Assembly: GCA_965116375.1 (NCBI GenBank)
Contig: OZ220681.1
Location: forward strand, 676,224 to 708,223
Source: Dehalococcoidia bacterium
GTDB taxonomy: Bacteria > Chloroflexota > Dehalococcoidia > Lucifugimonadales > Lucifugimonadaceae
Direction of reading: 5' to 3'
DNA: 32,000 nucleotides
The notes beneath the pieces were generated by a model, which was not told the DNA's origin, ran no database searches, and saw only the letters and a list, made by a program, of their open reading frames with translations. How positions within the stretch are numbered: the first letter of the stretch is position 1; each line of letters starts with the position of its first letter. A program made the position numbers and the translations under genes. Positions 1-32,000 of this stretch are shown here, in pieces.

Positions 1-3
1 CAG

Positions 4-996
4 ATGACGACCACTCCAGGTCAGGAAACCATAACCACCACTAACGGCCAGGCAGACTCGCAGGCATTCAAGGCGGGGCGGGTTCACGCTCGCGTGTGGA
101 GTGATAACGATAAGCCCGAAGTTGGAAACTGGACCGTAAAGGGCGGCCTCGCGCAGATGCTCAAGGGCGGGGTGATCATGGACGTGGTGACCGCCGAGCA
201 CGCAAAGATTGCTGAAGACGCAGGCGCCGTGGCCGTGATGGCGCTCGAACGGGTCCCGGCGGACATTCGAAGGGACGGCGGCATCGCCCGCATGTCCGAC
301 CCCGACCTCATAACTGGCATCATCGACGCGGTGACCATCCCGGTCATGGCAAAGTGCCGCATCGGACACTTCGTCGAGGCGCAGATCCTCGAGTCGCTCG
401 GTGTCGACTACGCAGACGAGTCCGAAGTGCTGACGCCGGCCGACACGGACAACCACATCAACAAGTGGGACTTCGCAATGCCGTTCGTGTGCGGTTGCCG
501 GGACCTCGGCGAGGCCCTCAGGCGCATCGGCGAAGGCGCGGCGATGATCCGCACGAAGGGCGAAGCAGGGACAGGAGACGTCGTCCAGGCAGTGAAGCAC
601 GGCCGAACGGTACTCGGCCAGATCCGCAAGCTGCAGTCCATGGACGACGGCGAACTGATGTCGGAAGCCAAGAAGCTGGGCGCGCCTTACGAGTTGGTCG
701 TCGAAGTAGCGAGGACCGGAAAACTGCCTGTAGTCAACTTTGCGGCAGGCGGCGTGGCCACGCCGGCGGACGCCGCCCTGCTGATGCAGATCGGCGTGGA
801 CGGCATCTTCGTGGGCTCGGGCATCTTCAAGTCATCCGAGCCGGCCAAGCGAGCAGACGCGATTGTCCAGGCCACCACGCACTACCAGGACCCCGACGTG
901 CTGGCGAAAGTTTCGGCTGGCCTCGGTGAGCCAATGAGCGGTATCGACACGTCCAGCCTTACGGCAGACGAACGGCTCGAAACCCGCGGGTGGTAG
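4..996 (+). CDS. pdxS: Pyridoxal 5'-phosphate synthase lyase subunit PdxS
   Basis: 330-aa ORF with PdxS/SNZ-type motifs ([54 protein letters not shown]). pdxT follows directly. The N-terminus is about 30 aa longer than usual, so the true start may be internal, e.g. the in-frame GTG at 94. Confidence 0.9.
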
Positions 997-1676
997 GCAA
1001 AGTAACCGCCAGGACATCCACGGACACGAAGGCAATCCGGCAACCGAAGATAGGCGTTCTCGCCCTGCAGGGTGACTTCCGCGAGCACATCGCAATGCTT
1101 GAAAATATGGGCATCGCGGCCCCGGAAGTCCGGCTACCCGCCCACATGGAGGGGCTGGACGGCCTGATAATACCCGGAGGGGAGAGCACGACCATCACTA
1201 AACTGATGGACCGCTGGGGATTCCGTACTGCTCTGCCTCAAGCCGTTTCAGATGGCATGGCCGTATGGGGGACCTGCGCAGGGATGATCGTACTGGCCCG
1301 CCGCCTCGTCGATCCCTATCCGGAGCCGCTCGGAATGTTGAACGTCACCGCCTCGCGTAACTGGTTCGGCCGTCAGGTCGACAGCTTCGAGGCGGACTTC
1401 GAGGTAGTCGGATTGGACGGCGGGCCCTTCCGCGCGATATTCATCAGGGCCCCGGTAATCGAAGAAACCGGCGATTCGGTCCAGGTGCTCGCCGCACTTC
1501 CGGACGGGCACCCGGTGGCGGTCCGCCAGGGAAACATGCTGGCCACGGCGTTTCACCCTGAACTCACCGGCGACGATCGGATTCACCGGATGTTCGCCGA
1601 TATGGCGGTAAGTGGCCGGGATGGGACAGAAAATGAGGCCAGGAAGGAAGCAGAGGTCGCGGAGACGCCGGGATAG
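990..1676 (+). CDS. pdxT: Pyridoxal 5'-phosphate synthase glutaminase subunit PdxT
   Basis: [32 protein letters not shown] (catalytic Cys) and FHPELT (His/Glu) motifs. The GTG start overlaps the pdxS stop (GTGGTAG). Confidence 0.9.
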
Positions 1677-1703
1677 ATCGGAGCCACGAGCGGTCAAGGC
1701 TGC

Positions 1704-2639
1704 ATGATTCGAAACTTGCATCCCATCGATTCGCCTGCGTTCTTGCCATTCAAAATGGCGGCGGGCAAGGCCCGCGCGTACCCTCTGCCCCTCGTTCTCA
1801 CGGGCGAAGCGGCCACATTTCCCCTGGTCAAGTACGCCGGAGTAGCCATGTCGCCCGGCGCCTGGCGGAGTTGCTGGGTGCAGACGCAACGGGCACGGAT
1901 CCAGGTCCTCATGCGAGCCGGTCAACGCTCCGGGCAGTTGGCCTGGGAGGTAAGTGACCTGTACGTGCACCAGAAATTCGGCGCCGCTGCATCGGAAGCG
2001 TTGGAACAGTTGGCCGTTCCGGCTGGAAAGTCCGGCGCCCGCAGGGTGTTCCTTCGGCTTGCGTCGGATGACTGGCTCAACGACGAGGCCAGGAAAGCCG
2101 GGTTCGTTCCAGTCGACTCGGAAACCCTCTACAGTGTTGAATCGGCGGCGGCGGCGGCCGAAAGACTGGACGATTTTAACGGGGAATTGGGTCTGCGGGT
2201 ACGGGACGCAACTGACGACGTCCCACTCTTTCGTCTCTACTGCGCCACCACGCCCCTGGACATCCGAATGCGCACTTCGCAGACCATGCCCGAGTGGCGG
2301 GACTCGCTCGAAAAACCCGGGAGGAAGGCAGAGGAGCGGGTTGCAGTTGACAGCGACGGGAACGCCCGCGCCTGGCTCCGGACCGCGCATACCGACTCCG
2401 GCCATTTCTTTGACGTTACGTGGTGCGGCGAATCTCCGAACGCCATGCAGCAGGTACTCTCCGCCGGCCTGGACACTGAAAACGGCCCGGTTTCAACGCT
2501 TGTCCCATCCCGCAAGGAACAATTGGCGGGATTGCTGGTCGACATCGGCTTTCGGCCGGTGCGGACCTACACGGTAATGGTTAAGACACTGACGGTACGA
2601 GTTCCTGAGACGCGTCGCGTCGCCGCGGCGGTCGGGTAA
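1704..2639 (+). CDS. Hypothetical protein (possibly GNAT-fold acetyltransferase-like)
   Basis: 311-aa ORF, co-directional and tightly spaced with its neighbours. Its composition is protein-like, unlike the Arg/Pro-rich antisense ORF 1248..2405. Only weak GNAT-like features (RRVFLRL...ARKAGFVPV). Function not established. Confidence 0.45.
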   Translation: MIRNLHPIDSPAFLPFKMAAGKARAYPLPLVLTGEAATFPLVKYAGVAMSPGAWRSCWVQTQRARIQVLMRAGQRSGQLAWEVSDLYVHQKFGAAASEALEQLAVPAGKSGARRVFLRLASDDWLNDEARKAGFVPVDSETLYSVESAAAAAERLDDFNGELGLRVRDATDDVPLFRLYCATTPLDIRMRTSQTMPEWRDSLEKPGRKAEERVAVDSDGNARAWLRTAHTDSGHFFDVTWCGESPNAMQQVLSAGLDTENGPVSTLVPSRKEQLAGLLVDIGFRPVRTYTVMVKTLTVRVPETRRVAAAVG

Positions 2640-2704
2640 CACGCAGGAGGAAGCCGATAACAACCAACGGCAAATTTGGCGATCACGGCAACTCAGCCGG
2701 GATC

Positions 2705-4318
2705 ATGGACGACCTCGAGGCTTTCGTGAGAATTCTGCCCGACAGGGTGCAGGACTACCTGGGACGTTCGACTGACAGCCACGATTTGACGGAAGTGGTC
2801 ATGGACCTGGGACGGCCGCCCCAGGTCAGATACCTGGTCGGCCAGGAACAGGTCGGCTCCGACGAGGTAACGTCCGACGACATCCAGCACGTCGTCGAGC
2901 GGATAGGCCCGTTTGGCGATGACAATCGGGCGGGGATCGAGCGCACGCTGCACAGGATTTCGGTCTTGCGCAACCGCGCCGGCAAGCCGGTGGGCCTCAC
3001 CTGCCGCGTCGGGCGCGCCGTATTCGGCAGCGTCAAGCTGATCGAAGACCTGGTCCGTACCGGTGACTCGATTCTCTTGCTGGGCCGCCCCGGCGTGGGC
3101 AAGACCACGATGCTGCGGGAAGTCGCACGCGTGCTTGCGGACGACGTCGGCAAGAGGGTCGTCGTCGTGGACACGTCCAATGAGATCGCCGGAGACGGCG
3201 ACGTTCCACACCCGGCCATTGGCAGCGCCCGCCGTCTGCAGGTGGCGCGTACGGAGTTGCAGCACCGGGTGATGATCGAGGCCGTGGAAAACCACATGCC
3301 CGAGGTGATCATCATCGACGAGATGAGCACTGAGCTTGAGGCCCTGGCGGCCCGCACCATCGCCGAGCGGGGTGTTCAACTGGTCGCCACCGCCCACGGC
3401 AACACGCTCGCAAACGTCGTCTCCAACCCGAGCCTTTCCGACCTAGTCGGCGGCACCCAGGCCGTGACTCTCGGCGACATCGAGGCGCGCCGCCGCCGGA
3501 CTCAGAAAACGGTCCTCGAACGCAAACACGACCCCACGTTTGACATGGTGGTCGAAATCCGGGAACGGAACCGGCTCGGCATTCACCTCGACTCCGGAAC
3601 GGCCGTGGACCGCATGCTGCGCGGGATACCCGCGCCGCGCGAACTGCGCTGGCTCGACGAACTGGACGGGGTGCGCACCGAGATCGAAGAAGTCGACGAG
3701 CCGCCGCAGGACTTCAGGACTGCGCCGTTCGATGTTCCCGCGGGCACGCGTCCCCGGCGCGAATATGTGGTGGGCGAACCCCACGGCGGACCCGGCTCAG
3801 CCGCGGACCAGGCGGACGAATACAGCCCGGTGGCCCCGACGCGCGTACACCCGTTCGGCGTCCCCCTGCCCGCCCTCAAACAGGCGATTGGGGACATCGG
3901 CGCGGCCGTCGAGCTCGTGAACAATGCGAACGACGCGGACATACTGGTCACCACCAAGTCGCACTACAATCGCCGGCCCACCGAAGTGCGCCACGCCGAA
4001 CGCGACGGTGTCCCGGTGTATGTGCTGCGGCGAGGCACCAGTGAGCAGATCTCCCAGTTCCTCCGGCGGTTTTCCCCCGGTGGTACCAACGGAGCGTCCC
4101 ACGCGGGAGCTGAAAACCACCAGGTGAGCCTGGCGCTGCAAGAGGCTGAACAGGCCATTGAAATGGTCAGGAACGGCAAGCGGCGCGTCGAACTCTCTCC
4201 CCAGGCCGCCTACATCCGACGCCTGCAGCATGGTCTGGCCGCCCGCAGCAATGTTGGATCGTCCAGCACCGGTCGTGATGACGGCAGGCGCGTGGTGATT
4301 CGCTGGCGCAGGCGCTAG
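2705..4318 (+). CDS. AAA ATPase with C-terminal R3H domain (SpoIIIAA/Ycf45-like)
   Basis: Walker A GRPGVGKTT, Walker B VIIIDE, ATAHG sensor-like motif. C-terminal RRLQH (R-x-x-x-H) in a basic tail. Overall resemblance to Ycf45/SpoIIIAA-type R3H ATPases. Confidence 0.75.
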   Translation: MDDLEAFVRILPDRVQDYLGRSTDSHDLTEVVMDLGRPPQVRYLVGQEQVGSDEVTSDDIQHVVERIGPFGDDNRAGIERTLHRISVLRNRAGKPVGLTCRVGRAVFGSVKLIEDLVRTGDSILLLGRPGVGKTTMLREVARVLADDVGKRVVVVDTSNEIAGDGDVPHPAIGSARRLQVARTELQHRVMIEAVENHMPEVIIIDEMSTELEALAARTIAERGVQLVATAHGNTLANVVSNPSLSDLVGGTQAVTLGDIEARRRRTQKTVLERKHDPTFDMVVEIRERNRLGIHLDSGTAVDRMLRGIPAPRELRWLDELDGVRTEIEEVDEPPQDFRTAPFDVPAGTRPRREYVVGEPHGGPGSAADQADEYSPVAPTRVHPFGVPLPALKQAIGDIGAAVELVNNANDADILVTTKSHYNRRPTEVRHAERDGVPVYVLRRGTSEQISQFLRRFSPGGTNGASHAGAENHQVSLALQEAEQAIEMVRNGKRRVELSPQAAYIRRLQHGLAARSNVGSSSTGRDDGRRVVIRWRRR

Positions 4319-4356
4319 CGGGCTTTCGCTATGAGAACGCCGGGACATGCGCGCCC

Positions 4357-4995
4357 ATGCTGATCTCCATCGAGGGCGGCGAGGGCGTGGGCAAGACCAC
4401 GCAGGCCAGGTTGCTGGAACAGAGGGTCCGCGCCAAGGGCTGCGACGTCATGTTGATCCGTGAGCCGGGCGGCACCCCGCTGGGCGAACACGTACGGGAC
4501 CTGGTCAAGGGCGGCATTGGTCAGTCGCACAGATCGGAGTTATTGCTGTTCGAGGCGGCGCGGGCAGAACTGGTCGAAACCGTCATTCGACCGGCCCTCG
4601 AACGCGGGACTATCGTCATCTCCGACCGCTTCTCAGACTCATCGCTCGCCTACCAGGGACACGGCCGCGAACTATCGCTGGAGGTGGTAGCCCGGCTGAA
4701 CGAATTCGCAACCGGGGGTCTCGCGCCGGACGTCACGATTCTGCTGAACGCCCCACCGTCTGTGGGAGCGGCACGCGCAGCGGAGAGAGACCGCCACAAC
4801 ACCGACGCGAAAACGAAGTTCGAGGACGAGCCCGAGGACTTCCAGGAACGCGTTTCTGATGGTTTTCGCGAGATCGCCTCACGCGAACCCGGCCGGTGGC
4901 ACGAAGTAGACGCCACCCCGTCGGTAGACGAGGTGGCAAACGCCATTTGGCGGCATATGGAAACGCTATTGGACGAACGAGCCGGACATGAGTAG
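4357..4995 (+). CDS. tmk: Thymidylate kinase
   Basis: MLISIEGGEGVGKTT P-loop, REPGGTPLGE and DRFSDSSLAYQG motifs typical of dTMP kinase. Confidence 0.9.
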   Translation: MLISIEGGEGVGKTTQARLLEQRVRAKGCDVMLIREPGGTPLGEHVRDLVKGGIGQSHRSELLLFEAARAELVETVIRPALERGTIVISDRFSDSSLAYQGHGRELSLEVVARLNEFATGGLAPDVTILLNAPPSVGAARAAERDRHNTDAKTKFEDEPEDFQERVSDGFREIASREPGRWHEVDATPSVDEVANAIWRHMETLLDERAGHE

Positions 4996-5430
4996 ATGAT
5001 CGACGAAACGCTGACAGAAGCCGAGGCCCTGGAACTGGTCAATGGGACGCACCTGGCGATATTCACGGTGGTAGGCGCCGACGGCTTCGCTCACTCGACA
5101 CCGGTCTGGTACCTGCCGGAGCCGGAAGGAAGCGCGACCGTTCTGATCGACCCCGCCTCGGTCAAAGCTCGAATACTCAAACGGGACCCGCGGGCAACCG
5201 TCCTGATCGTCAACGACTCGGAAGGCGGCGACCGGTGGGTGATGTACCGCGGCAACGCGAAGATTTCCGAGGACCATATAGACGACCTCATGATCCGTGT
5301 CTCTACGCGGTATATGGGAGATACCGAGGGCAGAAAGTACGCCGCGAGTTACGGCAAACCGCTGCCCTTCGTGGCCGTGTCGCTCGTGAATCCCCGGCTT
5401 ACGAGTTGGAAGTCGCCGTTTTCGGATTGA
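4996..5430 (+). CDS. Pyridoxamine 5'-phosphate oxidase family protein (split-barrel flavin/F420-binding class)
   Basis: 144-aa ORF starting immediately after the tmk stop (TAGATG). Size and pattern (LAIFTVVGADGFAHSTPVWY...V.IDP.S.KARIL.RDPRATV) fit the PPOX-class split-barrel fold. Confidence 0.7.
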   Translation: MIDETLTEAEALELVNGTHLAIFTVVGADGFAHSTPVWYLPEPEGSATVLIDPASVKARILKRDPRATVLIVNDSEGGDRWVMYRGNAKISEDHIDDLMIRVSTRYMGDTEGRKYAASYGKPLPFVAVSLVNPRLTSWKSPFSD

Positions 5431-5492
5431 ACCGTCAACCGACCTCCGCGCGTTATCCCAGTCTCAACCGGCTCGCTGCGAACGTGCTGAAT

Positions 5493-6491
5493 TTACGCGC
5501 CGGCCGTGGACGCCGCCGTCGAAAAGTCCGGCTCTCCGATGTCGGCCGCGATGCCGTTGGGGCTGCCACGCTCTAACGTCTCGTAGACCTCGTCCACCGA
5601 CGCGACGAGCCACGGGTCCGGCGCGCACGCAACAGACTCATCCTTCCCCTCGTACGGAATGCTGTGCACCACGTGCCGCATGGCATTTATGCGCGCCCGC
5701 ATCTTGTCGTCTGACTTGATGAGGGTCCAGGGCGCTTCACGCGTGTGGGTGTAGTAGAACATCGCCTTCTTTTCACGCGTGTAGTTGTCCCAGTTGGCGG
5801 CTGACTGCCGGTCGATCGGGCTCATCTTCCACTTCTTGAGCGCATCCTGCTGGCGCTGCTTGAAACGCCGGTTTTGCTCTTTCTGGCTCACGGAGAAGTA
5901 GAGCTTGATGAACCTGATGCCTTCCTGGACGATCATTCGCTCCAGCGCGGGCGTCTGCAGGATGAAGCGCCGGTACTCCTCTTCCGTCGCGAAGCCCATC
6001 ACCCGCTCAACGCCTGCCCGGTTGTACCAGGAGCGGTCGAAGAGCACGATCTCTCCGGCCGTCGGGAAGTGCTCGATGTACCTCTGGAAGTACCACTGCC
6101 CGGTCTGCACGTCAGAGGGTTTCTGGAGGGCCACGACTCTCGCGCCGCGGGGATTCCAGTGCTCCATGAACCGCCGTATCGTGCCGCCCTTACCGGCCGC
6201 GTCACGGCCTTCGAACAGGATGATGACGCGTTCTCCGGTCGCGTTCACCCAGTCCTGGAGCTTGACCAACTCCACCTGGAGCGGGAACTTTTGGCCGTAG
6301 TACTCCTCGTAGGTCATCCTGTTGAGATAGGGGTACAGGTTGTTCCTGAAGTAGCGGGCCCGCGTGCCCGGCTCGATGACGGAGGGGTCCTCGATCGGCA
6401 CGGCGTTCACCACCGTCTTCCTCTTCTTCGAAGCCTTCATGGAGTCATCGTAGAAGTATGTGTAGTAGCCTTTGACCTTGTTCTTGGCCAT
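5493..6491 (-). CDS. ppk2: Polyphosphate kinase 2
   Basis: VIILFEGRDAAGKGGTIRR (PPK2 Walker A), DRSWYNRAGVERVMGF and lid-region motifs. Strong SD GGAGGAGG upstream of the ATG. Confidence 0.9.
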   Translation of the reverse strand: MAKNKVKGYYTYFYDDSMKASKKRKTVVNAVPIEDPSVIEPGTRARYFRNNLYPYLNRMTYEEYYGQKFPLQVELVKLQDWVNATGERVIILFEGRDAAGKGGTIRRFMEHWNPRGARVVALQKPSDVQTGQWYFQRYIEHFPTAGEIVLFDRSWYNRAGVERVMGFATEEEYRRFILQTPALERMIVQEGIRFIKLYFSVSQKEQNRRFKQRQQDALKKWKMSPIDRQSAANWDNYTREKKAMFYYTHTREAPWTLIKSDDKMRARINAMRHVVHSIPYEGKDESVACAPDPWLVASVDEVYETLERGSPNGIAADIGEPDFSTAASTAGA

Positions 6492-6681
6492 TACGATCCT
6501 CCTCCGCTGATTTCGTCATCTCTCTAATACCATTGTCCGGAATGATACTCCGCATCCGCGTATTTGTGACAAGTCTGGACGCGAGAATGCCCGCTTGACG
6601 CACCGAAACCGTCCAAATGCGGGGTTCCAACAAACTGAAAACAGCATTCACCAGCCGGGTTGAAAGGGAATTCAGGCAACA

Positions 6682-7452
6682 GTGAGAACTAACACGCTCA
6701 AACGAAAACTCAACAACGGGGAGGCCACAATAGGCGCCTTCGTCAACTCTCCGTCCCCCGCGATGGTCGAAATCATGGGATGGCTGGGGTTCGACTTCGC
6801 GATCATCGATTGCGAACACTGCCCCATGGACTACGAGACCACCGAAAACATGATCCGGGCGGCCGAACTCTCGGACATCACGCCGATCGTGCGCATCGGA
6901 ATGAACATCCAGCAACACATCCAGCGTTACATGGATGCTGGCGCGGCAGGCGTCTTGATGCCCCTGATCAACACCGGCGCAGAGGCCCGCGCCGTCGTGG
7001 ACGCCGTCAAGTACCCCCCGGTCGGGAAACGCGGCCTCTTCGGTGGACGGGGCAGCATGAACGGCCTGCAGGACATCGCCGAGTACGTCAAAGAGGCCAA
7101 CCGGGAGACCTTCATCGCCATCCAGATCGAGACGCTGGAGGCCATCGAAAACCAGGACGAGATCATAAACACGGAACACGCCGACCTCATCTTCCTCGGC
7201 CCCGGCGACCTGTCATCCGTGTTCGGCGTACACGGCCAGATGCGGCATCCCAAGGTCGTCCAGACCATCGAGGAGTTGACGCCGAAGATCCGGGCCGCAG
7301 GAAAGCATGTGGGATCGATTGCTCTCGACGGCGATCACGCACGCCGCTGGAACGAGATTGGCATCAAGTGGCTCGTAAACGGCACGAACCGGTTCTTCTC
7401 CGCCGGCAGCAGGGCCTATCTCGATGAAGTCCGTGACAGCATTGCGACTTGA
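6682..7452 (+). CDS. HpcH/HpaI-family 2-keto-3-deoxy-acid aldolase
   Basis: 256 aa with GTG start. Pattern LN.GE...G.F......PAMVEI.G..GFDF..ID.EH.P is typical of HpcH/HpaI/GarL aldolases. Confidence 0.85.
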   Translation: MRTNTLKRKLNNGEATIGAFVNSPSPAMVEIMGWLGFDFAIIDCEHCPMDYETTENMIRAAELSDITPIVRIGMNIQQHIQRYMDAGAAGVLMPLINTGAEARAVVDAVKYPPVGKRGLFGGRGSMNGLQDIAEYVKEANRETFIAIQIETLEAIENQDEIINTEHADLIFLGPGDLSSVFGVHGQMRHPKVVQTIEELTPKIRAAGKHVGSIALDGDHARRWNEIGIKWLVNGTNRFFSAGSRAYLDEVRDSIAT

Positions 7453-7542
7453 TACTTGGCATCCGGGCGAAACGGACCAGGACCGCCCATTCTTACTATG
7501 AAAATAGCGTGACCAGCCCCCAACATCGTCTTGCCGGCCCCC

Positions 7543-7575
7543 ATCGTCTTGCCGGCGGAAGCCGGTATCCACGGT
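7543..7575 (-). repeat. Hairpin repeat family 2 copy, inverted relative to the copies at 23947/24032/24125
   Basis: atcgtcttgccggcggaagccggtatccacggt matches the reverse complement of 23947..23980 outside the loop. Stem GCCGGC/GCCGGT-type. Preceded by an 18-bp-period duplication of catcgtcttgccggc (7524 and 7542). Confidence 0.6.
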
Positions 7576-7689
7576 GGGGATTGGGGGGAGGGCACGCCCT
7601 GCATCTACGACTCCAGGCCCAGAGGCAACACCCCATATTCATCACCTCGTGCGGCCTTGACAAGGCCATGGTGATCCTGAGGAAACAAG

Positions 7690-8622
7690 ATGGCGCAGAG
7701 CGATAAAGACAGAATCGGGTTTGTAGGACTCGGAATAATGGGCAGGCCCATGGCCGGGCATCTCGTCGACGCGGGCTACGAAACGACCGTTTACGACCTG
7801 CTGCCCGACGCGGTCGAGCAACTCGTAAGCGAGGGCGCAAACGCAGGTTCAAGCCCGGCAGACGTGGCGTCCCGGTCGGACATCACCATCACCATGGTGC
7901 CGGACTCGCAGCACGTCGAGGCGGCAATCGCCGGACCCGCCGGCATCATCGAAGGCGCCACTCCCGGCTCGGTCGTCATAGACATGAGCACCATATCGCC
8001 AATGGCCGGCCAGGAACTGGCGGCCAGCCTGAAGGAGCAGGGCGTGGACATGCTGGACGCTCCCGTGACCGGCGGCGAGACCGGAGCAATCAACGGCAGC
8101 CTGTCCATTCTAGTCGGGGGAGACGCCGACATATTCGAGAGGTGCCTGCCCGTGCTACAGATCCTTGGCGGCGCGGTCACGCACATGGGTCCGGGCGGCA
8201 TGGGCCATACGGCCAAGCTGGCCAACCAGGTGCTCGGGATCGGCTGCACGATCGGCATCTGCGAGGGCCTCGTCCTCGCCTCCAAGTCGGGCCTGGACCT
8301 CGAGAAATTCCTCTCCGCAGCCCTGAACGGCGCCAGCACGTCGTGGCACCTGGAATACCTCGGCCCGAGAATTCTCAAAGGAGACTTCGCTCCCGGGTTC
8401 ATGGTGAAGCACATGCAGAAGGACCTGCGTTTGGCCCAGGAAGTGGGCGCTGAAATCGCCTCGCCGTTGCCGATGGTGGCGCTGGTATCGAATCTCTACC
8501 GGTCTCTGCAGGCGCAGGGCGACGAAGCGACAAGCCAGGGACACCACGCCCTGATCCAGGTCATCGAAGAGATGGCGGGCGAGCGCGCCCGCGCCCAATC
8601 CGCGTTGGAAGGGAACTCCTGA
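7690..8622 (+). CDS. NAD(P)-dependent 3-hydroxyisobutyrate / 2-hydroxy-3-oxopropionate (tartronate semialdehyde) reductase family dehydrogenase
   Basis: N-terminal Rossmann IGFVGLGIMGRPMAGHL, DAPVTGG, and a catalytic Lys region (HTAKLANQ) characteristic of the HIBADH/GarR family. SD GAGGA upstream. Confidence 0.85.
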   Translation: MAQSDKDRIGFVGLGIMGRPMAGHLVDAGYETTVYDLLPDAVEQLVSEGANAGSSPADVASRSDITITMVPDSQHVEAAIAGPAGIIEGATPGSVVIDMSTISPMAGQELAASLKEQGVDMLDAPVTGGETGAINGSLSILVGGDADIFERCLPVLQILGGAVTHMGPGGMGHTAKLANQVLGIGCTIGICEGLVLASKSGLDLEKFLSAALNGASTSWHLEYLGPRILKGDFAPGFMVKHMQKDLRLAQEVGAEIASPLPMVALVSNLYRSLQAQGDEATSQGHHALIQVIEEMAGERARAQSALEGNS

Positions 8623-8737
8623 CCCGCTCTAAGACAACCACTCGTAGGGGCGTCCATTGTGGGCACCCGGTGGGGTGGGGCGCGGCAACTGACGCGACGC
8701 CGTTTCGCAGCCGTTCAGCGACTCACTAAACTCCTTC

Positions 8738-9250
8738 TTAGCCGGCCGCGCCTCGCAGACGCCTGCCTTCCCGCCAGTCCTCCACAATCTGATCGTCGTA
8801 CGCGAACGCCATCTTTGGCAGGTCATCCGCCGGGAAGACCCGCGCGGCCAGCGTCTCGTCTCCGGCAATGAGTTCGCCGCCCAACACATCTGCGTTATAG
8901 ACGCCTAGCACGACCGGCTGTCCCGCCGTGGCGTAGATGCCGATTACCCAGTCCGCAGAAACAATGAGCCCACACTCCTCGCGCACTTCCCGCTCGACTG
9001 CCTCGCTGGGCGTCTCGCCCCGGTTGACGTAGCCGGACGGGAAGCTCCACATTCCCAGGCCCGGCTCGATGGCGCGCCGTACGAGTACGATTCCGCCGTC
9101 GTACGGAATCACCGCCGCCGCCGCGAACTTCGGGTCCGCATACGCCACCCTGCCGCACGCCGGGCAGACAGGAACGTCGTTATTTCGCTGGGCCAGCCTC
9201 GTCCCGCATTTTGGACAATAGACGGAGTCCGGGTTGGTTGATTCAGTCAT
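8738..9250 (-). CDS. NUDIX hydrolase with N-terminal zinc ribbon
   Basis: CPKCG...CPACG ribbon followed by the Nudix box GYVNRGETPSEAVEREVREECGL (G-x5-E-x7-REVxEE-xG). Confidence 0.85.
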   Translation of the reverse strand: MTESTNPDSVYCPKCGTRLAQRNNDVPVCPACGRVAYADPKFAAAAVIPYDGGIVLVRRAIEPGLGMWSFPSGYVNRGETPSEAVEREVREECGLIVSADWVIGIYATAGQPVVLGVYNADVLGGELIAGDETLAARVFPADDLPKMAFAYDDQIVEDWREGRRLRGAAG

Positions 9251-9357
9251 CCTAAATCCTCAGAAAATAGCTTCCGAGCACCTCAAATGTCATTTGTATG
9301 TTGTATTTGTCCCCCGAATGGGCCAAATTGCCACTCCGAGCGCCAAAATGTCATTCC

Positions 9358-9384
9358 TGTAAATGTCAACTAATTCGTTGACAG
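9358..9384. repeat. IS481 terminal inverted repeat (end next to the transposase stop)
   Basis: tgtaaatgtcaactaattcgttgacag. The reverse complement of 10379..10405 is tgtagatgttaggtaattcgctgacag. Confidence 0.85.
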
Positions 9385-10341
9385 AAGTTTCAAGGCTTGG
9401 AGTGGACTCTTGCCGTTTAGGCCCTGGTGCGGTCTCTCCGTGTTGTAGTAGAGGAGGTACTCCACCAGCTCATCCTTCAACTCCTCCACCGATTCGAAAG
9501 TCGTCTCTTCCAGCAGGTCCTCGTTCAGCGTCCGCCAGAAGCGTTCGATCTTCCCGTTGGTCTGTGGCCGGTAGGGCCTGGTGTAGCGGTGCTTGATGCC
9601 CAGTTCCAAGAACATCCGCTCCGTTGGATGTTGCTCCTTATTGGTGGGCGCTGCGACTTCCGGACCGTTGTCGGTAAGAATCTCCTCGAAGCGGATCCCA
9701 TACTCGGCGTTCAGCAGGTTGATGCTCTTGAGCGCAGCAAACATCACGCTCAGGCTCTTGAGATCGTCCACCACCTCCGCCCAGGCGAGACGCGTGCAGG
9801 AGTCGAGCACCGACACCAGGAAGTAGCGTCTTTTGGCGCCCACGATCAGGTCCTTGCTCAGGTAGTGGGAGTCGAGGTGGCCCAACTCACCAGCCCTGGT
9901 CTTGATGATCTGACGCTTGGACTGTCGCATGGGCTTGGTCAACCGGTTCAGGCCATGGCGTTTGGTGATGGCGTAGATGGTCGAGGGCGCTGGAGTGTGA
10001 GACTTCAGGACGGGCTTGAGTATGGCATATATCTCGTAGCGGTTGATGCCCCTCCGCCGCAACTCGATCACCTTCTCCTCGATGAAGGGGATGGTGCGGC
10101 GGCTCTTCCACCTGGGTCCCCGTTTACGGGGCAGAAGGGCGTCGTCCGCTCCCGAGTGGCGGTAGCGGTTGTAGTACTTGGCGAAGGTCTGACGGTTGGT
10201 GCCGTGGTAGGCGTAAAAGTCCTGCAGGAACCGGAACTGGTGATGGCGCTTGGCCTTGACCAGCTCGTACTCCCGGATCAGGAACCGGTACTTCTGGATG
10301 TAGTTCCGCTCAAGCGTGCGGTCGTTACTGTTGCTACGCAT
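9370..10341 (-). CDS. IS481-family transposase (HTH + rve/DDE integrase core)
   Basis: DDE triad context (GHLDSHYL, ILTDNGPE, NGKIERFWRTLNEDLL) and YTRPYRPQTNGK. Start chosen at the ATG preceded by GGGAGG (5-nt spacer); the track ORF extends to a TTG at 10377. Confidence 0.9.
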   Translation of the reverse strand: MRSNSNDRTLERNYIQKYRFLIREYELVKAKRHHQFRFLQDFYAYHGTNRQTFAKYYNRYRHSGADDALLPRKRGPRWKSRRTIPFIEEKVIELRRRGINRYEIYAILKPVLKSHTPAPSTIYAITKRHGLNRLTKPMRQSKRQIIKTRAGELGHLDSHYLSKDLIVGAKRRYFLVSVLDSCTRLAWAEVVDDLKSLSVMFAALKSINLLNAEYGIRFEEILTDNGPEVAAPTNKEQHPTERMFLELGIKHRYTRPYRPQTNGKIERFWRTLNEDLLEETTFESVEELKDELVEYLLYYNTERPHQGLNGKSPLQALKLLSTN

Positions 10342-10378
10342 CTTCGCCTCCCGATCAGCATGATCCATAAATGCCAAT

Positions 10379-10405
10379 CTGTCAGCGAATTACCTAACAT
10401 CTACA
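10379..10405. repeat. IS481 terminal inverted repeat (end next to the transposase start)
   Basis: ctgtcagcgaattacctaacatctaca, partner of 9358..9384. Confidence 0.85.
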
Positions 10406-10658
10406 ATTCCGAGCGCAGCCGAGGAATCTGAGACCGTCGATGGCAGCACCGGTGCAGTTCATACAACCACCGGCTTCAGCAAGTCCCGAATTGTCGGACA
10501 TCCTCCCTCAGAAAATCGCCAGGCCCTATCCCCACTTCGTCTTTCCGGCTAACAAACGTTATCCCGCCCTCCTATCGCGTCTCCCCTCACCCCGTTACGG
10601 GGCGGTATCCCGTTCCCACGGGCCAACGAATGTAGCAGACGACTCCCCATCCGGTGGT

Positions 10659-11936
10659 ATGGTCGCGTACCAAGCGTACCAACCCCAAAACGGAACTTAT
10701 CTGACCAGACCCAGAGACAGATTAGTGAGCACTTCAGAAGGCCAGTCCGAGTCGACCTTGTCGGACGCGTCCAGACCGTCCAGGCGGTTGCGGGTCAGCA
10801 GCAAGGTCTGGCGAAGACTCCTCATTTCCGTAATAGCAGTCTTCGTGTTCCTGCTGATCATCGACCTGGCCGTGGCCTGGTACTACTCGGACGTCCTTGC
10901 CGATGAAGGTCTGCGGATAATCGACGACGAGGCGAATTACACCCTGACGGCGTTGCCGGCCGGGGATGGCCTGGTTCGAATCGAAGGCGATTTGGCAGAC
11001 GACAGGCTGGACCGTCCCGGCGATTGGGGACTGGCCTGGGACGGCGGCCTTGCAAGAGTAGGTGAAGTGGTCGACGACGGGGAAGGATTCGTAACGCGGC
11101 GGATGACCGCTGTGGAAGGCCGGTTGCGTAGGGCGACGCCGGCGGAAATGTCTCGGCGCTTCCACCAGGAAGACCCGTTCGTCGCGTTTGGGATCCAGTA
11201 CCGGGAAGTCGAGTACAACGGCCCTCTTGGCGCTATGACCGCGCTGCAAATGGGTGGCCGGGACGACACGTGGGTCATATACGTGCATGGTCTCGGCTCA
11301 ACGCCCGAGGCTGGCATGAATTTACTGCCCGTGATCCACGAGTTGGACCTGCCTTCGCTGTTCATCAACTACCGGAATGATGAAGGCCTGCCGCGTGACC
11401 CGAGCGGGCGGCACCAGCACGGCCTGACCGAATGGCATGACCTCCACGCCGCGGTTGAATACGTAGTCGCCCGGCAGGACGTCCGCAATGTCGTCCTCAT
11501 CGGCCAAAGCATGGGCGGGGGGATAGTGATGAACTTCCTGTATGAGTCTCCCCTGGCGGACAGGGTGGCCGGCGTCGTGATGGACGCGCCCGTTCTGGAC
11601 TTCAGCTTCCCTGTTGACAAGGGCGGCCGGGACAGGAACCTGCCCACATTCGTCGTCTCCTCGGTGAAGTGGATGACGACCGCGAGGTTCGGGGTGGACT
11701 GGGAGGCGATGGACTACCTGAGGGACGCCGACAAGCTGAATGTGCCCATCATGCTCTTCCACGGCGAAATCGACCCGCGCATACCGGTCGAGTCAAGCGC
11801 TGAACTGGCCCGGCTGCGGCCCGACCTCGTCACGTTCAGCACGTATCCGTCCGCCGGACACGTGGAATCTTGGAACGTGGACAGCGAACGGTACGAACGG
11901 GAACTGCGGGATTTCCTGGTCCGCGTGGTCAAGTAG
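10659..11936 (+). CDS. Membrane-anchored alpha/beta hydrolase
   Basis: One N-terminal TM helix (LLISVIAVFVFLLIIDLAVAWYY), nucleophile elbow GQSMGG, and a C-terminal HGEIDP...GH pattern. The track ORF starts at 10440, but its first ~70 codons run through repeat-like intergenic DNA. The ATG at 10659 is preferred; the start is uncertain. Confidence 0.7.
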   Translation: MVAYQAYQPQNGTYLTRPRDRLVSTSEGQSESTLSDASRPSRRLRVSSKVWRRLLISVIAVFVFLLIIDLAVAWYYSDVLADEGLRIIDDEANYTLTALPAGDGLVRIEGDLADDRLDRPGDWGLAWDGGLARVGEVVDDGEGFVTRRMTAVEGRLRRATPAEMSRRFHQEDPFVAFGIQYREVEYNGPLGAMTALQMGGRDDTWVIYVHGLGSTPEAGMNLLPVIHELDLPSLFINYRNDEGLPRDPSGRHQHGLTEWHDLHAAVEYVVARQDVRNVVLIGQSMGGGIVMNFLYESPLADRVAGVVMDAPVLDFSFPVDKGGRDRNLPTFVVSSVKWMTTARFGVDWEAMDYLRDADKLNVPIMLFHGEIDPRIPVESSAELARLRPDLVTFSTYPSAGHVESWNVDSERYERELRDFLVRVVK

Positions 11937-11942
11937 TCTGCC

Positions 11943-13295
11943 TCACGGACCGGGACTGGACGTCAGCGCCTTTCGGATGGGAACGATCGCCGCGAAGAAC
12001 GCGCCAACCGCCGCGATCACGCCCGCATAAATAACCAGTCCTTCAAAGTCCAGGTTGCTGTAGACCAGGCCTGCGATTACCGGCGCGGACGCGCCGATTA
12101 TGGCGCCGCCGGTGAAGAGCATGGCGACCGCCGAACCCTCGGTCCCCGGCTCGATGGCGTCCATCGCCGCCGCCGTCATCACCGAGTTGATCGAAAAGAC
12201 AAAAATCCCGAGCAGCCCCAACATCACCGTCAGCCACACGCCTGAGTCCGCCCACAGGAAATTGAACAATATCGCCGTGATTGCGGCCATGCCGAGGACC
12301 ATCACCCCCCGCCTTCCGGTGCGGTCGGAAATCATCCCGAACACCGGACCGGCAAGAATCCCCAGGAAGGTCAACAGGCCCACGTGCAAGCCGATGCTGA
12401 GGTCGCTGTAACCAAGGTTCTCCTTCATGTGAATAACCAGGAACACGGCGAATGAGCGGTGCGCCATCCCCCGGAGCGCGCTCACCACCACCATGCCCAA
12501 TACCGCGGTGTTCCGCAGCAGAGGTCCGGTCGCTTTCAGGTACTGGCTGAAAGACGGCCTGGTCGTCTGGCCCTCTTGCGGCGATCGGAACGCATACAAC
12601 ACTGCCAGGCCCGTCAGCGCCGAGGGGCCCGCGTGCAACAGCGCAACGGTCTTCCAGCCGAACCCGGACCAGTTCAATCCCCAGAAGCTGATGCCGCCCA
12701 GCAAAAGGCCAACGATGATCGGTCCTGACGTATCGCCAATCGATCCACCTGACCTGTGCGCGGCGAACGCGAATGCCTTCTGATGCGGGTACTTGGTAGC
12801 CAGCGTCGAGAAGGCCGGCGCGTGCCACAGAGAAGTCCCGGCGCCGGCAATGGTTACCGCGACGAGCACCAGCCAGTAGTGGGGCGCCAGTCCGATGGCC
12901 ATATAGCCGACCGTCAGGCACGCCATGCTCGCGGTAAGCATGAGGCCGACCTGGCGCCGGTACATGTCCGTCAGGATGCCGGCCGGAACATTCATCGCGC
13001 CCATTGCGGCAGAGCGCGCTCCCTCGATACCTCCAACCGCCACGTCGCTGATGCCAAGCCCCTCCTTCAGGTGCGGCAGCAGGACGATGATGCCCTGCTG
13101 ATAGAAGTGCTTGACGGCGTGACCGGCCGACAGGCCAATAAGGAGCCTTTTGCTGGTCAACGTGGAGCGTTGGGCCCGCGCGGATTGGGAAACGGGGCCT
13201 GACTGGGTTTCGGTTTTGGATGCTGCCAACCGGGTGGAATCCTTGACCGGGAATGGACGGTTTATGCCTTGTAGGCCGCCGCAAGATTCTTCCAT
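11943..13295 (-). CDS. MFS transporter
   Basis: Multiple hydrophobic helices throughout, with MFS-like loop motifs. The track ORF extends to 13505 through an Arg/Trp-rich non-membrane leader, so the start was set at the internal ATG (13295). The start is uncertain. Confidence 0.75.
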   Translation of the reverse strand: MEESCGGLQGINRPFPVKDSTRLAASKTETQSGPVSQSARAQRSTLTSKRLLIGLSAGHAVKHFYQQGIIVLLPHLKEGLGISDVAVGGIEGARSAAMGAMNVPAGILTDMYRRQVGLMLTASMACLTVGYMAIGLAPHYWLVLVAVTIAGAGTSLWHAPAFSTLATKYPHQKAFAFAAHRSGGSIGDTSGPIIVGLLLGGISFWGLNWSGFGWKTVALLHAGPSALTGLAVLYAFRSPQEGQTTRPSFSQYLKATGPLLRNTAVLGMVVVSALRGMAHRSFAVFLVIHMKENLGYSDLSIGLHVGLLTFLGILAGPVFGMISDRTGRRGVMVLGMAAITAILFNFLWADSGVWLTVMLGLLGIFVFSINSVMTAAAMDAIEPGTEGSAVAMLFTGGAIIGASAPVIAGLVYSNLDFEGLVIYAGVIAAVGAFFAAIVPIRKALTSSPGP

Positions 13296-13665
13296 CCCTT
13301 TGCCGCGTGCGCAAGCGGCGCCGCATCCGTTCAGAATCTTGAATCCGTTCCGAGAATATCCGCGTCCGGCCTGCTGGGAAAACCACCCGCCGGTTACGTC
13401 AAGATTCCGCCAACTTGCGTGAAAGTCAAAAGCGCGGAATCCGGCTTTGCCCCGGCCTTGAGGAGCCACCATGCGTAGTGTAAATTTCCAGTGCGCCCAC
13501 AACATGTTGCGATTTTGGCGGGAGTCGATTCAGCAGTCTTGGCCGCCTTACTGGAGGTCTCGCGGCCGGCAATCCAGATCTGTTTCCGTACGTCATTCGC
13601 GCCGTAGCCAGCAGGCGCGGCGGATGCTCCGCCCAGCCTTGGTCTGAGCAAGTCCTTTAGCAAAA

Positions 13666-14211
13666 ATGAACTGTCCGTCTTGCGAAAACGAAGAGTCTAA
13701 GGTCATCGATTCGCGCGAATCGCCGGACGGCATCCGGCGCAGGCGCGAGTGCCTTCGATGCAGAAAGCGTTACACCACCTATGAGCGTGTGCATACCGTC
13801 CAACTCATGGTGGCCAAGCGGGACAATCGCCGGGAACCCTTCTCGACGGGCAAGTTGGAGCGTTCCTTTCGAATTGCGTGTGCCAAACGCCCATTTGAGG
13901 TTGGAGCCATTTCTAAGATGGTTAGTGATATCGAAAGGGAGTTGCACCGGCTCGGCAAGCCGGAGGTGGAATCAAGCGTGATTGGCGAAATGGCCATTGA
14001 ACGGCTCAAAGAACTCGACAGCGTCGCGTACATCCGGTACGCGTCGGTCTATCGCGATTTTCAGGACGAGTCCAGCTTCGCGAAAGAAGTCGAGGCCCTC
14101 GGCAGTGAGTCCACGTCCGGCAGCGGGCGCAGCCAACTAAGACTGATACCAGACAACGTGCCGCGCCTGGCCGATCGCGGAAGGAAGCGGCGGAAACTGC
14201 CGGCTTCATGA
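13666..14211 (+). CDS. nrdR: Transcriptional repressor NrdR
   Basis: MNCPSC...CLRC zinc ribbon followed by an ATP-cone (KRDNRREPFSTGKL...). Located directly upstream of a ribonucleotide reductase gene. Confidence 0.92.
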   Translation: MNCPSCENEESKVIDSRESPDGIRRRRECLRCRKRYTTYERVHTVQLMVAKRDNRREPFSTGKLERSFRIACAKRPFEVGAISKMVSDIERELHRLGKPEVESSVIGEMAIERLKELDSVAYIRYASVYRDFQDESSFAKEVEALGSESTSGSGRSQLRLIPDNVPRLADRGRKRRKLPAS

Positions 14212-14333
14212 CACGCGGCAGGGGCCTCCTTGCCGCGTCCCTGACCGGAGATTCTCCACTCCGGCTCACACACATTTGGGCACAACCAAACTATTGTTAA
14301 AAGCAGTCTTAACAGGACCCAGGAAAACAGCAG

Positions 14334-16781
14334 ATGACAACTGATCATAACGGGACTAGCGATTCCTTCCGGCCAGCCGAGTTGACCGAAAACGCGCGGG
14401 TCGTTGTCGAGAAACGCTATTTGCGAAAAGGCGAGGACGGCGAATACTCAGAGGACTCTCTTGGCATGTTTCGACGCGTTGCCGACGCCCTCGCCGAGCC
14501 GGACCGCCGGTACGGCGCAACCGACGAACAGGTCGAGGAAACGGCGCAGCGGTTCTACGAGATCATGGCCACCCTCGAGTACCTGCCGAACTCACCGACA
14601 CTGATGAACGCCGGGACCGGTGCGGGCACGTTGTCCGCGTGCTTCGTCCTGCCTCTGACCGACAGCATGGAGGGCATCATGGGCGCGGCCCACGACGCAG
14701 CCATGGTGCAGAAGTTCGGCGGCGGCACCGGGTTCGCACTGTCGGAGCTGCGCCGAAAGGGCGCCCACATCAAGACCACGCATGGCAAGGCGTGCGGCCC
14801 CGTGGCGGTCCTCAAGCACCTGTCCTCAGTCTCCACCCTCGTTACGCAGGGCGGAAAGCGGGACGGCGCAAACATGGCCGTCATGGACGTCCACCACCCG
14901 GACATCATGGAATTCATTGATTGCAAGCAGGTAGAGGGAGACATACACAATTTCAACATCTCTGTGGGCGTCAGCGACGAGTTCATGGAAGCCGTCGCCG
15001 GGGGTACCACCTATCCACTCAAGGCCCCGGTCGACCCGAGCGATTCCTATAGTGAAGAGGAGGAAGTGGGACGCCTGGACGCCAGGGAGGTGTTCGAGAA
15101 GATAGTCCAGGGCGCGTGGCGAAACGGCGAGCCCGGCATGATCTTCCTCGACGAGGTCAACAGGAACAGCCCGGTCCTCCACGTCGGGCGGATAACGGCC
15201 ACCAATCCCTGCGGCGAACAGCCATTGCTGCCAAACGAGTCCTGCAACCTTGGTTCGATAGACCTGTCCAAGTTCGTGATCGGCGAATACGCCACCGGTG
15301 TCTCCACTAATGGAGATTCCCCGAACAACGGCGCCGCTCCCCAAATCGACTGGGCGGGGATCGGCCACACAGTACGGACGTCCGTACACATGCTCGACAA
15401 CGTGATCGACGCAAACCAGTATGCCGTCGACCCGATACGCGACATGACATTCCACACACGGAAGATCGGCCTGGGAGTCATGGGATTTGCCGACATGCTC
15501 GTGCAGCTGGGCATTCCGTACGACTCGGAAAAGGGCATCGAGACCGGTCGCGAGATGATGCGGTTCATCATGGTGCAGGCCGATGCCGCCTCAGCCGAGT
15601 TGGCCAAGACCCGCGGGCCCTACCCCGCGTGGCACGACGGCGAGCCCAAGAGACGAGGCGAGGCGCCCATGCGCAACGCCTGCCGGTTGACCGTCGCCCC
15701 CACCGGCACCATATCGATGATCGCCGGCTGCTCCAGCGGAATCGAGCCGCTGTTCTCGCTGGCATTTCGCAAGCACAACATCCTGGAAGGCCAGACGCTC
15801 TACTACGTGGACCGGAACTTCGAACGTGTGGCCCGTGAACGCGGCTTCTACAGCGAAGAGCTTATGGGCTACCTGTCGGATGGCGGTTCGTTGTTAACGC
15901 GCGAAGACGTTCCGGACGACGTGAAGCGGCTGTTCCACGTGTCCGCCGACATCTCCCCTGAAAACCACGTGCTGATGCAGGCCGCATTCCAGGCAACCAC
16001 CGACGCCGGCATTTCCAAGACCATCAACTTCCCCAATTCAGCCACCGTCGAGGACGTTGAAAACGCCTACATGCTCGCCTGGAGAGAAAGATGCAAGGGG
16101 ATAACCGTCTACCGGGCCGGCTCACGCGAAAAGGAAGTGCTTACCACCGGCCACGAGGAATCGAAGTCCGCTGACGACGCGGCGGCAAGCAATGGGCACA
16201 TGCCCATACCCCAGTACGTGGCCGAGCGGGAGCGGCCGGCCAAGCTGTCCGGCACGACGCGACGAGTACGAACGGGACGCGGGAACGTGTACGTGACGGT
16301 CAACATGAGCGAGGACGGACGGCCGTTCGAGGTCTTCGCCGCGCACGGCAAGGCCGGCGGCAACGACGCCGCAATGGCCGAAGCCGTGTCGCGCATGGTG
16401 TCCCTGTCGCTGCGAAGCGCCGTGGACCCGAAGGACGTGGTGACCCAGCTACGCGGAATAACCGACATGCCGGCGTGGGACCAGGGCCAGTTGATTCGCT
16501 CCGTGCCAGACGCCATCGCGCTCGTGCTCGATGAGGTCATCGCCGAATCCGAGTCCAGCAGAACGCCACTGTCCGATGATGCCGGACAGTTGACAATGCT
16601 CGAACGGCCCACAGCCAGGGAACTGGGAATGCCGTCAGCGCAATCCGTCGACTTCATATCGGCTCCCGTCAGGGACATGGCCGAGATCCTGGCCGCCAGT
16701 ATGTGCCCGGACTGCCAATCGCCGTTGGCCCACGAAGAGGGCTGCGTCAAGTGCCACGTCTGCGGCTTCAGCCAGTGTTGA
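14334..16781 (+). CDS. nrdJ: Adenosylcobalamin-dependent (class II) ribonucleotide reductase
   Basis: LSACFVL, KFGGGTGF, GGKRDGANMAV, NPCGEQPL..NESCNLGS active-site run. C-terminal Cys-rich tail CPDC...CVKCHVCG. Confidence 0.92.
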   Translation: MTTDHNGTSDSFRPAELTENARVVVEKRYLRKGEDGEYSEDSLGMFRRVADALAEPDRRYGATDEQVEETAQRFYEIMATLEYLPNSPTLMNAGTGAGTLSACFVLPLTDSMEGIMGAAHDAAMVQKFGGGTGFALSELRRKGAHIKTTHGKACGPVAVLKHLSSVSTLVTQGGKRDGANMAVMDVHHPDIMEFIDCKQVEGDIHNFNISVGVSDEFMEAVAGGTTYPLKAPVDPSDSYSEEEEVGRLDAREVFEKIVQGAWRNGEPGMIFLDEVNRNSPVLHVGRITATNPCGEQPLLPNESCNLGSIDLSKFVIGEYATGVSTNGDSPNNGAAPQIDWAGIGHTVRTSVHMLDNVIDANQYAVDPIRDMTFHTRKIGLGVMGFADMLVQLGIPYDSEKGIETGREMMRFIMVQADAASAELAKTRGPYPAWHDGEPKRRGEAPMRNACRLTVAPTGTISMIAGCSSGIEPLFSLAFRKHNILEGQTLYYVDRNFERVARERGFYSEELMGYLSDGGSLLTREDVPDDVKRLFHVSADISPENHVLMQAAFQATTDAGISKTINFPNSATVEDVENAYMLAWRERCKGITVYRAGSREKEVLTTGHEESKSADDAAASNGHMPIPQYVAERERPAKLSGTTRRVRTGRGNVYVTVNMSEDGRPFEVFAAHGKAGGNDAAMAEAVSRMVSLSLRSAVDPKDVVTQLRGITDMPAWDQGQLIRSVPDAIALVLDEVIAESESSRTPLSDDAGQLTMLERPTARELGMPSAQSVDFISAPVRDMAEILAASMCPDCQSPLAHEEGCVKCHVCGFSQC

Positions 16782-16898
16782 GGCCAGCGTAAGGAGAGCA
16801 ACCAAAAAACTAATCGCTTTGCTGCGGCAACTTCCGACGTAAGGGAGTCTGCCGCGTAAACGGCTGGCATGATTTGCCAAATGTCAGCCCGCTTGCCA

Positions 16899-16931
16899 CA
16901 CCCGGCCGGTCCCCGGCCGGGTGACCTTTTT
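16899..16931 (+). terminator. Intrinsic terminator downstream of nrdJ
   Basis: Perfect 11-bp GC-rich stem cacccggccgg/ccggccgggtg with a 3-nt loop, followed by accTTTTTat. Confidence 0.7.
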
Positions 16932-17103
16932 ATGGAAGGAACGGAGAGTCCGGGCAAGACCCGCGGCGTACGGACTCCGGGAAGTCAAGCGTCCACGTAA
17001 CTGGCGCCGCGGATAATATGGTTCCCAGACCGGCTGCGACTCGTAAAACTATCACGTGGAAATCGTGTCGGACCAACTCATCCCGGCGAAGAAGGGGACT
17101 TGA

Positions 17104-17304
17104 ATGCGCATACCGCTGTTTCGTAGGAACAAGCCCAAAGCCGTCGATCCCGTCTGCCACATGGAGGTCGACACCCAAAATCCGCCCGGCGGGACCTGGG
17201 ACCACCAGGGCGTTACCTACTATTTCTGCGGACCCGGCTGCAACCGGGCATTCCAAAAGGAAGCTACCTCGTACCTCTCCGGAGAAAAGAGCGTCGAGAT
17301 GTAA
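17104..17304 (+). CDS. YHS-domain (TRASH-like metal-binding) small protein
   Basis: DPVCHMEV...YYFCGPGCNRAFQKE is the YHS-domain signature. 66 aa. Confidence 0.8.
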   Translation: MRIPLFRRNKPKAVDPVCHMEVDTQNPPGGTWDHQGVTYYFCGPGCNRAFQKEATSYLSGEKSVEM

Positions 17305-17374
17305 TGCGGCGTGCCGGGCAGGCGACGAACGGGTCGGCCAGGAAGCCCGGCAGCGCGCACCGGGACGGCACGCA

Positions 17375-17797
17375 ATGATCAGGGTCAACAGATACGTGGG
17401 AAGGCTCTTCGCCTACAGCCTTGTCGCCGTCTTTGTGCTGTTGATGATGGCCGGTTGCGGCGGGAACGGCGGCTCCCAGCAGGGAACCACCGACGCGGTC
17501 CAGGCGGGCGAAAAGCTGTTCAACACAAACTGCTCCGTCTGTCACGGCGTCGGCGCTGTCGGGACGAAACAGGGTCCGCCCTTGATCGACAGGACCTACC
17601 ACCCGGGCCACCACAACGATTTCAGCATTCGCAACGCAATCAAGAATGGCGTGCGGGCACACCACTGGGATTTCGGCAACATGCTGCCTGTCGCCGGCGT
17701 GTCCGAGGATGACGCGGAAAAGATCATCTGCTACATCCGCGACGCGCAGCTTGCCAGCGGCATCATCATAGCGGGCGAGTACGAATTCATGTGCTGA
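17375..17797 (+). CDS. Class I c-type cytochrome, lipoprotein
   Basis: Signal peptide with lipobox LLMMAGCGG, haem motif CSVCH, distal Met context FGNMLP. The track ORF from 17018 overlaps the YHS gene in another frame and is Arg-rich, so the internal ATG at 17375 was chosen. Confidence 0.75.
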   Translation: MIRVNRYVGRLFAYSLVAVFVLLMMAGCGGNGGSQQGTTDAVQAGEKLFNTNCSVCHGVGAVGTKQGPPLIDRTYHPGHHNDFSIRNAIKNGVRAHHWDFGNMLPVAGVSEDDAEKIICYIRDAQLASGIIIAGEYEFMC

Positions 17798-17856
17798 CCG
17801 GTAAGGGCCTCGTGGGTTAAGGTCAACGGGTCGAATCATCCTGCCGAAAGGAACGA

Positions 17857-18288
17857 ATGTTCATGGCCGATATAGACCTTGGGGACCTGAACTACCTGGC
17901 GGTCCTCGTCGGGATCATCTTCAACCAGGTGCTCGGCGCCGCGTGGTACACCGTCTGGAGCAAGCCCTGGATGGCCGGCGTAGGTCTCACGATGGAAGAC
18001 ATGGAGGCCATGAAGGGCACACCGCGGCAGTGGTACCCCTACGTTGTCGCTATCGTCAGCACTCTGGTGTTTACCCTCGGCCTGGCGATTTTGGTTCAGG
18101 GCATGGGCGCGGAGAACGCTGTTGACGGCCTCACGCTCGGGCTCCTCGCGGCTGTCGCCTTCATTGCGACGTCGTACGCCACTACGTACAGCTTCGAAAA
18201 CCGCGGCCTGAAGATTTTTCTGATCAACATCGGTTACCCGCTGATTTCCTACTCCGTGATCGGCATCCTGCTGGCCGCCTGGCAATAG
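17857..18288 (+). CDS. DUF1761-family membrane protein
   Basis: 143 aa with four predicted helices. The N-terminal LNYLAVLVGIIFNQVLGAAWY pattern is typical of DUF1761. Confidence 0.7.
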   Translation: MFMADIDLGDLNYLAVLVGIIFNQVLGAAWYTVWSKPWMAGVGLTMEDMEAMKGTPRQWYPYVVAIVSTLVFTLGLAILVQGMGAENAVDGLTLGLLAAVAFIATSYATTYSFENRGLKIFLINIGYPLISYSVIGILLAAWQ

Positions 18289-18395
18289 CACCAAGCGCCG
18301 CGAATCTTCGAGAGAACGATGCCCTCCATCTGGGGCGCATATCGAGGCGCTACTCTCAGCGGCCTGTCGTTTGACAGGAGCTCGGTATCCAGCGC

Positions 18396-19691
18396 TTGAA
18401 CTTCGTCAAACGCGGCCCCGGAGATGGCCAGCCCCCTTTCTACTACGGCTGGGTGATCGTCTATGTCATGGCCTCCGCCGGCGCCGTGAGCATGGCGATG
18501 GGATCGCTGAACTTCGGTCTGTTCATCAAGCCGATGGGAGACGAACTGGGCATCGGCCGCGCCTACTTCGGCTGGGCCCAGACGGCCCGCCAGGTTTCGA
18601 GCTCCGTGACCAGCCCGACCGTAGGATGGCTGCTCGACCGTTACGGCTCCCGTGTATTGCTGCCCGTCGCCGCCACCATTACGGGGATCGCCATGGTCCT
18701 GCTCGCAAACGTCACCACCGAGTGGCACCTGGTGGCGCTTTTTGCGCTCATGGGCCTCGTCGGGTTGAGCGGCCCCGGCGCTCTGGTCACCTCAGTTCCG
18801 GTACTCAAATGGTTCGTTCGCCGGCGCGGCGCCGCGGTCGCCTTTGTCGGACTTGGCATCCCGGTGGGCGCCATGATCTTCGTGCCGCTCACCCAGTACT
18901 TCATCGATACCTGGGGCTGGCGCACCGCGTGGATCGTGCTGGCCTGCCTGGGCATAGGCATCATCGTTCCCTTGTCACTGATATTCGTGCGCCGGCGTCC
19001 GGAGGACATGGGTCTTCGGCCCGACGGCCTGCCTTCCAATACCAGGCGTGAACTTGCTACAGGCGCTTCCGACGAGTCACGGGAAGGGGCGGAGATTTCG
19101 TGGACGTCACGGCAAGCCATGCGGACGTTCCCTTTCTGGAGTCTCGTTGTCGTCTTCAGCATGGTGGCGCTGGCAACAGGCACTGTCGCGCTGCACAGGA
19201 TCGCGGCATTCATGGACCGGGGCCTCGATCCCGGCCTGGTCGCGCTCGCCACAGCGTTCGATGCGGTCTGCGCGGGAGTGGCCACATTCGCGTTCGGGAT
19301 GCTCGTAAGGCGGGTCCCCGTGAGAGTCCTCGGCGCGGTGGGCTTTTGTTTCCTCGGGCTCGCGAGCGTAATGACGATCTATGCAGACTTCGTGTCGCTG
19401 ATGTTCATTTCGATGGCAGTCTTCGGCCTTGGCATCGGCGGTATGATGTTTCTCCAGAACTACGTGTGGGCGGACTACTTCGGACGGGAGTACGTCGGCA
19501 GTATCAGGGGCATTGTTGCGCCGATTACGCTTACTCTCGGCGGAATCGGACCCCCGTTGGCCGGTTACATCCGAGACTGGACCGGCACCTACAACCCGGT
19601 CTGGTGGGCAGGCGTGTGCCTGATGTTCCTCGCTGCCCTGGTATTCCTCGCCACCAAAGCGCCGCGGAAAACGCCGGACGAAACGGGCTGA
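18396..19691 (+). CDS. MFS transporter
   Basis: 431 aa, about 12 hydrophobic segments, GWLLDRYGSR (MFS motif A-like). Confidence 0.8.
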   Translation: MNFVKRGPGDGQPPFYYGWVIVYVMASAGAVSMAMGSLNFGLFIKPMGDELGIGRAYFGWAQTARQVSSSVTSPTVGWLLDRYGSRVLLPVAATITGIAMVLLANVTTEWHLVALFALMGLVGLSGPGALVTSVPVLKWFVRRRGAAVAFVGLGIPVGAMIFVPLTQYFIDTWGWRTAWIVLACLGIGIIVPLSLIFVRRRPEDMGLRPDGLPSNTRRELATGASDESREGAEISWTSRQAMRTFPFWSLVVVFSMVALATGTVALHRIAAFMDRGLDPGLVALATAFDAVCAGVATFAFGMLVRRVPVRVLGAVGFCFLGLASVMTIYADFVSLMFISMAVFGLGIGGMMFLQNYVWADYFGREYVGSIRGIVAPITLTLGGIGPPLAGYIRDWTGTYNPVWWAGVCLMFLAALVFLATKAPRKTPDETG

Positions 19692-19765
19692 GCCACGTTC
19701 CCTCCAGCAAAACGAGGCTTTGGAACACGAACGACTTTAGGCGTCGGCGCCGATGTCTCCACCCC

Positions 19766-20749
19766 TTACGTCAGCCCCGTCCGCCGGGCGGCCCACTCAC
19801 GCGCGACCACGCCCTGCGCATCCTGGAACGCGCGCACCGTCGGCAGTCCCGGTGGCGGCGGCTGAACGGCATGGTGGGTGAAGAACCCGGCTATCGCCAC
19901 CACCGCCGCGGTGATGGCGTCGCTGTCTGCGGTGTGGCATGCGAAGTGCCTGGAGATCACCTCCTCGGGATGCGGCCCACCCTGCATCGTCACGCTGGGC
20001 GCAAACGCCACTACGTCGAGCCACGCTGGACCGACAAGAGCGTGTGGCCAGTCGACGAACCACGTACGTTCCGGCGTGACCAGGATGTTGTCCGCCCTGA
20101 TGTCGAGGTTCAGCAGCGTGTCGCCTTCCAGTACGCCACCGGCTGCGTCATCGATGGCAACCAACCTCTCCAGGTTTCGGCGCGACCACTCGTCCAGATC
20201 ACCAAGCCGGGACGGCCGTTCGTCCAGCAGTGGCCGCCAGCCGCGGATGGTCGTCGCGAACATGTCGCTTGCCGTCCCGGCCGATGTGAGTGGCGAGGGC
20301 GTAAGCAACCTGCCCAGGTCCTCCATTGCCGCGACCACTCGATCGAGTTCGTCAGTCCGCCACGGCTGCGTCGGGTGACGGCCATCCACGTCTTCGAAAA
20401 CGAGCGCAATCCAACCGCCTTCGCCTTCGTCGTAGGACCACATTAGCCGCGGGACCGGAGCGCCACGGGGCATGGCAGCCATAACCTTGGCTTCGCGCCG
20501 GTGCATCCCGGGCGTGTCCCGGTTGGGTTCAGGCCCTACCGCCTTGACGAAGAAACGCCGGCCGTCGTCCACCGTCAGCCGCGCCGCCACCCCGGGCGAA
20601 AAGCCGGTGGGCTGCGTAACCGCGTCCACGACACCGCCTCCAAGCCATCGTTCGATCTCGGCGCGCACGCGCCTTGGCATGTCCGCCCACTCAACCCTGA
20701 CGCCGCGGTCCGGCGGAGGGCCTGTCCCCTGAGGCCTTTTGTCGCTCAT
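19766..20749 (-). CDS. Phosphotransferase-family (APH/choline-kinase-like) kinase
   Basis: FFVKAV (Lys region), catalytic-loop-like LNLDIRADNILV, and FVDWPHA (DW metal-binding motif). Start taken at the ATG that overlaps the upstream gene stop (ATGA); the track ORF extends to 20887. Confidence 0.7.
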   Translation of the reverse strand: MSDKRPQGTGPPPDRGVRVEWADMPRRVRAEIERWLGGGVVDAVTQPTGFSPGVAARLTVDDGRRFFVKAVGPEPNRDTPGMHRREAKVMAAMPRGAPVPRLMWSYDEGEGGWIALVFEDVDGRHPTQPWRTDELDRVVAAMEDLGRLLTPSPLTSAGTASDMFATTIRGWRPLLDERPSRLGDLDEWSRRNLERLVAIDDAAGGVLEGDTLLNLDIRADNILVTPERTWFVDWPHALVGPAWLDVVAFAPSVTMQGGPHPEEVISRHFACHTADSDAITAAVVAIAGFFTHHAVQPPPPGLPTVRAFQDAQGVVAREWAARRTGLT

Positions 20750-21489
20750 TCTCCCTGACCCACCCTTTCGTACACCGGCACATGCGAGCGACTCTCCGCC
20801 ATAAACGGCGAGCCTCGCCAGTCGGCCCACCTGTCGCGGAGACTCAGTCCGGCCAGCCGCGCCATCAGGTCCAACTCCGACGGCCACGCGTAACGCAGCC
20901 TCCCGGGATAAATCCGGATACCCTCTTCCGTCACGTGCAGGTGGCGGAAGTCCACCGCCTGGTTGACGGGGTCGTGGACCGACACGTCCAGGCGGACGGA
21001 GGCCACGTCGGGCAGGCTCGCGCTCAGGCGCCGGCCCCTGTCGAACATGGAAACGTCCGGCACAAAGGCGTGAATCAAGAAGACGCCGGACTCACCAAGC
21101 CGCGAAGCGACGTTTTCGAAGCACCTGGCCTGCTCCTCCTGGGAAGTCAACATGAAAAATGTGTTCGAAACGACGAACACAAGCGAGAAGTCGCCTTTCA
21201 CGTCTACGTCCGCGAAGTCGCCGATGGTCACCGTTATCCTCTCAGCGCCTTGTTTGGCCCGAAGGCGATCAACCATCGCGCTCGAAGAGTCGATCCCATG
21301 CACCTCGACATCCCGTTCGGCCAGCGGAAGCGCGAACGTCCCTGTCCCAATCCCCAATTCGAGCGCCCGGCCACCGGCCGCAGACTGCTCAAGCAAGTCC
21401 ACACACTCGGATACGTCTATCGGTCGATAGATTTCGTCGTAAACGTCGGCGATCCGGTCCCCGTAAGTCGAAGCTGTGTACCCCTTCAT
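20746..21489 (-). CDS. Class I SAM-dependent methyltransferase
   Basis: Motif I ALELGIGTGTFALPLA and post-I acidic HGIDSS. Start at the ATG preceded by AAGGAA (8 nt). Confidence 0.8.
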   Translation of the reverse strand: MKGYTASTYGDRIADVYDEIYRPIDVSECVDLLEQSAAGGRALELGIGTGTFALPLAERDVEVHGIDSSSAMVDRLRAKQGAERITVTIGDFADVDVKGDFSLVFVVSNTFFMLTSQEEQARCFENVASRLGESGVFLIHAFVPDVSMFDRGRRLSASLPDVASVRLDVSVHDPVNQAVDFRHLHVTEEGIRIYPGRLRYAWPSELDLMARLAGLSLRDRWADWRGSPFMAESRSHVPVYERVGQGE

Positions 21490-21520
21490 GAACCGATTCC
21501 TTTCCCAATTCCGCTGCAAA

Positions 21521-21551
21521 TCAAAAAGGCCTCCCGTTTTGGGGAGGCCTT
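21521..21551 (-). terminator. Intrinsic terminator (minus strand) between the SMT-like gene and the methyltransferase gene
   Basis: 10-bp stem aaggcctccc/gggaggcctt with a 6-nt loop. On the minus strand it is followed by TTTTTGATTT. Confidence 0.65.
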
Positions 21552-21751
21552 CGCTCGGACTATGACTGTTCTGTAGCTAGATTCTCCCCAACGTGAAGCG
21601 CAAGGGCGCCGGCGCCGTTGTGGCGTTCATAGTGGAAATCAGGAGGTGTCCAGCCATCGGTCTAGTTCCAGGTTGCCGCTCACGCATTACGCCGGATGTG
21701 TCCGCCCAAGCCTGCGTCCTTCGATTGTATGAAATCCAGGCTCGTTCTGCG

Positions 21752-22810
21752 CTACCCCGGTTTGCGGGCGTGGATGAAGTACATCGGCGTGAAGATGCCG
21801 AGCCGGCCCGCCTCGACCATGGCGTCCGCACAACGGTTCAGCGCCTCCGATACGCGGACCGATCCCTTCGGCGCGATGCGAAGCACTTCAAGCGTCCTCA
21901 GCAGATTCTGCGTGGACCAGCGTCCGACCCGCGAACTGCGAAATGCGGCCACTGATATACCCGAACCGACCAGGGGTTCGTACCACGGAATCGACGGCCC
22001 GGTCTGTTCAGTAAGGTCCCTGGTTTCCAACACCTCGAACCCCACTGTTCGAAGCGCGTCATCAACCGTTTGCCTGTCGTCGATGTCGAGCAGGCCGCCT
22101 CCCAGTTCTATGTCTGCTTTGATCTCGAGATGCTTGGGGTCCTGGGCATCGAACCGTTCAGTCAAGCAGTATTCATAGTTGGCGAAGCACGTGCCCGGCT
22201 TCAGCAAACGAAAGGCCTCGGCGTAGACGCTGAGTTTGTCCGGCGCGCAACAAGTGGCTTCGATACCGTACACGGCGTCGAACGATTCGTCGGGAGCATC
22301 CACGTTCAAGAAGTCGCAGTGCAGGAAATCGACCAGGTGTGTCACTTCCGCTTCTTCAGCCAGCCTGCGGGCACGTTCGAGCTGATACGCATTGCTGTTT
22401 ACGCCTACGATCCTGGCGCCGGAAAAACGGGCGATCTCCAATAGTGGCCCGCCGATGCCGCAACCCAGATCGGCAACGCGCATCCCGGGCCTGAGCCCGA
22501 GCATGAGGGCCAAATAGTGCTCGTGGCGCGTAAGCGATGCCTTGAAGCTCTCACCGGGAACGCGCGGGGCAAAGTGAAAGGATTTGCCCCATCCATACTC
22601 ATAGAAGTCAGAAACCAGGTCATAGTAGAGGTCAGTGAAGTCCTTGACATCACGCTCTTTGGCTTCCCATTCGCCGCGCTTGCCCTTCCCATAACGGTCC
22701 TCGTATTCGCGGACGGCAGAAGCGCTCAATCTTCCCTTCAGGAGTTTGGAGAGCTTGAATGCCATCAAAACGTGCTCGGACTGACTATAGACCGGGATAG
22801 CCCCGGCCAT
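21752..22810 (-). CDS. Sterol C-24 methyltransferase-like SAM methyltransferase (Erg6/SMT1 homologue)
   Basis: End-to-end resemblance to Erg6/SMT1: DFYEYGWGKSFHF, GESFKASLTRHEHYLA, DLGCGIGGPLLEIARFSG, YGIEATCCAP, LKPG, IELGGG, GFEVL, IPWYEPL, APKGS, and FTPMYFIHARKP at the C-terminus. Start uncertain (ATG 22810 or 22765). The track ORF to 23080 overlaps the next gene. Confidence 0.85.
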   Translation of the reverse strand: MAGAIPVYSQSEHVLMAFKLSKLLKGRLSASAVREYEDRYGKGKRGEWEAKERDVKDFTDLYYDLVSDFYEYGWGKSFHFAPRVPGESFKASLTRHEHYLALMLGLRPGMRVADLGCGIGGPLLEIARFSGARIVGVNSNAYQLERARRLAEEAEVTHLVDFLHCDFLNVDAPDESFDAVYGIEATCCAPDKLSVYAEAFRLLKPGTCFANYEYCLTERFDAQDPKHLEIKADIELGGGLLDIDDRQTVDDALRTVGFEVLETRDLTEQTGPSIPWYEPLVGSGISVAAFRSSRVGRWSTQNLLRTLEVLRIAPKGSVRVSEALNRCADAMVEAGRLGIFTPMYFIHARKPG

Positions 22811-22922
22811 CGAAACGGGCGGCCTTGGACATTCTAATCGTCGACGCGACGGCTGGGTTGGCCCGCCGGGAAATGCTGGATCCCAGTCACTGTCCGCGGC
22901 AGCACGATCCGCGGATCGGACG

Positions 22923-23366
22923 CTACAGAGTGTCGAATCCCTCCCACCCGGGCAGCGCCGCCGATTGCAGGACCCACTCCGCCATCTGCTCCTCATCGAG
23001 TTCGCCCTCGTATATGTCGACCCATCGAGCGTCGGGGTCCTTGCCCGAGCCGGGCGGCTCAGGCCGCAGCGATGCCCCATTCAAAAAGGTCACCTTCACG
23101 TAACGGGTGAAGACGTGGTAGCTCGCAAACCACCCCATGCCCTCGATTCCATACCACGGCGAATTCCACCGGACGGCTTTTCGCACGTCGGGCACAGTGC
23201 GCACGATCAGGTCATCCAGGCGCCTCCCAACGTCGCTCTTCCACCCTGGCATCGCCGCAATGTAAGCCTGCACGGGCGCATCCCCGTCTGCCTTCGCGAT
23301 CTGCGGGTTGCCGCCCGAAAGCAGCACCGCCTTCTTGGCTTTGGACTTCGACGATTTGGCGGGCAT
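22923..23366 (-). CDS. DUF1801 (YdhG-like) domain protein
   Basis: 147 aa. VQAYIAAMPGWKSDVGRRLDDLI...AVRWNSPWY pattern of DUF1801. SD GGAGAG 7 nt upstream. Confidence 0.75.
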   Translation of the reverse strand: MPAKSSKSKAKKAVLLSGGNPQIAKADGDAPVQAYIAAMPGWKSDVGRRLDDLIVRTVPDVRKAVRWNSPWYGIEGMGWFASYHVFTRYVKVTFLNGASLRPEPPGSGKDPDARWVDIYEGELDEEQMAEWVLQSAALPGWEGFDTL

Positions 23367-23489
23367 CGCATACTCTCCAATCCGCGGTTGGCGCTGACCG
23401 GTTGGCCGAGGGTTGCTGTGTTTCTTCGGAAAACGCTATTGCGTGAACCGGAACATTCTTCCTCTGATAATAGGCGGTTCTACGGTAAT

Positions 23490-23519
23490 GTCATTTCGAG
23501 CGAAGCCGGGAAATCTGAG
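23490..23519 (+). repeat. Hairpin repeat family 1 copy (GTCATYYYGAGCGMAGCCGRRRRATCTGAG)
   Basis: gtcATTTCgagcgaagccggGAAATctgag. The 5-nt arms are perfectly complementary. Confidence 0.7.
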
Positions 23520-23633
23520 TCAGCCGCTAACAGAAACGGCCCGATCCACAACCGCCCCGGTGCTCCCCCATCGTCCTACCCGCCGAAGAACTTCATCCCA
23601 TGCCCCCTTACTGGCATCTCTAGCCCCCTTACT

Positions 23634-23663
23634 GTCATCCCGAGCGAAGCCGAGCGATCCGAA
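23634..23663 (+). repeat. Hairpin repeat family 1 copy (degenerate 3' arm)
   Basis: gtcatcccgagcgaagccgagcgatccgaa. Preceded by a local duplication ccccttactgGcatc / ccccttactgTcatc. Confidence 0.6.
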
Positions 23664-23837
23664 CCGCCCTTTTACCGTGCACTTCGTACTCGACAAACCC
23701 TTTCTGCACCACTCCGCTACCAACACCATCTTTTGTACCCGCCGTACCAGACCACACCCGTCATTCCAGTCCCCGTTCACCTACCCTCACCCCAACGGCA
23801 TTCACAAACCCCGAACTCCCACCAAACCCCCCGTAGC

Positions 23838-23856
23838 GGCGGGTCTCAGACCCGCC
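23838..23856. repeat. Palindromic hairpin (family 3-like)
   Basis: ggcgggtct-c-agacccgcc, perfect 9+9 palindrome. Confidence 0.6.
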
Positions 23857-23946
23857 TGGGCCAGGGCGCGGCGTTACCCGTGCACCTCCTACGTCTCCAC
23901 GAGCAGATGGGGAAGGTGTGGGTAAGCCGCGATGGTTCCGCGCCCG

Positions 23947-23980
23947 ACCGTGGGTACCGGATCAAGTCCGGCAAGTCGAA
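23947..23980 (+). repeat. Hairpin repeat family 2 copy
   Basis: accgtgggtaccggatcaagtccggcaagtcgaa, 32/34 identical to 24125..24158. Confidence 0.75.
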
Positions 23981-24031
23981 TTGGGCTGGGTATCAGAGTC
24001 GTGCGTGGGGTAGCCGCGCCCGTCCTTTGCC

Positions 24032-24063
24032 CCGTGGCTACCGGGTGTCCCCGGTACGACGAA
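24032..24063 (+). repeat. Hairpin repeat family 2 copy (diverged)
   Basis: ccgtggctaccgggtgtccccggtacgacgaa. Same frame of conserved flanks, stem ACCGGG/CCCGGT. Confidence 0.55.
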
Positions 24064-24124
24064 AAAGGGGGTGGGTCTGTCGGCTGGGAGTTGTAGATGT
24101 CGTGCGTACCCACCTCCACGCCCC

Positions 24125-24158
24125 ACCGTGGGTACCGGATCGAGTCCGGCAAGTCGAG
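24125..24158 (+). repeat. Hairpin repeat family 2 copy
   Basis: accgtgggtaccggatcgagtccggcaagtcgag. Confidence 0.75.
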
Positions 24159-24173
24159 TAAGGGTGGACGCGG

Positions 24174-25511
24174 TCAGAAGGGGACGGGTGAGATTGACAC
24201 CAGGTCTTTGAGGGGGACTCGGATTTCGTCGGGGTCCCTGTAACGGCGCGAGTCGTCGTCGGGCGGATCGTCTTCGCTTGGTGGGCCGAGGTGGATTATC
24301 GGGCGTTTATTCCTGGGTGGCGGTTCAGGCGCGGGTGGTCCTTCGGGGTCAAGGGAGGGTTTGAAATCCTCCCCTACAGTTTCAGAGCAGTCCCGGCAAT
24401 GTCCGTATCCACGGGAGGGTTTGAAACCCTCGCCTACGCGGGTGTTTTGGGGCTGGTCAGGAGCGGCGGAAGAGGATGGTTGCGCAGATGCAGGAGATCC
24501 TTCGGCTTCGCTCAGGATGACAACGCCGGGAGGGTCCGAGTCTTCCGGGGGTTTGTCGTCGTTATGGGCGAGGAGGTGGCGGTTGCGTTCGAGGTACTGG
24601 AGGGTTTGGGGGTCGAGTGACGTTGTGTCCGTGAGTGCGTTGAGGCTGCCATCTTCGTTTATGAGGTGTTTGAACTTTCGCTTGTGGTATTCCAACACGG
24701 CCCTATTGGCTGCCCTGACCGCATTGTTGTCCTGGAAGGCGATCTTCAAGCATTTGTACCCGTAGGAACCTTTGCCGAAGGGGTCGTCTCCGGGGTTTTT
24801 GATCGGGGTGGTGTTGTAGTCGCCTACTTGATCGGTGGCGTAACTTTCGTCCCAGTGTTTGCGGTTTGCGTCGAGAGCGACTTCCCAGGCTTCTTCGCCG
24901 CCGTAGATGTGGAGCTTGGCCCGGAGTCCCGCCCGATCTCTTTCGTACTCCTCAATTGTGTAGTTGTCGAAGTCGAACGGGGCGTCGTCGTCGTTGTACT
25001 GTTTGGCGTTGCGGCGCGCCCGGTTGGCAGGCAGTTCGTGAGACATGGGTTCGTCGTTCCCGTCCTCATCGGCGACGACGGTGTGACCGGGGAGGTTGTC
25101 GAATCCTCGCGTGATCAGCCTGTCGGATGCTGCGAGGCGGTGGCGCGGTTTGAAGTCTTCGAGTTTGCCTTGCATGGCATCCATGAGGAACCGGACGATG
25201 TCCCTGCCGCCGTCGGTTTCCTCCCTGATGATGTCTGCGAGTTCGTCTTTTGGCTCGGGCTTGCCGGGGGCGCGTTCGGGCTTGGCGCCGTTGGAAGGGG
25301 TTGAGACGGCCTGCTTGACGGCGTTGGGGATTTTGACTCCGAGTCTTTGGAGTTGGCGCGTAGCTTCCATCCGGTGCCAGATGTTGGCGCCTTCGATATT
25401 GCCCACAACGACGTCGACCAGGAATTCGACGATGAGCTGGCCGCCGTTGGTGGCCTCCTGGACGACTTCGGCGATGGGTCTGTATTGGGTTTTTGTCGGG
25501 GAATCGCACAT
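24174..25511 (-). CDS. Orphan protein with tandem 46-aa N-terminal modules and a repeat-encoded C-terminal tail
   Basis: 445-aa ORF with no antisense competitor of better quality. Acidic, protein-like composition for the first ~320 aa. Internal duplication (aa 13-58 vs 91-136, 17/46 identical, ungapped). A strong promoter lies immediately upstream. No family recognised. The last ~125 aa are encoded by hairpin-repeat DNA. Confidence 0.55.
   Translation of the reverse strand: MCDSPTKTQYRPIAEVVQEATNGGQLIVEFLVDVVVGNIEGANIWHRMEATRQLQRLGVKIPNAVKQAVSTPSNGAKPERAPGKPEPKDELADIIREETDGGRDIVRFLMDAMQGKLEDFKPRHRLAASDRLITRGFDNLPGHTVVADEDGNDEPMSHELPANRARRNAKQYNDDDAPFDFDNYTIEEYERDRAGLRAKLHIYGGEEAWEVALDANRKHWDESYATDQVGDYNTTPIKNPGDDPFGKGSYGYKCLKIAFQDNNAVRAANRAVLEYHKRKFKHLINEDGSLNALTDTTSLDPQTLQYLERNRHLLAHNDDKPPEDSDPPGVVILSEAEGSPASAQPSSSAAPDQPQNTRVGEGFKPSRGYGHCRDCSETVGEDFKPSLDPEGPPAPEPPPRNKRPIIHLGPPSEDDPPDDDSRRYRDPDEIRVPLKDLVSISPVPF
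24353..24377 (+). repeat. Hairpin repeat family 3 copy
   Basis: gggagggtttgaaatcctcccctac, 23/25 identical to 24413..24437. Lies inside the 3' part of ORF 24174..25511. Confidence 0.7.
24413..24437 (+). repeat. Hairpin repeat family 3 copy
   Basis: gggagggtttgaaaccctcgcctac. Core gagggttt-g-aaaccctc palindrome. Confidence 0.7.
24491..24521 (-). repeat. Hairpin repeat family 1 copy (inverted orientation)
   Basis: The reverse complement reads gtcATCCTgagcgaagccgaAGGATctcctg. Lies inside ORF 24174..25511, where it encodes VILSEAEGSP. Confidence 0.7.
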
Positions 25512-25518
25512 ATGTTCT

Positions 25519-25547
25519 AATTTAGGGGGAAAGGGGGGTGGTGTCAA
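25519..25547 (-). promoter_or_regulatory. Sigma-70-type promoter giving a leaderless or near-leaderless mRNA for the orphan ORF
   Basis: On the minus strand: TTGACA, 17 nt, TAAATT, 7 nt, ATG. No Shine-Dalgarno sequence. Confidence 0.5.
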
Positions 25548-25798
25548 ATGGGGGTTGGCGTAGTTGTGTAAGGGCGTGGTTGGGGTGTGGGAGAACGCGA
25601 ATTGGGAGTAGGCCCTTGAATACCCGATTCCCCGGTAAGTCAGGGATTACGCAAAAGTTCCCTCGACGGAGAGTGGGAGAATGATCATAAAGAGCCACGG
25701 GGTCCGCCGGACCCATGAAGTTGACATCTCCCGATGTCGTTGTGATTCTCAACCCACCGTTCAATTGATTGGCAAGGCCGCGTCCACAACCGCTACCA

Positions 25799-26272
25799 AT
25801 GACACGAAAAACCAGACCAGCCATACCAACCCATACACGCCTCCTCATCGCCTGGCTCTTCGTCCCGTTGCACCGGCTCTTGTTCCGCCTCTCGAAAGGC
25901 CGACTGTTGGGCCGACTGGAAGGCCACGGCGTACTTGTCCTGGTGACCAAGGGACGCAAGAGCGGCAAGCCGCGTTCGTCCCCCCTGATGTACTTCCAAT
26001 TTCAAGGGTCAGACGACCTCATCATCGCCGCTTCAAACTACGGCCTGGACCACCACCCCGCCTGGTACCTGAACGTCGAAGCCCACCCTAACGTCTCCGT
26101 AGAAACCAGGGGCGAGCCCTTCGCAGCAACCGCCCGCATTCCACAAGGCGAAGAACGCGCCGCCCTGTTCAACAAAGTAGCCGCCGCAAACCCGCGCTTC
26201 GCCCGCTATCGAGACGCCACCCACCGCCAAATCCCCGTCGTTGCGCTCCGCCGCGTCCATCGACCGGGTTAA
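25799..26272 (+). CDS. Deazaflavin (F420H2)-dependent nitroreductase family protein (DUF385/Ddn-like)
   Basis: GRKSGKPRSSPLMY, IIAASNYGLDHHPAWYLNVEAHPNVSV and the C-terminal IPVVAL pattern typical of this family. The track start is a TTG at 25769; the ATG at 25799 is preferred. Confidence 0.75.
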   Translation: MTRKTRPAIPTHTRLLIAWLFVPLHRLLFRLSKGRLLGRLEGHGVLVLVTKGRKSGKPRSSPLMYFQFQGSDDLIIAASNYGLDHHPAWYLNVEAHPNVSVETRGEPFAATARIPQGEERAALFNKVAAANPRFARYRDATHRQIPVVALRRVHRPG

Positions 26273-26343
26273 GCGGTAAGCTCGGCGTCCCGTCCGGCAT
26301 CCACCAAGTGCCTGTGCAAGTGCGGTTCAGACAAGTGAGCTAG

Positions 26344-26372
26344 TTGATAGCTGTACCGGCACACGGTATAGT
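26344..26372 (+). promoter_or_regulatory. Sigma-70-type promoter giving a leaderless higB mRNA
   Basis: TTGATA (26344..26349), 17 nt, TATAGT (26367..26372), 6 nt, ATG (26379). No SD. Confidence 0.55.
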
Positions 26373-26378
26373 CAATTC

Positions 26379-26657
26379 ATGATCCGTTCGTTTCGCCATC
26401 GAGGGTTAAGGCGGCTTTATGAGCGAGACGACCCAGCCAGGATCGCCGCCGACCAATTGCACCGAATCACTCTCGCCCTCGCAGACCTGGATGCGGCCGG
26501 TAGGCCGAGTGATCTCGATCTGCCGGGATACAGACTGCATCCACTCAGAGGGGACAGAAGAGGTCTGTGGAGCATCGCAATTTCTGGCAACTGGCGGATC
26601 ACCTTCAGGTTTGAAGCTGGCGACGTGTACGACGTTGATCTCGTCGATTACCACTGA
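26379..26657 (+). CDS. higB: HigB-type toxin (RelE/ParE superfamily, plasmid maintenance system killer)
   Basis: 92 aa. MIRSF.HRGL..L...D....I.......I...L..L........L..PGYRLH.L.GDR.G.WSI.I.GNWRI.F.F..GDV..VDL.DYH is the canonical HigB pattern. Confidence 0.85.
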
Positions 26658-26671
26658 TGAGGAGAGAGACC

Positions 26672-26968
26672 ATGCCGATGAAGAATCCGCCCCATCCGGG
26701 TCGCAGCGTCAGGGAGAACTGCCTGGACCCTCTCGGCCTGAGCGTCACCGAAGCGGCGGAGGTCCTGGGAGTTGCCCGTCATACCCTTTCGCGGGTATTG
26801 AACGGTCACGCGGCGATCTCGCCCGACATGGCCATTCGGCTGGAAAAGGCCGGATGGTCCAGCGCAGACTTCTGGTTGAGCCGCCAGACCGCATACGACC
26901 TGGCTCAGGCGCGCAAGTGTAAAGACAGGATAAAGGTTAAACGCTACCAGCCCCTGCCCACCGCATAG
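26672..26968 (+). CDS. higA: HigA-type antitoxin (XRE-family HTH)
   Basis: [49 protein letters not shown] at 26672 preceded by GAGGAGAG. The track ORF begins at 26657, overlapping the higB stop. Confidence 0.85.
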
Positions 26969-27199
26969 AATTCGCCCGCAACCGCTGGATCCCAGTCGTC
27001 GCCCTCCCCCGCGCCAAGCGACAATCAGTTGCGCAGCCACATCGACAGGCCAGTTCTCCAGAAATTCCGCCGCGCGAGCATCGGGGGCGCTGACCACCAC
27101 AGCCCGCCAAACCTTCGTGATGGAATCGCTGCCCGGTCCAACCCGGAGCTGTCACTCAGGCGAACATTGTTAGAAACAGGTTAATCGTAGTACGCACCG

Positions 27200-27952
27200 T
27201 CAATTCGATGGTTCTTCATTGATGCCGGGTAAACTTGTTAAGCCCTCTATAGCAGATGGCAATTCCCTAAACGTCCCGACCTTGGCGGTTGCTTTGGACA
27301 AATCGTGAGCTGCAGTGAACTCGTTCGCAACCACGATGCAGTCAATACCCGCCGCTATTGCCGACTTCAAACCTCTCGCCGAGTCTTCAATAACCACCGT
27401 TTCAGCGGCGGTAGCGCCAAAGCGTTGGAGGCCGCTCAGATATGGGTCGGGGTGCGGTTTAGCCCGCTCGTAATCCTCTCTAATCAGATAAAATTCCATA
27501 TGGTCTAGAATAGATCGCTTTTCGTGTATCAAGCCGAAGTCAGCCCGTTTCGACGTAGTTACGATACCCATCCTATACGTAGCTGAGAGTTCGGTCAGTG
27601 TTGGCGGGACACCTTCGATCTCAATGTTCTCAGTTATCAGGTATTCCTGGCAGTACCGGTTTCTCAGTTCTCGGCCATGTTTAATCTCAGATCCGGATAT
27701 TCCTGAAACTCGTGCCGCCTCCCACGCGGACACTCCATCGGCCATATTCGCCAAATATGTGTCTCGTCGAAGTTCAATTCCGAGAGATGCCAGCGCACGT
27801 TTGTTTGCCAAGTAATACCAATGTTCTGTGTCGACTAAGACCCCATCATGGTCAAACAAAATGAATTTCTTCACTTTTATGCCCGGCTCATTATCGACCC
27901 ATGCGAAGCTGCCACCGTTGCGCCCGGTAGGGCTCGTACTCCCATCCTCCAC
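27200..27952 (-). CDS. HAD-superfamily hydrolase (subfamily IA phosphatase / beta-phosphoglucomutase-like)
   Basis: Motif I FILFDHDGVLVDTE, motif II IVTTS, motif IV-like VIEDSARG. The true start is probably the GTG at 27874 (VKKFILFDHDG). Markedly lower GC than the flanking genes. Confidence 0.8.
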   Translation of the reverse strand: MEDGSTSPTGRNGGSFAWVDNEPGIKVKKFILFDHDGVLVDTEHWYYLANKRALASLGIELRRDTYLANMADGVSAWEAARVSGISGSEIKHGRELRNRYCQEYLITENIEIEGVPPTLTELSATYRMGIVTTSKRADFGLIHEKRSILDHMEFYLIREDYERAKPHPDPYLSGLQRFGATAAETVVIEDSARGLKSAIAAGIDCIVVANEFTAAHDLSKATAKVGTFRELPSAIEGLTSLPGINEEPSN

Positions 27953-27985
27953 TTTCTCGCAACACCCATCAACCCCAACACCCCC

Positions 27986-29017
27986 CTACAACCCAATCAT
28001 CACCTTGCACGTATCCGGCCTAGGCGACCGCGCATACTCAAACGCCCCTACCGACTCCTCAAACGTAAACCGGTCCGTAACCAACTGCGCCACCGGGACT
28101 CGACCGGCGGCCGTCAACTCAATTGCCGTTGGATAAGCGTTGGCGTACCTGAACACCGTGGCCAGATCCACCTCTTTGACCATCGCCGCCACCGTGTCGA
28201 TGCTCGTCGGCTGCGGTCCCATCCCTACCAGGACGACGCGGCCGGCGGGGGCTGATGCCTCGATGAGTGTCTGAGGTCCATCGGGATGGCCGGAACACTC
28301 GACCCCGACATCCGCGCCGCGGCCACCCGTCGCGGCCATCACAACTTCAGCCAACGACTCCGACCCTGCATCCACGACCGCCGCCGCGCCTAGTTCCCTG
28401 GCGCGCTCCAGGCGAGCGGGTATCACGTCGGCCACAATCACCTGCGACGCCCCGTATGCCAGGGCCGCCAGGAGCGTCACGCATCCGATGGTCCCGGCCC
28501 CGTTGACAGCCACCACGCTGCCGGGCCGCACTCCGCCGCGTTCGCAGGCGTGCACGCCCACCGCCAGCGGCTCCATCAACGCGCCCTCCTCCGTGCTCAT
28601 GTTGTCCGGCAACCGGAAGGCCAGCGCGGCCGGATGGATGACGTGCTCCGCCAGCACCCCGTCATACGGCGGCGTCGCCCAGAACCGGACATCCTTGCAC
28701 AGGTTGTAGCGGCCGGTCCTGCACTCCCGGCAGTCCCCGCAGGGCACGCCGGGCTCCATCGCCACCGTGTCCCCAGGCGCCAGTGACTCCACTCCCTCGC
28801 CCACAGCCTCAACCACACCTGCCGCCTCGTGTCCCAGGATCATCGGCGCTCTCAGCACGAAGTCGCCAATCCGGCCGTGCTCGTAGTAGTGGACGTCGCT
28901 GCCACAGATCCCCACCGACCGAACGGCTACCCTCATCTGGCCCGGTCCCGGCGCGCCGGGGTCGGGGACGTCGCGAATAGCCAGGTCAAGCGGGCTATTC
29001 AGAACGAGCGCCTTCAA
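27986..29017 (-). CDS. Zinc-dependent medium-chain dehydrogenase (sorbitol/L-iditol or threonine dehydrogenase-like)
   Basis: GICGSDVHYYEHG, GHEAAGVV, structural-zinc Cys cluster CGDCRECRTGRYNLC, and GAGTIG Rossmann motif. TTG start overlapping the SDR stop. Confidence 0.85.
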   Translation of the reverse strand: MKALVLNSPLDLAIRDVPDPGAPGPGQMRVAVRSVGICGSDVHYYEHGRIGDFVLRAPMILGHEAAGVVEAVGEGVESLAPGDTVAMEPGVPCGDCRECRTGRYNLCKDVRFWATPPYDGVLAEHVIHPAALAFRLPDNMSTEEGALMEPLAVGVHACERGGVRPGSVVAVNGAGTIGCVTLLAALAYGASQVIVADVIPARLERARELGAAAVVDAGSESLAEVVMAATGGRGADVGVECSGHPDGPQTLIEASAPAGRVVLVGMGPQPTSIDTVAAMVKEVDLATVFRYANAYPTAIELTAAGRVPVAQLVTDRFTFEESVGAFEYARSPRPDTCKVMIGL

Positions 29018-29787
29018 CGTGCGCCCTCGCCGCCGTCCACCGGCAGTACCACACCGTTTACGTAGTCCGACAGCGGCGAGGCCAGAAATAGCGCAACTTC
29101 CGCCACCTCACGGGGCTTCCCGAAGCGTCCCATCGGCACTCCCGCCAGCTTGAAGTCCGTTCGCGGCCCCGGAGTCCACACCGCCTCGGCCATCGGCGTG
29201 GCTATCACCGTGGGCGCAATGGCGTTCGTCTGTACGTTGTGCGGTCCGAACTCAACGGCCATGGTCATCGTGAGAAGCTGCAAGCCCGCCTTGGAGGCGC
29301 TGTACGCGGCGTGTTCCTCCAGCGCGCCCAGCCCGGCCCGCGAGGTGATGTTCACGATCTTGCCGCTGCGCCGTTCGATCATGCCCGGCGCAAAACATTG
29401 CGCCAGCAGCAACGGCGCCAGCAGGTTCACGTTCAGGGTGTTGTGCCACTCAAAAAGCTCAACGTCGAGCACCATTTGCGGGTGCGTCAGACCGGCGTTG
29501 TTGATCAGGATGTCGACCTTTCCGAACTCCGCCAGCGTGGCTTCACCCAGCGATCTCACCTGGTCCGGATCGGCCAGTTCGGCGGTGTGGGTCCACGCCT
29601 TGACACCCCGGCTGCGCGCCGACTCCGCGGTGGCCTCCAGGCCAGCCTCATCGCGCGCCGCCAATGCCAAATCTGCCCCGGCATCAGCAAGAGCCTCGGC
29701 AATGGCGACCCCGATCCCCTTCGAAGCGCCGCTCACAAACGCCACCTTGCCGCTCAGGTCAATCTTCATTCCACTGGAATTGTCCAT
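29014..29787 (-). CDS. SDR-family oxidoreductase
   Basis: GKVAFVSGASKGIG (TGxxxGIG), NNAG, YSASKAG catalytic Tyr-x3-Lys. Start at the ATG preceded by AGGTGA; the track ORF extends to 29853. Confidence 0.85.
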   Translation of the reverse strand: MDNSSGMKIDLSGKVAFVSGASKGIGVAIAEALADAGADLALAARDEAGLEATAESARSRGVKAWTHTAELADPDQVRSLGEATLAEFGKVDILINNAGLTHPQMVLDVELFEWHNTLNVNLLAPLLLAQCFAPGMIERRSGKIVNITSRAGLGALEEHAAYSASKAGLQLLTMTMAVEFGPHNVQTNAIAPTVIATPMAEAVWTPGPRTDFKLAGVPMGRFGKPREVAEVALFLASPLSDYVNGVVLPVDGGEGAR

Positions 29788-29994
29788 TTCGTTCACCTGC
29801 GCCTGCCGCGTTCGCTCATTGTCCCGGTAATTTACGGATGCGGCGCCTGGCAACCGAACATTACCACGCGGCCCACGCTGCCTCGATTCCTACGGAGACC
29901 TTTGCGCAACTCTTCCTCCCTCGCCTGGCGAGGGTTGGGGTGAGGGGGCACAGCGCTTTCGCTAAACTTCACGTCTCTGGAGACGAGGGTTGGA

Positions 29995-30669
29995 ATGTCA
30001 AAGTTACTGAGTCTGCTGGTCGCCGGCGTTGCGCTGACGGTCCTGTTGACGATTGGATGTACCGACGACCCCGCGCCAGCACCGACCCTTGCGCCGACAT
30101 CTACGCCTGCACCGACCTCCACTCCTACTCCAACGGGTACACCTGCGCCAACCTCAACACCTGTGTCGACCGCTACGCCAACACCTACCTCAACACCTGT
30201 GCCAACCGTTACGCCAACACCTACCTCCGCACCTACACCGGCCCCTACGCCTACATCGATACCTGCAATTGCGCCGACTCCGGTCCCTGCATCGACACCT
30301 GCCCCGTCAGCTGTAGCCCTGACCCTTGACGAGTACCTACTAAACTGCGCTCTGGTTGAAGTACTAAGGGACTGGACCACCTACGGGGAATTGTCCGCCG
30401 CCGCCGCGAAGATGATCGAGGTCTTTTCGCAGTTGTCGCCCCCCGACGAGGTGGCCGACTGGCACGACAAGGGGCTGGTCCTCGTCCGGAACTTCAAGCC
30501 ACTGGTCGACACGCAGCCTGCGGACCAGGCCATAGGCATCGAGTTCTTCCCGATAGCCGCAGAAGTGGAACCCTATGCTGATGCGGTGACCGCAGCCGAA
30601 AAAGAAATGCCTGCCGATATCCAAAGGCGGATGACAGAGGCCGGCTGCCTGCAAGACCTCGGCGGTTGA
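29995..30669 (+). CDS. Lipoprotein with long Pro/Thr-rich linker and C-terminal domain of unknown function
   Basis: Signal peptide plus lipobox (LLTIGC). About 85 aa of P/T/S/A low-complexity sequence, then a ~115-aa globular-looking acidic domain. No family recognised. Confidence 0.65.
   Translation: MSKLLSLLVAGVALTVLLTIGCTDDPAPAPTLAPTSTPAPTSTPTPTGTPAPTSTPVSTATPTPTSTPVPTVTPTPTSAPTPAPTPTSIPAIAPTPVPASTPAPSAVALTLDEYLLNCALVEVLRDWTTYGELSAAAAKMIEVFSQLSPPDEVADWHDKGLVLVRNFKPLVDTQPADQAIGIEFFPIAAEVEPYADAVTAAEKEMPADIQRRMTEAGCLQDLGG
30151..30222 (+). repeat. 36-bp tandem repeat (2 full units, partial third) inside the lipoprotein linker
   Basis: 30151..30186 vs 30187..30222: 33/36 identical (acctcaacacctgtg..acc..tacgccaacacct). 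In frame, encoding TSTPV.T.TPTP units. Confidence 0.85.
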
Positions 30670-30765
30670 AACGCCCCGGACCCGCGCAGTTTTTCACCAC
30701 TTACATTACGTCACTGTGCCGTTTCGGAACTCAACTCGAATTACGGTGCGCGTTCGTACCGCATT

Positions 30766-30880
30766 AGAGGGTGTCTAATAAGTCGTCGGAAACCGTTCGT
30801 GGTGAGCTTGTCGAACCATGAACTGCGCCTCGACCCTTCGACAGGCTCAGGGTGAACGGAAGGGTTTTTAGACACCCTCT
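30766..30880. repeat. 115-bp hairpin/MITE-like element with perfect 13-bp terminal inverted repeats
   Basis: agagggtgtctaa (30766..30778) and ttagacaccctct (30868..30880) are exact reverse complements. The interior also folds (ccgttcgtggtgagcttgtcgaacc vs ccttcgacaggctcagggtgaacgg). No coding capacity. Confidence 0.7.
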
Positions 30881-31000
30881 TAGGCTTCCGGTACGGTCCG
30901 CACCGCCGTCTCGAGGTCGACGTAATCCCGTATCTCGCCGCGCCGCACGCCCATTCCAGGACTGCCTTGATCAACTTCCACAGCGGCCAGCCGTTTCGCG

Positions 31001-31025
31001 AAAAATCCGGCCAGGTGGCCGGATT
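31001..31025 (-). terminator. Intrinsic terminator downstream of tRNA-Ile
   Basis: Stem aatccggcc/ggccggatt with a 4-nt loop. On the minus strand it is followed by a T5 run. Lies 20 nt past the tRNA 3' end. Confidence 0.6.
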
Positions 31026-31045
31026 CAGGTGGACTTGCGGGGTTT

Positions 31046-31122
31046 TGGTGGGCCCGGGATGACTCGAACATCCGACCTCTACTTTATCAGAGTAGCGCTC
31101 TAACCGGCTGAGCTACGGGCCC
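31046..31122 (-). tRNA. tRNA-Ile (anticodon GAU), CCA encoded
   Basis: Reverse complement GGGCCCGTAGCTCAGCCGGTTAGAGCGCTACTCTGATAAAGTAGAGGTCGGATGTTCGAGTCATCCCGGGCCCACCA folds as a perfect cloverleaf: 7-bp acceptor, GCTC/GAGC D stem, CTACT/AGTAG anticodon stem, loop CTGATAA, GGATG/CATCC T stem, TTCGAGT loop. Confidence 0.95.
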
Positions 31123-31194
31123 ATCTGATCGCCGCTGCGCAGGCGCTTAACCCGAGGGCCTGGAACGCTTGAACAACTGCTCCAGGCCATAAGG

Positions 31195-31614
31195 TCAGCA
31201 GTCCTCGCGGCCGACTCCGTCCAATTCTACAACCAGCTCGACCGGCGTGTTGCGCGCCACTACCAGCCGAAGCGATTCCTCGTCGCTGGTATTCAACGGC
31301 TGGTGGGCGGCGCCGGGCGGGATGTAGATCATGTCCCCCGGCCCAATCTCCTCTTCGACGGACAGGTCATCCCCCGTCAACATGATGCCGCGGCCCGAGA
31401 GGACGAAGATCGCTGACTCGCAGTTCGAGTGGTAGTGCGGCGACGAACATCGGCCGGGCGGTATCACCGACTCGGCCAGGTGTATGCCGGTCGCGCCGGT
31501 GAGCGACTCCGACACCCCGGCGACGCGCGTCATCCCACCCGACTGAACCTCGATCTCGCGTTGGTCCTCTCGGACCACCTTGATCTGCTGAGTGGCGGTG
31601 TTTTCGTGTTGCAT
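31195..31614 (-). CDS. Cupin-domain protein
   Basis: Cupin motifs PHYHSNCESAIFVLSGRG and GDMIYIPPGAAHQPLN. Start set at ATG 31614 (MQHENT...), which sits 6 nt after a -10-like TATACT. The track ORF extends to 31707. Confidence 0.75.
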   Translation of the reverse strand: MQHENTATQQIKVVREDQREIEVQSGGMTRVAGVSESLTGATGIHLAESVIPPGRCSSPHYHSNCESAIFVLSGRGIMLTGDDLSVEEEIGPGDMIYIPPGAAHQPLNTSDEESLRLVVARNTPVELVVELDGVGREDC

Positions 31615-31620
31615 GTCGAG

Positions 31621-31648
31621 AGTATAGCCCCGTGACGCAGGTTGATAA
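31621..31648 (-). promoter_or_regulatory. Putative promoter giving a leaderless cupin mRNA
   Basis: On the minus strand: TTATCA, 16 nt, TATACT, 6 nt, ATG. Confidence 0.45.
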
Positions 31649-31726
31649 GCGGCAGACGTAATCAGGAAACGGCCGGAGTCGACTGGCAGCCGCCAGGCAG
31701 CACCCATCAGTCGCCGGAGTCAACAA

Positions 31727-31750
31727 AAAAGCCCCGTTTCCGGGGCTTTT
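31727..31750 (-). terminator. Intrinsic terminator (A-tract/hairpin/T-tract, stronger on the minus strand)
   Basis: aaaagccccg-tttc-cggggctttt. On the minus strand the GC stem is followed by TTTTTTGTTG. It terminates whatever is transcribed from 31751 to the window edge towards lower coordinates. Confidence 0.6.
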
Positions 31751-32000
31751 GCTGGCACTTAGCCGCTGAATAGTGAAAGGAAGAATACGTCGTTGGTTCA
31801 GTTGGTTTGTTGTGTTCTTGTCGCTCTTTCGAGCACAAGGCGACGGACTTTTCTGAAGGGCAACAGTCGGGTCGCTTGAGAGCCCCTTCCACTCCGGTTG
31901 CCCGGAGAGAATCTCGCTCTATCCAGCTATTCGTCTGTTGCCGTCCGCCGATCGACCAGGTAGCACTTAGCAGGTATGCGCCATTCCCGTGTGATCCGCC

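Follow-up and report, generated by a model that had tools for sequence, protein, structure and literature searches.

A predicted sterol C-24 methyltransferase of the sponge-symbiont clade in a Dehalococcoidia chromosome

A gene on the chromosome of an uncultured Dehalococcoidia bacterium (Chloroflexota) very probably encodes, judging from conserved residues and phylogenetic position, a functional delta-24-sterol C-methyltransferase (SMT) of a clade that is typical of sponge symbionts. We analyzed this gene within a contiguous 32-kb stretch of DNA (hereafter, the window). The first-pass annotation of the window described the product as a full-length homolog of the yeast enzyme Erg6, and this identification is borne out by the presence of the Sterol_MT_C domain, 42% identity to Erg6 and the position of the protein in the SMT tree.

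Side-chain-alkylated steranes, such as ergostane, stigmastane and 24-isopropylcholestane, are read as biomarkers of eukaryotes or sponges, and each bacterial lineage with a working SMT weakens this reading. The window adds one chromosomal, selectively maintained SMT in an abundant class of sponge symbionts. The principle that bacteria possess SMTs was already established in 2022-2023, and the gene described here changes little because enzymes about 70% identical to its product have already been assayed. The clade is abundant in sponge symbionts and has already been sampled biochemically, and the idea of an orphan SMT is in print for a metagenome-assembled genome (MAG) of Chlamydiae. Closed Dehalococcoidia chromosomes with an orphan SMT do exist, and these provide a test case for sterol making versus the tailoring of host sterols; closed relatives are available as OZ244820.1, OZ244813.1 and OZ240225.1, as is the contig CBDBGE010000003.1.

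The gene and its start codon

The SMT gene is an uninterrupted minus-strand open reading frame (ORF), with the stop codon at 21752-21754.

21752..22765, minus strand: coding sequence of the sterol C-24 methyltransferase (SMT/Erg6 family), 337 amino acids plus stop (ORF, Pfam, Erg6 alignment)

An in-frame ATG at 22810 is an alternative start that would add 15 residues (the 352-aa form). Nearly all homologs are 341 aa long and sequence similarity starts at the equivalent of MAFKLSK, that is, at the ATG at 22765, which is therefore the probable start; the first-pass annotation, which began the gene at 22810, probably placed it too far upstream, by 15 codons. The longest ORF extends to 23080 and runs into the upstream DUF1801 gene (22923-23366); a start there is not credible. 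The GC content of the gene (0.59-0.60) is the same as that of the window, and the dN/dS values obtained with four orthologs (0.10-0.19, with dS up to 0.95) indicate a working gene. An exact look-up of the 352-aa product returned no record; the nearest cluster, P0001, is 91% identical and belongs to the locus L081.

Domain architecture and conserved residues

A Pfam search of the product identified Sterol_MT_C (PF08498; 87.6 bits, E = 5.8e-25, cut-off 21.7), a match far beyond chance, beside matches to the generic families Methyltransf_11, Methyltransf_25 and Methyltransf_31, which are indicative of a class I methyltransferase. The C-terminal end FTPMYFIHARKP, which the first-pass annotation had assigned to the Sterol_MT_C type, forms the end of this domain. 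The other motifs listed in that annotation, namely DFYEYGWGKSFHF, GESFKASLTRHEHYLA, DLGCGIGGPLLEIARFSG, YGIEATCCAP, LKPG, IELGGG, GFEVL, IPWYEPL and APKGS, are all found in the translation. The principal features of the protein map as follows.

21758..21946, minus strand: Sterol_MT_C domain, residues 274-336 (289-351 of the 352-aa form), ending in FTPMYFIHARKP (PF08498, profile positions 3-65 of 66)
22571..22603, minus strand: Region I sterol-binding motif YEYGWGKSFHF, residues 55-65, corresponding to Erg6 81-91 (Erg6 alignment)
22445..22471, minus strand: Region II SAM-binding motif DLGCGIGGP, residues 99-107, corresponding to Erg6 125-133 (Erg6 alignment)
22241..22270, minus strand: Region III, YGIEATCCAP, residues 166-175, with the equivalent of the essential Erg6 E195 (Erg6 alignment)
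22097..22099, minus strand: Gly223, corresponding to Erg6 position 249 (Erg6 alignment)

A BLASTP comparison with yeast Erg6 aligns residues 5-336 of the window SMT with residues 28-368 (42% identity, 266 bits, E = 1e-91). The Erg6 sequence used here agrees with all 28 published residue numbers against which it was compared; Erg6 and the plant SMT1/SMT2 carry the EC numbers 2.1.1.41 / 2.1.1.143. The window protein shares with Saccharomyces cerevisiae Erg6 the two-domain architecture and Regions I-IV. In Erg6 numbering, Region I retains G84, W85, G86, F89, H90 and F91, with Tyr at both positions 81 and 83; Region II retains D125, G127, G129, G132 and P133 and fits the pattern DxGxGxxGP; E195 (in IEATCCAP) and G217 of Region IV (in LKPG) are both present; and G333, L341, G352, F357 and P359 are retained in the C-terminal domain. 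Among the 25 residues that are conserved in every SMT active in vitro (Brown & Welander, bioRxiv 10.64898/2025.12.19.695621), 24 are kept in the window SMT, the exception being T78, which is replaced by Ser, a conservative change that is common to the closest relatives, L001 and L004. Compared with Erg6, the window SMT lacks about 25 N-terminal residues and has a 7-residue deletion ahead of Sterol_MT_C; position 249 is occupied by Gly where Erg6 has Asp, and IEATC(H/C)AP contains Cys where Erg6 has His. Unlike Erg6, it is bacterial and not embedded in an ergosterol pathway. Brown et al. 2023 classified as SMTs the full-length proteins with E<=1e-50 and >=30% identity to Erg6, and both values for the window protein (1e-91 and 42%) fall on the SMT side. 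Taken together, the domain match and the alignment identify the protein as a member of the SMT family with conserved catalytic residues.

An NCBIfam profile search of the window SMT yielded nothing that reaches any curated cut-off, which indicates that NCBIfam has no curated bacterial SMT model. Sequence and fold searches of the PDB detected no close structure of the SMT family, the strong matches being limited to generic and terpenoid methyltransferases; one chain of 6f5z, named 24-sterol C-methyltransferase, is a weak match (E = 1.9e-5). The structure model of the window SMT (mean pLDDT 75) has a class I fold, and its nearest solved folds are TleD, geranyl-diphosphate 2-C-methyltransferase (GPPMT) and RebM/MitM (Foldseek E of about 1e-19, TM 0.55-0.65). 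TleD and GPPMT, like SMTs, methylate an olefin via a carbocation; these four proteins differ from the window SMT in that they are only 18-25% identical to it, lack the Sterol_MT_C domain and act on non-sterol substrates.

Distribution and phylogeny

The first-pass annotation considered bacterial SMT homologs to be rare, a view that the database counts refute. The protein database contains 2332 clusters with similarity to the window SMT at E<1e-20, and the best 120 of these are 70-91% identical to it, several being encoded on contigs of 2-3.7 Mb. A scan of one genome per species produced 131 matches, the best 80 of which are 58-84% identical, all from MAGs, mostly of Dehalococcoidia/Chloroflexota; the other taxa among these 80 are Acidimicrobiia (including Ca. 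Poriferisocius), Caldilineaceae, Binatia, Alphaproteobacteria, Rhodospirillales and Thermodesulfobacteriota. Thus, at least 80 species-level MAGs carry members of the window SMT clade; many of these come from sponge metagenomes, and many isolate names among the SMT-bearing MAGs are those of sponge-microbiome studies. The gene is located on about 40 closed or near-closed bacterial chromosomes of 1.9-3.9 Mb, and matches in JGI/GenBank metagenomes were found for Aplysina aerophoba, Petrosia ficiformis and Sarcotragus foetidus. A count made in IMG in 2022 gave 7966 metagenomic SMT homologs (Brown et al., PMC10070321).

In a neighbor-joining tree of 101 sequences with Erg6 as the sole eukaryotic representative, the window SMT is nested in a Chloroflexota-dominated clade together with two assayed enzymes, L086 and L082; the placement within the SMT clade that the first-pass annotation anticipated is thus confirmed, the window protein adjoining enzymes with demonstrated C-24 methylation. 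The same clade also includes the Acidimicrobiia copies, an indication that the gene has been transferred within the sponge microbiome. A literature search on the Acidimicrobiia genus 'Ca. Poriferisocius' found nothing relevant.

Chromosomal location and conserved gene order

Gene order over about 20 kb of the window matches that of L001, a contig of 390 kb from a Dehalococcoidia MAG. The identities of the shared genes to their L001 counterparts are as follows.

NrdR: 91%
Class II ribonucleotide reductase (RNR): 92%
DUF1761: 90%
MFS transporter: 90%
APH-like kinase (19766-20887): 75%
Class I methyltransferase (20746-21519): 79%
SMT: 84%
DUF1801: 92%
F420H2 quinone reductase: 82%
ADH: 90%
SDR: 90%

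As the first-pass annotation stated, the neighbors are plainly bacterial, including PdxS/T, Tmk, PPK2, NrdR, class II RNR and an F420H2-dependent quinone reductase. The arrangement of the SMT and DUF1801 genes is repeated in a third assembly, L081. Two features flank the SMT gene.

22923..23366, minus strand: DUF1801 gene, directly upstream of the SMT gene on the same strand (Pfam PF08818)
21525..21552, minus strand: terminator-like hairpin of 11 pairs followed by a T-run (consensus scan)

DUF1801 adjoins the SMT in L001, L081 and L052 (78-92% identity) and is the sole neighbor kept beside it beyond the two closest relatives; across 80 loci, no neighbor of the SMT is universally conserved. The hairpin, one of the terminator-like sites whose number in the region equals the shuffle expectation, sits in the 232-nt gap between the SMT gene and the next downstream gene and suggests, weakly, that transcription of the SMT is separate from that of the downstream generic methyltransferase and APH-like kinase. 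These two genes were rejected as partners of the SMT, given that the adjacency is common to L001 only, that they match generic families and that the terminator-like hairpin lies between. Considering the synteny with L001 and L081, the GC content equal to that of the window and the low dN/dS, the SMT gene is a stable, selected resident of the Dehalococcoidia chromosome and neither contamination nor a recent arrival.

Assayed relatives and predicted product range

The mechanism of the SMT family was reportedly established by the Nes laboratory. By this mechanism, Region I would hold the side chain of a sterol, the delta-24(25) double bond of which would be methylated by SAM bound at Region II; a hydride shift and the loss of a proton would then resolve the C-25 cation. 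The first methylation would give 24-methylene or delta-25(27) C28 sterols, and the 24(28)-methylene product could be methylated again, yielding 24-ethylidene or 24-ethyl C29 sterols.

Among the 24 bacterial SMTs tested previously, 20 were active; 8 of the 10 enzymes from sponge symbionts methylated desmosterol, three of the sponge-symbiont enzymes also produced 24-ethyl sterols, and two from A. aerophoba, only one of which is encoded in a sterol cluster, produced 24-isopropyl sterols (Brown et al. 2023, PMC10070321). The A. aerophoba cluster contig carries a second SMT copy, which is listed under 'No activity' (bioRxiv 10.64898/2025.12.19.695621). Both assayed members of the Chloroflexota-dominated clade appear by name in Supplementary Table 4 of the 2023 study (PMC10070321). 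Per-enzyme activities are given neither in the 2023 paper and its supplements nor in the 2022 preprint, and for L086 and L082 the activity groups cited below derive from the sequence of rows in a machine-parsed Supplementary Figure 1, which orders the enzymes by the number of methylations (bioRxiv 10.64898/2025.12.19.695621).

The first of these enzymes, the A. aerophoba SMT Ga0209021_1000146 gene 28 (Ga0209021_100014628; L086), is 69.7% identical to the window SMT over the full length and resembles it in belonging to the Chloroflexota-dominated clade, in the 341-aa architecture and in the presence of Gly at position 249. Its gene is likewise solitary, with no oxidosqualene cyclase (OSC) or other sterol-core ORF found within 10 kb. 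This enzyme is grouped under '(3)' methylations, that is, as 24-isopropyl-forming, and has Phe at position 81, whereas the window SMT has Tyr and thus lacks the Region I Phe of the propylating type. The second enzyme, LXNJ01000389 from P. ficiformis (L082), is 67.7% identical, belongs to the same clade, shares Y81/Y83 and G249 with the window SMT and is listed under '(2)' methylations. Its near-identical counterpart, L046 from a Dehalococcoidia MAG, is located beside a module of FAD-oxidase, GPP34-P450, KshA-like and MMPL genes that is absent from the window. The L082 translation has Ser at position 133, whereas P133 is kept in all tested SMTs according to the preprint (bioRxiv 10.64898/2025.12.19.695621), so that this ORF may differ from the tested construct.

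Two sets of positions bear on the number of methylations. A small residue at position 249 (Gly, Ala, Ser, Asn or Thr) is needed for the second methylation, and Gly at this position is needed for C30 products in vitro (bioRxiv 10.64898/2025.12.19.695621). Gly at Erg6 position 249 is a necessary, not a sufficient, condition for propylation, and it is also present in 83 of the 100 non-Erg6 sequences of the tree alignment. All four known propylating SMTs have Phe at position 81 and/or 83 (bioRxiv 10.64898/2025.12.19.695621). We looked for Phe at these two positions in the window SMT and found Tyr at both; hence, it should not be classed as a predicted propylating SMT. We infer the activity from the two assayed relatives and the product range from Gly249 combined with Tyr81/Tyr83: the window SMT is most likely an active enzyme that can be confidently predicted to form C28 products, such as 24-methylenecholesterol and (epi)codisterol, and would likely form C29 products, whereas C30 (isopropyl) products are doubtful.

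Sterol genes in the neighborhoods and the source of the substrate

Among the approximately 30 coding-like ORFs of the window, Pfam searches detected no squalene epoxidase, OSC, CYP51, ERG4/24 reductase or Rieske SdmA, and neither a motif scan nor a tblastx comparison with a real bacterial sterol cluster (L077) revealed a sterol-core gene in the 32 kb. The partners found in de novo clusters (OSC/SMO-OSC, CYP51, ERG24, SdmA/SdmB) are likewise not encoded beside the SMT within 32 kb. The lack of sterol-core genes noted in the first-pass annotation is thus confirmed by all three approaches. As evidence on the substrate, for which that annotation used it, this absence is weak and says little because steroid genes are often scattered in the published genomes of sponge symbionts (Kelly et al., PMC9531527).

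The loci of related SMTs are more informative. L077, with an SMT 61% identical to the window SMT, contains a canonical de novo sterol cluster that consists of three SMTs, an SMO-OSC fusion, ERG24, a Rieske SdmA-like gene and a 3-beta-HSD-like, SdmB-like gene. An ERG4/ERG24 reductase, confirmed by colinear tblastx matches, is located 5-10 kb from the SMT in L050, L065, L052 and L034. In about 15 loci, the SMT is adjacent to a recurrent module of genes for an FAD amine-oxidase-like protein, a GPP34-P450 fusion, a KshA-like Rieske oxygenase and an MMPL transporter with matches to sterol-sensing domains; this module occurs in at least three named taxa (Dehalococcoidia, Binatia and Thermodesulfobacteriota) and in the unclassified L080. 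These sterol-related neighbors of clade members support sterols as the substrate class. Short scattered tblastx matches of the L077 cluster to L057 and L017 were attributed to sequence composition and rejected as noise, and ORFs of about 810 aa with a 'DADDTA' motif in L019, L030, L039 and L042 were rejected as cyclases because they contain 0-1 QW motifs.

With regard to the origin of the sterol, we lean slightly toward a substrate derived from the host or from the surrounding community. A broader proposal, which we put forward tentatively and would not yet call probable, is that Dehalococcoidia with a stand-alone SMT and without OSC alkylate delta-24 sterols obtained from the sponge host or from neighboring symbionts that produce sterols. 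If so, the C28-C30 sterols with alkylated side chains that are attributed to demosponges, and with them the corresponding sterane biomarkers, would have a hidden source in abundant Chloroflexota symbionts, and the cross-phylum SMT clade, sometimes accompanied by the KshA-like/P450/MMPL module, would mark a sterol-tailoring trait of the sponge microbiome. There is a precedent in the Chlamydiae MAG SMT 'drinking water 1 of 2', an orphan in a genome without any other homolog of sterol biosynthesis genes, for which alkylation of host-acquired sterols has already been proposed (Brown et al. 2023, PMC10070321). The Chlamydiae MAG belongs to another phylum and lacks other sterol genes genome-wide, whereas for the Dehalococcoidia the absence is known within the 32-kb window.

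The foremost alternative is that another part of the genome encodes a full de novo pathway (squalene synthase, SMO-OSC, CYP51, ERG24, SdmAB), of which the SMT catalyzes one step. We regard this as possible though not the favored explanation. In its favor, ERG24-CYP51-LSS clusters have been reported in 115 of 537 Ircinia symbiont MAGs, including those of Dehalococcoidia, where steroid genes are, as already mentioned, often scattered (Kelly et al., PMC9531527), an OSC is present in the same cluster or MAG for 13 of the 24 tested SMTs (Brown et al., PMC10070321), and the canonical cluster of L077 includes an SMT of the same clade. Against it, an OSC is located within 10 kb of the SMT in only one of the 80 species-representative loci, and among the best 120 of the 1953 relatives of the L077 OSC, none was traced to an SMT-bearing Dehalococcoidia chromosome, the named carriers being Alpha- and Gammaproteobacteria, Nitrospira and Thiotrichales; the first observation is not decisive, and the second is an indirect comparison that is not decisive either. 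The use of a sterol from the host or community remains our slightly preferred reading.

Alternative activities and origins

A different regiospecificity or substrate on the SMT fold, that is, methylation of sterols at C-26 or C-4, or of a hopanoid or some other olefinic isoprenoid, appears unlikely. SMT-family enzymes specific for C-4 do exist (STRM-1 type, PMC9136925), 26-SMTs have been postulated and are undiscovered, and about one third of the tested bacterial SMTs, which 'may require different sterol substrates', showed no activity on desmosterol and 24-methylenecholesterol. Four tested SMTs with all of the conserved residues were inactive on both substrates (bioRxiv 10.64898/2025.12.19.695621); one of these, L085 (S. 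foetidus LXNI01016685), is 59% identical to the window SMT. The nearest solved structures, TleD and GPPMT, act on non-sterol terpenoids. However, C-24 methylation is listed for the two closest relatives that have been assayed, and Regions I-IV together with H90 and E195 are of the C-24 type. The first-pass annotation also suggested a hopanoid or another isoprenoid as the substrate; this is without positive support, and neither Pfam nor the motif scan detected hopanoid genes (SHC, HpnP/R) in the window.

It is still less probable that the gene is an inactive or decaying paralog kept by chance after horizontal transfer. The T78S replacement affects a position conserved in functional SMTs, and 11 tested bacterial SMTs showed no activity (bioRxiv 10.64898/2025.12.19.695621). 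Against decay, the ORF is intact, the dN/dS values across the four orthologs are low at a dS of up to 0.95, the position and synteny are kept in L001 and L081, and Ser78 is common to related lineages.

Finally, a misassembly that placed eukaryotic DNA, from a sponge or an alga, in a bacterial contig, for which nothing speaks beyond the eukaryotic reputation of the family, can be dismissed as extremely improbable given the same SMT neighborhood in the independent assemblies L001 and L081, the occurrence of the gene on the approximately 40 closed or near-closed bacterial chromosomes, the lack of introns, a GC content equal to that of the flanks and an identity to Erg6 of 42%.

Gene neighborhoods of SMT genes in related genomes

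A recurrent gene module adjoins the SMT gene in approximately 15 of the 80 species that gave the best matches (among 131 in species-representative genomes), spanning at least three named taxa. The loci are:

Dehalococcoidia: L011, L018, L044-L049, L054, L056 (for example, L056:9125-20747), L059, L060 and L063
Binatia: L075
Thermodesulfobacteriota: L079
additional locus: L080

The module encompasses an FAD amine oxidase-like protein, for which the best PDB match is LkcE, a fusion protein of approximately 675 aa that combines a GPP34/GOLPH3-like domain with a cytochrome P450, a Rieske oxygenase containing a KshA_C domain, an MMPL transporter matching the sterol-sensing domain, and a lipoprotein that is either LppX/LprG-like or LolA-like. 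In these approximately 15 loci the module lacks an OSC gene. It looks like a cluster for sterol uptake or tailoring; in a limited comparison with the literature, we found no published description of it.

A distinct gene context was identified in an alphaproteobacterial sponge MAG:

L077:1015-12957, sterol gene cluster

Here, three tandem SMT genes, one of which belongs to a divergent 392-aa class, adjoin genes for an SMO-OSC fusion, ERG24, a Rieske protein (VanA_C-type, SdmA-like) and a 3-beta-HSD-like (SdmB-like) protein. This gene set is the canonical cluster for de novo sterol synthesis in bacteria. One of its SMTs belongs to the clade of the window protein, to which it is 61% identical.

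More than one SMT gene (two or three per locus) was found within 10 kb in 12 loci among the best 80 of the 131 species-representative loci (L018, L044, L045, L059, L066-L070, L077, L079 and L080). A tandem SMT pair is conserved in Acidimicrobiia, and a divergent, separate SMT subclade comprises copies of 323-394 aa in L018, L044, L045, L059, L079 and L080. Additional copies of this kind are candidate enzymes of different regiospecificity, for instance the as yet undiscovered 26-SMT.

Four loci, L050, L065, L052 and L034, encode a sterol reductase of the ERG4/ERG24 family (PF01222, 133 bits) at a distance of 5-10 kb from the SMT, as in the Dehalococcoidia locus L050:

L050:15877-17022, ERG4/ERG24-family sterol reductase

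The copy in L034, which is labelled Acidimicrobiales, is 95.8% identical to that of L050, and the L034 SMT groups inside the Dehalococcoidia SMTs; the explanation is either mis-binning or very recent transfer.

Position 133

According to a 2025 preprint (Brown & Welander, bioRxiv 10.64898/2025.12.19.695621), P133 is kept in all tested SMTs. However, the translated SMT of Petrosia ficiformis LXNJ01000389 (L082:9204-10223), one of the assayed enzymes, contains Ser at Erg6 position 133 (GCGIGGS), a residue also present in 13 of the 100 non-Erg6 sequences in our 101-sequence alignment. Either the assayed construct is not identical to this sequence, or the preprint is imprecise on this point.

Other features of the window

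23400-24560, stretch with many repeats and a non-coding appearance, upstream of the DUF1801 gene
24174-25547, minus strand, ORF of 457 aa with coding-like codon bias
9370-10377, minus strand, IS-type transposase with integrase core domains rve, rve_2 and rve_3

The repeat-rich stretch contains GTCATCCCGAGCGAAGCCGAG..GATC copies, some in each orientation, along with a pair of 53-nt direct repeats spaced by 178 nt and two GGGAGGGTTTGAAACCCTCCCCTAC hairpin units. The ORF lies in the variable region that separates the DUF1801 gene from the F420H2 quinone reductase gene, has no matches in Pfam or NCBIfam and lacks a counterpart in L001, the syntenic Dehalococcoidia locus. Because the repeats run on into its 3' part, its C-terminus may not be real coding sequence. 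The transposase, for which no homologues were found among the SMT-bearing relative loci compared, is flanked by genes for a NUDIX hydrolase and an alpha/beta-hydrolase.

Follow-up and report, generated by a model that had tools for sequence, protein, structure and literature searches.

The window analysed here, a 32,000-nt stretch of a Dehalococcoidia genome, carries a gene that is a genuine member of a lineage-restricted, multi-copy protein family of soil Dehalococcoidia (Chloroflexota). Judging from its promoter and start site, this gene is most likely repressed by LexA and induced by DNA damage.

24174..25511, minus strand: coding sequence, 445 aa plus stop codon, member of an unnamed multi-copy Dehalococcoidia family

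The open reading frame translates exactly to the 445-aa sequence quoted in the first-pass annotation, which had rightly taken it for a real protein-coding gene. The product had been described there as an orphan of no recognisable family, and only the second half of that description holds. With 199 homologues at E<=1e-3, the protein is no orphan but belongs to a multi-copy family restricted to Dehalococcoidia. However, none of these homologues is named and none carries a Pfam domain; for the protein itself, Pfam and NCBIfam gave no match, PHROGs gave nothing significant for the full length, and PADLOC gave no match to its defence models. A wider set of 732 cluster representatives contains the N-terminal double module described below (E<=1e-3), most of them sharing the double module alone. 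The organism-titled matches are all Dehalococcoidia metagenome-assembled genomes (MAGs). A set of 19 family loci was located over four Dehalococcoidia MAGs, at least nine of them in OZ253497.1; a scan of JGI metagenomes returned one locus only.

The regulatory elements at the 5' end of the gene are as follows.

25519..25547, minus strand: sigma-70-type promoter TTGACA-17-TAAATT, 10/12 matches in the promoter scan
25505..25518, minus strand: LexA-type palindrome (GAAC-N4-GTTC) AGAACATATGTGCG, lying across the start codon; its right half-site has one mismatch

The promoter that had been proposed for the gene was found at 25547..25519, with 7 bases (AGAACAT) between it and the ATG. Its -35 element, 17-nt spacer and -10 element, together with AGAAC and the ATG, are kept in 27 of the 28 family loci, and conservation is much stronger in the promoter than in the protein. 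With 7 nt between the -10 element and the ATG, the mRNA is expected to be leaderless, and the gene is most likely transcribed as such from its own conserved promoter. The first-pass annotation missed the conservation of the promoter across paralogues, as well as the position of the start codon within a conserved LexA-type palindrome.

The sequence AGAACATATGTTCG is a LexA box of the Gram-positive type, inside which the start codon lies. The boxes of the family span -7 to +7 of the ATG; GAAC-N4-GTTC is perfect in 11 and has one mismatch in 15 of the 28 loci, and six copies match 13 of the 14 positions of the full Gram-positive consensus (PMC3091678). The left half-site reads GAAC in 26 loci, GAAT in one and AAAC in one, whereas the right half-site is GTTC in 13/28; half of the family copies have an imperfect right half, and one (L031) retains the left half of the box only. 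In 299 kb, 13 perfect GAAC-N4-GTTC sites occur, 10 of which lie on the ATG of family members. The perfect site at position 17851 of the window adjoins no SOS gene. In 179 of the 238 scored proteins, residue 2 is one of F, C, S and Y (T follows, n=18), and the codons for these four residues are one base change from TTC; in the loci read directly, codon 2 is TTC, TGC, TAC, AGC, ATC or TCC. This pattern at residue 2 points to selection acting on the DNA rather than on the amino acid.

The LexA consensus of Bacillus subtilis is CGAACN4GTTCG (PMC3091678, PMC3323433), and the Cheo-type box regulons (CGAAC-N4-GTTCG) of Firmicutes and Actinobacteria have the same operator sequence over -10/+1 (PMC3091678, PMC3323433). 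As in the family studied here, perfect and one-mismatch boxes are mixed in natural SOS regulons. However, the family differs from ordinary genes of LexA regulons in that its box is centred on a leaderless start codon, so that the right half is coding, and in that the box sits on a multi-copy family of unknown function and on no repair gene. LexA of Dehalococcoides reportedly uses the motif GAAC-N4-GTTC. The motif, compared here with the Gram-positive consensus, lies over the promoter, as in a LexA-regulon operator. A lexA search in the window and the family loci, with an approximate E. coli LexA query, gave no match, and no SOS core gene was present in the window or in the family loci examined. 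Because the start codon lies inside the palindrome, LexA repression and induction by DNA damage would be expected.

The protein can be divided into the following parts.

25338..25475, minus strand: N-terminal module 1, residues 13-58, three helices
25104..25241, minus strand: N-terminal module 2, residues 91-136, duplicate of module 1
24558..25001, minus strand: central all-helical domain, residues 171-318, AF2 pLDDT >90
24312..24557, minus strand: disordered Pro/acid-rich linker, residues 319-400, variable in length across the family, with in-frame REP-like repeats
24177..24311, minus strand: conserved C-terminal tail, residues 401-445, family consensus PPPRK..I.LGPP..DPPDD.PR..RDP.EIRIPLRNLLS

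The tandem duplication of a 46-aa module, previously noticed as a gapless alignment of residues 13-58 with residues 91-136 at 17/46 identity, is far beyond chance in hhalign: the profiles of the two modules, built from 101 homologues, match with a probability of 99.8% and an E-value of 7.7e-28, whereas a comparison of module 1 with the central domain yields E 0.5. In the AF2 model the two modules pack as one compact domain (pLDDT 84, pTM 0.73). The acidic middle region pointed out earlier (DDDAPFDFDNYTIEEYERD, residues 174-192) is present, as is the conserved-looking aromatic/Gly segment (FGKGSYGYKCLK..., residues 245-280), and the two contain many of the invariant or nearly invariant residues of the family. 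Across 101 aligned sequences, 13 residues are invariant and about 40 nearly so. The invariant ones are distributed across three regions, and P240, D243, Y250, Y252, L255 and a GKG motif belong to the central domain. The disordered linker tolerates in-frame repeat insertions, and the C-terminal tail is likely a partner-binding peptide. Foldseek found no match with E<1, either for the full model against PDB and BFVD or for the N-domain model against PDB, and a sequence profile search of PDB returned merely de novo designed proteins and alphaRep noise. The resemblance to HEAT-like/alphaRep repeats lies in the third helix of the module, whose motif (H/V)R(L)xAA(R/K)xLxxxG is similar to the HEAT-PBS helix (E 0.009-0.05); however, the match covers just about 20 residues, and is below significance, and the module has three helices in 46-50 residues where a HEAT-like repeat has two in 31. 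Two further comparisons were rejected. RecX-like three-helix repeats had neither Pfam nor fold support, and the segment proposed as a mimic of an SSB tail (DDDAPF) falls within a confidently folded domain.

Could the reading frame be a decaying, functionless relic that has stayed open by chance or because of its repeat content? The dN/dS of the family copies is high (0.3-0.8), which could be a sign of relaxed constraint, some copies are truncated or frameshifted (L001, L011, L012 and L014), and the frame runs into repeat DNA. However, the invariant and nearly invariant residues, a tail that stays conserved past a hypervariable linker, the confident AF2 domains and the conserved promoter all argue to the contrary. 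This reading is hardly credible and is largely refuted by the conservation.

The modules had also been thought faintly reminiscent of the small DNA-binding modules of HTH proteins. A classical HTH reading finds no backing, since the AF2 model matches no PDB fold and the modules are not basic (net charges -1 and -3); a Pfam search with 45 modules gave one HTH_40 match at E 0.07 and no consistent HTH match. The same evidence bears on the possibility that the palindrome is the operator of the protein itself or of another regulator, with the two modules binding its half-sites in an autoregulated transcription factor. Tandem modules of like kind would suit a dyad operator; the nearly invariant left half (AGAAC, 26/28), the looser right half and a promoter far better conserved than the protein would fit as well. 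However, the close agreement of six copies with the LexA consensus, the net negative modules and the lack of an HTH or winged-helix match for the model speak against it. Furthermore, in P0187 and L022, members of the wider superfamily that lack the box, the leader is an ordinary one and includes a GAAGG resembling a Shine-Dalgarno sequence. We consider an autoregulator unlikely, and retain LexA as the most likely repressor.

The first-pass annotation had offered, as a faint hint, a likeness of the modules to the small subunit of phage terminase (TerS). The hint gains some, if weak, support. The N-domains of 11 out of 30 proteins match phrog_641, annotated as 'terminase small subunit', with a best E-value of 1.3e-4, and the gene of P0226, a distant two-module relative, lies directly upstream of a Terminase_6N/6C gene and overlaps its start, that is, in the classic terS position overlapping terL. 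Other results do not favour it: no solved small-terminase fold showed Foldseek similarity to either model in PDB, Pfam and NCBIfam searches gave no curated TerS match, and the N-domain encoded in the window does not itself match phrog_641. P0231 and P0249, relatives of P0226, have no adjoining terminase. The C-terminal part of P0226, considered as a homologue of the central domain, proved not to be homologous. By tblastn, no terminase gene was found in the window or at any locus of the close family; nor did the family match any of 50,697 phage genomes (BLAST/INPHARED tblastn) or IMG/VR in our scans.

Compared with TerS of pac-type phages and satellites, the family has the same modular layout, in which a helical recognition domain at the N terminus is followed by a second helical domain in the centre, a flexible linker and a conserved peptide at the C terminus. 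LexA control of terS is also known, in the SaPIs, whose operon I is LexA-controlled (PMC5052747), in parallel with the LexA-type box of the family. However, TerS has a single HTH where the family has a duplicated three-helix pair, and the family genes are solitary, occur in at least nine copies per genome, have no phage or satellite genes nearby and are absent from viral contig collections. The N-terminal double module may be distantly related to phage small-terminase modules.

The surroundings of the reading frame contain several repeated elements.

25548..25565, minus strand: conserved C-rich element preceding the -35, with the consensus CCGCCAyyCCCCC in the family and CGCCAACCCCCA here
24355..24431, unstranded: two palindromic REP-like hairpins (GAGGGTTTGAAAyCCTC) in the reading frame, encoding VGEGFKPSR and VGEDFKPSL
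24496..24521, minus strand: in-frame repeat GTCATCCTGAGCGAAGCCGAAGGATC, encoding VILSEAEGS
23486..24167, unstranded: repeat-rich 3' flank, with no credible long conserved reading frame

The repeated cassette begins sharply at the C-rich element, at about -55; similarity among copies starts there and stops within about 60 nt past the stop codon. The REP-like hairpin occupies an equal position in the reading frame at 11 of 20 loci. An inverted copy of GTCATCCTGAGCGAAGCCGAAGGATC lies in the 3' intergenic region (23634-23659), where a 53-nt repeat (23937-23989 and 24115-24167) and a 33-nt repeat (23486-23518 and 23630-23662) each occur twice. An Rfam search of 22800-26400 gave no match.

The gene does not share the history of its flanks. 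The copies are 35-97% identical and occupy syntenic sites in different genomes. Syntenic copies are 39-56% identical, with flanking genes 88-99% identical. Between L003 and L004 the pattern is reversed, dS being 0.024 for the gene but 0.36-1.09 for its flanks. A mosaic within the gene is seen in L026 and L027, where nucleotide identity is 91% in the N-terminal part and 70% in the central domain, and five copies with 87-97% amino-acid identity are scattered in one genome. The gene and its 55-bp promoter behave as a discrete cassette that is exchanged or homogenised among loci and strains.

These features would also suit a selfish single-gene cassette, the product of which would be an unrecognised recombinase or transposase, with SOS-dependent mobility or capture of neighbours. 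LexA-controlled integron integrases provide a loose comparison. The sharp edges, the five scattered copies, the decoupled history, the variable content immediately upstream and the REP-like hairpins around and inside the gene are in its favour. However, the copies lack terminal inverted repeats and target duplications, and the protein has neither a catalytic motif nor a fold of any known recombinase. Moreover, the copies are syntenic across genomes, which gene conversion between old paralogues explains better than repeated insertion. Likewise, neither the inverted repeats at the cassette ends nor the transposase domain of an insertion sequence was found, and a REP transposase of the HUH/RAYT type was rejected, the fold being all-helical and without an HUH motif. 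We regard a selfish cassette as very unlikely.

Pfam confirmed higB (26379-26657) and higA (26657-26968) near the reading frame, from which they are separated by a gene for an F420H2-dependent quinone reductase (25769-26272). Thus, the higBA context noted earlier is real, but it is present only at the locus of the window, and higBA is not a conserved partner. At the other loci, the recurrent neighbour is a restriction/defence island of variable content that lies immediately upstream, most copies being just downstream of restriction-modification or defence genes. Genes of one type IIG restriction-modification family (proteins of about 1040 aa, 68-81% identical) occur on the same strand, 1.7-2.6 kb upstream, at L005, L007, L021 and L026, decayed type IIG remnants were found at L010, L018, L019 and L027, and other defence genes are directly upstream at L006, L011, L013, L016 and L019. 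Several copies adjoin housekeeping genes only (creatininase, enoyl-CoA hydratase, amidohydrolase). All-against-all clustering of the reading frames of 22 loci revealed no conserved partner gene except the type IIG enzyme in a subset. For a role as a toxin-antitoxin or defence component, neither a model match nor a conserved partner was found, and the neighbours vary among loci. No integrase, capsid or satellite replication gene was found at the 28 loci with the promoter architecture or at L022 and L033.

The family cassette usually marks the downstream edge of variable restriction/defence islands. It resembles defence-island hotspots and satellite-borne systems, since its copies border variable restriction-modification, toxin-antitoxin, HEPN/ApeA, TIR-like, Pycsar and GajB-like genes. 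It differs in that its islands showed neither an integrase nor a tRNA attachment site, and in that the marker on their flank is a gene that itself evolves fast and exists in many copies.

Based on this neighbourhood, the protein might be an SOS-induced host modulator of the adjoining restriction/defence genes with no role in packaging, for example a restriction-alleviation or anti-restriction-like factor that would protect unmodified repair DNA through protein contacts or DNA mimicry. The type IIG genes and their remnants and the other defence genes upstream fit this reading, as do the acidic protein (pI 5.0, net charge -23) with its non-basic modules and the weak likeness of the third helix to HEAT-like protein-binding repeats; the LexA-type box fits it equally. 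On the other hand, there are the copies that adjoin housekeeping genes only, the identity of a copy does not follow the type of the neighbouring system, no anti-restriction family was matched, and the protein had no PADLOC match. We consider such a modulator somewhat unlikely, with an appreciable chance of being right.

The explanation that we tentatively prefer, at rather less than an even chance, is an SOS-triggered, small-terminase-derived protein acting at the borders of defence islands. The protein would be a domesticated or satellite-type small-terminase-like factor, produced during the SOS response and hence at the time of prophage induction. The N-domain would serve to recognise DNA or a partner, and the conserved tail would recruit another partner, possibly the large terminase of a phage. 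Several observations stand against this preferred explanation: the modules are acidic to neutral, which is unusual in a DNA-binding domain; the variable islands are found upstream of the gene, although packaging by the headful mechanism usually proceeds downstream from terS; LexA binding is predicted from the motif, which is imperfect in the right half of half the copies; the loci lack the integrase, capsid and replication genes of a satellite; and the terminase link is weak, with E-values of 1e-4 at best.

In a bolder form, which is quite unlikely, the many chromosomal copies would each act as an SOS-triggered, small-terminase-derived 'packaging beacon'. Once DNA damage has induced the resident prophages, each copy would draw the packaging motor of the phage to the place where it lies; the neighbouring chromosome, with its defence islands, would be transduced at high frequency and then reshuffled through homologous recombination. 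If this were true, the cassette would be a one-gene satellite with built-in lateral transduction of defence islands.

Dehalococcoidia are abundant, difficult to culture and genetically opaque. For this lineage, the analysis defines a large, unnamed family (732 cluster representatives) with two domains that fold confidently and are without a structural relative, and ties it to a concrete regulatory signal, namely a LexA-type box that has a leaderless start codon at its centre. Should the SOS link be true, the family would be a major, previously unseen portion of the SOS regulon of the lineage, and would offer a clear operator whose right half forms codons 1 to 3 and visibly constrains residue 2. 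The position at the island edge, together with a history decoupled from the flanks, suggests a role in the control or exchange of defence islands. If the terminase link is true, the concept of the phage satellite would be extended to a one-gene element.

The 445-aa protein encoded by ORF 24174-25511 (-) has the sequence quoted in the first-pass annotation, which also described accurately its internal repeat (residues 13-58 against 91-136, ungapped, 17/46 identical) and its TTGACA-17-TAAATT promoter, located by a promoter scan at 25547-25519 (-) with the -10 end 7 nt from the ATG. The interpretation as an orphan was wrong, since 199 homologues came up at E<=1e-3 among about 5.8 billion proteins searched, the closest 70% identical; names and Pfam domains are absent from all 199. 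In a scan of species-representative genomes, the family occupied 19 loci in four Dehalococcoidia MAGs and no other organisms, with at least nine copies in OZ253497.1, at least four in OZ244715.1 and at least five in CBDCPN01. A profile search run exhaustively over 1.84 billion cluster representatives extended this to 732 proteins at E<=1e-3, of which 414 also pass E<=1e-10; the majority have only the N-terminal double module in common, their C-termini being unrelated and of low complexity. Among 252 scored proteins, 231 contain two modules, 13 contain three and one contains four. That the gene is real, lineage-restricted and multi-copy is well supported.

As shown by the aligned upstream regions of the family loci, the promoter is conserved far beyond the protein, with the consensus CCGCCAyyCCCCC, TTGACc, 17 nt, TAnnnT, AGAACAT and ATG. 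The gap between the -10 element and the ATG is 7 nt in every case, where a Shine-Dalgarno sequence does not fit, and consequently the mRNA should be leaderless. The start codon sits within AGAACATATGTTCG, a perfect palindrome that matches 13 of 14 positions of the B. subtilis-type LexA consensus CGAAC-N4-GTTCG (PMC3091678, PMC3323433). Perfect GAAC-N4-GTTC boxes occur 13 times in the 299 kb scanned, ten of them on family start codons. Dehalococcoides LexA reportedly bound the same GAAC-N4-GTTC-type motif in the work of Fernandez de Henestrosa et al. (J Bacteriol 2002). Across 28 loci, which include distant members with other C-termini (L023, L025, L028, L031 and L034, the last with its register adjusted by eye), the box is perfect in 11 and has one mismatch in 15; the left, non-coding half-site is GAAC in 26 and the right half-site GTTC in 13. 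The box of the target gene, AGAACATATGTGCG at 25505-25518, has one mismatch.

Selection on the DNA, rather than on the amino acid, would predict the pattern at residue 2, which is F, C, S or Y in 179 of 238 scored proteins (T follows with 18), a chemically odd set, yet each is one base change from TTC. The codons read directly at this position are TTC, TGC, TAC, AGC, ATC and TCC. In the subfamily that lacks the box (protein P0187, locus L022), the leader is ordinary. The leaderless promoter and LexA-type operator are well supported, and from the motif we infer that the gene would be repressed by LexA and induced by DNA damage. It is quite unlikely that the factor is instead autoregulated, with the dyad bound by the protein's own modules. 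The only other perfect box in the window, GAACGAATGTTC at 17851-17862, overlaps a minus-strand ATG beside a cytochrome c gene with no SOS gene adjoining, and may be due to chance.

Based on an alignment of 101 family members, the invariant or nearly invariant residues of module 1 are T21, G24, F30, D33, H46 and R47, with counterparts T99, G102, F108, D111, H124 and R125 in module 2. Compared with hhalign, the modules prove to be duplicates at high significance (probability 99.8%, E 7.7e-28; control E 0.5). A separate model of the N-terminal 145 residues gave pLDDT 84 and pTM 0.73, which indicates a single compact domain built from both modules. With the family alignment, AlphaFold2 predicted an all-helical central domain at 171-315 (pLDDT above 90), in whose region Y184, D192, H201, D231, P236, P240, D243, G246-K247-G248, Y250, Y252, N262 and R266 are conserved, and disorder from residue 320 on; beyond a linker of hypervariable length, a C-terminal tail is kept across the family. 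Foldseek found nothing at E<1 for the full-length model (PDB, BFVD) or for the N-terminal model (PDB), and the sole PDB sequence-profile signal was a sub-significant likeness between the third helix and HEAT-like alphaRep repeats. With a pI of 5.0 and a net charge of -23 (modules net -1 and -3), the protein is acidic, which argues against a classical basic DNA-binding HTH.

Family copies usually have a variable restriction/defence island directly upstream. A single family of type IIG restriction-modification enzymes (~1040 aa, 68-81% identical) recurs there in several genomes, encoded on the same strand 1.7-2.6 kb upstream at four loci and surviving as decayed remnants at L010, L018, L019 and L027. 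The cargo between it and the family gene varies (a 559-aa unknown, TIR-like, or ApeA-HEPN with a PIN toxin-antitoxin).

Genes upstream of family copies, by locus
L005:583-3861, intact type IIG gene
L007:1125-4250, intact type IIG gene
L021:4382-6307, intact type IIG gene; also a TIR-like effector
L026:4317-7451, intact type IIG gene; also ApeA/PDC-S58, along with a PIN toxin-antitoxin pair
L006, Pycsar PycTM effector
L011 and L019, N6/N4 methylases, one an Mrr fusion
L013, GajB/UvrD-like helicase
L016, DrmMI-like enzyme
L027, PDC-M14B

No conserved partner gene was found among the family loci, and some copies have housekeeping neighbours only. The higB and higA genes at 26379-26968 are confirmed by Pfam and are separated from the target by an F420H2-dependent quinone reductase gene; higBA fits as one more island cargo, not a partner. 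That the protein is an SOS-induced modulator of the adjoining restriction/defence genes is unlikely.

Other features of the window
9370-10377 (-), IS-type integrase/transposase (rve, rve_3, HTH_28) at a distance of 14 kb from the target, a sign of mobile DNA in another part of the window
13666-16781 (+), NrdR repressor, then ribonucleotide reductase large subunit with a C-terminal TSCPD domain
21752-22750 (-), SAM methyltransferase with CMAS-like features and a clear Sterol_MT_C domain (E 5e-25); its likeness to sterol methyltransferases is unusual for a Dehalococcoidia genome
31046-31122 (-), tRNA-Ile (GAT), the only tRNA, not beside the target

The five dispersed copies of CBDCPN01 share 87-97% protein identity, and their nucleotide similarity begins sharply ~55 nt before the ATG and stops at most ~60 nt past the stop. 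Syntenic copies across genomes (L015/L019, L007/L018, L013/L017, L002/L012) are just 39-56% identical, while their flanking genes are 88-99% identical (dN/dS 0.06-0.24; family dN/dS 0.3-0.8). The reverse is seen for L003/L004, whose copies are 97% identical in amino acids with dS 0.024, against 0.36-1.09 in the flanks. In the syntenic pair L026/L027 (flanks 92-94% identical; DNA polymerase III alpha and DUF2007 genes just downstream in both), similarity restarts 43 nt before the ATG, and L026:10001-11368 and L027:10001-11440 form a mosaic, the promoter and N-terminal modules being 91% and the central domain 70% identical in nucleotides, which points to recombination breakpoints inside the gene. 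These comparisons show a gene history decoupled from its flanks, with recombination breakpoints at the promoter edge and within the gene. Gene conversion or exchange among old paralogous sites explains this best; classical transposition is a poorer explanation, given the absent inverted repeats and the syntenic sites. That the gene behaves as a recombining cassette bordering defence islands is well supported; that it is a novel recombinase cassette is very improbable. Some copies look damaged: at L011:5978-6090 the reading frame shifts by 1 nt between the ATG and module 1, unless this is a homopolymer error of long reads; the conserved tail is missing from L001, L012 and L014, and L014 has also lost the -35 region. 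A relic is barely conceivable.

Short REP/MITE-like repeat families (CCGGTACCCACGGTGGGGCG, GTCATCCyGAGCGAAGC and the GGGTTTGAAACCC hairpin) surround the gene and, within the 32-kb window, are almost confined to its surroundings.

Repeat clusters
23486-24167, 3' flank of the ORF
24350-24522
Flanks of loci L003-L019

Two repeat kinds lie in frame within the ORF linker: the GGGTTTGAAACCC-type hairpin, at the same position in 11/20 loci, encodes VGxGFKPxR, and the GTCATCCTGAGCGAAGC element, in 6/20, encodes VILSEAEGS. Judging by the conserved tail that follows it, the disordered linker accommodates these repeats. Many superfamily proteins terminate in repeat-encoded peptides (PLPQSAGEGRDG, VIPAKAGIH).

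The faint resemblance to terminase small subunits gained some support. Among 30 diverse N-terminal domains, 11 matched phrog_641, a 'terminase small subunit' (best E 1.3e-4), while 18 matched phrog_15261 and 17 phrog_6694, both of unknown function; the homology is weak, and the close family has neither a terminase near its loci nor relatives in IMG/VR or INPHARED. The distant two-module protein P0226 immediately precedes a Terminase_6N/6C gene, whose start it overlaps, the arrangement classically seen for terS, although the C-terminus of P0226 shows no relationship to the central domain of the family and two of its relatives (P0231, P0249) are not so placed by a terminase gene. On a short contig (L029:89-2318, L030:91-2320), P0226 and the Terminase_6 large-terminase gene, with a luciferase-like monooxygenase next, may represent a minimal terS-terL pair that is not part of a full prophage.

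S. aureus pathogenicity islands (SaPIs) carry their own small terminase in a LexA-controlled operon (PMC5052747). Therefore, a LexA-controlled TerS-like gene has precedent, which the LexA-type box here would parallel. We tentatively favour, at somewhat less than an even chance, a small-terminase-derived factor that would be made in the SOS response, with the double module for recognition and the conserved C-terminal tail recruiting a partner. Against it stand the weak homology, the acidic modules, the absence of other phage or satellite genes nearby, and the direction of headful packaging, which would proceed to the side opposite the upstream islands. Neither the family nor its two folded domains had been described; the regulatory logic and possible terminase ancestry are of known kinds. 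The boldest reading, a one-gene 'packaging beacon' driving transduction of defence islands, is decidedly unlikely; if correct, it would be highly interesting.
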